Positions 1 through 64,000 of a stretch of DNA of 64,000 nt are shown here, piece after piece. The position numbers and the translations under genes were made by a program. The notes under the pieces are model-generated. The model did no database searches, was not told the origin of the DNA, and worked only from the letters and a program-made list of their open reading frames with translations. Source of the DNA: Haliotis rufescens (Eukaryota); NCBI RefSeq assembly GCF_023055435.1, contig NW_025963779.1:70308001-70372000 (forward strand), given 5' to 3'. How positions within the stretch are numbered: position 1 is the first letter of the stretch; each line of letters starts with the position of its first letter.

Positions 1-352
1 ACAGTTCAATCAGTTGATACGCCTCTATACATGATGCATTGACAGTTCAATCAGTTGATACGCCTCTATACATGATGCGTAGACAGTTCAGTCAGTTGAT
101 TCGCCTCTATACATGATGCGTAGAGAGTTCAATCAGTTGATACGCCTCTATACATGATGCGTAGACAGTTCAATCAATTGATACACCCCTATATATGATG
201 CATCGACAGTTCAATTAATCGATACACCTCTATATATGATGCATTGGCAGTTCAATCAATTGATACACCTCTATATTTAATGCATTGACAGTTCAATCAA
301 TTGATACACCTCTATATTTAATGCATTGACATTTCAATCAGTTGATACACTG
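1..352. repeat. 41-bp minisatellite (about 8.5 copies visible, truncated by window edge)
   Basis: Unit gacagttcaatcagttgatacgcctctatacatgatgcatt recurs at 41, 82, 123, 164, 205, 246, 287 and 328. Confidence 0.9.
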
Positions 353-422
353 TACATACTTTCAAAGGAATCGATAAATTTGATGATGCATTTGCCAAAT
401 CTAAACAAACAAAATGACTCAC

Positions 423-485
423 CTGCAATTCTCTCAGAATTGTGGATATGTTTGTCTCAGTTGCCAAACTGGTCAAAATCTCCAA
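423..485 (-). CDS. AP3B2: AP3B exon 12 ([21 protein letters not shown])
   Basis: aaccag| and |gtgagt. Confidence 0.92.
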
Positions 486-3400
486 CTGGTTAAAACAAAA
501 AACAAATCTTAGTGAACAGGATGAATTAACAAAAAAGGCTGTCCATAAGCCAGCATTATACAATCTATTTTAGTGCAATCAACATTATTCTGGAATGGTC
601 GTCACAGTCCTAAACATTTACGACCCCATGGGGATTCTGGGTAAGAATATACAGTAGGTCACCAGCAACCCATGTTGTCAGGCTCTTGGTTGAAAGTCTG
701 TCATCATACTCCGAGAGGGTCGATCATTGCTCACAATATCAATCACTGGATGGTCTGGTCCAGACTCAATTAGTTACAGGCTGCGGTCACATAACTGGAA
801 CACAACTTACAAACCGGAACAATTGTGCACAGATCAGCAGTCACTGATGAAGCCATGGAGTTATCTATTCTAATAAGGAGCATGTATGACTCGGTCATGT
901 AAAGTGCCGCAGTTTGCTGTGAAGAGTTATGTCTTATAGGCATACCAGGATCCTATGGTCTTGGGTTCTTATCCCAGATGCACCCTTTTATATGCATTGG
1001 TTTGTCAGCACTATGCCCATGATTCACCAAAGACCTACATCACTTCAAGATTTCCTCCCGCTTTCAACGATCAAGGTGTGTCATAACTAAAATACTCTTT
1101 AAATGGGTGTCAAACCAAACCAAACTCACTCACTCACTCACTGCATTAATTTCCTGAATTTTTACTGTTCCTTACCTTTAGAAGTTTGACGTGAAGAGGG
1201 TCACTGGATCGCACATAGAAGCTCTTGAGGTAAGGTTCAAACATTCCCTGGTGATATCAATAGTAAAATATATAACCCCAGTACACAATGTAATGATATG
1301 CTTAATAAACAGCCAGGCAAAAGGAAGCATACACTTGAGAATTGGATTGACCCCAAAATTACAAAAGTTATCAAAATGTTACAAGGCTGAAAACAATCGC
1401 TGAAACACTGGAAACCATAAGATCCAAAAATAACTTTGATGCCCACATCAATACATCACTGTTGAATAACCATTTCTTGTTGGTTTCATTTTTACCCGCC
1501 ACTAAACATGGGTCTATAGTTTCTTTTTCCGAGCAGTTTATATTAACCAATATTCAAAGATCAATCTTTCAAGTCTATAAAAGCCATTAGAAGTTATACA
1601 CAAAAGGAAGAGAATTTATGGATGTCAACTTCTTTATTATGAGGAACACAACATTTCGGCGTATCTACTTACTCCTTCATCAGGAACAGATAATTCACCT
1701 GATGAAGGAGTAAGTAGATACTCAGAAATATTGTGTTTCACATAATAAAGAAGTAGCCATCCATAAATTCTCTTCCTCATCAATCTTTTAGTTGTGTCTA
1801 TCAGAAAGATGATAGTAATGTTAAACAGAACTTATTTATTGAATATCACTCGTGATACAACAATTTAAGGTACAGCAATTGTGGACAAGCATATTCCTTG
1901 GCCAGATCAGGATCCGCAACAATAGTCCTTGCCAAACTGCGCAATAGCTAAGATATCATAAGGACTAGTACAAAATTTGCCCTTTTTAAGGGTTTTGCTA
2001 TATGTTATCATTATAAGGAGTTTTGCTAAATGTTATCATTATAAGGAGTTTTGCCATATGTTATTATTATAAGGTTTTGCTATACGTTGTCATTATAAGT
2101 AGTTTTGCCATATGTTATCATAAGGAGTTTTGCCATATGTTATCATTATAAGGAGTTTTGCCAAATGTTATCATGAAAAGGAGTTTTGAACACGTGACAA
2201 AACAATTTACCTTCACCAATTTTACCCTTTTACATGGTAACATACATAATACCCACACACCAACTGAACTAAGTAATCGTTACAAAGTTTAGATATCCTT
2301 CTTGTGAGTTGAAATTCCTATTAGTTCGCCTAATTAGTTAGCAATATGTGAGCAAGTAATTTGACCTGATCATGCGGATTAATAAAAGAAAAACATTCAC
2401 AATCTTAATATTCTCTTCAAACAGCAACATATGCAACACCACAATGACATTACCGACTGCTTGTATTATTTTATACTATGTTTTGATATTTCCTGGAGAA
2501 AGCAGCACACTGCCCTATAATCCCATACTTCTTCAACTGACCTTTCTCTTGATTGTCATTGTAGCAATGTTGCTAAGTACAACATACTGGATTTCTCTGA
2601 AACAAATCAATAATGTTAACTGACATTTTGTAGTCATACATATTCAGAAAACATTCAAAAACACAAAATATATAGAATGTTTATTCAAGGTTGTGTAGGA
2701 GAAGCTATTCTATTTCAATCAATTGTCGTTGTGTAAAAGCCCTGAGTGGCAAACGTTCTGAGTGGCTGAATTGTCAGTCACATGATCACAAACAATGGCC
2801 AACTGTAGATCAAAAACCAACAAACATAAATATAATAAACAAAAATATTTGAGTTTCACAAACGACACCATACCCTCAATTTGAACATAAGTCCAACTTG
2901 TAAACATATACAAAATTCCCACATAGCAAAAGGCACCTGATCATGACTAGAGTGATCTCTGTTCAAAGTCTGATCAAGAAATATTTAATGGTCTTAGGGT
3001 AATGCTGTGGGAACAAAACGTGATGACTGACAGATTGACAGCAACCATTCCATTTCCCCCTCCCACCTCATGGCTGGGGGTAATAATATTATCACCAAGT
3101 AAGATTCACTTGTTCTTGGTGATGATGTATATAAAAGTGCAAAATACAGAACATTAGGTCTCATGGGATTCTTATTACCAATTCAGTTCTTATTAAGAAT
3201 AGTAGTTGAATAAAAACATCAGTATGTTTGTTTTACTTACTTGTGACTTCTGAGAAGCCTGATTAGAGCTTTGGCCACGACGCCTACTTCTGCCTTCGGA
3301 GCACAGTGGTGGTACAGCTGGGCAACTGACATTACAACCTGAAGAGGAGATAACACATAATATACACAGTGCTGATACAGCTGGGCAACTGACATTACAA

Positions 3401-6400
3401 CCTGAAGAGGAGATAACACATAATATACACAGTGCTGATACAGCTGGGCAACTGACATTACAACCTGAAGAGGAGATAACACATAATATACACAGTGCTG
3501 ATACAGCTGGGCAACTGACATTACAACCTGAAGAGGAGATAACACATAATATACACAGTGCTGATACAGCTGGGCAACTGACATTACAACCTGAAGAGGA
3601 GATAACACATAATATACACAGTGCTGATACAGCTGGGCAACTGACATTACAAACTGAAGAGGAGATAACACATAATATACACAGTGCTGATACAGCTGGG
3701 CAACTGACATTACAACCTGAAGAGGAGATAACACATAATATACACAGTGCTGATACAGCTGGGCAACTGACATTACAACCTGAAGAGGAGATAACACATA
3801 ATATACACAGTGCTGATACAGCTGGGCAACTGACATTACAACCTGATCAAGAGATAACACATAATATACACAGTGCTGATACAGCTGGGCAACTGACATT
3901 ACAACCTGAAGAGGAGATAACACATAAAATACACAGTGCTGATACAGCTGGGCAACTGACATTACAACCTGATCAAGAGATAACACATAATATACACAGT
4001 GCTGATACAGCTGGGCAACTGACATTACAACCTGATCAAGAGATAACACATAATATACACAGTGCTGATACAGCTGGGCAACTGACATTACAACCTGAAG
4101 AGGAGATAACACATAATATACACAGTGCTGATACAGCTGGGCAACTGACATTACAACCTGATCAAGAGATAACACATAATATACACAGTGCTGATACAGC
4201 TGGGCAACTGACATTACAACCTGAAGAGGAGATAACACATAATATACACAGTGCTGATACAGCTGGGCAACTGACATTACAACCTGATCAAGAGATAACA
4301 CATAATATACACAGTGCTGATACAGCTGGGCAACTGACATTACAACCTGAAGAGGAGATAACACATAATATACACAGTGCTGATACAGCTGGGCAACTGA
4401 CATTACAACCTGAAGAGGAGATAACACATAATATACACAGTGCTGATACAGCTGGGCAACTGACATTACAACCTGAAGAGGAGATAACACATAATATACA
4501 CAGTGCTGATACAGCTGGGCAACTGACATTACAACCTGATCAAGAGATAACACATAATATACACAGTGCTGATACAGCTGGGCAACTGACATTACAACCT
4601 GAAGAGGAGATAACACATAATATACACAGTGCTGATACAGCTGGGCAACTGACATTACAACCTGAAGAGGAGATAACACATAATATACACAGTGCTGATA
4701 CAGCTGGGCAACTGACATTACAACCTGAAGAGGAGATAACACATAATATACACAGTGCTGATACAGCTGGGCAACTGACATTACAAACTGAAGAGGAGAT
4801 AACACATAATATACACAGTGCTGATACAGCTGGGCAACTGACATTACAACCTGAAGAGGAGATAACACATAATATACACAGTGCTGATACAGCTGGGCAA
4901 CTGACATTACAACCTGAAGAGGAGATAACACATAATATACACAGTGCTGATACAGCTGGGCAACTGACATTACAACCTGATCAAGAGATAACACATAATA
5001 TACACAGTGCTGATACAGCTGGGCAACTGACATTACAACCTGAAGAGGAGATAACACATAAAATACACAGTGCTGATACAGCTGGGCAACTGACATTACA
5101 ACCTGATCAAGAGATAACACATAATATACACAGTGCTGATACAGCTGGGCAACTGACATTACAACCTGATCAAGAGATAACACATAATATACACAGTGCT
5201 GATACAGCTGGGCAACTGACATTACAACCTGAAGAGGAGATAACACATAATATACACAGTGCTGATACAGCTGGGCAACTGACATTACAACCTGATCAAG
5301 AGATAACACATAATATACACAGTGCTGATACAGCTGGGCAACTGACATTACAACCTGAAGAGGAGATAACACATAATATACACAGTGCTGATACAGCTGG
5401 GCAACTGACATTACAACCTGATCAAGAGATAACACATAATATACACAGTGCTGATACAGCTGGGCAACTGACATTACAACCTGAAGAGGAGATAACACAT
5501 AATATACCGGTACACAGTGCTGATACAGCTGGGCAACTGACATTACAACCTGAAGAGGAGATAACACATAATATACACAGTGCTGATACAGCTGGGCAAC
5601 TGACATTACAACCTGAAGAGGAGATAACACATAATATACACAGTGCTGATACAGCTGGGCAACTGACATTACAACCTGATCAAGAGATAACACATAATAT
5701 ACACAGTGCTGATACAGCTGGGCAACTGACATTACAACCTGAAGAGGAGATAACACATAATATACACAGTGCTGATACAGCTGGGCAACTGACATTACAA
5801 CCTGATCAAGAGATAACACATAATATACACAGTGCTGATACAGCTGGGCAACTGACATTACAACCTGAAGAGGAGATAACACATAATATACCGGTACACA
5901 GTGCTGATACAGCTGGGCAACTGACATTACAACCTGAAGAGGAGATAACACATAATATACACAGTGCTGATACAGCTGGGCAACTGACATTACAACCTGA
6001 AGAGGAGATAACACATAATATACACAGTGCTGATACAGCTGGGCAACTGACATTACAACCTGATCAAGAGATAACACATAATATACACAGTGCTGATACA
6101 GCTGGGCAACTGACATTACAACCTGATCAAGAGATAACACATAATATACACAGTGCTGATACAGCTGGGCAACTGACATTACAACCTGAAGAGGAGATAA
6201 CACATAATATACACAGTGCTGATACAGCTGGGCAACTGACATTACAACCTGATCAAGAGATAACACATAATATACACAGTGCTGATACAGCTGGGCAACT
6301 GACATTACAACCTGATCAAGAGATAACACATAATATACACAGTGCTGATACAGCTGGGCAACTGACATTACAACCTGAAGAGGAGATAACACATAATATA

Positions 6401-9400
6401 CACAGTGCTGATACAGCTGGGCAACTGACATTACCACCTGAAGAGGAGATAACACATAATATACACAGTGCTGATACAGCTGGGCAACTGACATTACAAC
6501 CTGAAGAGGAGATAACACATAATATACACAGTGCTGATACAGCTGGGCAACTGACATTACAACCTGAAGAGGAGATAACACATAATATACACAGTGCTGA
6601 TACAGCTGGGCAACTGACATTACAACCTGAAGAGGAGATAACACATAATATACACAGTGCTGATACAGCTGGGCAACTGACATTACAACCTGAAGAGGAG
6701 ATAACACATAATATACACAGTGCTGATACAGCTGGGCAACTGACATTACAACCTGATCAAGAGATAACACATAATATACACAGTGCTGATACAGCTGGGC
6801 AACTGACATTACAACCTGATCAAGAGATAACACATAATATACACAGTGCTGATACAGCTGGGCAACTGACATTACAACCTGAAGAGGAGATAACACATAA
6901 TATACACAGTGCTGATACAGCTGGGCAACTGACATTACAACCTGATCAAGAGATAACACATAATATACACAGTGCTGATACAGCTGGGCAACTGACATTA
7001 CAACCTGATCAAGAGATAACACATAATATACACAGTGCTGATACAGCTGGGCAACTGACATTACAACCTGAAGAGGAGATAACACATAATATACACAGTG
7101 CTGATACAGCTGGGCAACTGACATTACAACCTGATCAAGAGATAACACATAATATACACAGTGCTGATACAGCTGGGCAACTGACATTACAACCTGATCA
7201 AGAGATAACACATAATATACACAGTGCTGATACAGCTGGGCAACTGACATTACAACCTGAAGAGGAGATAACACATAATATACACAGTGCTGATACAGCT
7301 GGGCAACTGACATTACAACCTGATCAAGAGATAACACATAATATACACAGTGCTGATACAGCTGGGCAACTGACATTACAACCTGAAGAGGAGATAACAC
7401 ATAATATACACAGTGCTGATACAGCTGGGCAACTGACATTACAACCTGATCAAGAGATAACACATAATATACACAGTGCTGATACAGCTGGGCAACTGAC
7501 ATTACAACCTGATCAAGAGATAACACATAATATACACAGTGCTGATACAGCTGGGCAACTGACATTACAACCTGAAGAGGAGATAACACATAATATACAC
7601 AGTGCTGATACAGCTGGGCAACTGACATTACCACCTGAAGGGGAGATAACACATAATATACACAGTGCTGATACAGCTGGGCAACTGACATTACAACCTG
7701 ATCAAGAGATAACACATAATATACACAGTGCTGATACAGCTGGGCAACTGACATTACAACCTGAAGAGGAGATAACACATAATATACACAGTGCTGATAC
7801 AGCTGGGCAACTGACATTACAACCTGATCAAGAGATAACACATAATATACACAGTGCTGATACAGCTGGGCAACTGACATTACAACCTGAAGAGGAGATA
7901 ACACATAATATACACAGTGCTGATACAGCTGGGCAACTGACATTACCACCTGAAGAGGAGATAACACATAATATACACAGTGCTGATACAGCTGGGCAAC
8001 TGACATTACAACCTGAAGAGGAGATAACACATAATATACACAGTGCTGATACAGCTGGGCAACTGACATTACCACCTGAAGAGGAGATAACACATAATAT
8101 ACACAGTGCTGATACAGCTGGGCAACTGACATTACGACCTGATGAGGAGATAACACATAATATACACAGTGCTGATACAGCTGGGCAACTGACATTACAA
8201 CCTGAAGAGGAGATAACACATAATATACACAGTGCTGATACAGCTGGGCAACTGACATTACAACCTGAAGAGGAGATAACACATAATATACACAGTGCTG
8301 ATACAGCTGGGCAACTGACATTACAACCTGAAGAGTAGATAACACATAATATACACAGTGCTGATACAGCTGGGCAACTGACATTACAACCTGATCAAGA
8401 GATAACACATATTCTACCATAAATTTGAAACAGCGAATTTTACGACTTTTTCAGTCATAGTCAGAAGGTATTTTAAAATAATATGTACATTTGTTTGTTA
8501 CAAAATACAGAACATTGGTTACTACAGTTTTAAAAGTATGTCTGACAAATAACTTTCCGAAAACATAGAAAATATATTTCAAGTTTTTGGAACAGAGAGT
8601 TCCAGATTTGTCGCTTTGCACTCTGTTCAAAATAAGAGGTATCTAACCTATATTGAGACTACCTTCAATTTCACAATTGAGCAGATGTATCAGTGTTCGA
8701 AATAAGCGCCTGCCTGTAGGCTGGAGGCAGGTGGATCTTGTTTCAAAAGTTTCAAATTTGTATGGGTCCTTATGGCCTGCAGTAAATTCATGAGTTTATT
8801 TATTTGTCACAATGATCTGCTTTTTTTCAAAGAGGACCTGGAGAGTTTAGTCAGGGCCTGCAACTACTGAAGTCTGTGGGTCCTGATGGCAGTCATTTTT
8901 TTAATTTTAGACCCTGAGGTGTACCTCCTAAATAAAACATACAGACGATAAAAACAGATTTAAAAAATTATCAGTCCTCACTGATCTGAGATAATCCACA
9001 GTCATATATATATTTCTAAATTAAATATAATACAATGTAATTAATGGCTCTTGATTCTTGATCGACTTATTTCATGGTACTACATACAATTGCTGAGACA
9101 CTTACTGCTGCATTTCGGCTATTAAGCAATGGTTTAGCTTGCCGCAGGAGAAGCCTGTGATCAGAGTCCATCACATAGGGCTTCTTCTTTGGTTCAGATT
9201 CCTTTGTCTCATCCTCTTCCTCCGATGATTTGTCGGAGTCTTCATAGAACGGTTTGTCTATGTCATCAATACTGTCCTGGAAAGTGACAAACTCAGGTGC
9301 TGTTATCAACTAAAATAGTTTATCACTCAGGTCTAACTGGCATATTCCGATGCCTGCATAAAAGCTTAAAATGTTAAAGTTATTATTCTAACATCACAGT

Positions 9401-12400
9401 AAAAAAAATAGTTCAATTAAAACCAACTGTTTAACCAATTATGTATGTATCTTCTAATCAACTTGTGATGGTAATTTTTATTGGCAAATATAACATCATG
9501 AATAGACATGAGCAAAAACATGGCACTTCAGGCCTGGTTACTTAAAAAAGTCCTCATCAAAGTTGGAATAAAGGAATCAAAGCTGCATGACACCACTCAC
9601 ACTATCCAAGCTGTGAATTAACAAGCTTGAGGCGAGAGTGGCACTTTGTTTTCGTCAAGTGGACAGTCTAAATAGTGATTGCTGCTATGCCTAAGGTACA
9701 TGTACACTGTACATAATTTGTTACAGTTATCGTTAATCATTGCCGGTATTTCCAAAGACTGAATCCTCCCCAAACCAACTCTTTATACTGAATTAAGGTC
9801 TACAAAGTCAGTGGTAGAAAACCAGCCACCACGTTACGTCAGACTTACATACCCGGTAGTTAATATGGACGGAGGTATTCATGTAAAGAAAATGAGACAT
9901 GTTCCAATATTTATTAAAACAAAACAGTCTGTCAGACTTAGTCTGGTTTGGGTTGATGAATTGTGTTCGACAGTATGCGGTCAGCAAGTGACAACATGTG
10001 ACAAGCTTCAATATTTATTACATCCAGACATTCTGTTTGACTTACAGTCTGGTTTGGATTGAGGAACTTTGTTCGACAGTATGCGGTCAGTAAGTTGACA
10101 ATATGTGACAAGCTTCAATATTTATTACATCCAGACATTCTGTTTGACCTACAGTCTGGTTTGGATTGAGGAACTTTGTTCGACAGTATGTGGTCAGTAA
10201 GTTGACAATATGTGACAAGCTTCAATATTTATTACATCCAGACATTCTGTTTGACCTACAGTCTGGTTTGGATTGAGGAACTTTGTTCGACAGTATGCGG
10301 TCAGCAAGTTGACAATATGTGACAAGCTTCAATATTTATTACATCCAGACATTCTGTTTGACCTACAGTCTGGTTTGGATTGAGGAACTTTGTTCGACAG
10401 TATCTGGTCAGTAAGTTGACAATATGTGACAAGCTTCAATATTTATTACACCTAGACATTCTGTTTGACCTACAGTCTGGTTTGGATTGAGGAACTTTGT
10501 TCGACAGTATGTGGTCAGTAAGTTGACAATATGTGACAAGCTTCAATATTTATTACATCCAGACATTCTGTTTGACTTACAGTCTGGTTTGGGTTCAGGA
10601 ACTGTGTTCGACAGTATCTGGTCAGCATATTGATAATGACCACCTGCCCCCATTCCTCAACGTCCACTAGGAGGTTACACATCTTGCGGTAGTTCTTGTG
10701 GATCAGGTCAATACGCTCAGGGCACACTTCTTCAAATGCTTGGATGGCACTCCCCGCCACCAACTGCACAGACGAAATACATTTGTAAACAACATCAAAG
10801 TGGACAACCACAATTCCATCCATCCAGAATTTCGAAGAAAAAAACCATCTACAAAAGTTACTTCATTTACATATTATACATGCCATGTTGGACAAGTACA
10901 GAAGACTTGCAGAGTTGTGTCCCTTATCTGCCAAGATCATCTGGTTGGTTTGAATCCTAGATTCACCAAACAAATGATGATCCTTGGTACATCAGCACCA
11001 TACCTGTGCTGGTGGGTTTCATCAAAGTAAACATCTACAACCTAACTCAATATGTCACCGCCAGAAAAATATCAGTCTTGATTATTTTTCCCCAGGGGGT
11101 AAAAGGCAAAGTTGTCATGAAAATTATATGAAAATCAGTTATGACACAGAGCGTTCGCAAAAAGGGTAACCAAGTCATGGCAGGCATTCCTCCCACATGC
11201 AACAAACACGCCACAGTATCACTGAAGCACAATTGAAACTTGCACAGAACCATCTTGCCATGTATCTTTTATGGCAGATAATGTAGTTAAGCAACAGTAG
11301 ACCACACAATTAACTCACAGTTGTCTTATCCCCAAGAAGCTTCTCTATGACTTCTATCAGCTGTTCCTTGGTCTCAGGGTCAAGGCTGAAACCAAAAGAG
11401 CAAATGATGAAAAGGTTCCTATTTTGTCCATATGTACATTCTCTCATACGAAATGGAAACATGAAACACATATCCAGTCTGTGACTGTAGCCATAAGTCC
11501 AAAGCCTGAGTCTAGTAATATTTTATTTGGTCTAGTAATCTTACTTAATAATTCTACTGAAACATGTTGAAAGCCATGTCCTGGCTAGTTGTCTCAAATG
11601 TTTTTAGCACAGACTGCATTTGAATACAATGAGCACTTACACATACACACGAATGAATACAATTGAACAACCTTAAAAGATGGCTGAAAAAAAGCATAAA
11701 TGATACAAAAGCACCAATTTCCTCAGAGAAATTGTTGGTATTACAATGACTGATTTAACTCTCAATCATTGCAATCTATCAAGCAGAGTTGAACTAAGTA
11801 GACAAGCATAGGTTATCAGTAGTCAAGGGAAATAACTCATGCCAACTGTTGAGACAGTGAACGTTCGAATCAATATTTTAATACCCTGGTATTTAAAATT
11901 TGTAGGCCTCAAATAGCAGTATTTTATCCTAACAGGAATAGCATGGATATATCTGTGTTTGGCATGACACTGATGCTGACATCAGCTGACCAGTATATAT
12001 ATGTCATCATTAAGTAACCTGATTCAGATATGTAGAAATGGATCTTACTACACACCGAGTTCACAACACTGTCTGCCTTCCTGTACAGCTAGGGTAGAGC
12101 ATGAGCTGCTGTCTACCTGTATAGGTTGGGTATACCATCAGCTGCTGCCTACCTGTATAGGTTGGGTATACCATGAGCTGCTACCTACCTGTACAGCTTG
12201 GGTATACCATGAGCTGTTGCCTACCTGTACAGCTTGGGTAAAGCATGAGCTGTTGCCTACCTGTACAGCTTGGGTACAGCATGAGCTGCTGCCTACCTGT
12301 ACAGCTTGGGTATACCATGAGCTGTTGCCTACCTGTATAGCTTGGGTAAAGCATGAGCTGCTGTCTTCCTGTATAGCTTGGGTACAGCATGAGCTGTTGC

Positions 12401-15400
12401 CTACCTGTATAGCTTGGGTATAGCATGAGCTGCTGCCTACATGTACAGCTTGGGTAGAGCATGAGCTGCTGTCTTCCTGTATAGCTTGGGTATAGCATGA
12501 GCTGCTGTCTTCCTGTATAGCTTGGGTAGAGCATGAGCTGTTGCCTACCTGTACAGCTTGGGTACAGCATGAGCTGTTGCCTACCTGTACAGCTTGGGTA
12601 CAGCATGAGCTGCTGCCTACCTGTACAGCTTGGGTAGAGCATGAGCTGCTGTCTTCCTGTATAGCTTGGGTATAGCATGAGCTGCTGCCTACCTGTACAG
12701 CTTGGGTACAGCATGAGCTGCTGCCTACCTGTAAAGCTTGGGTATAGCATGAGCTGCTGCCTACCTGTATAGCTTGGGTATAGCATGAGCTGCTGCCTAC
12801 CCGTATAGCTTGGGTATACCATGAGCTGCTGCCTACCTGTATAGCTTGGGTATAGCATGAGCGGCTGCCTACCTGTATAGCTTGGGTATAGCATGAGCTG
12901 CTGCCTACCTGTATAGCTTGGGTATAGCATGAGCTGCTGCCTACCTGTATAGCTTGGGTATGGCATGAGCTGCTGTCTTCCTGACATAGGGGGACATGTC
13001 CATCACTGCCTCTTTGATGGCCAGCATCATGATGGGTGTGATCACAGGCACTCGAATACTTGACAACACTCGCAGGGCACTTGCTCGAATCAGCTGATTC
13101 GGATCCTGGTACAAACATGAAGGTAGAGTTTGATAGATGAATACTTCACTAGGCTCTGTACTATGATATGAATGAGTGAGTGAGTGAGTATGGTTTTACG
13201 CCGCTTTTAGCAATATTCCAGCAATATCACGGCGGGGGACACCAGAAATGGGCTTCACACATTGTACCCATGTCGGGAATCGAACCCGGGTCTTCGGCGT
13301 GACGAGCGAACGCTTTAACCACTAGGCTACCAGACTACCCCATGATATGAATGAACATCATTGTATGTGATTAAGGCTCAACTATAGTATGAGTTATAGC
13401 TACTATCAGGAAATCAGGAAAGTAACAGTTGAAGCCAAGTGATGTGATACACACCAATATTAGCCATGTCTTCGTTAAACTATATTGTCATCAATCTTGT
13501 AAGTAAGGATCATAATACCCATATATCCATTTATAAAAATATTTTTATGTGGTCTTTCTAGATTTGAATATTAAAACATATTTAACTTAAACATCAATAT
13601 TTGTTGAAATTATCAACTTGAGACCATAAAAACTAAACTGATGACCTCATTAACAAAACGAAAATAGACTAATTGTGTTCATCATGAAACTTGCCCTGTA
13701 TTTATGCATGACTTGTTATTGATATGGTGAAAGTCCATCCCTATATGATGAAGTAACAGTACAGAGACAATCCTTACACCAGCTTTACACTCTCCATGCA
13801 TCATCTATCAATATTTGTTCAAGTTTGTGTAAGTTCAAACAGTCCATGATCATTTGAACTGACAACAGTCATAATAAATCTCACATGTAATTATTGCCAA
13901 GAGTGGCCAAGTTAGCACCAGATAATTGGTCACCTCTCATACTTACAGATTAAGAATTCCAGGTAAATGGTCAAAATGTTTATTACAAATGGTGCACATA
14001 CAAATCCAGGAACTCATTCAGGTAAAATACAACCACATAAAATTTTGAGTTGTCACGGTCTTGCATATGTTCTGAGCAAAACCTTTTTGAAGTTAAAAAC
14101 AGTGTTTCACAATAGACTACTCTGCTTACAACATTTACAACCCAAAACATTGTCTTACAACCACCCTCATTAATGTTGTTTTCAGTATCATAATTCATAT
14201 CACACAAGCATACATCAATGTTTGTTACCTTCAAAGCTCTCTGGAATGTGCTGATTGAGAGCAAAGCCAGGTCTTGTTGTTCTTCTGCATAGCGCGTCAG
14301 GTACACATACACCAGCTTCTTTATCTGTCAACAGAATAAAGTTGTACACCACTTCAGACACAAGTTGTTAACTAGACTGCAACAGGTTGTTTGTTTAATG
14401 CCCCAGTCAGCAATATTCCAGCTATACCACAGTGGCCTGTAAATAACCAAGGCCAGACCAACCAATGGTTATCACCAGTATGAGCAAAGTTTCACACCAT
14501 CTGCACCGGTAGGAACTAACATTTTCAGTCCCCTAGTCCTTGTAATAACAACATGTAGGAAAGCCCTTAATAATGACAAATTTCTACTAGTCCCTATGAT
14601 ACCTTAACTATTGGGCAGATTGGCAAGGACTACAGGACTAGTGCCAATTTCTAATGCTGATCAGGGTACAATAGTACACAATCAACCAAGTCACAGGTCT
14701 ACCTTAGATGCCTCTCATGACAAGCAATAGAGTGCTGGTGATCAATTCTAACCCTGGTTCCCAGGTTTGTTGCTATAGTCACATTAGTAACATTACTATC
14801 ATCACAAACACCTTATAGATTTTCCAGTCAGAAAGAAACTACCCCAAAGTAATGTGCAAGTATTCTTTACATGGTTATGTCCCTTGACCAGCTTCAAATG
14901 CAAATTACTGTCTAAATTAATCATCACTTACTACAAGCAGCTGTGGTTCCCTCCCGTAATACTACCTTCTCATTCAGCTGTTTTTGTCTCAAAACATTCT
15001 CTCAAACAGTAAAATCCTCCTGTGTCTGACCAAGGACTATTTAGTTTCATCAAACCCTGAGACACAACTGAAAGTATTTTTACCCATTCTTACCTCAAGG
15101 TTTTTAGAAACAACATTTTTCACAACTGCGGGAAACAGATCAGAAGCATCCTTTCCTTTGGCTACCATCTGAAACAGTAGAGCAACCTATGAACATACAA
15201 CAATTATATTAAGTCACACAGTGCAACTGATGCTATGAACAGGAACACCAGGGAGGTCAAAATGGCATGTTATGTTCCATGAATGCAACATTTACATATG
15301 CCACTGATAAATGGCAATCAAGTCATGGAGTGTTTTATCCAAGTAAATACACTTCATATTTCTTATCTTAATCTCAGACTTTGATCCTTCGCACCAAAAT

Positions 15401-17422
15401 AGAACTCATACCTTTTGAAGAAGACTTTTTGAACATTTGTAAGATGACATGTCTATACTGCTCATCCTAAATCAACCAGCTCACACCTAAAGATTGGGTC
15501 TTCCTGGTGTTCATCAATACAAGTACTATTCGTACTCATCTATAATATGCGTTTTTGTTTGTTTGTTGTTTAACACCGCACTCAGAAATATTCCAGCCAT
15601 ATGTCAGCTGTCTGTAAATAATCGAGCCTAAACCAGAAAATCCAGTGATTGACATCACGAGCATCATCCACACAATTGGAATACGAGACATGCATCAACC
15701 AAGACAGCTACCCGATCCTATTAGTCGCCTCTTACGACAAGCATAGTCGACTCTTACGACAAGAATGGGTTGCTGAAGACCTCTTCTACCCCAGATCTTT
15801 AGCTATAAATAGACATTTTGTTGCTCACACATTGGATACAGTAGTGAGCCTGTGTGAACTTCACACTCAGCAATATTCCAGCACTATCATGGAGGAATGT
15901 ATAGAATGAGTCTGGATGAGGCAAACCAGCGATTGTGAGCAAGAGCAACAACACACATCACTGTGCTATGAAGCTATTAAGGTCACAGAGCTGCCCACCT
16001 GATACCCATTAGTTGTCTGTTATGGCAAGTATGAGGCACTGGTAATCTTTTGGACTCGGAAATTCAAACAAGAGAGGTGGCTTTCTCAGCAGTAGAACAA
16101 AAGCAGTAAAAATGACATTTGTGACGTATTCTGATTGTTGTCTATACAATACCCCAATGATTCTTTTCATGGCCTCCAACTTCAGATTGTCCTTGTTGCC
16201 ATCAAGCATTGACTTCAAGTCTTCATGTCTGTAAACACAGGCAAAACAATGATCATGTATGAGAAAGCACAGAGTAACTTGGAAGAAATACAAACATAAC
16301 ACTACGTATTTATACATTAGTCAACCGCACTTGCTTTACACTTTCATCATATTTCTATTCTCATTTAATTGTTTAATTGCCTTTGTTCCAGGAGTAGCAA
16401 AGTTCCATTCATGGCCTGCCTACTTTGTATACAGGGTTTACAATAAGTAACCATGTGCTTAATGACGTAAACAAGGTAGGCGCTTCAAAGCTCACTGAAG
16501 ACATCAAAGAGTTTGCCACTTGTCGCTGAAGTTATGTTACAAATTAAGCTACACGAGGTGAGTAAGTAATAAGTAATGAAAACATACCTCAAAACTTACT
16601 TTTACACTAATGTACATTTAATCAAACTTGATCTGATGATAATTTTGCATTAGAACAATCATGTGCACCGATGATGTATTGGTTGCTATTTGTCAACTTC
16701 CTGTCTGTCATGTCATTTGACTGATCATGTTGTGCATCTATTTTTAACTTGACTGTCAAGGAGGGACTCGAAATTTATTGCGATTGTTATTAAACACGTA
16801 ATCAGAAATATTTCTTAGGGACTCCAAAACACAGTATGCGAGGATATACTGATACATGACATGTGACCCAAGTTGCTAATATCTGAAAAATGACTGGGCA
16901 CATGACTAGGTTAAGGGATCAATTTCCCCGAAGTAACCCCACTCAAATAAGCCTACAGAAACAATACAGAGGGTTTTTTTTAGCCCGTTATACAAGATTG
17001 CATAATAGTACTGTCAAGAATCCTGAGGGAAAAGTCAGGGACATTCTTTACAATGACATGTCGAATAAATAACTAAAATATACATAAAGGCCTATACATC
17101 ATATGATACATTTTACCATTATTTATCTATTATATACCTCAACTCTGATATAAGGTATATGTCGTCAATAACCGTAAAAAGTCCATGAATACAATACAAT
17201 TAGAACTGTCAATGTTGATGTTCTAACAATAAGCATCTCAGTATAATCAGGCATATGACATGTCACTCAACCGGTGTCAACATTGACCCACCTCTTAAAA
17301 TCTGTGGTAAAAAAGCCGCTACTGGCGGGGTCAGTAGCCAGATCAGCGTCGGCACTGCCCGTCGATGATGGAGGTTTTTCGTTGGCATAACTTGTCGTCA
17401 GCTGGAGGCCGTTTCCAGACAT
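423..17422 (-). CDS. AP3B2: AP-3 complex subunit beta (AP3B1/AP3B2 family), N-terminal 12 coding exons; gene continues past the left edge
   Basis: GT-AG exons joined in frame by hand: 17292-17422, 16153-16228, 15094-15168, 14229-14324, 12945-13105, 11319-11385, 10581-10763, 9106-9276, 3241-3338, 2542-2596, 1176-1247, 423-485. The peptides [86 protein letters not shown] and [11 protein letters not shown] are beta-3 adaptin hallmarks. Probably the single invertebrate co-ortholog. Confidence 0.95.
1176..1247 (-). CDS. AP3B2: AP3B exon 11 ([24 protein letters not shown])
   Basis: accag| and |gtaagg. Confidence 0.92.
1605..1777. repeat. About 170-bp palindrome with a hammerhead-ribozyme-like core in each arm (Penelope-type remnant)
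   Basis: Arms of about 80 bp around a 13-nt spacer. Plus strand: cac-CTGATGA-aggagta-agtaga-tactca-GAAA-tatt-gtg at 1696-1735. Minus strand: cCTGATGA-aggagta-agtaga-tacgcc-GAAA-tgtt-gtg. Confidence 0.7.
1987..2188. repeat. About 28-bp minisatellite, about 7 copies
   Basis: ataaggagttttgccatatgttatcatt at 2013, 2041 and onward. Confidence 0.85.
2542..2596 (-). CDS. AP3B2: AP3B exon 10 ([18 protein letters not shown])
   Basis: tttcag| and |gtcagt. Confidence 0.9.
3241..3338 (-). CDS. AP3B2: AP3B exon 9 ([32 protein letters not shown])
   Basis: The canonical-length exon uses the last of 81 tandem acceptors; donor AA|gtaagt at 3240. Confidence 0.9.
3303..8411 (-). repeat. 63-bp tandem array (81 units) = AP3B intron 8 acceptor plus first 36 nt of exon 9
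   Basis: Minus-strand unit gtatattatgtgttatctcctcttcag|gttgtaatgtcagttgcccagctgtatcagcactgt; first and last acceptors differ by 8390-3338 = 80x63+12 (two 6-bp insertions). Confidence 0.97.
8691..8916. mobile_element. hAT-like MITE
   Basis: Imperfect TIRs cagtgttcgaaataa / taattttagaccctg; 8-bp flanks agatgtat / aggtgtac (6 of 8 match). Confidence 0.55.
9106..9276 (-). CDS. AP3B2: AP3B exon 8 ([13 protein letters not shown]...[19 protein letters not shown])
   Basis: ttccag| and |gtaagt; acidic loop plus DHRLLLR motif. Confidence 0.92.
9940..10627 (-). repeat. 107-bp tandem array (6 intronic copies plus real exon end) = end of AP3B exon 7 plus donor and intron start
   Basis: agtctggtttg recurs at 9940, 10046, 10153, 10260, 10367, 10474 and 10581. 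Confidence 0.95.
10581..10763 (-). CDS. AP3B2: AP3B exon 7 ([17 protein letters not shown]...[10 protein letters not shown])
   Basis: tgcag| and |gtaagt, conserved peptide. Confidence 0.93.
11319..11385 (-). CDS. AP3B2: AP3B exon 6 ([22 protein letters not shown])
   Basis: ttcag| and |gtgagt. Confidence 0.92.
12073..12983 (-). repeat. 36-bp tandem array (about 25 units) = last 36 nt of AP3B exon 5 with donor
   Basis: Minus-strand unit gtaggcagcagctcatgctatacccaagctatacag; the exon copy reads [12 protein letters not shown]. Confidence 0.95.
12945..13105 (-). CDS. AP3B2: AP3B exon 5 ([12 protein letters not shown]...[13 protein letters not shown])
   Basis: accag| acceptor; donor AG|GTAGGC is the start of the 36-bp array. 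Confidence 0.92.
13176..13341 (-). mobile_element. tRNA-derived SINE family A ((ACTC)n tail), young copy
   Basis: A box tagcctagtgg, B box ggttcgattcc; 13-bp TSD atgatatgaatga at 13163 and 13342. Confidence 0.88.
14229..14324 (-). CDS. AP3B2: AP3B exon 4 ([32 protein letters not shown])
   Basis: gacag| and |gtaaca, conserved peptide. Confidence 0.93.
15094..15168 (-). CDS. AP3B2: AP3B exon 3 ([25 protein letters not shown])
   Basis: tttcag| and |gtaaga, conserved peptide. Confidence 0.93.
15552..15800 (-). mobile_element. SINE family C copy
   Basis: Homologous to 47269-47527; further copies at about 622-812 (+), 14385-14770 (-, interrupted), 19266-19470 (-) and 28209-28442 (+). Confidence 0.8.
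16153..16228 (-). CDS. AP3B2: AP3B exon 2 ([25 protein letters not shown])
   Basis: tttacag| acceptor, |gtattg donor, conserved peptide. Confidence 0.92.
17292..17422 (-). CDS. AP3B2: AP3B exon 1 (MSGNGLQ...[14 protein letters not shown])
   Basis: ATG at 17422; donor AG|GTGGGT; phase 2 matches exon 2. Confidence 0.85.
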
Positions 17423-17477
17423 TTTCTTTAATTTATTGATTCCGAAAACAACAATATTCTACAGACGGCTCCTCCAG

Positions 17478-17516
17478 CTTCCGTCTTTCATGAGCAAAAA
17501 CCGGAAGTCATGTGGC
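17478..17516 (-). promoter_or_regulatory. Putative AP3B promoter (ETS motif plus E-box)
   Basis: accggaagt at about 17500 overlapping gtcatgtg, about 80 bp upstream of the ATG. Confidence 0.4.
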
Positions 17517-18208
17517 AGGTATGAGCTATTTCACACTCAGGAACTAGAACGAAATAAGATCGTGTAAAATATCTATTCTATTCTAACATTTTCTTATTGT
17601 CAAACTGTTAAAGGCATACCCTGACGAAGAGCAATTTCTTACTTCTAAAACAACTATTGTCGGCATGTCATCATTATTTTGATGACCGCTGGAAAGGAAT
17701 AATGATTTTGTGGGTGTTTTCTCGTATTCGAAAAGTAACGGTAATCATCATTCAATCTGTCACCATTATCACAGGGAGACAAATTGGTCTTGAGCAGTCC
17801 AAGCAAATTCGACTTGAATCATTGAACTACATTTATGTGCTAATTCAATGTATGCGACGTTGTTCAATTAAAGCAGTGACGTAATACTCTAAACATGCAA
17901 AGAGTACGCCTCTTCTTCCCACAAGCTAAAGGACTGGTAATTTATTATTGGGGGGTGATTAAATTGGTCTTGGGATTATATCCTATTTTGCTAACCCTCC
18001 CTGCACACACACACTTTATCTTTTTAATGATGCTAAACCCCACCCCAAAACAAACATATTTTTTATGCTGAGTGCGGCGTAAAACAACAAACAAACAAAC
18101 CAGTCCAGAATGGAAATGGTCGGGGTTGGTTACCCTTGCAGATTTCAGAAGTAATTTAACCTGGTGATCGTCCAAATTTATCTTGACCACACATCTCTGA
18201 TTTTCTTA

Positions 18209-18476
18209 GGCCCGGGGCACGGGTGGCCCAGTCGTCTAAGGCGCCGCGATTCGCTGTGCAGAGTTGCGTCCCTTGGGCACGCCAGAAACCTATGATTGTG
18301 GTTGGCCCCGATTATGTTAGGTGTGTCAGCACCATACCCATGCTCGTGGGTTTCACTGAAGTGGTAAACGTCTTAGACCTGCATCACTTCGGGCTTTCCT
18401 CCCACATTAAGCTGATACGCCGTGATATAACTGGAATAATGTTAAAAGCGGCGTTAAACCCAACTCACTCACTCAC
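18209..18476 (+). mobile_element. tRNA-derived SINE family B
   Basis: gggtggcccagtcgtctaaggcgcc head, (ACTC)n tail, TSD-like ctctgattttctt flanks. Confidence 0.85.
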
Positions 18477-20296
18477 TCTGATTTTTCTTGAGCCACGAGA
18501 AACACAGAGCTGTCTTTCTGGACAAGTTACACATTTTTTGCGAGTTATGATCTGTTAAGAATATATTTTTAATTTAGGACAATAGTGTTGCACATCTTGA
18601 TACTTACCCATTATTCACGAGATGAGCATTTATCTTGTGCACATTGTACGCAGTGAATACTTTCTTCATGCATGACAGTTTTCTAAAATAACGCGGGATT
18701 GCATAAGAAACTCAGCGATGCTTGAATGTTGGCAGGGTTCAGTGCCGATTTGAGCAGTATATTCCAGTTACATCATGGCGTGTGATGAATCATGCTGGTG
18801 TATGGTGAAGAGGCTAACTTACAGTGTCATCACCAAATGGACCATAACTAATAATAACAAACTCGCATACGAGATTTTGCGAGTTTGTTTATTGTTATTA
18901 GTAGTAGTAGTTACATGTACATGGTCGAATCAAACATCAATGTCACTATCATTTCAAGAAAAGTATATATATAATTATAAGATTGAGTGTCTCAGTTACT
19001 TTTGGAAACCCAAGGGTGGCGGGTGAAATTCGCGACAAATCTGATCGTGGATCCTGACACGGCTGTGTTCCATGCATAGTGCTGTTGTGTTGGCTCGTCA
19101 TGCACGTTGAAGATCAGGGTTCTGTTCTCAACATGGGTACAATGCCTGAAGTCTATGCATTCCTTGCGGGATAAACTTCAACTCACTCACTAACTTTGAG
19201 TTCAAACCGGTATTTATTCCGCTGTGATTTGCTGTAAATCGTTTAGACTACTGTATGCACTGTTTTTGTTTGTTTGTTTGTTTGTTTGTTTAACGCCGCA
19301 CTTAGCAATATTCCAACCATTTGGCGGCGGTCTGTAAATAATCAACCAGACAATCCAGTGATGACAGCATGAGCATTGGCCCACGCAATTGGGATCGATG
19401 ACATCAGTTCCCTTTTACGGCAAGCATGGGTAGCTGAAGACCTATTCTACCCTGGATCTTCAAGGGTTCAGTATGCATTGACTAACTGAACCAGAATTAC
19501 TTTGAATTAAGCAAACTATTTGAAAAACAAACTTCTCTGAGTACCTGAAAGATATGCATACATGTCCAAAACACTGTGCCGTATTCTATATCTTTACCAT
19601 GATTGGTTTGTATTTGTGCTCAGTCGCTATTCTCCGCTATATTCTATTCGCTATAAATGACGATTGCAAGCCATGACACTGATAAAATGTATCTCTTACC
19701 TTGACACGTTTTTTCAGTTGATACGACTGATAAAAAAACAAGGCGCTGAAGGCTGGACTAGTGAAAGACCTCGGCATAAAGCACGCATGTCGAAAGTTGA
19801 CCAAACAAACCAAACTAACTTGAATATTACACTGTAAGTATATGACTAGGCTGACATTTAGTCCCAGAAACAATTAAACAGAAAACAATGTACAGTAAAA
19901 TGTGTGTATGTTTAACAAGAAAGACAAGACAAGATTTATTCAGTAAGTAGGCCTCCAGCCCATAATACAATAATATATACATGTTATCTAACCTGCATGC
20001 ATGTAGGTATACTATGTATTTAGCCATGATATTGACGCTAGTCATGTTTATAAATAAATACAGTCAAATACTTATCCTTAAACAAGCAATGGTTCTTCAC
20101 TTATACTTCTAACTTTCAGCAAAAACTTTCCATTAGATATCATAATATTTTTATCTGTCGATGACATTAATGATAAGACTGTTAAATAATTTGAGCAATG
20201 TGTTAAATATTGTGCTAGGTATTGATTTCTGACAGTTTGATATCTTGGGCATATAATGAGAACATGATATTCATCTTCAATAGAGGATTTATCAAG

Positions 20297-20573
20297 TGAG
20301 TGAGTGAGTGAGTTGGGTTTAACGCCGCTTTTAACAGTATTCCAGTTATACCACGGCGTGTCGGCTTAATGTTGGAGGAAAGCCCGAAGTGATGCAGGTC
20401 TCAGACGTTTACCACTAAGGTGAAAACCACGAGCACGGGTATAGTGCTGACAAACCTAGAAACATAATCGGGGCGAAACGGGATTCGAACCCACAATCAT
20501 AGGTTTCTGGCGTGTCCAAGGGACGCAACTCTGCACAGCGAATCGCGGCGCTTTAGACGACTGGGCCACCCGT
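20297..20573 (-). mobile_element. SINE family B copy (B box ggttcgaatccc retained)
   Basis: Reverse-complement homolog of 18209-18476. Confidence 0.85.
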
Positions 20574-21139
20574 CAAGAGAATTGCAGAAGATACAAATAA
20601 GAAAACGGTTTATTACATCAACGCGACACGATTACACTTGCTAGTAAATGTGGTAATCAGTCTTGTGATAGTATGATTAGCATATTTTCACGACAATTTC
20701 ATATCACAATATAATAACTGCTGATATCAGTACAGTGCCTGTTACAGAGAGCCCGCAAAGATATCAATAACTGGTATCTATGTAGGTTCTACAAAGCTAC
20801 TAGTCTACTACATACACACATAAACTAATACTAGCGACTCCGTCATCATGGTATAGTCACGAACAACACCATTCGATGATTTGTTGTCACGAGGTGTACG
20901 TTTGTTTTCAAAGAGAAATCCCCTCGTACTTATGAGTAAATAAGCTAAATATAGCAGACGACAAGATCCGTTTTCGTGTTCGTCTTTTTGTGCAAACCAA
21001 ATGAATATTTATATGTGGACACATCCACACATAGCTGTACAAGAATATGCAATTTACTATAACGTCATTAATTAATGTACGTTAATTGTATCAAGACAAT
21101 AATACGTTACGACGAAATTCACAAACAAATAGCTCATTA

Positions 21140-21200
21140 CCGGCAGAAATGACGTAATTTCATGTGACATTGACAATTGCGCATGCGCCGCAAGTACTCT
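21140..21200 (+). promoter_or_regulatory. Putative SCAMP core promoter motif cluster
   Basis: tgacgtaa (CRE/ATF-like, 21150), tcatgtgac (MiT/TFE-type E-box, 21160) and tgcgcatgcgc (NRF1-type, 21178), about 150-190 bp upstream of the ATG. Confidence 0.5.
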
Positions 21201-21333
21201 GCCATATTACAGGAACACCTCACAAAATATTGGCAGATTTGTCTAAACACCTGTGGTAAATGAGAAGAAATACTGGATTAGATTTGTGGGGTCGATAGCA
21301 GATTGATATAAGTTGACACTGAACTGAAACAAA

Positions 21334-21390
21334 ATGTCTGGCTTCGACAGCAACCCGTTTGCAGATCCTGAAGCGTCCAACCCCTTCTCA
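21334..21390 (+). CDS. SCAMP1: SCAMP exon 1 ([19 protein letters not shown])
   Basis: aaaATG context, two NPF motifs, |gtgagc donor. Confidence 0.92.
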
Positions 21391-24300
21391 GTGAGCATTT
21401 TGTCATATTTTCATGATTTCAGAAACAGGAAGTGGGGGTGTACCAGCAAATTATGCTGCTTTCATATCAAATATGATAATCTGTTGCTTGTTTTTGTGTT
21501 TTTATTTGTGTAAAGGAAACTATGAATTGCTCCATCATTACTCTGTTGATTTCTTTTCACGACGAAATCCTGAATCCTGAAGCAGACTGAATTCATTTAA
21601 GTCTACATTTAACACATGACATGTCCTTTCAGATATGCTAAACGAAGTCAAACGTTGATCCTTAACATTGAGCAGTGCTTATTTACTTATCAGCATTTTG
21701 TCGTGGAATATTGTGTGTTATTACGGTCATGTCACAAAAGATAATATATTTGGAACACTAACATAAGTGACACTAGTGACAATTGGATCTTGATGGTCAA
21801 AAACAGTTGGAATCATTAGTCCAATTTCTTCTCTTCGTTTAAAGAATAGTCTAATATGTGTTGATGTTTTCAAGCTACAGGCAAGACTGTAGTTCACTGG
21901 GCGCACCTTATGCTTATAGAGCGTATTGGCTCCAATCGCTGGCTGTGGCTTTTGTTTTTCGTGTGCCTCTTTTATGAGTAAACACCCCTTCACTACTCCT
22001 TGGGTAGGGCACTCCTGTCAGTCAAACACCCCTTCCCAATCCTTAGGGTTAGGTGTGAGTTATGCTGTGGGTTAGCTATCTCATCTCTTTTATCAAATTA
22101 TTCCAATGTAATTTGAGGCAAATCACTGCTGTTCTGAACTAGTTGCGAATTTTGCAGAGAAATATGGTTACCGTGCATGTGCATCAAGGTAAACAATCAC
22201 TAGTTGTGGTAGTGTCTGTGATCTTGTGATATAGCTAATTGAATTAACTCATCATGCTCTTTGGCCTAGAATTCAAACCTCTGCCCGGTGCTAATCAAAA
22301 TCTGAAAAAGTGTGCATGGTGAATAGTAGTACTTTCCAGGTATTGACAATGAACAAAGTTCCATATATGCCAGAATAAATAAGAATTACAAGTAAGGGTT
22401 TCCTGAGGGCTGGCTATCGATAGAGATTATAGAGATTGATAATCGCTGACTAAATATCGATCAATTATGGATAAATATCGGAGAAGTAACTTTAAGCAAA
22501 TATGTGAGAGAGTCCCGAAAGAAACCAACATACTTCACACCAGTGGTGAGCAGTGACACATTTATACATAGATTGTGTTGTGGACATTTGCGATATGCTT
22601 TATTTCATCACAATAGTTTATGTAGGTTATTATCGATGACAATCGTATATTGATAATCGTTAATAGTTCTTCCCGTCAACAGTAATTCCGATTATCAATC
22701 TTTTTAGCTCAGCCCTAGTCACTGGGTGCCATCAAAATACATGGCATTTGTTTCACAAGTCATTCATATACAGGTATATACCATACTGACCTATGGCGAC
22801 ATACACACCATGTATTACGGCAGTTACAGACGTAATGTTACATTTGGTTAGGAGGTAGTTAATATGTCGTAAGTCATTATTTTGAGTTGGTTAAATGTTG
22901 TCCTTCCATTACTAGTGAATCTCTAGTGAGGTAATAAGTAGAGCTTGAGATTAAAATTATTTTATAAATATGGGTACAAACATGAAAAATGTTTAAAATA
23001 GTTGTTTCAAGGATGACTTTTTCTGTCAACGGAACTCTGCCAGGGTTAGACTAGGGTTTTCACTAGTCTACCATACAGTATCTGTCTTCCTAATTGTGAA
23101 AATTAGGCCCCAAGGTAATGTCAATAGTGCTTCATTAATTTTATGATTTTACTAATCTGGTACTAGTGAACTTCCTGTAATTTAGAATGCTGACTTTGAT
23201 CTCAACAATACTAAGAGCTACATTAACAATTTGTTACATTAGAGTTGGAACATTATTGTTGTCTTTGTTTGATCCCAGTACTCTCAATGAAACTCTGAAA
23301 TTAAGATGATATTTATAACTGATGTTGATTTATCGTGACCTGATAGTATTGATTCTATACTTGGTTGTCATTCTTCACATAACTGAAGACAGTTTTGTTC
23401 ATCAATATCATTTTCACTTTGACACCAGACTACAGTAACATACACTATTGTGTTGTGTGTTGTCCATTAATTCTCATGTGACTTTGAACTATTGCATTTT
23501 GCAAGTAATAATTGATAATGACATGATCTTTGGTAATTAATTACAATATCATAAAATGGTTTACAATAATGAAAGTGGGTCTGTGCATCACTGGTGTATG
23601 TATCACATGTCAATGAGATTGCAAGATATCAAACTGAATGTATTGTGATAGGGAACAAGGCAAACATCAAGAACCTGGTAAAGTGACTCATTTACCATGT
23701 TTACAATGATACAGAATATTCAACCTGTTGTTTCCATTTGCAGAGGTAAACCTACCCGTGCTAACAGGTTTTCAGTTACCATAGTTACCGTGGCTAGTAT
23801 CATCAAGACCTGTGACTACATTTTATACAACTGAAACCTCTTCACCATGTTCACTCTTATTGTTTGGTTAAAACAATCCTTTAGCATTGTTTAGTTTGTT
23901 TTCTAGGAAAACAAATTTGAAATAGATTCAGCATGTTCAGGAATACCAAGGTTGAAATAGGACTTACCCTGACGTGCGTGATGATCCATTGATGCAACAG
24001 ACACTTCAGCGCGTTCAAGGCAACAGTTTGGATGCATTGCATTTTTGAGTGAATATGAACATCATAAACCCACACTTAACAAATCAAAATGCTTTTGATT
24101 AATTTTATGGGTTAGTGCACTGAATAAACAAAAAGAGGCAATTCAAATGTGAAGTTAAGTTGTGTGTACCACTGGATACTTATGTTGAGTAATGGTAAAA
24201 GCCCCTTGAAAGAGAGACAAGTTTGTTACTACATGTGACTGATTGAGTGTCACGGTGACTGATTGAGAATCGCTCGTGCTATCAGCCACTGGTTTGTCAG

Positions 24301-27300
24301 GTCAAGTGTTGATTATTGATCATGTTGATGGTGACAGGCCACTTTGTAATTTGATTAATCTTCCAAAATATAAGCAGCATACAATCACTAATAGCTAGTG
24401 TACAATCTTGACAGTAATATCAAGTGAAGTTACACAATCCAATTTGCTTCAGCATGTACAAGGTAATCCCGATTATTGTCCAAATTTTCGTATGAGATCA
24501 GCAATGGTGTCATGTTCCTGATGCCACATTACATGGTATATGTTTATTATCTGAGATTGTCAAAGTAATATTGTACATTGTTGTATTCCTTATTCAGAAA
24601 GTAATTGCATTTTTTTCATAATTCGCAGCTTTTTCATGTCAGTTTTGTTGTGAAGATAAATCCTGAAGTCAAACTCTGTGTAAATCAATGTGCATGGTGT
24701 GTGTTTTACCACAGCTATGGGCTCAGTAGGGGATGTAAATCAGCCCTAGTTTCTGTATAGTTTTGATTTCCTCCAGCATGTCAATGCAAGAGTGAATTGC
24801 ACACATTTGGGTTAGTCATCCAGAAAGCTGCATATCTTTGTTAGTATATGGATTTCTCCTGTACTGCTACATGTTTATTCATTGTATTCATTAACACACA
24901 TTGCACAGATCATGTGCATATGTGGCTTCATCAAGTCAGCTATGAATGTAATGTTTTCTGGAAAAACATTTGAAATTTGTTATGTAATTGTTAATTTGAT
25001 ATTTGATTAACATGATGTAAATACAAGTGAATATATTTTTGTGGGGTTAGTAAAATGATTTTGCTCTCTGTTAATATGATTAAGTTAACATGGTTATGAC
25101 AAATATGTTGTATTACCATAAATAAAAAACCCAAACAATTTATGCCTTACTTTGTGCATCATGTTCATAGAACATATGTATATACGACAAAGCTTGACCA
25201 GTAACTTTGTATTGAAGTGTTTCATATTGCAAGGGTTGACTTAACCCATGAAAATATCATGATTCCTTTAGCACGTTTATGAGCTATTGGTCCCTTGGCC
25301 ATCTCATTTACAGTTTTTGATTACTTGATGTTGACCTATACATGTTCAAAGAAATCTTAAGCTCTGGAAGTTTTTCAAGGTCTTTGACTTTCGATTATGA
25401 GAAACCTGAATTTCATCTATTAGCACAGTAAACATGGGAATGTATAAGGAAGTCAAACAGTTTAATATTGTAATTTCACACATAACCATGTAACTGATTC
25501 TTTGTTTGTAGGCTTTTTGACCCTTGTACTTTTGACAATTTAATTTTGTTAAAGAGACAAAAAATGTGAGTTTCTGTTTCCTGAAATTTAATCATGAACA
25601 TGATTGAGATTGTGTTGATTCATAATCATGATACTGGTGGTAAACAACCATCACATTACCATATAAACATGATAAATACCAAGAATGGAACACTGACATG
25701 TTTTTTAATCAGTTGTGTTTTTTCAATCATTTCCTCTACCCCCATTGACTTTGATTCTCACAGTTGGAATGTGTATTGCTAGTTAAGTTTAATGGGCTCG
25801 AGTCTTTGTTAGACATTGCCTTGAATGTTATATGGGCAGCCCTGTGTCATCACACGAGGCAATTATACATTATGTTCCAATTCAACAAGGTGATAAATGA
25901 CAGGCATCAACATAAAAATGATATTCACTGTGCGCAGCTGGTGAATATTGACTGTATGACAGTGTACCAGCTCTGAAGCTGACAGTGACTTGCTCAGATG
26001 CTCAACGGAGTGACAGTTGACATAGTGGTGAGTGACTTCTCAACTTGTCATTTATTAAGAGTAAGATCCTCAGTGTGGTAGGAACGTGCTACTTCACACT
26101 GCTTTGTTGGTGTTGGAGGAACAAAGTGTTGCAGGCTTCACAGGTCCTATTGGGATTTAGGTGTTGAAGTCATTCACTGTGATTCAGTGTTGGATATTGA
26201 GGACACATCATTAGTTAGGTCTGCAGCATGTGCAAGTAAGACAGTGATTAATAAACCTGAAATTGTCTTCTTCTTTTTTTTGTCATTTTCAGTAGATTCT
26301 GACTAGTTTCGATTTGGACTAATTTGCTAGGCATACTTGAATCAAAATGACAAAAAAATAACTTTTAGCCTATTGATATGCCAGCTTATGTGCCATTAAT
26401 GTTGAGGAGAACCATTATCACCATGATTAGCTGTGCATGCTGTCGCCATGATTGTGCTGTATTATTTTGTAATATAACAATCACAACCTTTAACATCTCT
26501 AGTTGTCGAGATCTACTCAATCCAGTACAAGATATCCTTCAGGATGGACAGTATTCTGATCATGTTGGTTAGTGTCTGGTCAGTAAGATTTGACAGTTAC
26601 ACTTTAGATTCTCGATGTTGGTTCATGATGGCAACATTACCTGTACTATAGTGCAGGTACTGGTTATTGATGAGGACCTGGCTTCCAGAGGGCTAATTAA
26701 TGTAGCACAGCTCAGTCTGCGGAAATCAATAGTGTGCTATAGAGTGAACATGGTGTAAGGTTGCTGCTGATTGCCAGCTATATGCTCCAGGCACAGTTGC
26801 AATGCAATGGCTGAGAGTTACTTAGTCTGACCAATCTTCTGGTAAACATGGTAAATGGAGGCACTACATGTTATTAACGTACATGGTGCTTCAGATTGCC
26901 AGGGGCCCTAAAAAAACAAGTGAGCATCCCGTTGCTGAACAATATAGATTCCCAGATCCATTTTTTCGTCAAAATGGCCCATGAATTTGGAAGGTAATGG
27001 ATCACTTGGTCCATCAGGAGTCGATCAATCTGAAGGCCCGCAGAAGGTCTGCATATTGGAGGAAACTGCTTCATTGATCATTGATCATATTCAAGTAATC
27101 TGACCTAGTCCATGTAGTCAAGAGTGATATTCGTCATTGCTTTTTGTGGATGTCTATTGAGATAATATTTCCAAACATGTGACATGTCAGAGTCGTTTCT
27201 GCACATTCAATGTACTGTGTACTGCGCATGTCGGAAAAAGGATATGGAGATGAATTATCCTGATTCATATTCATTGCCTTAGTGGGAAAATAATGCATTC

Positions 27301-30300
27301 CTGTAAACACAGATGGCTACAGTTAAATCTTTGTTACAGTTGGGTCATTGAATTGCTGGGGTAGCCTAGTGGTTAAAGCTTCGCTCGTCACACCGAAGAA
27401 CTGGGTTCAACTCCTATGGGTACAATGTGGGAAGCAAATTTCTGTTGTTCATTGCCGTGATATTACTGGAAATATTGCTAAAAGCAGCGTAAAACCATAC
27501 TCACTCACTCACTCACTCACTCACTCACGAAAATATGTCTGGAATATTTTGAAGATATTGTCTCAGTGTTTTGTGATCTTTAACCATTGACCTTTTACAG
27601 TGTTGATTTATCATGTGCCCAGTGTGAATATTTCTTGAAGATCATGACAAAGATGAAGAAGTGGTGGATGTATCTTTACTGTTTATTCTCAACATTTGTC
27701 ATGAGTGCTTGGATGAGAAACAATTGCGGCCAAAGTGTCATTGAACTCAACTCACACATGGAATGTATGTTGTGTTCCAGGACCCCTCTGTCCAGCAGGC
27801 TGCCGGGTCGGGACGAGGCGGTGGACAGAAAGCTGGAGGGCTCGATGACTACAACCCTTTCGCCGAGGGCAACCAGACCAGACCAGCATCAGGGGTAACT
27901 GAACATGCTAAATGTGTCTGCAGATCATGTCATATCCCGAGTCCAATGACCAAGAAAAATTAGCTCTTGTTTAATAAACATGATCTTGTTTGTATTTTGT
28001 TGAGAATTGCTGTAACTAAATTATTGTACACTTGAATATAATTTGTTCTGTATTTGCACACGAAACAAAAAAAGTAAAATAGCATGTAGGGCTATAGCTA
28101 CAAAATATAGTTATGGACTTTGAGGTAATGTTCTGGAAAGGTAATCTTATGTGTATCCTTGTTTACTATTGTTTAAGTTACATTTGTTCTGTATTGAAAC
28201 ACAATTTGACCCCGTGAAGACCCACGGTAGACTAGGTCTTCAGCAACCCATGCTTGTCGTAAAAGGTGACCATGCTTACCGTAAGAGGCAACCAACGGGA
28301 TCAGGTGGTCAGACTCGCTGACTTGGTTGAGGCATGTCCATATATCCCAATTGTGTGGATGGATGCTCCAGACTGGATTATTTACAGACCGCGGTCATGT
28401 AGCTGGAATATTGCTGAGTGTGGTGTTAAACAACAAACAAACTTAAACACAATTTAGTAGCCTTTCTGGTTGAGAATTGTCTGCATTGTTGACCTCAGTC
28501 AAGGGAGAGCTTTATGTATAAATAAATTGGTGCAATACAGTTTTTGTATGAGAACCAACTTTGCCCTTCAGTCTAATGCCTCCACCACCCCTCTGGTGCC
28601 ACCTCCTCAACCCGCTCAAACTCAGCCAGCCATCATGACCCCTTCAGAGGAGCCCCCACCGCCCTACACACAATCTGCTGCCCAGAAGATAGACACAAGT
28701 GAACTTCAAAGGAGGCAAGAGGTAGGTCCACCGTTGTCATTACGACAGGTTCTGTTACACATGGTTCCTCCAATACACGTTCATCTTGACACACAGACAG
28801 TGACTCATGACTTCTGGAAATCAAATGAGCCCTATTACGTGTATTAACTTTTTGAAAACCATTGCCTCATGTTTGGATGAAAAGTAGAGCAGAAGTCTGC
28901 AATGCTGCGACACATTTCATGAAAAATAGTAAGGCCGGGGGATATAGAAATGGGTTCCGTCCGTGTGTGCGTGCGTGTGTGCGTCCAAAAATCGTTTCCG
29001 GAGCATAACTCAGAAACCGTTAAATATTTCTCTACGAAACTTTGCATGTCTATCAGACTCATACTGAACTGGTGCCTTTTGCTATTTAGGAGTTTTATAA
29101 ATTTTTATTTTTTACGTTTCCATTGCAACAAGTTGGACTTAGGTTCTATAAGGGTGCTGTTCGTTTCCGGAGCGTAACTCAAAAATCGTTAAATAATTTC
29201 TTACAAAACTTTGCATGTTTACCAGACACATACTGAACTGGTGCCTTTTGCTATTTAGGAGTTTTATAAATTTTTATTTTTTACGTTTCCATTGCAACAA
29301 GTTGGACTTAGGTTCTATAAGGGTTCTGTTCGTTTCCGGAGCGTAACTAAAAAATCATTAAATACTTTACAAAACTTTGTATGTCTACTTGGCACATACT
29401 GAACTGGTGCCTTTTGCACCAGGAGTTTTATAAATTTTTATTTTTTACGTTTCCATTGCAACAAGTTTGACTTTTTGTGGCACCTGTTCGGGAGGAGTTA
29501 CTTAGTGTTCAGTCAGATTCCAGCTGTTTGTTTAAAGAAGCATACACAAATTTTGTAATACTTAAAGGAACACTCAATTGGAATTAAAACATTTCTGTGC
29601 AATATGCCAAAAATATCCAGTTCATTTGAGAAAAATGATAGAAGAGTTGCTTTTATATTCAAAGAGATGTGGAGATTATGAAGTATAGAGTTTGAAATTA
29701 ATTGGGCTTTGCCATGTTAGGAATATTGTGGAGGTTATTGACGTTCAGTGCCTTTTCTCTTTCAGGAATTAGAAAAGAAAGCTGCTGAGCTTCAGAGGAA
29801 AGAACAAGAAATGAAAAACATGCAATTCAAAGGTCAGTATTTTAGTTGTCAGTACATGGATAGAAATTAGCCTAGCCCGTGTTTGTTGTGTTATGCTAAA
29901 GGTTTCCCCAGGGTTAGTGATTTCAAACCATTTGAGGGGTTGTGTTGTATGTTATGACTTTTTAAGGGATTAAACTTTCCAGGTTAGCTTTTATCCCTGT
30001 AGGATTGTCAGTGGGGTATTCCTTTACAATTCCCAAAGTCATTTTGAAGAAGATTGAGTTCAGTTGTAAGAGAATGCTCAAAGAAAAAGACTTTCTTTTC
30101 ATATAACAATATTTGCAATTTGGTTATAATTTTGATGTAGTTTGATTGTGTTTGCATGAACATTTTGTGTGTAACAACTTGTTTTTGTGTACCTTTTCAG
30201 ACCGTCAGAACAACTGGCCTCCTCTGCCAAGCTGGTTCCCTCTCGGCCCTTGCTTCTACCAGGACTTCAGTGTAGATATTCCATTAGACTTTCAGAGGAT

Positions 30301-33300
30301 TGTCAAGTTTGTCTATTACCTCTGGATGTGTAAGTAATGCTCTACCTTCACCTCACATGTCTGAATTTCATGAAATCTACGTGTCCTACAACCCATGCAT
30401 CACTATTTTCCCTATCACAATGATAATTTTTATACTTATCCTGCATTACTCCTTAATGCATGTTACTGCTTGTTCTTGACACTGTTGCCCCTCAGTCTCA
30501 GTCTCTACCCAGAGCACCCTGACGACCAACACCACGTCTCTCTTATGGGCGGCGGCCACCACCATGATGCAAGGCGAGGCACTCTCCTTCCAGATGGCAC
30601 CTATCCAGTCCACCGGACAGACCCCCCTTGGGCTATGGTTTTCAACAGGTGCCCCCGCCTACGTCCCAGTCGCCTATGATGGATGCTGCTCTCCTCCAGT
30701 ACTTGCAGGCCTTACAAACAGACGCCATCTGCCTCAGCCTTGGCCCCAGTGCCTATACAGATGCCTCTACAAGCGTCACCCACAGTGCCTATACCTGCGT
30801 CTCTCCAAGTGCCTATGCAGAAGGCGCCTATCATACCGACGCCCGCGCCACCCCCAGCGCCTCTCTGAGGCGAGCCTCGTCGGACGCCTATATAGACGCC
30901 CTCTCTTCTACCGGTCGTCAATCTACCTCCCATTATTCCTTGGCCTCTGCTTCGCCCAGTACAGCCTCTCATTGGAGTGACAGTCGCTCGTCTCGCCGGA
31001 CTCACTGATCTAGGAGCCTCTCTCCTGTCCGTAGATGCTGCAGCGGATACCGTTCTGACTCCTCGGAGGGTGACTTCATCCCATGCTATGATGACACTCC
31101 CACTGATGGCAAGTCCCACCTTCGGCTAGACCAGGTAGGAGACTTGAGCCAGTCACTATCTTCCCCTGGCCTTGAGATCAATACTAAGGATGCCATTATT
31201 TGGACCCTACCACTCTCCCACCGGATCCTTTGATGATCAAGGACATGATCTAGTCCCTTGACAAGGAGTTTAGCAAGCTCTCACTGACTCAGCTCCACGC
31301 TACAGATGGAGTGATTATCCAATCCACTCTCTCGAGGTTGCGGAACGCGCCCATGAGTTAGATGAGGATATCCATCACATGACCGGGTCCAACCGTCCCA
31401 CTTCGATATGAATTTCCGACAACAAACTCACTTATGTGGAAACAGAGATTCATCGCTCTCTCAGGCCACGCTCACTTATGGTGTCGACCCCCACAGCCAT
31501 TTTCCAGGACCTGTCAGAGGATAATCCACACCGGATAGACCACCTTACCTTCGTCTTATCCTACCTACAACGACAGGTTGAGCATATGCGCTCCACCTTG
31601 CGAGCTGCTGTGATCAAACTCTGACAGATTGACAGAACTCTGGCTAGGGTATCACAGTCAGCCTCCTTTTGATAAGTCGTCCCAGTCTGCCTCCTACCAA
31701 CCCTCTGCACCCACAGGGGCGGGGCTTCCCCTCAACGTCTCGGGGTAGAGGCAAAAGCAAAGGCAAGTCCTCGGGCTCGTACCAGCCCCGCCGCAGCCAC
31801 TCCAAGGGAGGGAGTGGCGACCGCAAGGACTCTCATTGATTTGCCAGACACGCACAACTGGGACCTCCCACCACCAACCATCCAAGTTGTCGACTCTCCA
31901 GGTGGGAGATCTTGGGAGACCCATACGTAACCAACATCATCCGGACGGGGTACAAGCTGATGCTTATAGACAATCCGCATCTCATGTCGTCCCCCATAGC
32001 GGTCGTCTACCCACCCTACTCAACATCTCATTGCTACTGGCCAAAGAGGCCATAGAGGTTGTACACACCCCAGCCTTAACACCGGGCTTCTACTCACCCA
32101 TCTTCCCTGTCCCCAAGGACTCGGACAGACACAGGATGATTCACAACCTCCCCGCTTTCAACAAACGCTACCTGGCGTGTCCATCTTATTTCAAGATGAC
32201 CACGCTGAGGCTGCTGCGATCCCGGATCCAGGCACACGATGTGCTTATCGGCCTGGACATGGGAGGACGCATATCTACATGTCCCAATCCATCCCGACAA
32301 CCGAAAATTCCTCTGCTTCATCTTCATGGGAGTCCATTACCAATGGGCGGTCCTCCTGTTTGGAATTTCTTCGGCCCCGTGCCTTTTCACACGGCTTACC
32401 AAGCTGATAGCCTCGTAGCTCCATCTCCGGGACATTCACTTCAAAGCCTACATTGACGACTGTCTCCTGAATCATTGGGACATGGTCACTCTACTTCGTC
32501 ACAGGGACTTAACCCCCCGGCTCCTATACCAGTTGGGTTGGAAGATCAACCTCAAGAAGTCAGAGTTGACACCCTCATTCCACCTTCAATTTATCGGGGG
32601 TCTTTTTCAGACGAACCTTGACCTCCTCTCTGTACCCAGGGACAGGTGGGAGCACATACAATCGTACTTGATCCAAGTGCTCCACCAGCCACGCACGCTG
32701 CTATTTGCTGATAACCACACAGCCGAGGATTGGCTGAGGGAAACAGTTCTGAGATGAAAGTCCACATCTGAAGATATGCTCTCCACTGATTCCGTCGGAT
32801 AAAGATGCATTAAGGAGTAATGCAGGATAAGTAAAAAAATCTAGTAAAATCCTAGATATTTTTATATTTGTATACTTGTCCTGCATTATTGTGTCTAAAG
32901 AGCTGCCTCCCCATGATGCCTTCTGATGTTCTGGACTCCAGAGTATTGTGAGGATCCATGACGTCACTTCCCCTGGTCACGTGGGAGCTGTGTGATAGGG
33001 TTGGCCTCTCAGTTAGTTGAAACAACTTCTTCAAGCAAAGATCTTCACACAACTCTTTCCTCTGTCAAGAACAAGCAGTAATATGCATTAAAGAGTAATG
33101 CAGGAAAAGTATACAAATATAAAAAATATCTAGGGTTTTACTAGTTAAAAATAAATAGTTAACATTGATTTGATGCCATGCCATGCCATGCTCATGCTAG
33201 ACACAATTATTTCAAATAAATACTGTTATTCATTTACTTTTCCAAACATTTTAATCTAAAATACACCTTGCTTGATCTGACACGTTCGTATACATTCAGA

Positions 33301-36300
33301 AAAGGTTTATAATTTCATATGAGACAACAGTCAGTGGTACCTAAGTTAAATTGCCAACACCTTAAACAATCTGCTAAAACTAGGACTTGGCGTACATGTT
33401 TGGCTCCGTCATTGTGTCGAGTAATCTGCAGGGTGGAAGGTACAGGTGCTTGTCAACATACCCGCAGTACTATGGCAATGGTGCTTTTGAGTACCAATGC
33501 AGATGGATATTGTATGATGGATGGATGCAACTTATAATGGATATTGTAATAATGGATAGTCACCCCTAAAGGACAATTACGTTGCTTAGGAAGTCATTTT
33601 GAGATCTATATCGGTCTTTGTAGGGGTCTTTGACTAGGAGACCGATGAAAAGGAGTTTCAGGCAAATAAGTATTGCATTTCGTCAACCTTTGGACTGCCT
33701 ACATATATCTTGGTGGATACGTTTGATATAATCATGACAATAGGCCCTGCAGGAGATTTTAATGAATAAATGGTTCATATTACCGTGATGCTGTGTGCAT
33801 AGAAAGGTTTCACACTTATTCTATTTGTGAACTACAGCATGTTCTTTGTAAAGTAAAATGTTAATTTATCAAATTACTATGACTAGGTCAGATAGTGACA
33901 CTTTTCACTTGATGCTAATTATGCCATTGCAGGTTCAGTGATTTCTGAAATGGCTAAGTAACAAGTTTCAATCTTATTTCAAAATGTCAAGCAGACATTT
34001 CACTGGACTACATCTCGTCTGCTTTTACTTCCAGTCCATGTATTTGTGTTGTTCCTGAATGTGCTGGCAAGTCTGGCTTACTTCATCGTGGACTCAAATG
34101 GAGGCACTACGTTTGGCCTGGCCATTTTGTGGTTCATTGTCTTTTCCCCCTGTTCTTTCATCTGTTGGTACAGACCACTCTACAAAGCTTTCAGGTAGGT
34201 GGAGCACCATCAGTGTTCAGTGATACATGAAAAGGTTTTCGCCCAACTGTGCAGAGTTGCATCGCTTGGGCTTTCCAGCAACCTAGGATAGTGGGTTAGA
34301 AACCTAGGTTTGTCAGCACCATACCATGCTCGTGGGGTTTACCAAAGTGGTCAATATTAAAGACCTCATCACTTTGGGCTTTCCTCTCAAGCTGACACCA
34401 TGGTATAACTGAAATACTGTTATAAATGGTGTTTAACCACACTCACATGATTCTTCTTAAATGCATAGTACCATATTTACACATTTCCATGAGGGCTGTT
34501 ATTAGAAACATTATTGACCATTCAACAGGTTTTTAGCGAATAGATATTGATAAATTTAAATTAAAGACGGCTTCATGTTCAGAAGAAATTGTAGATTTTG
34601 CATCTCTGTTCACTCTGGTGACATGTCAGACAGCTGAATATAGAATGGAATGGTTGACCAAGAGGGGTTAGTGTGTGAGAGATTGACTACAACTACACCC
34701 AATCACTCAGACATAAGGCTGTGCACACAGACCCATTTAGCTATTACAACAAGTGAGGTGGGAGACTCATATTGTCTTGTATACATATCATTTTGATTTA
34801 TCTGTTCTGGTACTAATACTGGTTATAATAATGTCTATTTTCTTCTGTTTCAGGAGTGACAGCTCATTCAATTTCTTTGTATTTTTTTTTGTATTTTTCT
34901 TCCAATTCTGTGTGTATGTCATTCAGTGCTTGGGCATCACGAACTTCACAGTGTAAGTAATATATCTGTAAATTGAATGTCTTTTGGGTTTTACTGGTCA
35001 TGGACTAGATAGAGCTTAGAGAAACATGCTCATATTTCTGGTTTCTGTAAGATATCTTGTAGTTTTACTGTTGAAAATTTCATTTAGTGGACATTATATA
35101 TGCGAACACAAGTAACCATGGAAACATGTTAACTAAAATTATTCTAAGGTTAGTTTCCAGACAACTTTGAGATAGATGATCAGGGGGTTAGAGGTCATTT
35201 TTATCATAATTGTGGTGACTGAGTAAAAAGTAAATAGGTCACATGTACAACCTTGCATGACGATGGCTATGACTGGTACACATTGAGCACAGGCCAGAAT
35301 TTATATCTGGTTTTGTTTTGATTAGCTAATTGTATGATTATGAAGAATTACTGTAAACCTTATTCACAAGAGATTAGGATGAGTGTTTTGGACAAAAAAA
35401 CAGATTAATTGAATGGTTAGTATCCATATTTGACTACTTTGTTTATCAGTTTGAATTTTATTCATGTTGCATGTAAAGGAATTACAAAATGTTAAGAGTG
35501 TTGGGGGGGAGGAGGGGCATGGGTTACCCAGTCTTCTAGGGCGCCGCAATTTGCTGTGCAGAGTTGCGTCCCTTGGTCACATCAGAAACATATGATTGTG
35601 GCTTTGATTTCTGGTTCGCCCTGATTATATTTCTTGGTTCGTCAGCACCACACTCGTAGTTGTGGGTTTCACCAAAGTGGTAAATCTTTGAGGCCTGCAT
35701 CACTTTGGGCTTTCCTCCCACATTAAGCTGACACGCTGTGATATAGCTGGAAATACTGTTCAAAGCAGCACTAAACCCAACTCACTCACTCACTAAAGTT
35801 GACTGTGTATTTCAGTGGCATCATCACAGGTCTCTCGACAGTCCGCAACAGTATTGCTGCGGGTCTCATCATGATATTTATTGGCATCTTTTTTGGCCTG
35901 TTGGCCATTATAAGCTTTGCCACCCTTGTAAAGGTAGAGTTGGGAAGACCTTCCATTGGTTGTGGGCAACATGTATGGTTGCTACGCAAGGAATGTTGGT
36001 CAGGGGTAATGGGCCTAGAAACGGGATGTGAGACGGAACTCTGTACATGTGCTTTTATCCACCTACTTATTCATTGGCAGATTATGTATGGTTAATCATT
36101 TGGTCTTTTTTATAAGTAAAGCTAAGATTTTTATTCCATCTTAATACTGTCTCAGTTTCCAGTTTCTAAGTGCCATTCTCAAGTCTGACATTCAGATTGA
36201 CTTGCAATTACTCAAGAATATCCAGAAAGTGCTTGTGGAGTATTACATTTTTGCTTCAATGGACAGTAAAAAAAATGTAAATAACATGTCAGTAATGTTT

Positions 36301-39295
36301 TTTGTTAATAAAAGGAAGTTGTGATAATTTGATCTCATGTAAATTCCCACCCAGTCTGGCTATACTTGAGTAAGTGCATGAAAGCAACTAGAATTAACCC
36401 AGCATGTTGACATTGTCTGTGGTTATTGTCTTGATGGTACTCAGTTGATTCCTAGCTAGCTATTCTGTTGCAATAGTTGTTTTTTTCTTGTAGAGGGTGG
36501 ATTAACGGCCTTGGCATTATAGGCAAGAGTCCAGGGGCGGCAGCTGTCATGCTTATTGTAGCCTTCTTTTTTTCCCTCAAAGCTGTTGCCTGCATGGTTA
36601 TGCTCATCAGGGTAGGTACAGGCCTTGACGCTACAGCTGGTTATGTGGACACCACACATGATCGCTCATATTCATACAATTGCTGTTGGGGTCTATGTCG
36701 GCAAAGGTGCTACAGAAATGTACCCCAGGTTTTGCTGTTTACACAAGTGTACCCCAGTTACTTTTCTGTACACACAAATGTACCCTACTTGATAGCATGT
36801 ACAACACTGGAGTCAGGATAAGTATATTTTCAGTATGTTTCAAGATGCATAGAAACTGGTTTCAATTTGCAGAAACATTATGTCTATGCTGTGAGTTCAC
36901 TGTTGATCTTTAATCCCCTACCAACCATGATTCATGTTTGCGGAACTGCCTCTGGGTCTGGTGTCTACCCGGAGAACAGAAAACCATTGGTTGCGAACTT
37001 CGCGCTGTCATACCAAAATACATTAAAAAATAGTACTTGTTGTTACCTAGTTTGGCACTCAGCATTAAGCATGTTAAGGTGATAAAATAAGGACTAGTCG
37101 GCTCTGAGTCTGTATACTGTGTCAAGAGTTTTGTATACATGTGGCATGCTATGTCAGTGGGCTAGCACTATAAAACCAGCATTAGTCCAGGCTTGTACAC
37201 ACAGACAGACATGGACACGCACAGAGGCAGACACGCTAGGAATCTTGGAGTGCAATAATTTTGGAACTTGACCTTAAACCTCATTTCAGTTTTCCAGGGA
37301 TTGTGTTGGTGCATGGTGAATAATAGACTCCCCCTGACTTAGCACTGTTAATATTGCCGCACTAGGTACATTTCTAGTTTGGACAGGGTACATTTGTGTG
37401 TAAGGTAGCTGGGGTACAGTTCTGAAGCACCTGTGCCACAAGGATTCATTGATATACCCATGTGCCAGAATAAGACTAACAATTGAAATGTAAGGAAATG
37501 AAGATAATTTTTTTACCTTTTCCTTTAAGGTATCCCTAAAGAAATGCAAATCACAGATGTGGTACTTTTAAAAAGATAACTTCGCTACATTCTGTCAATA
37601 TCATTATCAATGAATTGTTTGATAGGCATCACTTAGAAGTTGACGGATGACAAAGTAGAGACAATTTATAGATAACTTCTATATATACTGTAAAGGCGAC
37701 GTTTAGGTATAGATCCTGATACGGTTGTCAAGCTTGACAACAGTATCATAATCTATACCGCAACGTTGCCTTTACAGTAATTAAAGAAGTTGTAATCCAT
37801 AAATTGTCTCTACTTTGTCATTAGCAATAGCTGGTATTTGCACAAGTACTTGTATGAATCCATATTCTGGAGTTGTTCGTGGTTCTAGAGACAGTTTTGG
37901 TGATTGATTTTCACTGTTTTTGGTATGAGGGTGATTTGAATATTTACTTTTGATTTAGAATTGGGGGTCTAAATTAGTTTGAGTAGTTGAACGTCTCTAA
38001 ACATGCAAGTAGTCATTGAGGAGCATACTTAATTTGTATTTATCGATCCTGTCTGAAGAATGATATCGATTGACTAGAAACAGGGAGACTGGGGACTAAT
38101 TGTGGACTTGACAAGGACTTGCCCTTGTAGATGCATGTTAATTAACAGCATGCTAGCTGAATAGATAGTTATTTACTGAGAAACTACCTACTGTATGAGT
38201 AGAGTCAGGCATGCTTGATGTCGATGTTGTAGTGTTAGTATCACATGTCAAAGTAGTTCTGCATGTGTGTAACATATAGTAATGTTAGACTGTTTAGAGT
38301 ACATGCACATATTATTTTGAATGTAAACATTTCACTGGAACTCAGATACTGATAATACATATTCTGAATTATTGAAGAGAATCGGTGACTTACAACAAAC
38401 AGAACATCTTGTATCACTATTATTGGTGCCGAGTAATTTGAAAACTGATGAGAAAGAGGATTCGTTTTTTTAGAAGATAGCTGTTGGTATTCTCGGTCTA
38501 CTCCTTCACCGATTGTGTTGTGGTTATTGTACGCTATAGAGGTATTGGTAGTGTTCCTACACCCATTGAATGTTGATGTTGTTGATGCTTACAAGTGAAA
38601 TGCAAACACAAGTTCTTTTTCATGTTCCCTTTTAACACTATTTTTTACAATCATTTTCTTAAACTTACTAAACACGTTCATCCTTTTACCATTTCATGTT
38701 ACAGGTTTGTGAACATCTGATGCATAATCTCTTGTCACAAACTAAGGTTAAAAATAGTTGTATCCTGTCATGTGATCGTCACATGACAGGATGTTGTCAT
38801 TCTAAGCTTGTGTAAAGATGTAGGCAATATCTATTTTGTTAATAAAGGTGACAAAGTTTTCCTACTTTGTTGTTAAGACAAATATATTCCTATATATGCT
38901 ATCAGCTTGAGTATCTTCACATTGGTAATGATCTTGTGTTGTTCATGTTGTAAAATAATAATTGACTAAACTTAAGAATGAGAGAGGTTTGGGGCAAACT
39001 TTTCAGGCAGTGGAAAGTTTACTTCTGCTGTTATCTCAAAGCTGAAAATTCCCATTACTGTTAAAAACATACAATTTGAGGAATTCAGTGTGGAAATATG
39101 CTTTCAAATGACTCCTTTTGGTATTTTCAGGTACATAGGATCTATCGAAGCACTGGAGCCAGTTTCCAGAAGGCCCAGCAGGAATTTGCGACAGGCGTCA
39201 TGCGCAATGAAGCTGTACAGAACGTTGCCGCAAATGCCGCTTCTGGGGCTGCTCGGGGTGCTGCTCAGCAATATGGGTCTGGAAACCGATATTGA
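21334..39295 (+). CDS. SCAMP1: Secretory carrier-associated membrane protein (SCAMP), complete
   Basis: Exons 21334-21390, 27781-27894, 28572-28721, 29766-29832, 30201-30329, 34035-34194, 34854-34952, [35816-35933 or 36494-36611], 39131-39295. Contains three NPF motifs, PPPPY, a coiled coil ([19 protein letters not shown]), NNWPPLP, the E-peptide [18 protein letters not shown] and [19 protein letters not shown]. Confidence 0.95.
22406..22716. mobile_element. MITE (hAT-like) with subterminal ATCGAT-type repeats
   Basis: agggctggcta... / ...tagctcagccct termini; repeated atcgat/gataatcg motifs at both ends. Confidence 0.5.
27352..27527 (+). mobile_element. SINE family A copy
   Basis: ggtagcctagtggttaaagc...aaaccatactcactcactc, homologous to 13176-13341. 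Confidence 0.85.
27781..27894 (+). CDS. SCAMP1: SCAMP exon 2 (DPSVQQ...[11 protein letters not shown]...)
   Basis: ttccag| and |gtaact. Confidence 0.9.
28572..28721 (+). CDS. SCAMP1: SCAMP exon 3 (Pro-rich, PPPPY, ELQRRQE)
   Basis: cttcag| and |gtaggt. Confidence 0.9.
28925..29475 (+). mobile_element. Non-autonomous Helentron/HINE (DINE-like) element with about 3 internal 169-bp tandem repeats
   Basis: ggggatatag...ccgtccgtgtgtgcgtgcgt head followed by cgtttccggagc...-initiated units at about 28993, 29162 and 29331. Confidence 0.7.
29766..29832 (+). CDS. SCAMP1: SCAMP exon 4 ([22 protein letters not shown])
   Basis: tttcag| and |gtcagt. Confidence 0.9.
30201..30329 (+). CDS. SCAMP1: SCAMP exon 5 (RQNNWPPLP...PCFYQDF...YYLWM)
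   Basis: tttcag| and |gtaagt. Confidence 0.93.
30427..33144 (+). mobile_element. DIRS1-like tyrosine-recombinase retrotransposon, degenerate and internally deleted, in SCAMP intron 5
   Basis: Inverted termini (tatacttatcctgcattactccttaatgcatgttactgcttgttcttgaca / tgtcaagaacaagcagtaatatgcattaaagagtaatgcaggaaaagtata); ICR at about 32805-32890; frameshifted RT fragments [33 protein letters not shown] and [15 protein letters not shown]. Confidence 0.88.
34035..34194 (+). CDS. SCAMP1: SCAMP exon 6 (TM1-TM2, [10 protein letters not shown])
   Basis: ttccag| and |gtaggt. Confidence 0.93.
34854..34952 (+). CDS. SCAMP1: SCAMP exon 7 ([12 protein letters not shown]..., TM3)
   Basis: tttcag| and |gtaagt. 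Confidence 0.92.
35513..35793 (+). mobile_element. SINE family B copy immediately upstream of SCAMP exon 8A
   Basis: Homologous to 18209-18476; the tail ends about 22 nt before the acceptor. A partial copy also lies at about 34245-34445. Confidence 0.83.
35816..35933 (+). CDS. SCAMP1: SCAMP exon 8A (alternative TM4: [39 protein letters not shown])
   Basis: 118 nt, phase 2 to 0, tttcag| and |gtagag. Confidence 0.82.
36494..36611 (+). CDS. SCAMP1: SCAMP exon 8B (alternative TM4: [39 protein letters not shown])
   Basis: 118 nt, phase 2 to 0, ttgtag| and |gtaggt. Confidence 0.82.
37647..37821. repeat. 175-bp palindrome of a related family (degenerate hammerhead-like arms)
   Basis: Centre gttgtcaagcttgacaac; arms end atgacaaagtagagacaattta / taaattgtctctactttgtcat; shares the taaagaagt...tccataaatt tail with 1605-1777. 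Confidence 0.65.
39131..39295 (+). CDS. SCAMP1: SCAMP terminal coding exon ([24 protein letters not shown]...GNRY*)
   Basis: tttcag| acceptor, conserved peptide, TGA stop. Confidence 0.94.
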
Positions 39296-42261
39296 GGATT
39301 GCAGCACTATGGAATATGCTCGCCCTACATCAGGAATGTGCAGTGGGAATTCTGTTTCACGGGTGAGACAGATATCCCTATACCTTGGATGGAGAATGTG
39401 AGAGTTCACACTATGGATCAATGTAATGGATTTTGTCAATCTTCTAATAGGACAGCTTCCCAAACGGTTGATGTTATTTGTTATTTTTTAATGTATTCCC
39501 CATCACCTAAAACAGTGTAGAACTCCACATGAGGGGAAATGACGGAACTGTGGATATCTCAGTAAAGAAGATTTGTTTTTAGAATCACCTACAATTCAGT
39601 ATAGTCCCATGCTGTATCTTCTCATAGGACAAGTTGGCTAAGCTTACATTGATATGATTCATGTCCACATTGTATTGGGTTAATCATACTTTAGGTGCTT
39701 GCAATATACTTACACACCCTGTTGCTATCAGGGTTTGAGAGATATATCAATCATACAGGGACCATTCCAAGAGGTATCAAATCAGCTAATGTTGATGCCT
39801 GTGTTTCTGCTACCATTTTCATAAAGCCCTTGGATCATTCATTCAGTGCTGTGTAGAATTGATAGCCCCTTTTGGTAGAAATAACTGTAAAGAATTAATA
39901 TAAATGGTAAAAATATGTCACATAGTTCAGGTAGTTACATAGAGAAAAATAAAGAGCATGCCTTCTTTTTATTTTGAATTTTTTCATAGACTTCTGTCTA
40001 GTCCATTCATGTATGATGAAGGGTTTTCATTACTGGCAAACGTTTGATCAAACTTTATCCTTTTATCAATATTTATTATCACATTAACAGAATTACACTT
40101 GTGACATGCACTGTTGTCACATCCGTGCATCATGCATGTATGCATTTACCTTACTCAATGCACCTGATTATATCAGCATATGGCTTATGGAAGACAATAA
40201 GTATTATTGATTGATATATAATCATGACCAGTCTTTTCTGTCTGTCAGAGATTATGAGAATTATTAATCTGATAAGAACACAAACAAAATTTCTTCATAC
40301 TGACAGTTTGATGTTTATTAGATTGTTGCTTTAAATTCCGAACATTTTGCATTTAGGATCAGCTTGATATGTCACATTGGGCAGGAACTGTTATAACAGC
40401 ATCAGTTTCCTTCAAACTCTCTATAATACGATTCTGTGAAAGTTTTATGTTATTGTTAGTTACATTTCTTCATTTCCATCATTGTAGATAGCACAATGTT
40501 TGACTTCAATGCATTATTTATTGTTTTTGATAGACAAACTATATTTTGTTTTGGTGTGTACCCTGTATTGGCTAACTTCTTAAAATGGTGACAGATAGCG
40601 ATGGTTGCAGAAGATGCTGTACTGTTGATGTTATTGAACCTATTGCAATATATGGGTGTGATGGAGAGTGAAACATTGGTACGAATCAAGTAATTGTGCA
40701 AGTACATATGAAAAGAGGAGCATTGTATATCTCTTGCCTATGTGTAAATTTTATCAAATATTTCAAGATAAATATTCTGTGGGAATGAACATGTTGTACT
40801 GTGCAAATGGACGTTGTCAACCACCAGGTGTAATTATTTGTCAGCATATGTTAAGAGGGCTAGCTTGTAGTGGTGTCATCATTGTTAAACTGCTAAATCA
40901 CTATTTGTAGTCCTTGCACAAGTAGGAAGTGATGGTTGTTACTGGCTCTGTCACACCAGCATGTTATTACAGGCCTTGACAGATCAGGTAAAGATCCAAT
41001 GGAACACAATTAGTGGAATGTGTTTGATGTAAATATACACTACCAACATTTAATACTGATCATTCTAACACTACAGCTGTGTCATAGACAAGTTTTCAAT
41101 TTGACACTTTGATGGAATAAAATAAATACCCATATTCCGATACCTGTTTGACATGTGTAAGGAAACTTTATAGCAGTCAAATGATATCTGTAAGAATTCT
41201 TTTTATCTGTGTATGCTGGTAATTTATTGATTGATTCTTGCTGATTGTATAAATTAATAGTTGGGTAGTGGTATTAAATACTTGAAGGCCTGTGGCTTTG
41301 ACACAGTAGATAGTGTAGAATAGTACTAAGCTGGTTGTAACGATCAAGATACTATCCAATTTTGACCTTGCAGTTGATCACCATGTAGAAAGTCTCTTTG
41401 AGGCGTTTGGGGTACTGAAATAAGTGGGCTCACCCAGTGTTTATTGTATATAGACATTCTTACCGTGTTACTTGTTGTTATGATTATCTTCATTCACAAG
41501 CTTTTCAAAGTGTGGTACAAGTTAGTGAGTACTTAAGGGTAGACATGCTTGTCGGTTTGCACGTCATTTGATCAATGAGGGAGTTGGCCATGGTCATGCT
41601 CTTGATGTTCATTGGCATCCTTTTAAGGAAAAATAGAAACATTAATTCATGAACATATGCACTTCCACATCCGAATAAGATAGACTAAAATGTAGTTTGA
41701 AAAAGATCCATGAAAGACTATGGTATGTGTGATATTAGCTTCCAATAATGAACTAGTTTTTAAACATTAAGAATAAACAGATGATTGTTTTTTACAGTAC
41801 AAATTGAATTTATTTAAAAGTCTGGTCTGAAGCTATTGTTGGCATAATGGTTTGAAACCAACATTGAAAATGAGAATGTGTTCAAGTTCTGTGGTTTGGC
41901 CAGCATTGTTGTGTCAAAGCTGTACAAATGCTGCTCCTCTGTGTCTATCATCATCCTCATGTTCGTTACCCTTGGTTCAAATCCTTAGATTCTGTCTGAA
42001 ATTATTCTCCTCTGCTTGTTGTTGGGTGCATGTACAAAATGTGTCCTGTAAAATATTCAGAATTGGTGAAATTTCTTTTGTGAAAAAGTGAAATATTATG
42101 TCAATAAATGAATAATGTGAGACTTCTTCTTGTTATATGTTTAGAGCAGAGGCTTAGTTTCTAATTTATTACCTGGAATAAGCTTTGTCAGTCTGTCTGT
42201 AGTATTCATTTGTTCATCTGATTGGTTTCGAGATCATGACTGAAATCATTCATGTCATTTG

Positions 42262-42476
42262 ACCGCCTCCGTGGTCTAGTGGTAGAGTGTCCGCCCGGGG
42301 AGGTTCAATCCCGGGCCGCGTCATACCAAAAGACGTAAAAAGATAGTACTTGTTGTTACCCTGTCTGGCGCTTGGCATTAAGGGGCTAAAACAAGGACTG
42401 ACCGGTTTGGAGTCTGTATACTGTATCTGAGTGGGGTATTCATGTTAAACTGCGGCATGGTATCTCAGAGCTATAA

Positions 42477-42518
<42 letters not shown>

Positions 42519-42567
42519 CTATATAAGTGCAATAATCTTGGATGCAATGTTAAATCCCATTTCACCT
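42262..42567 (+). mobile_element. tRNA-derived SINE family D with internal (CA)n microsatellite at about 42479-42514
   Basis: gtggtctagtggtagagtg..ggttcaatccc head, gtcataccaaaagac core; related copy at about 36985-37285. Confidence 0.75.
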
Positions 42568-43623
42568 CAGCTAAAGTCATACTCAATGTATACTTTTTCC
42601 TTGAGGTGGATGGCGCCCTGCTTTTAAAGGGTTTTAGTCAAGATTAGTCAAAGCTCAAGGTCATCATTCTGGTGTGTGTTATGTCATTGACAGTTTCTGA
42701 GGCATGGTTACCTCTGCAGATATGTTCCTTCATATTTTCTTTCTTAGCCATTCCTACTACATTGATGTCAAAGGTCAAGGTCACCTATGACATTGTGAAA
42801 AGTAAATGTATCATATTGTCAATTAAGATTATGAGCAGAATATCCTACAATGGACAAGACCAAGATAACTGGATTGCCACATGTCACAAAACGGTTGTGA
42901 TTAAACTTTCCTCAAAAATGTATTATTGCATTTTATTGATTAATCGTCAAACTTGGTACATGTCATGTAACAATGTCATGTCAAAAGACCTATAATATTA
43001 AAAATACATACTTGATTTACTTGAGACGGTAAATGAAACCTTTGCGTTTGCATATGGGTATTGTATACTATCCACTATCTGTAGTAAACTGAACAAGACC
43101 ATAAAGTCATCAATATCCCCCCGCCTTTTCAGATGTGCATAAATCAAACATTGTACATGTCATATACCTCATTATACGAAAAATGGTTTGTGAGTGCAAC
43201 TGACATGATCACCAAACTGCTAAATGAAACCCTCCTTGGAACCTTGGTTCAAATTGTTAACGCAAAAACTAAAAAAAACCACCACCTCAATAGCAAAACA
43301 CACAAATTCAGCATTTTATACAAGAAAAGGGAAACATGTTATACGTTTTGTTCTGGAAGCGATCCCTACCCTAAAGTGAAGTCCAGTCTTTTGCCCTGTA
43401 AACGCGTTTTTAAAAAATCCTGACAAGCACACAGCATAAGTTTAGTTGTGTGCCCGATGTGTATTGGGTGTTGTATGAAGAAATGTTGAATGGTTTATGA
43501 GTTATGCCCCAGAAACAAAATGTGACGAACAGACCACATTGTCCTCTGCAAAACTTTATTTGGGCGAGGCACAATAATAACTAACCATTAAAGTAAATGT
43601 ACATGTACACTTATGTATTTTAG

Positions 43624-44676
43624 TAGGAGAGCTGGTCAAAATGTTCTCAGCCTAACAAACAAAACCAACAATTGCAAAAGTGTTTTTAATTATATTGTTC
43701 AACAATATCTCCCTGCTTTTCAATACACTTTTCATATCAGTAGTGAAGCTTTTCAATTCAAGTCATGAAGACGTTTTCTGGAGCCCCCCTGCCTGGAAAA
43801 CCGATGGCAGCTTTGAGGTTATCGTTGTCGTCACAGCGCTTTCCACTAAGGTGTTTTAGTTTAGGAAACAGGTGGAAATGACTTGGTGCTAGGTCTGGCG
43901 AGTATGGAGGGTGAGGAAGCTCTTCGAACCCACATTTGCTATTCTGTGAAACGAGGCATTGTCATGAAGTAGTAGAACTCAGTCAGCACTCCTCGCCACT
44001 CTTCTTTGATAGAATCTCTCAGGCGATGAAGCAAATCAGCACAGTAGGCACCGGTAATGGTCTTTTAACTTTCTAAGTAATCAACAACGATTACACCCTT
44101 GAATCTTAGAATACAGTAGCAATAACTTTCTTCACTGATCTTGAAGACTTGAATGGTACCATTCCATAGATTGACGTTTTGACTCGTGATCATAGTGGTA
44201 GACCCATGTTTCATCACCCGTTACTAATCTCTATTTGAATTCCTCAATTAACTCTAAATGTTCTCTGACAATGTCAGTTCTTTTTTCCTTAAGATCAGAA
44301 TTTAGAAACTTTGGCACCCAACGAGCAGATATCTTATTCATCTGAAAATGTTTAGAATAATAGTTTCAGTGAATTCATGGCATAGACATGTGTCTTCCTC
44401 AAGTTCAGCAATGGTAATACGTCTATCTAACAGTTTTAGTTTTTCTATCTCCTTGATTGAATCTTCAATGATTGAAGTTGAGGGACAAACCATTCTCTAA
44501 AGTAACTCTATCATATTCAACTGGCTGTCAATAATATACAAACGGCCTCAATGGACCAAAATACGAACGGCCTCAATGGACCAAAAACACTTGCAATGAA
44601 CTACTCAAACTTTCACTTTCCTATGGCCCATAGTTGAAAGTTAGTCAGGCTTAGAACTTTTTTACCAGCCCTCGTA
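43624..44676 (-). mobile_element. Mariner (DD34D) transposon, degenerate
   Basis: TIRs taggagagctggtcaaaatgttctcagcctaac / reverse complement tacgagggctggtaaaaaagttctaagcctgac; minus-strand motifs ARWVPK, VTGDETWVYHYD and HPPYSPDLAPS(H)FHLF. Confidence 0.88.
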
Positions 44677-47268
44677 TACAGCCAATACGTGTAGGTATTT
44701 TCTTGCATCAAGATAACATATTTTTCAGGAACAGCTAAAACAGCAGATATTTAAAAAAAATTTAAATTATGAGCCTGAATTTTCTTTAAATAAAACACCT
44801 TGCAACAACGTCCTCTTTGTGGCAAACAATTTTATTTTCAACAGTCTGAAGCATAATTATTTTGTTCCATAATTTTTTACGATAATTTTTTATGACAAAA
44901 ACCCAGTCCACCCATCTGCACCTCCCGTAATGAAAGTTACTGCCAGATCGACGCCGGCCTCAGGTCAATAAAGGACGACCACGTCGACTATTATTTGTCT
45001 GACACTGACTTAACAGATCATGTGTAGGAATTTCTTCACCTGCATGTAAGTCAGAATCTGCGTTCACCTCTGCCACCCAATCTGCCCCGGCGATAGGATC
45101 TTCGTTTCTTCTAGCCGGACTGACGAAAAGATTCCTGAGAAGACTGACGCTTGTCGTACCCCCTACTTGGTTGGAAGGAATCCTTCCCGGAGGGAACAAA
45201 CTTCTTCTTAGGAGGCTGTTTATATGACGAGTCTTTCTGATCCCAGGAACGCTTCTGGGGATGGGAAGATCCATGTGCCTTGGCCGCTAGGTTGATAGGT
45301 GATACTTGAAAACGTTCCGTTGTATCTTGTCTGACCTCGTCTATGGCATGTCACAATTTGCCGTTGAATGTCTTGGGAGCAGAAATTGGTTGTGACATTT
45401 TCAACCTCTTGGTTTGGCTGGAAAAAGCCCTTAAACGAATCTGTACTAGTAGTCGTTGACGCTGAAGCTATAATAACTGTGAAGACATCCAGACTTGGCT
45501 GGAGAGTAAGTCTTTCTGCAATCTGACTATGGTGTCTAGCGGGCTGTGGATGAATCCGACTTGATCTCTCCGGGCATGCCTTCATATTGATGTCTGTAAT
45601 GGCGGAATGATGTGTCTGGTTCCGGCGACAAACCAGTTGATATAAGCGCCAATGTCCATTGAATATCTGCATGTCTGGATGCCATGGACAGGTCCTTAGC
45701 AGGTAACCTGACATTTGTATTAGGGTTGCGTACTTGCTTCGTCCAAAACTTTATGATCCGGAAGTCGAGAGTCACGAGTTTTAAACAACTACTGCTTCAA
45801 TGTAGGTAAGGGTAGCCATGCATTATCTCTGAGCTTGAGTAGATTTTCCGACGCCTGGTCTACCACCTTGCCTGCATAACTCGGCCACGGCAATGTCTGG
45901 TGGATGTGTTGAGATGATGTAGGAGCATGACATCCCCCGTATGCCCCCGTGTTCTGTCAACTGCTCGCACCACGCCTCCCCTGTACATATGACCTCTCTG
46001 CACCCCCAGCAGCTACTTTGAGGATCTCCCGTGATCATAAAACGACCACTCTTCTTGCAACCAGGAGTAGAGGGAGACTCCGTGACGACCTCACAAACAC
46101 ACCACACACCAGCTTACGTGAGTACGATCGTCATTCCAATTAGCAGCTTTTAATATTGACTTACTGTGTCTGTTTTCTGTAGAAAAATATAAGAATAATC
46201 TTAGACTAATGTCACTACTACCAAGTGCTAGATAGTTACAACTATAACAATAGATGTTGACTCTAGCACACAGAAAAGAAGTGAGATTCCCGCCAGTACG
46301 CACGTCATAGCTTGGTTTGCTATAGTGCTGTGTTGGGAACAACTAATTGTGTGATTGACAGTGAAGAGGGCGTCTGTTGAAAATCTAACCGAAAATTTTA
46401 GTTTGTGTGACTGAAGCCAAAATACAAGATTTATGGCAAAGATGTAATAGAGGTAGAGGATTCGCAAGAATTAGTAAGATTGCGCCAAATCATGTACGAA
46501 GCAAAGCCTTCAAAACTAGCACAAAATGGGGTAGAAGGGAACATGGCAAACTTCACAGACAGGTTCCTGCAAGACAGGTCGCTGTCAGTTTAAATAGAAA
46601 ACAATCAATCTGATCCTATGTCACTGGCCAAGGCAGCATTATAAGCCCAACCCTGTTTAACATCATGATCAATTACCTATTTGATCATGTCAACTCTCCT
46701 ACCCAAACTTCTAAATCCCCTGATGACGGAGCAATATGGATAAAACAGAGATATTTCACAAATCCGATAAAACCTCCAGTCAGCCCTGGACGGAGTAGAT
46801 CAATGGTGCAATAAATGGGGGTTCACCCTTTCAAGTGAAAAACCTGTGGGATTTCTATTCAAACGCAGGGGGAAAGATGCTATGATAGCCCATCTCTCCA
46901 TAAAAGGCAAACCAATCAAATTCGAAAATTCCGCAAAATTTCTAAAGATGATTCTTGATCAACACCTCACTTGGGGCAAACGTATAAAATATGTGGAAAA
47001 CAGGTGTCACAAAGACCTGAACGTATTGCGGGCAATTTCAGGCACAGCTTGGGACAATCAGGCACATCTTGGGACAATCAGCTGGACCTCTGCAAATCCT
47101 ATCAGATCAAAAGTAGACTGTGGCTGTGAGGCCTTTCACTTCCCATCAAATACTGTCTTGAGCCGCCTGACAGAATACAATGCAAAGCCCTAATGCTGGC
47201 CACAGGAGCAGCAACATGTAATAACTAGAAGTAACAGAAGTAGAAACAGGAGAACTCCCATTGTAACT

Positions 47269-47527
47269 TTGTTTGTTTGTATTTTTCTTGTTTAACGCCG
47301 CACCGTTTAGCTGACGGCGGTCTGTAAATATTCGAATATGGACCAGACAATCCAGTGATTGACATTATGAGCATCGATCCACGCAATTGGGATCGATGAC
47401 GTGATTTAACCAAGTCAGCGAGCCTGACCACCCGATCCCGTTAGTCACCTCTTACGACAAGCATAGTCGCCTTTTACGACAAGTATTGGTTGCTGAAGAC
47501 CTATTCTACCCCGGATCTTCACGGGTA
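47269..47527 (-). mobile_element. SINE family C ((AAAC)n tail) nested in the LINE
   Basis: 11-bp TSD ccattgtaact at 47258 and 47528; gacccgtgaaga...-type head. Confidence 0.88.
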
Positions 47528-47866
47528 CCATTGTAACTAAGAAGAGAGCAGGCAATATCATCGTACTGGGGACTAACATCAAACCCTTTGGTAAAAAAGA
47601 TATGGCAAGACAGAAACACCCGAGATGAAGCCCTAGCTCGGAAAATTCCCTCACAAAATCCATCTGGGATATTAGTACCTGAACAACTTTGATGACATTC
47701 AGCCACCAGAAAGTATCTACAAGGTCTTACATCCTCCCTAGACTTTAAAAACTCCCAAAGTTGACAATGCTTTAACATCAGAAGTCACTAAAAGAGAAAA
47801 CCCAACTCTGCTACGACCAAAAGCTATCAGTAAAATTCAAACTACCTCCGTCAGCTGGGCCTATAT

Positions 47867-48740
47867 AATACCGAACCGCAAAAGAAACGTCACCCCAAGT
47901 AACATGGCATGAAAAGTCAAATGAAATTTGATGATAAAACACGAAGCAGATGACAATAAAACCGATCTCCCAAATGGATCACTGCAACGGCCATGGTAAC
48001 CCGATGCACGTGAGTTCCGTGCAAATTGAATTGCACATGCGTTCCCCCATTTCTCTATAAAAGTCCACCCAGATCGGATAACATTCATTCGTTATTGAAT
48101 TGCTACCACATGCCAAGATTGACAAGAAATCAGCGACACCAAGCCCTTGGACGATGGTCCGAGCATCATGGTGTTGGTTGGAATTGGTCTTGCACTGAGG
48201 GTCGGCCCTGTCGTCTTCCAGAACATCGGTCCAGGGAGAGGCAATGGTGTCACAGCAGCTCGGTACATTGATCAAGTCATGAGACCACACGCATTCCTAA
48301 TTGGGCACGTCGCCGCAACCACGAGTTGTAGCATGATAACGCCCGTGCCCACAATGCGAGAGCAACAAGAGACTTCCTCCAGCGGAATGGCATAAGAACC
48401 ATGCAGTAACCTGCCCTCAGTCCCGATTTAAATCCCATTGAGCACCTGTGGGACGAGATTCAAAGACGGCTGAATGACGTCCGATCAAGGCCTCATCCTT
48501 TTCATGTATCGACGTTGCACGGCAGTTATCAATTCACATGGCGGACACACGAGATACTGACTTGAGATGCCATTTTCTCAGAGACAAGTGTTGTGTTTCA
48601 CTTTAAGAACATTTGACACTTTAATTTCAACCTTGATGATCAGTGAATATTCATCTTTTAAAATTATGTTTACAGTGTTTGGACAAATAAGGTTTCTCAT
48701 ATGTCTATCCATGGTGACGTTTCTTTTGCGGTTCAGTATA
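47867..48740 (+). mobile_element. Tc1 (DD34E) transposon, internally deleted, nested in the LINE
   Basis: TIRs (ta)ccgaaccgcaaaagaaacgtcacc / ggtgacgtttcttttgcggttcag(ta); MPRLTRNQRHQALG start, HDNARAH and PALSPDLNPIEHLWDEI. Confidence 0.9.
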
Positions 48741-51700
48741 TATACTGATGGATCCAAGAATCCCATCAACAACAGTGCTGGTTACGGGATCCATATCCAT
48801 AACTCCAAACCCCAAGCACATTCGGTTCGCCAGCCAGATGGTCAGTCAGTATTCGCTGCTGAATTGGAGGCAATTTATCATGCACTCAAACTCATACCGG
48901 AACTACGACAAGGGCAGTCGTCCTATTAGACGCGCTAAGTGCACTTCATACCTATAGTGTTATCTTTTTATAATTGTATGCTAGTTTTAAATATTACTGT
49001 GATATTCTAGTTATTTTACATCGATGAAAGGTTTTCATTTAGTCTAATTATATGTATTCTTAATGTATAACTTCTCGTCACGATATGGCTGAAATATTGC
49101 CGATGTGACGTTAAATATTAACTCACTCACTCAAGCCATCCCCGTCAGGAACTCGAACTCTCTACACGAATATACAAGACTATCGGACCTGGGGAAACAG
49201 GTGGAGCTGTGCTGGATTTCGTCTCACATAGATATTCATGGAAATTAAAAAGCAGACACACTGGCGAAGCTAGCTCTAGGCAAAGCGAAGATACAGTCTA
49301 TTCCCTTGTGTAAAGTAGAGATAAAAAGCAAAAATCAAAGCCTCCATAGCCCAAAGATGGCAAGCCCAGTGGGACGCACGAAGATCGGCAGATGGCTATA
49401 CAAAATTCAACCAAAGATCAACCAAAAGCCATACTCATACTCAAATGAAAGGAAAGTTGAACTAGCCATCTCATGCCTCAGAATCGGACACAAAAAGCAC
49501 TATGACAAGGTATGCCCATCTTGCACTCAGCCTGAATCCATTGCTCATTTGTTACTGGAATCTCAAGACCATGCCCCAGCCCGGGGCATGTTTAACATGT
49601 TTAAACAAGAGATTGCAGTTAGATCCGCTATCTGTCGTCGAGTCAAAGGGGTGCAGGAGAAAATGACAAGTATATCTATTCTCTGACTAAGGGTCGTTTT
49701 AAGTTAGCGGTAATCTGAGGAAGTGTAAATAATGGTGAAAATTAACGCTGAAATTACTAGTATTGTAAACAATTGAATGAAATCTTGGTTAAAATTAATA
49801 TTATAGATTACAAACATAAGTTCAGATATACAATTGTAAACAGACAGTTTAATAAAAGCACAAACTTGTGTACTTCAGTATGATTTGTTGACATGCTATT
49901 TCCGGTGTTACGTGCTGGCGGTAACGTCATTGCGTTGGGAAATATCGAAACTCATAGTATGCTCGTCTATTATGCGTACCCCCTCTACACATTCTTTTTT
50001 TAAAATGTGCGGTCTATACGCAAGCAAATACGGTATTTAAGTGTTATCAGCGAACAATGAAAAAAAATAATCTTTTCTTTTCGAAATCGGTTCTGCGCAA
50101 CTGTAATACAAGAAAAATAATTTGCCCTAAATATGTATGTATGCTCTTGGGAGTGAGATAAATTATTCCACTGCCTGTTACCATGGTCATACTTTGCTAA
50201 GGTTCAAGGTTACTGACTGTTGCATGGTTGATATGCCACCATATCATTGTTTGTAGGAAAACATCTGTCCAGTGCCACTTTGGGTGTTCCTCCACATTAA
50301 GCGGCCGCATTGTGATATGTTGCTCCAATACTGATAAACCAAATTCACTCAATCCTTACTTAAAACAAGAACAGGTACTTTGACATTAAAATCTTTCGCA
50401 CACACGATACCTCTCTGCGTCAGGATTTGTGCTGGACGCACGAGGTGAACACGGGGCAAACTTTTACCACCCAGTCTTAACGAAGGATGTGTTTTTCAGC
50501 TAATCAGATGGTATCTTTAATTCTTTAACACCTCGATTCGGAATTTGATCTTACGGAAAGAAAACATGAATATACCCTACAAAACGTCTGTAAGTGGCGT
50601 TTAGAATTAGTATGATGAACAAGGGAGATGGTTCTATGGATTCAAAACTTCTTTATTACAATGATGCAACATTTGGCTCAAAACCTGTATATTCTTTTTG
50701 AATGGGTGGTCAAAGTTTTGTCAGATCTGATGGAGGCATCAAATAAGATTTTAAAGATCCGATTGCAAGGGCTCCTGAGCACTATTGTTGACGACCAAAT
50801 TTGATGGACAAACGATTGAAAACAAACCCTGCATGTGACTATTATGCTATATTATCATCTGCTACTTGCCCTGATGGTTACTGGTTTTGTTCCTCTAAAG
50901 TAATATATTGAGGAGTACTGGTGTATTTGTTGGAGGTATGATTTGGCCCCAGGGTAAACAGGTGAGGTGAAATGGGGTTTAACATCCTGTTCCAAGATAT
51001 TTAGCACTCATAATGCGAGTGTGTGTGCTTGTACTAGTCCGGACTAAGGACAGTTTTATGGTGTATGATGCCATGCTCTATCCACTAGACCACGGATGCG
51101 GTCAGCTTCAAAACAAGACACAGACAAGAGTTGGAGGTCAGCTGCTCAGTCATTTATTTCCATGAGTCTGGTGGCAGCTGAAGAGCTGAACAAATCCTGG
51201 TTCTACAATGTAGTCAGCACAAACAAGTTGGTCAATCTGTACATGCATCATGTTTAAACATTACAAAATATCATCTTGCCCACTTCATACATGTAATAAG
51301 TAATAATACCAAATGGCGCTCGCTCTCTCCACACCAGCTAGTTGGTAGTGCAATTTGTACAGGTCTGATGGTAGCATAGATGGGTGGCAGCTACCTGTGC
51401 AGCAGAGGATTAGTGGAAATAGCGCAACACTGAAACAGGATGACTCATGCAAACTTGTGTGAGTTGCATGAAAAATATACACATCCTGTTGGCATCATAT
51501 CATGTCATACATATCATCTAGTCTCCAGTCATACATTTTAAACTTTTTTCTTTTCAATATTTTTATCTTTTTATAATGTACACAAGACAACTAAAACGCG
51601 ACAATTTTTAAGACTTGTACCAATAAATTATAGTGGTACTCTGGTCATCACCTCAATACACTTGCATCAAAATATTGCAAAGCAGAAATTCTGAATAACG

Positions 51701-54700
51701 ACCTACAGTTTTAGATATTGTTATGATCATAAGAAAATGTGATATGGTGAAAAAACAAAACAGAGACAAATGTACCTGAACTTTGGCAATGTTAATAAGT
51801 AAGTTCATAGAAATCCTAAAGCAGACAAGTGGGGCATGTCAAATGTCGATGTCAATGAATGAAATTACACCATTTCTTCGAAATGATGTTGTAAATGTCT
51901 CAATGATTTGGCCATCACATATCCTTCATCCAACTTTATGATGTACACCATGATAAAGGTTAGATGAAAGTCAGGCTAAGCCATACGTTTTTTGGAAAAA
52001 GATGTACATGCCTTGCAACTATTTGTGAAATGCAAACGAGGCAACGCCGTGCAACATATAAACAGCAAAATGTATCACAATAAAATAGCTTACAGTTATC
52101 AGTAACGTTATGTACATGATTCTAGGTTAAAAAAAATGTTTTATTCTCCCAAACCCGGGCATTGAGAAATGATACATACACATTAAAACTCAAGTACATT
52201 ACCAGGGCAAGATAGGAGTGTGGTCACCCCATAGAAATACTTGAAACGAACGTGAACTGAGCCAGCGACAGAAGGCAATGATAAAATTGTACAAAGTAAA
52301 CAAAAGCTGATGCACGTAGCACCTAGCTTAACAAAAAATATGTTCCAGGCCAAACAAGCCCGCTATTTATCCAACTTAGTTAAGAGACAACATCTAGCAA
52401 CAAACAAAAAGAAAGAATAACGGCGACGAAAGCTTTCAACAGAAATCAGATGCACACATCTCTGTAAGCACATCTCATTCCAATGATAGAAGCTACAAGA
52501 TTCACAGAATTTGATTTGAAGTGTATAGGGCAGTCTTGATGAGGTACACCACTGCGACATGGCACATGTAGTTAGGCTTCCATTGCCTCTTCAGGAGGTG
52601 CACTCTGAATATAGCAGAAGATTGGGCACTACATCAAGTTCCATTAAAAACCAACTCTTCCTTTCATTCTGGTATGACCTGATTGACCAAACTCAATACA
52701 CCTTAAAAACTGACATTGTTTACTTACATGAGTAACTTATCGGAATAATTTTATCACAAACATGTTCTATTTGTCTGAAGGATAAAATGTATGTCATAAG
52801 AGAACACATACAGTAGATTTAAAAAGTAATTTTAGGATAACTGTTTCCAAGAAATGAAGTTGGGAGTATTTTGGTAAATTCACAGTCACTTTACTTGATA
52901 CAACAATTAAGATCTTTTTTGTCCTCTAAAAGTCCCATTGTGGCATTCAAGCTTTATGTACAAATGGGAATCCCCGGTAGCTCTGCAACTTCCTCTCCCA
53001 AAGAGAGCAAGCCCTATGTTCAGGCAGGCAATAGAAGTTGAGATCAGTCGTTACTGGGTGCTCATCCGTCCTGACTCTTTAACGCTAGCTAACAGCTAAG
53101 TGCCACAACCATCTACTTCAGGAGCGCCCAAACTGAACCTGATCATGCAGAATGGCTGACATAACACCGAAAGCTGCACAAGACTGAACATATGGCCCAT
53201 AATGACTGATGCTGTTATGTTTATGTGTGGAATATATACAAGCATAACAAATGAACTATGTACACACTGATCAAGCCCTCCACATAATACAGGCTGTGGG
53301 AAGCTATACATACATCAGGTCTGCCTTTGGTCAAACCAGGTTACTGTGTGGTATCTGGACCAGTCTGTCACCATCATATCACAATCACAGGGAGATAGGT
53401 AGGTGGCCCTTCATCTATATGGCAGTATTCAAGTACATTTACCCTCACAAATTGGCCTAATTTGGTCAAGTGTAGTCACAAGGGCTCCTATTGTCAAAAC
53501 CATCATAGCACGAGAACTGTCTAACTTCATATGCTTTAACTCAATCATAACCCAGCCATTAAGAAGGTTGCTTTGATAACAAAGCGCTTGGTAATGGTGC
53601 TTGCAAAAGAATAAATGAAAAATAATAACAATACAATTATTCAGTACTTTTTCTGGACTAAGATAAAAGGTCAATGTACTTGAATGCTTCAAGGGTTGGA
53701 ATTTTTTTAGTGTACGAGCACTTGATGTTAGTAGACAAAATTAACAAATTCTATATATATATATGTATAAACTCATACAGAAATGTATCAGATTTGTATA
53801 CTGCAAGAAGAAATTACTTTTAATTCCAACCCTTTCATTTCTCTGCCAAATATACACACCACAGTGCTTGTATCAGTTAACAACGTAACGGTAACTTTGT
53901 GTTCCTAACATATTCCTTGATAGCCCTCAAAATGTGTTAATAAAAACTGTACCAAGTGGACAAGGAAACAGCACAACAAAACAAATAAATGAGCATGTGA
54001 TTAGAAATTTCATGTTTCATAATATTTATCTTGTTGCTTAGGGACTGAAAATATTTACATCAGTTAGCAGAAACAGGACTTGATAAGAGAACTAGAAAAC
54101 ATCTGCCACTCCTGCAGTGTCATTATAACCATGCACTGACAATGTTCTCCTCGCATGTAAAAGAACACAATTTGTAATGTACAAAGTATCACATACTTTT
54201 GATCATGGTTAAATCTCACAGATTGACAACTATCTTGGTAAAATGGTATTCTTACCAACCAAGGGTTCAATTTAGATATAAATACTGTGAATCACAAAAT
54301 TCTGTTTGTTCTGAGGTGATAGGATAGAATTAATACAAGCATTGAAACCCTTTTAATCCAGACACCTCTTTCGTATTTGTTGGAATTAACAAATTGCAAG
54401 AATATTTGTGAGCTGGTGAGATGTGAATATCATGCTTATCTTTTACCCAAGGAAACTTGTTAATCATAGACTACAAGTGAGTGTTAAAAGATTAGTTAGT
54501 GAAATATGGTTTCCTCAAGGATACGGATTGACATCAAACAAGAGGACAGATGTGGTTTTGGCCACAAGGACTGTCTGTTTAGTGTTGATTTCACAGTCAA
54601 GATTGTCAAGCAAAATGATGCTATGTTGGTTCCAATACCAAAGCATTGGACTCGGGAGTTCAAAGAGCCGTCAAGATATGTGTTATTTTGTTCTAGTTGG

Positions 54701-56207
54701 TTTACATTGAAACTGATATTTACCTTACTGTTCTACTGTCCTTGTTGACAACTCTTTTGTATAATTTGTTGTCGTTGCTATATGGCTGAGATAGTGACAA
54801 TGCAACATTAAATCTGAACGCACTCTCTCCTGGAGTCTGGGGTACTGGATTACTAAGTCAAATAACAGTATATGATCACAACTCCTGCTCAATTTGACAC
54901 AGAAGGCTGGATTTCCAGACTAAAAGGATTGCATTGTAGTTTCATATGAATTACTGCATGATCTTTCATGACGACAAATATCTTTACTTAGATTAAAAGA
55001 CAATAAATGTTATCGCTGCAGTTGCATGGCTGCTTCAAGATAAGGATGTGGACTTTAACTTGATTGTATATATAACTGAACCCTACTGTGCCTTCTATTT
55101 CAACAACTACAGCAAGTTACCAACACACATGTATGCATCTATGTCACTGTAACACAGCTAAAAGAGGATATTCACACTTCACAGTCAACACTTCAGATCA
55201 GTGAAATGTTTTCCAGAATGCTTTGAAAATACTCTTCGCGAAAAAAGTTGAAAATCTCGGTCTCTTAAATCAAGCAGGTGGGCATGCAAGCAACTAATGT
55301 GCAAAAGTCGTACTGTAACCCTCATATACTATCATTTTTACAATTTGTTAATGCCCTTTCAGATAAAGGGTTAATTTATGGCACTAAGTCAAACAAGGAG
55401 TAACTATCCACTGCAGTAGCACACATCTCCATACCTCTTGTTGCAACTGGGGTAACTAGACAGGACAAACCATATGCATCAAAATTAAACAACGAAAGAA
55501 AAGCTTACAGAATCTCTGAAAATGGCAAAATACACAACTATCACTCTTCGTCTTTCCTAAATTCATGGGCGAAAAGACTAGATAAATAATGCATAGGGAT
55601 AAACAATGACAGACTGAAGATCAACTGATACTGCATAGGACGGCTCCTATGACAATCACTTCACAATGAGCAGTACATGGTCTTTCGCACAGTCACTTAC
55701 CACATACATTAAAACCAAATCTGATCACTACATCCACACAACTATTATCAAAATTCAATACAATGTTGACAGATGAAAATAGCTTTGATGGTCAAGACCA
55801 ATCATCAGGGTTATCCCTAAAATGCCAACTAGACGGACAACAGTTTTAATCATCTCAAATTAAAAGAACATTCACCAGTATTTTGCCTATTTCAGAAAAA
55901 GAGTAAGCAGTTGGCAGTCGAAACAGATACATATTCTTTTCCAAGCACTTTTACTTTGCCACAAAGTCTTATCACATGTGTATATCTCCCAGAAGTCCCT
56001 GCAACACTCAGCAGTCCAGAAGATTCCTAACCCCTGGGAAGGGTGCTACAAGAAAGTCTGATTGACATAGCCCCTTCCCAGTGCTGTGTGGTAGACAGGG
56101 CTGCGTTTCTGCAGCTCTGGGGTGCTAGTATCCCGAGACTCGGTGTAGGAATCTTCTTCCCTTGACTTGAGTGGCACAGTATCCCTGGTTCGGCCAAAGG
56201 CAAGCAG

Positions 56208-56265
56208 TCATTTCTGGCGCTTGGGTTTCCCCCGTTTCCGCCTGCGATGGAAACAGCTGCAGCAC
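56208..56265 (-). CDS. CSNK1G: CK1-gamma terminal exon B ([19 protein letters not shown])
   Basis: caccacag| acceptor, phase 2; second Cys plus polybasic tail. Confidence 0.75.
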
Positions 56266-59200
56266 CTGTGGTGTCAGAAAGCACACATGACTTCCGGTGC
56301 TACAGACTGACTTGACGGACCGGCTGACTGACTGACCAATCAACAGTCACTCCACTCCTCCTTTCACCAAGCCATGGCCTCAATGTTTGTGTATGATAAC
56401 AGGGCAACGAAGAAAGTGACAGGTTAACGATTAATAGAAACTGCAGTGAGACAGGATTAGGCTAGGAGCTTGAAGTACAGACAGACAGGTGGGCAGGCAA
56501 ATGGAGGGGCAGGAGGGCAATGGTTGGGTGGGTTGGGCAGGCTCAGTATGGCTACAGATAAAGTAGAGTACGTAAGGACATAGCATAGTTCCCCCCGAGA
56601 TCCTGGGTTACGACTGTCGGCCTTTCTTTTTCTTGCGTCGTCTGAAGAAACAGCACCTGCAAGCAGAGAACACCAGAGTCCAAGCCAACTGTGCATGAAG
56701 CGGTCATCATTTTCACGGCCACCGCATGCATTCAGTTTCATTTTCAAGTTGCACTTATAAAGGGTTAGCAACCAAAATGCAATTTTTTTAAGCAGTTTAA
56801 TACTCATAAAACGTAAGTAATAAAATTGAAGGTTTCCTGATAGTTATTATATTTCCACATGTGTTTCAAAGGTGTTTTCTTTTCATGTCAGAAATCAATA
56901 TATAAATAAGAAAACATCAAATGCTATTTAAAACAAAACAAAATGTAATAATCTCGTATGAGGCAGGGTAAAGGGATCAGTGTTGGATGTGCATATCTTT
57001 TAAATGGTTGGTTAGTGGCACAAATATTTACCTAAGCAGGTTTCGAGAAACAACAGAGAAGAAAACAAAACTATCTATATTGTCTTGACTTCCTTAACCA
57101 ACTTAACAGGTTTTGATAAACGGTACACTTTCAGCACTAAATCTACATATCTACCCAAGTGACAAGAATGCCGTTGGGTTGGCTTGGCTCGGCGATCTGT
57201 TCATGCTGTCGAGAGGCCAATGGCATGGACTTAGATTCTATACTCAAAATTACTGTCATCTATATTGGGTTGACAGGGTGAAGGAAGAGTGAAGGAGGGA
57301 CAAGGATGGAGGTCTTATAATGCAAATGACTTGAGAGAACATGATCATCAGGCAAGTTTACCATTTTACTTACAAATTACAAGTGGTAATCAAACATGAC
57401 ACTACTATAAAACAAACCATAAATCTCAACTGCGTGCACACAAGAAACAAAAGCAAATAGATTTCCACTGATAATTTTGTAACGTCCGTTCAAAAGTATT
57501 GAAAACTTATAGTTGTTGATGCAGACAAACAAGTTAAATTTAGAAAAGACAAAATGAACAGTATCAACATCAGTTGTTATTTTTTTGTCTTGCATTTCAG
57601 CTGAAGTTAAGAGTCTGGTGATATATGTGCCATGCTTTGAAAAAGGTGGCTGCTTGGGCACTGTCTAACGTGAGAGATAAGACAAGGATGTGCGAAGGAA
57701 CATACTTAGTTTCATCCACAACTTCCACCTCAGGCTGTGCTGTGATTGGTGTATTTGAGTGTCCAGCTGTTGGGTCATCAGGTCCCAAGTCGCCATTGGT
57801 TGAACTCATCACCTGCAAGGACATTACGGACTGTATAGGTCAGGCCAGACTCAGTGGTACATCCTGGAAACAAGCTCTGTAAGAGAACTGTTAGTTTGAC
57901 AAATACTTCTGTTAGAATACTCAGAGCTTCCCTTGACCTTATCTGTGTTAGAAACTTAAAAACACAATCTATGCTTCAACTTTACATAAAATAATTTAAG
58001 TCATAATTTTCCATATTATATGTTTAGCATTTCCTTGCTAAACATGTATCTCTTTGAGAAACACTAAGTCTACATTATTCACCTGGCTATGCAAGATAAT
58101 TCAGACTATACATATCCCTAAACAAGTGATGTAAGTTAACTGAGATAGCAGTCACTTTAGTACTCAAGACATCAATCAATCCTAAAAATTCACAATCGAA
58201 AATGAAGAATCATGTTCAACAGATATAAGGATATGTTTGATTGAGGCTGCATGCACAATAGCAACCACAAACGTACACAGTATGAAAGTAGATCACGACA
58301 CCAAGGACACACAAAATTTAGAATAACAAATACACAAGCTGACAACATACATTTCACAGCAACCAACCTAAATCTTATGTAGGTGACACGGTGAAACACA
58401 CACATCTCTTAGGTTGCTCACATCTACCCAAAGAACTTCCATGTAGGAAGAAATAGCACCTTCTGAGATTTGTTTCAGACCGAGAGGTCACTTTCATTGA
58501 ACACCCTAACTGTTGAAAACTTTGTGATGACACTATTAAAAAGCATATTTTGAAAACAAAATCCAACTGCATGAAAAACTAAAGAACATTTTGAATTCGA
58601 AATCCAAACATATATTATCACATACGTAACACTCTGGTTCTCAGCACTTGTATTCATGTAACATTTCCATTTTTGTAATCACATTTAAATCAGATATTTT
58701 TTAAATATTAACTTCCTGTAAAATCTAAATTTGCTGCATTGTTATCTTTGCAAATAAACATTTAAGAATATTCTTACAATCTTAGGATACTTGTATCTTT
58801 CATAGTCAAAGAAATCATATTACGCCAATAGCAGTGAAACCTTAGGTTTTAGAGCTGAACCAGTTGAAAATCCAAAGTGGGACAACCATTAACATATGAT
58901 TGGCACAGGCTGAACTAGAACTACATATAATGTCCTCATACGTCCTGTTCTCAAGGAAAGATTACCTTGCACATCATGACTACAGAAACACATGTAGGTA
59001 AGGTGGCATCAAACTACCACAAGGCTCACACAAGGCACAAGCTCACTCGTTACAAAGCATGAGCTAAACCTCAAAGCTTTGTAATGTAGTCTATGCAGCT
59101 AGAACAGGCCTAAGCACAAGTGTGTTCAAAGCACGCACACACACGCAGATCATGTGTGTCAACTACTGTTCATGTCTCATGTTTACTGGCAGAAGCAACA

Positions 59201-62200
59201 GGGATACTTGCTGGTATCCCAATACATATAAAACATGCAGTATGTCACTAAGCTAGTGCTGTACAATATCACACTGTAAAATGCATCATGCTAAAAAGAA
59301 ATATCAAGTGCATCATAAAACATTCTCCTAATTGTCCTCAAATGAGATTACTGCTTCAAAACCAAAAGATAAATAGTTGTGATCTATCTCTGAATACATT
59401 ACAAGAGCAGTCTGCGCCTTTAGCCACTAGTCAGAAGCCACTGTCTCGTAAAACATTGTTTTGTCAAGTAGGCTCAACTAATAACAGTCTACACAACACC
59501 ACTAAAATCTACTGAAAATGATGGTAAGAGCCATGTTTGGTAAAAGATTTTGACACAGACTGCAAGAATGGTGAAAGAATGTTATATCCTGAATGAGAAA
59601 GTTCAATTAACTCTGGATCACTGAAGAAGGCAAGCCCTTGTTGCATGCAATTTGGCTCAAGTGTGGATCTTCACTTTTCATACATTTTAATCCTATGCAA
59701 ACAGATAAGAAACAGCAACTCATGAATCACTAAATGATACAGAAACTAGTAGTAGAAACAAGCTCATGCCAAACAAAGTTACCAAATCAATGAAACGTAA
59801 CGAACGTATGTAAGTGTAAGAATGTTGAGCTTAGAATGTGAGTGTACTGAGCTCGTTCCTTGGGTTTCTTGCATTTTAAACAATTTCCAAAATATTTCCT
59901 GTTATCAGAAAGCCTGTCATCTTTAGGGAGACAAGATTCAATGGTTTGCTGCCCATTATCAGTGTAGGTCTAGATGTCAAGAAAATAATTAGGTTTATTA
60001 TCATTATATTTGTGATACATTTCTCTAGATCATAAACTAAAGTCAGAAGATGGGTAAAGTATTGTTTTAATGACCCAAACATAACATGCCAGGGCTGCTA
60101 ATTGACAAAAGCCTATTTTATTTCCCCTTATATTGTTCTTCAAATGTCACTTGACGACCATAACCCAGTACTAATGACCATTTTTGTGTTAGTTCAATTT
60201 TCTGCATACACATCTTTTCATATCTAAGATAAAGATTCTACAACTTGTTCTGGTCACGACACATGACTAATCAATAAATATCTAACAGAGTAAACTATAT
60301 ATGTAGTACCTTGTTAATGGTTAAAGAACATATACAAATAGTAAGAGTGTAAGACAAAGCAGAGGAGAGGCAGGGGGGGTTGTTAGGATCTTACCATGGT
60401 ACTATGACAAGGCTACACGACACAGGTGATCACTGTCACAGGTGATGTGTGGACAATTAGTCACGACTGTCACATGACGACAACAGTTATTGGCACAACA
60501 GTAAAATGCGGCTGAGGCAGAGAATCAGGGGCAGGCATCCACCTCGTGGGGAAAGCAGTTTGTTGCACGCACACTCAAAACATCTACAATTGGGGTTAAT
60601 CTTGCTACTTTTCAACATTTCATTCGAGGAATTTCAAAAAGGTGGGATTTTTCGTCTACTTCCTTCCATTTGCAAAAAGCAAATGATCAAACGAGCTTCA
60701 GAAAGAGTTCCTACCTGGACCGAGCCCCCATGTTTATCAGCGGCTAGGTTGGCACCCAGTAAATTATTGGCGTGCCTGGGTGGCTCACCCCATGCATGCC
60801 CCCTTTGATTTGAACTTGGCTGAAAGGCAAATTAGTCTGGTTAGAGGAGGATGCGTCTTGTACAGATGGGTACGGATGGAGGGATGGATGGGCAGGAGAA
60901 ATAACACCTGAAGACAGACTCAGGCTTCTGTCTCTACATCAGGGTCTGTCTTCAGTGTCAACGTTTTGCATATATATATATATATTCATATGGTGTGCAA
61001 TATTCTGGTGCTGCAGTGGTGATGGTATATATCAGATTAGAAATGAAAACCTTCATAACGCAGTGGTTAAAACAACTGCAAATGGACATAAAAGAAGAAA
61101 CAAACTTCAAATTGAACAGTTTTAAAGCATGCCCACATGCATGGTACAGCTGACTGAAAACAAGGATGTTTCCTAACAGAAAACCTGTTGTTTTTTTTTT
61201 TTCACCAAAGAAGAGTTGTAAATGATGAAATTAGAGGGTATATGACAATAAACTGATGGAGGAGGACACAACTGAATGACAAGGCATAAACTGATGTCTG
61301 AACATGCAGCAGGAGAAATGCAAAAGGAAGATCAGAACCAAATCAGGAGGATTAGAAAGGACTAAACAGCAGATAGGAAAAGAAGCAAACTCATAATCAA
61401 TATACAAGTCATGCATACAGTCACTTGAAGAGTCAACTCAAACAGATGAATGGAAACCTCAAAATATAAATAGATATGTTCAAAATAACATTGTCGGTGT
61501 GCAGTGTTATTCAACAGATCCTGATCTGTGATCCATAAAATGGAACATAAAGGACTCACAAGTGACTGGAAGCTTTGATTATCTCCCCTTGACTAAGCAT
61601 ATCAAACTAAGAGCTTGACTATACATATCAAGCAGGAACTTTTAGTCCAAGGGAGACATTCAATGCAGGATAATCTAAGACAATGTGAGCTCAGAAATAC
61701 CATACTACACACTTGTGGCTAATTTGGACCCAACAAGCAGACATTAGCTTCACAATCGTCTAACCTAAAAAAGAAACCGCCATTCGACAAGGGGGGGGTG
61801 CATGGATTGGCTGCATTGCTGGGAAGGTGCATTGGTATTGATATCTGACAACCATCTAAATGCAACCTTGGTGATGATTCTAGCACAGTGGTTTGTCGGT
61901 CTTTCACACAATGCAGGTGTCTATCATGCCAGGTCATTCACCCGTCATGTCCACAAAAGACAAAACAAGGATTGTCCTGGCTCTAAAAGGGGAAGTCTCA
62001 TTTGGAGACTCAGCATGGAGTGCAGTGAAAGATACCATCTAAGTTGCCCTAACTTGGGCTACTTGACAAGAATATGGACTGCACTTGTCAATCTCTCTAA
62101 GCGAAAACATGTCTTCACTTACACATTTCTATCTCTAACAACAGCAGTTCAACATGGCATCATAAACAATCATGTAGATCCTTCACAGAAAATAAAATAC

Positions 62201-63737
62201 ACTGATTCTTCATACAGCAAATACCTTAAAAACAAGGGCTTAATATCACTAAAATACTACATCATGCAAGCATATAGACACCAACCTAAATTAAAGTTAA
62301 CTTGTAAGCATTGCATATATCTATATATCCGTGCTCGTCTTTCACATGGACAAACCCAAACAGTTGTAAGTAGATATCTAGGTGTTCCCACCAGTGTCTT
62401 TCTGTGGCCTGGAGGAGCCTGTAAGCTACTCACCCTGGTCGGGCCGGTGTGTCTCTCCCTCATACCACCAATATCTCTCTGAGGTGATGGGCCAGTATCA
62501 GGGGCACTCAACGACACAGGTGTCGACTGGAACACAACAAAAATCCTTAGTGCTCCACACGAGTAGGTACGAACAACACAAAATATATCACATATCAAAG
62601 TATACAAGTACTCTTTGTTTTCAAAATGTTATATGTTATTAATATCTTACAGTGTTTAATATGAAAGAAAACACCTTGTTCAAATATGCAGTATCTTCAA
62701 TGTTAAAGAATTTATTTTTTAAAACTTTTTTTTAAAAAACAAACTGCACCGAAGATTGACAATTCAGCTATAAAGTATCATAAAATAATTACATTAACAA
62801 GATAATGTCATAACTAAAAATATTCAGCACAAATGTTCATGCATCATCCAGGAAGTAATGGAAACTGAAGATATGGTATGTATGCCCTTCCATGCCTTCT
62901 CAATAGTTATGACTGATTGGAAGAGGGGCAAATGGTCAGATCTGATGGAAACACCTTGATGTTTGACAAGCATAATGCATGCAATACAGTATGGAATTAT
63001 GAAATGGCAGAGGGGTAAGGCAAGTGATACTATCATTTTAAAGATAAAAAGTAATTATTAATAAACAGTAGGTGATCTTTTTGGGAGCAACATCAAAATG
63101 CTTTAAGGACATAACATGGAATACAGAACTTTCCAAATAAAATCTCTAGAGATGCATGAATATGAACTGATTATGAATGCCACAAAGGCAGAACTAAAAC
63201 AAATACATTCACACTGCACATGTATGAGGTATGTGACCTATTTTCTGCCCACTTAAGACCAAAACATTTTAAACACTGTCCCATTAAACAATACTGTGAA
63301 AATTACAAAATCAATATATGGGCTAGCAGTATCAGCATCGAGTTTGCAGAAAACAGGAGTTACCAGACCAAACATAGTCTGTCAAAATCAGCACTGTTTC
63401 ATCATTATTAAGAATTTCTTGAATTTTGATGGAATTGTTTCAAATTTGACTTAATAAAAGATATGTAAGACTTCCCAAATGCTGTCAATACCAGCTACTG
63501 TCACATGGAGCCTGCGGATGTACAATGAGCATTATTTGCCATACTACGAAGAGATGAAAACGTGCGGCAAGTTTACTTGAGATCTCACCACTTGGCGGCC
63601 GACCCAGTCGAACTGCCAATCACAGTCATAGCTCATTTTCTCCATGAGACCTGTCAACAGTTTACGCAGGTAGTCGTAGTCTGGTGTTTCAAAGAAGTCC
63701 AACCGCCGAACATACCGCAGATAGGTTGCCAGTTCAT
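56208..63737 (-). CDS. CSNK1G: Casein kinase I gamma (gilgamesh/CSNK1G family), 3' exons; gene starts beyond the right edge
   Basis: Exons 63589-63737 ([26 protein letters not shown]...DWQFDW), 62434-62526, 60715-60819 ([11 protein letters not shown]), 57706-57812 ([24 protein letters not shown]...EVEVVDETK), then terminal 56608-56656 or 56208-56265 (Cys cluster plus polybasic tail). Confidence 0.93.
56608..56656 (-). CDS. CSNK1G: CK1-gamma terminal exon A ([16 protein letters not shown])
   Basis: ctgcttgcag| acceptor, phase 2; palmitoylation-type CCFF plus polybasic tail. Confidence 0.85.
57706..57812 (-). CDS. CSNK1G: CK1-gamma exon ([35 protein letters not shown])
   Basis: ttgcag| and |gtatgt; CK1-gamma C-terminal domain motif. 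Confidence 0.93.
60715..60819 (-). CDS. CSNK1G: CK1-gamma exon ([12 protein letters not shown]...[11 protein letters not shown])
   Basis: tttcag| and |gtagga, 105 nt, symmetric; resembles the LAADRHGGSVQ segment of vertebrate CK1g3. Confidence 0.85.
62434..62526 (-). CDS. CSNK1G: CK1-gamma exon ([18 protein letters not shown]...PTR)
   Basis: ttccag| and |gtgagt, 93 nt, phase 0/0. Confidence 0.8.
63589..63737 (-). CDS. CSNK1G: CK1-gamma exon, end of kinase domain
   Basis: tacag| and |gtgaga; [19 protein letters not shown]. Confidence 0.95.
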
Positions 63738-64000
63738 CTGTATAAAAACAAGAGTCATCAGAAGATGACAATCCCCCCAGCCCCCACATATTTGAAAGCA
63801 CAAATCATCTGACTGTCACATTAGGTTCAACTTGATGAGAGTATTTCTCTCTAATCTGTCCGTCCGTATACAAGAGTAGTTATTGTGCTATCAAAACAAT
63901 ACCATGGAATTCGGATTCGGAACTTTGTATTTCTATGTCAGGTACACACCAATATGAAGAGTCAAAAACAAAGTTGTTGCCACGGAAAGAGATTTCTTTC

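Follow-up and report, generated by a model that had tools for sequence, protein, structure and literature searches.

The locus described here raises the question of whether a single SCAMP gene can supply an animal with two proteins that differ in their membrane-embedded part. In 64,000 nt of the Haliotis rufescens genome (assembly GCF_023055435.1, contig NW_025963779.1, positions 70,308,001 to 70,372,000 of the forward strand; this whole stretch is called the window, and coordinates below refer to it), an initial annotation made from the letters alone pointed to two adjacent exons, 8a and 8b, as mutually exclusive alternatives encoding the fourth transmembrane segment (TM4). We consider it very probable that the single abalone gene splices either 8a or 8b between exons 7 and 9 and thereby makes two mRNA-encoded forms of 352 residues, differing only in a short luminal helix and TM4, and that this old duplication likely tunes the membrane partners or compartments of the protein. 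In transcript contigs each exon is joined to both flanking exons; the two copies are homologous, and gastropods, bivalves, a cephalopod and a chiton retain both types.

The abalone SCAMP gene and its two products

The gene has nine coding positions between 21334 and 39295, all on the forward strand, arranged as a nine-exon chain with alternatives at exon 8. Its first four exons are placed by the agreement of the assembled product with RefSeq models: exon 1 (21334–21390) contains the start codon and two NPF motifs, exon 2 (27781–27894) the third NPF motif, exon 3 (28572–28721) is proline-rich and begins a long helix, and exon 4 (29766–29832) is helical and coiled-coil-like. The Pfam SCAMP domain begins in exon 5 (30201–30329; 42 bits, over the cut-off), and exon 6 (34035–34194), which has a Pfam match and is joined to exon 7 in 4 of 4 transcript runs, encodes TM1 and TM2 and closes with the motif CWYRP. 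We take this motif to be the E peptide, from the C, W and R residues that PMC10316736 names. Exon 7 (34854–34952), located by junctions, encodes TM3 and, ending in phase 2, forms the constant 5′ flank of the alternative pair. Exons 8a (35816–35933) and 8b (36494–36611), likewise located by junctions, each encode a luminal helix and TM4, with Ile at position 2 and G23xxxG27 in 8a and with Trp2, Asn4 and A23xxxS27 in 8b. The coding part of exon 9 with the stop codon (39131–39295) is covered by transcript contigs and matches the genome at a single place. In all four runs examined for it, the last exon then extends into a 3′ UTR longer than 2.2 kb, from 39296 to beyond 41500. Exons 5, 6 and 7 are single-copy, and a profile search found no further copies of exons 5, 6, 7 or 8 within the gene.

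Matches to PF04144 of 69.5 and 42 bits against a cut-off of 27, with 65.9 bits for the exon 6 peptide, place the product in the SCAMP family, and both isoforms have four hydropathy peaks; a role in trafficking or exocytosis may be expected from this family membership. Searches of the abalone's own genome with the Pfam SCAMP family, exon 9 and exon 8b returned this locus as the sole match and no retrocopy. Whichever exon 8 is chosen the product has the same length, and the two products differ at 27 residues. They are letter-identical to automated RefSeq models of Haliotis, the 8b product to isoform X1 (P0280; XP_046337963.1) and the 8a product to isoform X2 (P0277; XP_046337964.1 and XP_071098038.1), so both forms are already annotated.

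Two introns of the gene contain other recognisable material. Intron 5 holds a GC-rich insert at 30500–32800 (GC 0.51) with broken frames, whose motifs resemble those of a reverse-transcriptase retroelement, and intron 3 contains, at about 28950–29450, near-identical tandem copies with a unit of roughly 170 nt that were seen in the translations.

Homology of exons 8a and 8b

The equal length, the phase of 2 to 0, the canonical splice sites and the open frames claimed by the initial annotation were all found: each exon is 118 nt long and lies between an AG and a GT, and the frame that enters it in phase 2 and leaves it in phase 0 is open throughout. The peptides, which had been called alignable yet highly diverged, align without a gap with 12 of 39 residues identical (31%) and a BLOSUM62 score of 61 that none of 20,000 shuffles reached, while the identity of the DNA is 59/118. 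Since BLASTP of the 8a peptide against the 8b peptide gives no local alignment, the case for homology is made by the shuffle test together with profiles. Both peptides match positions 125–163 of the 172 positions of the Pfam SCAMP model, with E values of 0.15 (8a) and 0.0027 (8b) that are both below the family cut-off. A profile built from the exon-8 segments of 127 relatives and searched over 345 open stretches of the gene picked out exactly 8a (iE 2.7e-14) and 8b (2.2e-16), the next best value being 0.054. The two exons are therefore adjacent, matched in length and phase, canonically bounded and equivalent in their place in the protein, as is typical of homologous mutually exclusive exons.

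It had also been argued that the reading frame forces the two exons to exclude each other. The frame is indeed shifted in both cases: with both exons included, translation ends 106 nt upstream of the last junction, and skipping both causes the last exon to be read in a shifted frame with a stop inside that exon. By the usual 50–55 nt rule for nonsense-mediated decay, the double-inclusion mRNA is a likely decay substrate. Frame logic alone does not force exclusion, however, because the skip-both stop falls in the last exon and because gene models of a sea urchin (P0404) and a hemichordate (P0387) leave out every exon-8 copy and run into a tail read in a shifted frame; mRNAs of that kind would not be degraded by this route. 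The weight of the argument for exclusion is therefore carried by RNA junctions.

Use of the two exons in transcripts

We examined six of 23 runs, representing three organisms and four studies, with X3 and X8 mapped twice and with no DNA run or miRNA raw-read run among them. The runs consist of assembled contigs bearing no tissue labels, and their label as RNA, given to 14 of the listed runs, is a guess; rare forms are dropped from such contigs, and their depth is not a measure of levels. That the joints lie at GT..AG boundaries argues that the runs are RNA. Repeats so filled the first mapping that 15 of its 210 joints were listed, and the second, made on a repeat-free stretch with four runs, is blind to the skip from exon 7 to exon 9.

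All four junctions that connect the alternative exons to their flanks (34952>35816, 34952>36494, 35933>39131 and 36611>39131) are present in public contigs. The joint of exon 7 to 8b was seen in 6/6 runs and that of 8b to exon 9 in 5/6, and one 177-nt contig of run X3 spans both. The joint of 8a to exon 9 was seen in 4/4 runs and that of exon 7 to 8a in two of the four, X8 and X14, which come from two studies and two organisms. The loose contig ends at these junctions correspond to window positions 34923–34952 and 39134–39159. No joint of 8a to 8b was found in any of the four runs of the repeat-free mapping, given that contigs drop rare forms, and no 7>9 skip occurred among the joints listed (15 of 210). 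The mutually exclusive use proposed from the sequence is thus supported, each copy being joined to both flanks. Depth is greater over 8b than over 8a in 4/4 runs, so 8b appears to be the commoner form, as a hint only.

A reading of 8a as noise or as an exon in decay, or of the pair as an artefact of assembly, is most improbable. The donor of 8a is weak, a repeat lies just before its acceptor, and the contigs listed for X9 and X13 run through 8a without splicing, none of them being a spliced 8a contig. Against this, the 8a>9 joint in 4/4 runs and the 7>8a joint in 2/4 come from more than one study, and the 8a peptide is identical in the models of four abalone species and 85% identical to the copy of Gigantopelta. 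Junctions and conservation together refute the reading of 8a as decay or artefact; the initial annotation would have been overturned by an exon that is never transcribed and not conserved, and both exons occur in junctions and both are conserved. The only exon difference listed in the related organisms, at position 35837 within 8a, is synonymous.

In the three runs that list an intron 6 contig, unspliced intron contigs around 8a and 8b (34953–39130) exceed it in depth (26–40 vs 9.7 in X3, 18–26 vs 5.3 in X9 and 10–23 vs 6.7 in X13), which is a weak hint of slow splicing around the alternative exons. Just past the 8b donor, at positions 36628, 36629 and 36638, all four runs of the repeat-free mapping (two of them labelled organism A) differ from the window, so that the window carries either a rare allele or an assembly error there.

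How the choice between 8a and 8b might be made

The splicing side of our preferred reading, which we hold to be rather more probable than an even chance, is that factors specific to cell type would pick either the weak donor of 8a (AAG|GTAGAG) or the better donor of 8b (AGG|GTAGGT), that elements in the conserved 560-nt intron between the copies (35934–36493, forward strand) would assist this choice, and that nonsense-mediated decay would clear mRNA holding both exons. Divergence in this intron, counted by hand in organisms that are related to each other, was lower than in other intron pieces: 3/560 in X9 vs 49/3354 (Fisher p 0.11) and 1/501 vs 59/3254 in X13 (p 0.003) with a polymorphic 59-nt gap left out.

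The sequence was compared with several known routes to exclusion. CCTTRAY is the minor-spliceosome consensus, and incompatibility of U2 and U12 sites is disfavoured by the donors GTAAGT, GTAGAG and GTAGGT and by the lack of CCTTRAY in the introns before 8a and 8b. Steric exclusion through a distant branch point, of the OGDH type, does not fit an intron that contains 35 AGs in 560 nt, in which no AG-free gap exceeds 48 nt and the 3′ end has an AG at a distance of 19 nt; according to the sequence and the contig comparison it has no long AG-free zone. OGDH exons 4a and 4b (PMC7969005) show a similar arrangement of two homologous exons around a short conserved intron, which differs from the SCAMP intron in having a long AG-free zone. 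The one strong long-range duplex found in this single genome, formed by pairing of 36700–36786 with 37385–37437, was discarded as a docking site: it is part of a dispersed, often tandem repeat family with 175 matches, and nothing equivalent lies next to 8a. A second set of inverted repeats after 8b (37647–37821) has a very stable fold (z about −14) and a MITE-like look.

A weak lead to a regulatory element is a predicted hairpin in the intron between the copies (36203–36378, forward strand), which is single-copy and overlaps a TGCATG at 36375. Its z is −2.8 and none of 200 shuffles was as stable, for a window hand-picked from 55 inverted pairs; it went unflagged in a tiling with 67 windows, none of which contained both of its arms, and the six windows of 67 under z −2.5 all lie in the intron after 8b. 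TGCATG occurs six times in the three introns that flank or separate the copies (3.9 kb) vs eight times in the other six (12.8 kb), numbers too small for a call. Upstream of 8a, a high-copy repeat at 35540–35795, assigned to neither strand and recognised by the very high summed depth of its contigs and by their numerous loose ends, stops about 20 nt before the acceptor. It is probably SINE-like, closes with ACTC repeats and has a related piece near 34300–34400; it may supply or crowd the branch region of 8a.

Conservation and age of the duplication

The counts that follow refer to retrieved gene models grouped by species, the genomes of those species being unchecked. At least two exon-8 forms with identical exon 6 and tail are present in 26 of the 31 groups having two or more models, and the five in which a same-flank pair was not retrieved are Physella, Magallana, Procambarus, Biomphalaria and Babylonia. 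Among molluscs, 17/22 groups combine a single non-Trp (8a-type) form with one or more Trp (8b-type) forms, exon 6 and the tail being identical in each case, including a chiton, octopus, limpets, Aplysia, scallops, mussels, a clam and an oyster. Similar pairs are found in nemerteans, a brachiopod, decapods and sea urchins. Conservation in other lophotrochozoans, which the initial annotation proposed to check, is thus supported. The number of forms rises to three in Mytilus galloprovincialis/edulis, Lineus and three decapods, and to four in Ruditapes. Non-vertebrate deuterostomes have exon-8 alternatives in 4/12 groups, namely two sea urchins with an 8a-like and an 8b-like form, a crinoid with three Trp forms and a hemichordate with two. 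Among the retrieved models the Trp form is the only one in amphioxus (10 models), sea stars, Priapulus (2), lampreys and eight jawed-vertebrate proteins. The parallel with vertebrate paralog diversity drawn by the initial annotation is a conjecture: since all retrieved vertebrate sequences are of the Trp, 8b-like type, 8a is no stand-in for a particular vertebrate paralog.

Over 27 distinct 8a-type and 38 distinct 8b-type variants, the window's 8a has a mean identity of 63% to 8a-type and 37% to 8b-type variants, while for its 8b the means are 56% with 8b-type and 34% with 8a-type variants; within-type identity is 62% and 52%, vs 38% between types. By these identities across molluscan classes, the exon was duplicated before chitons, gastropods, bivalves and cephalopods diverged.

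The deeper history is less certain. Our exon-8 tree comprises 60 hand-picked rows and 39 columns, was computed with no mixture model and uses a/b labels that we set ourselves and that lean on the Trp column, and tests on 38–39 columns are fragile. In the free tree, 15 of the 16 rows labelled a, which come from molluscs, nemerteans and urchins, group with four decapod rows and others (support 82/86, not starred), and the a/b label needs 2–3 changes vs 11.7 in shuffles. With all columns, the AU test rejects a clade made of the window's own two exons (p 3e-6) as well as one of all molluscan exons (p 0.034); without the Trp column neither the window pair (p 0.11) nor the all-mollusc clade (p 0.34) is rejected any longer, so a single bilaterian origin of the pair would be compatible with the data, and compatible only.

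Under these conditions a reading with separate duplications of exon 8 in several phyla, in which non-Trp types are convergent and the molluscan pair alone is one event, deserves serious weight, and we regard it as a real possibility while placing it somewhat short of even chances. It gains from the clades just mentioned that survive removal of the Trp column, and from the fact that AU with all columns rejects neither a clade of sea-urchin 8a and 8b (p 0.26) nor an all-deuterostome clade (p 0.42). The neighbouring exons also favour it. In gene models, exon 6 (the TM1-TM2-E peptide exon) has three homologous alternatives in amphioxus and two each in lampreys, sea stars and a sea urchin (seen in P0352/P0356/P0381, P0361/P0419, P0412/P0413, P0346/P0395, P0350/P0398 and P0406/P0408), and exon 7 has two forms, combined with the exon-8 forms, in mussels, oysters (Saccostrea) and a hemichordate (P0290/P0289, P0225/P0256 and P0342/P0391; read-through model P0222). 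Duplication of exons 6 and 7 in other lineages suggests that the gene is prone to exon duplication, and convergent events are described as common in PMC9741552. On the other hand, repeated duplication sits poorly with the union of 15/16 a-labelled rows across phyla in the free tree, with the small number of label changes, and with the read-through models of Nucella, Mya and Homarus, in which the non-Trp copy comes first, in the same order as in abalone.

The broadest reading would be that the switch was born once in the last common bilaterian ancestor, which would then have had two functionally distinct SCAMPs, a GxxxG form and a Trp form, the latter being the sole one kept by chordates, and that exons 6, 7 and 8 form a modular cassette made swappable in different phyla, lampreys included, with the membrane helices setting specificity for cargo or partners. 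We put this forward tentatively, as a possibility with roughly one chance in three. The lamprey exon 6 pair would be a vertebrate exon swap in SCAMP.

Predicted consequences for the protein

The proposal that the swap affects the second luminal loop and TM4 agrees with AlphaFold models of both isoforms, which have four helices (158–191, about 194–227, 230–252 and from 272) and a short helix at 261–267. Exon 8 encodes about residues 260–298, that is, the short helix and TM4, a block with pLDDT of 89–96. As the termini of SCAMPs are cytosolic (PMC10316736), the short helix would be luminal. No solved SCAMP structure was found by sequence search. A fold search returned generic four-helix bundles (best Z 11.7), and the match to a synaptophysin-complex chain (Z 10.3, rmsd 3.2 over 141 residues) is below the level that would mean more than a common arrangement; an atlas look-up of P0245 gave the SCAMP family as the only name.

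The two types differ in a consistent set of residues. In 27 molluscan-style 8a-type variants, Gly23 is present in 96% and Gly27 in 66%, together with Ile20, Phe21 and Phe34; in 38 such 8b-type variants, Trp2 is present in 100% by definition, Asn4 in 86% and Ala23 in 73%, together with Leu20 and Ser/Thr27. GxxxG is a helix-packing motif, and the exchange of exon 8 may alter packing with membrane partners or with other SCAMP copies. The NPF motifs, the E peptide and the cytosolic tail are unchanged, so the endocytic and lipid-binding parts would be shared by both forms. The 8a form would offer a TM4 with the glycine groove G23xxxG27 and the 8b form a TM4 with an Ala/Ser-Thr face and a luminal Trp-x-Asn, and this difference may change packing against cargo transporters, channels or other SCAMP molecules. 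Chances are about equal, in our estimate, that this protein side of the reading, with shared cytosolic functions and TM4-dependent helix packing with partners, is correct. Candidate partners of this kind come from the literature: SCAMP2 and SCAMP5 control how abundant T-type channels are at the surface (PMC10316736), and NHE7 is a binding partner of SCAMPs (PMC4235465).

The splice switch could be real and its two forms functionally near-equivalent, the pair being kept because each copy is needed in the cells that splice it, as in subfunctionalised expression. Predicted secondary structure and four-helix core are the same in both isoform models, lineages with a single type exist among the retrieved models (one exon-8 form in ten models of amphioxus, one in sea stars), and extra copies arise freely, as in Mytilus, Lineus and Ruditapes. 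We nevertheless find near-equivalence unlikely, since type-specific residues are kept across the chiton, gastropods, bivalves and octopus, and since the excess of within-type over between-type identity fits different constraints on each type.

Relation to known systems and significance

Tandem duplicated exon substitutions, or homologous mutually exclusive exons, are a well-described class (PMC9741552; also PMC8373072 and PMC5740500). SCAMP 8a and 8b resemble its members: they are adjacent homologous exons that match in length and phase and belong to a membrane protein, the pair is ancient, and apparently one copy is used per transcript. They differ in that the copies are only 31% identical and that three consecutive exons of this one gene are duplicated in different lineages. 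SCAMP is absent from the main text and one supplementary file of PMC9741552. The initial annotation knew of no description of such a switch for SCAMP, and we found no paper describing the exon-8 switch, its age or its function in a search that left subscription journals mostly outside, while the event lists of fly, worm and human exon catalogues could contain SCAMP. As far as the sequences are concerned the claim needs correction, since both isoforms are already in automated RefSeq models, where the invertebrate isoform pairs letter-identical to the 8b and 8a products are unlabelled predictions. The 8a/8b switch is real, transcribed and ancient, it is machine-annotated and apparently undescribed, and its function is what we infer.

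Mammalian SCAMP1–5 and the single Drosophila Scamp share four membrane spans, cytosolic termini, NPF repeats and the E peptide, as given in PMC4235465 and PMC10316736. Mammals diversify SCAMP by five genes, whereas abalone does so by an exon swap in one gene. For Drosophila Scamp the available text of PMC4235465 mentions transcripts RA, RC and RD and contains no such swap, and the retrieved jawed-vertebrate and lamprey SCAMPs have the Trp type of exon 8 only.

In the literature available to us, SCAMP function is placed mainly in the cytosolic parts, the NPF repeats and the E peptide. A switch across molluscan classes that touches only the luminal helix and TM4, together with the repeated swaps of neighbouring helix exons in other phyla, points to the membrane core as a determinant of specificity, and the exon pairs provide natural variants and named residues with which this can be tested. 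The switch also adds a trafficking protein to the ancient homologous exon swaps, a list dominated by ion channels and muscle proteins, and it means that invertebrates with one SCAMP gene make several SCAMPs.
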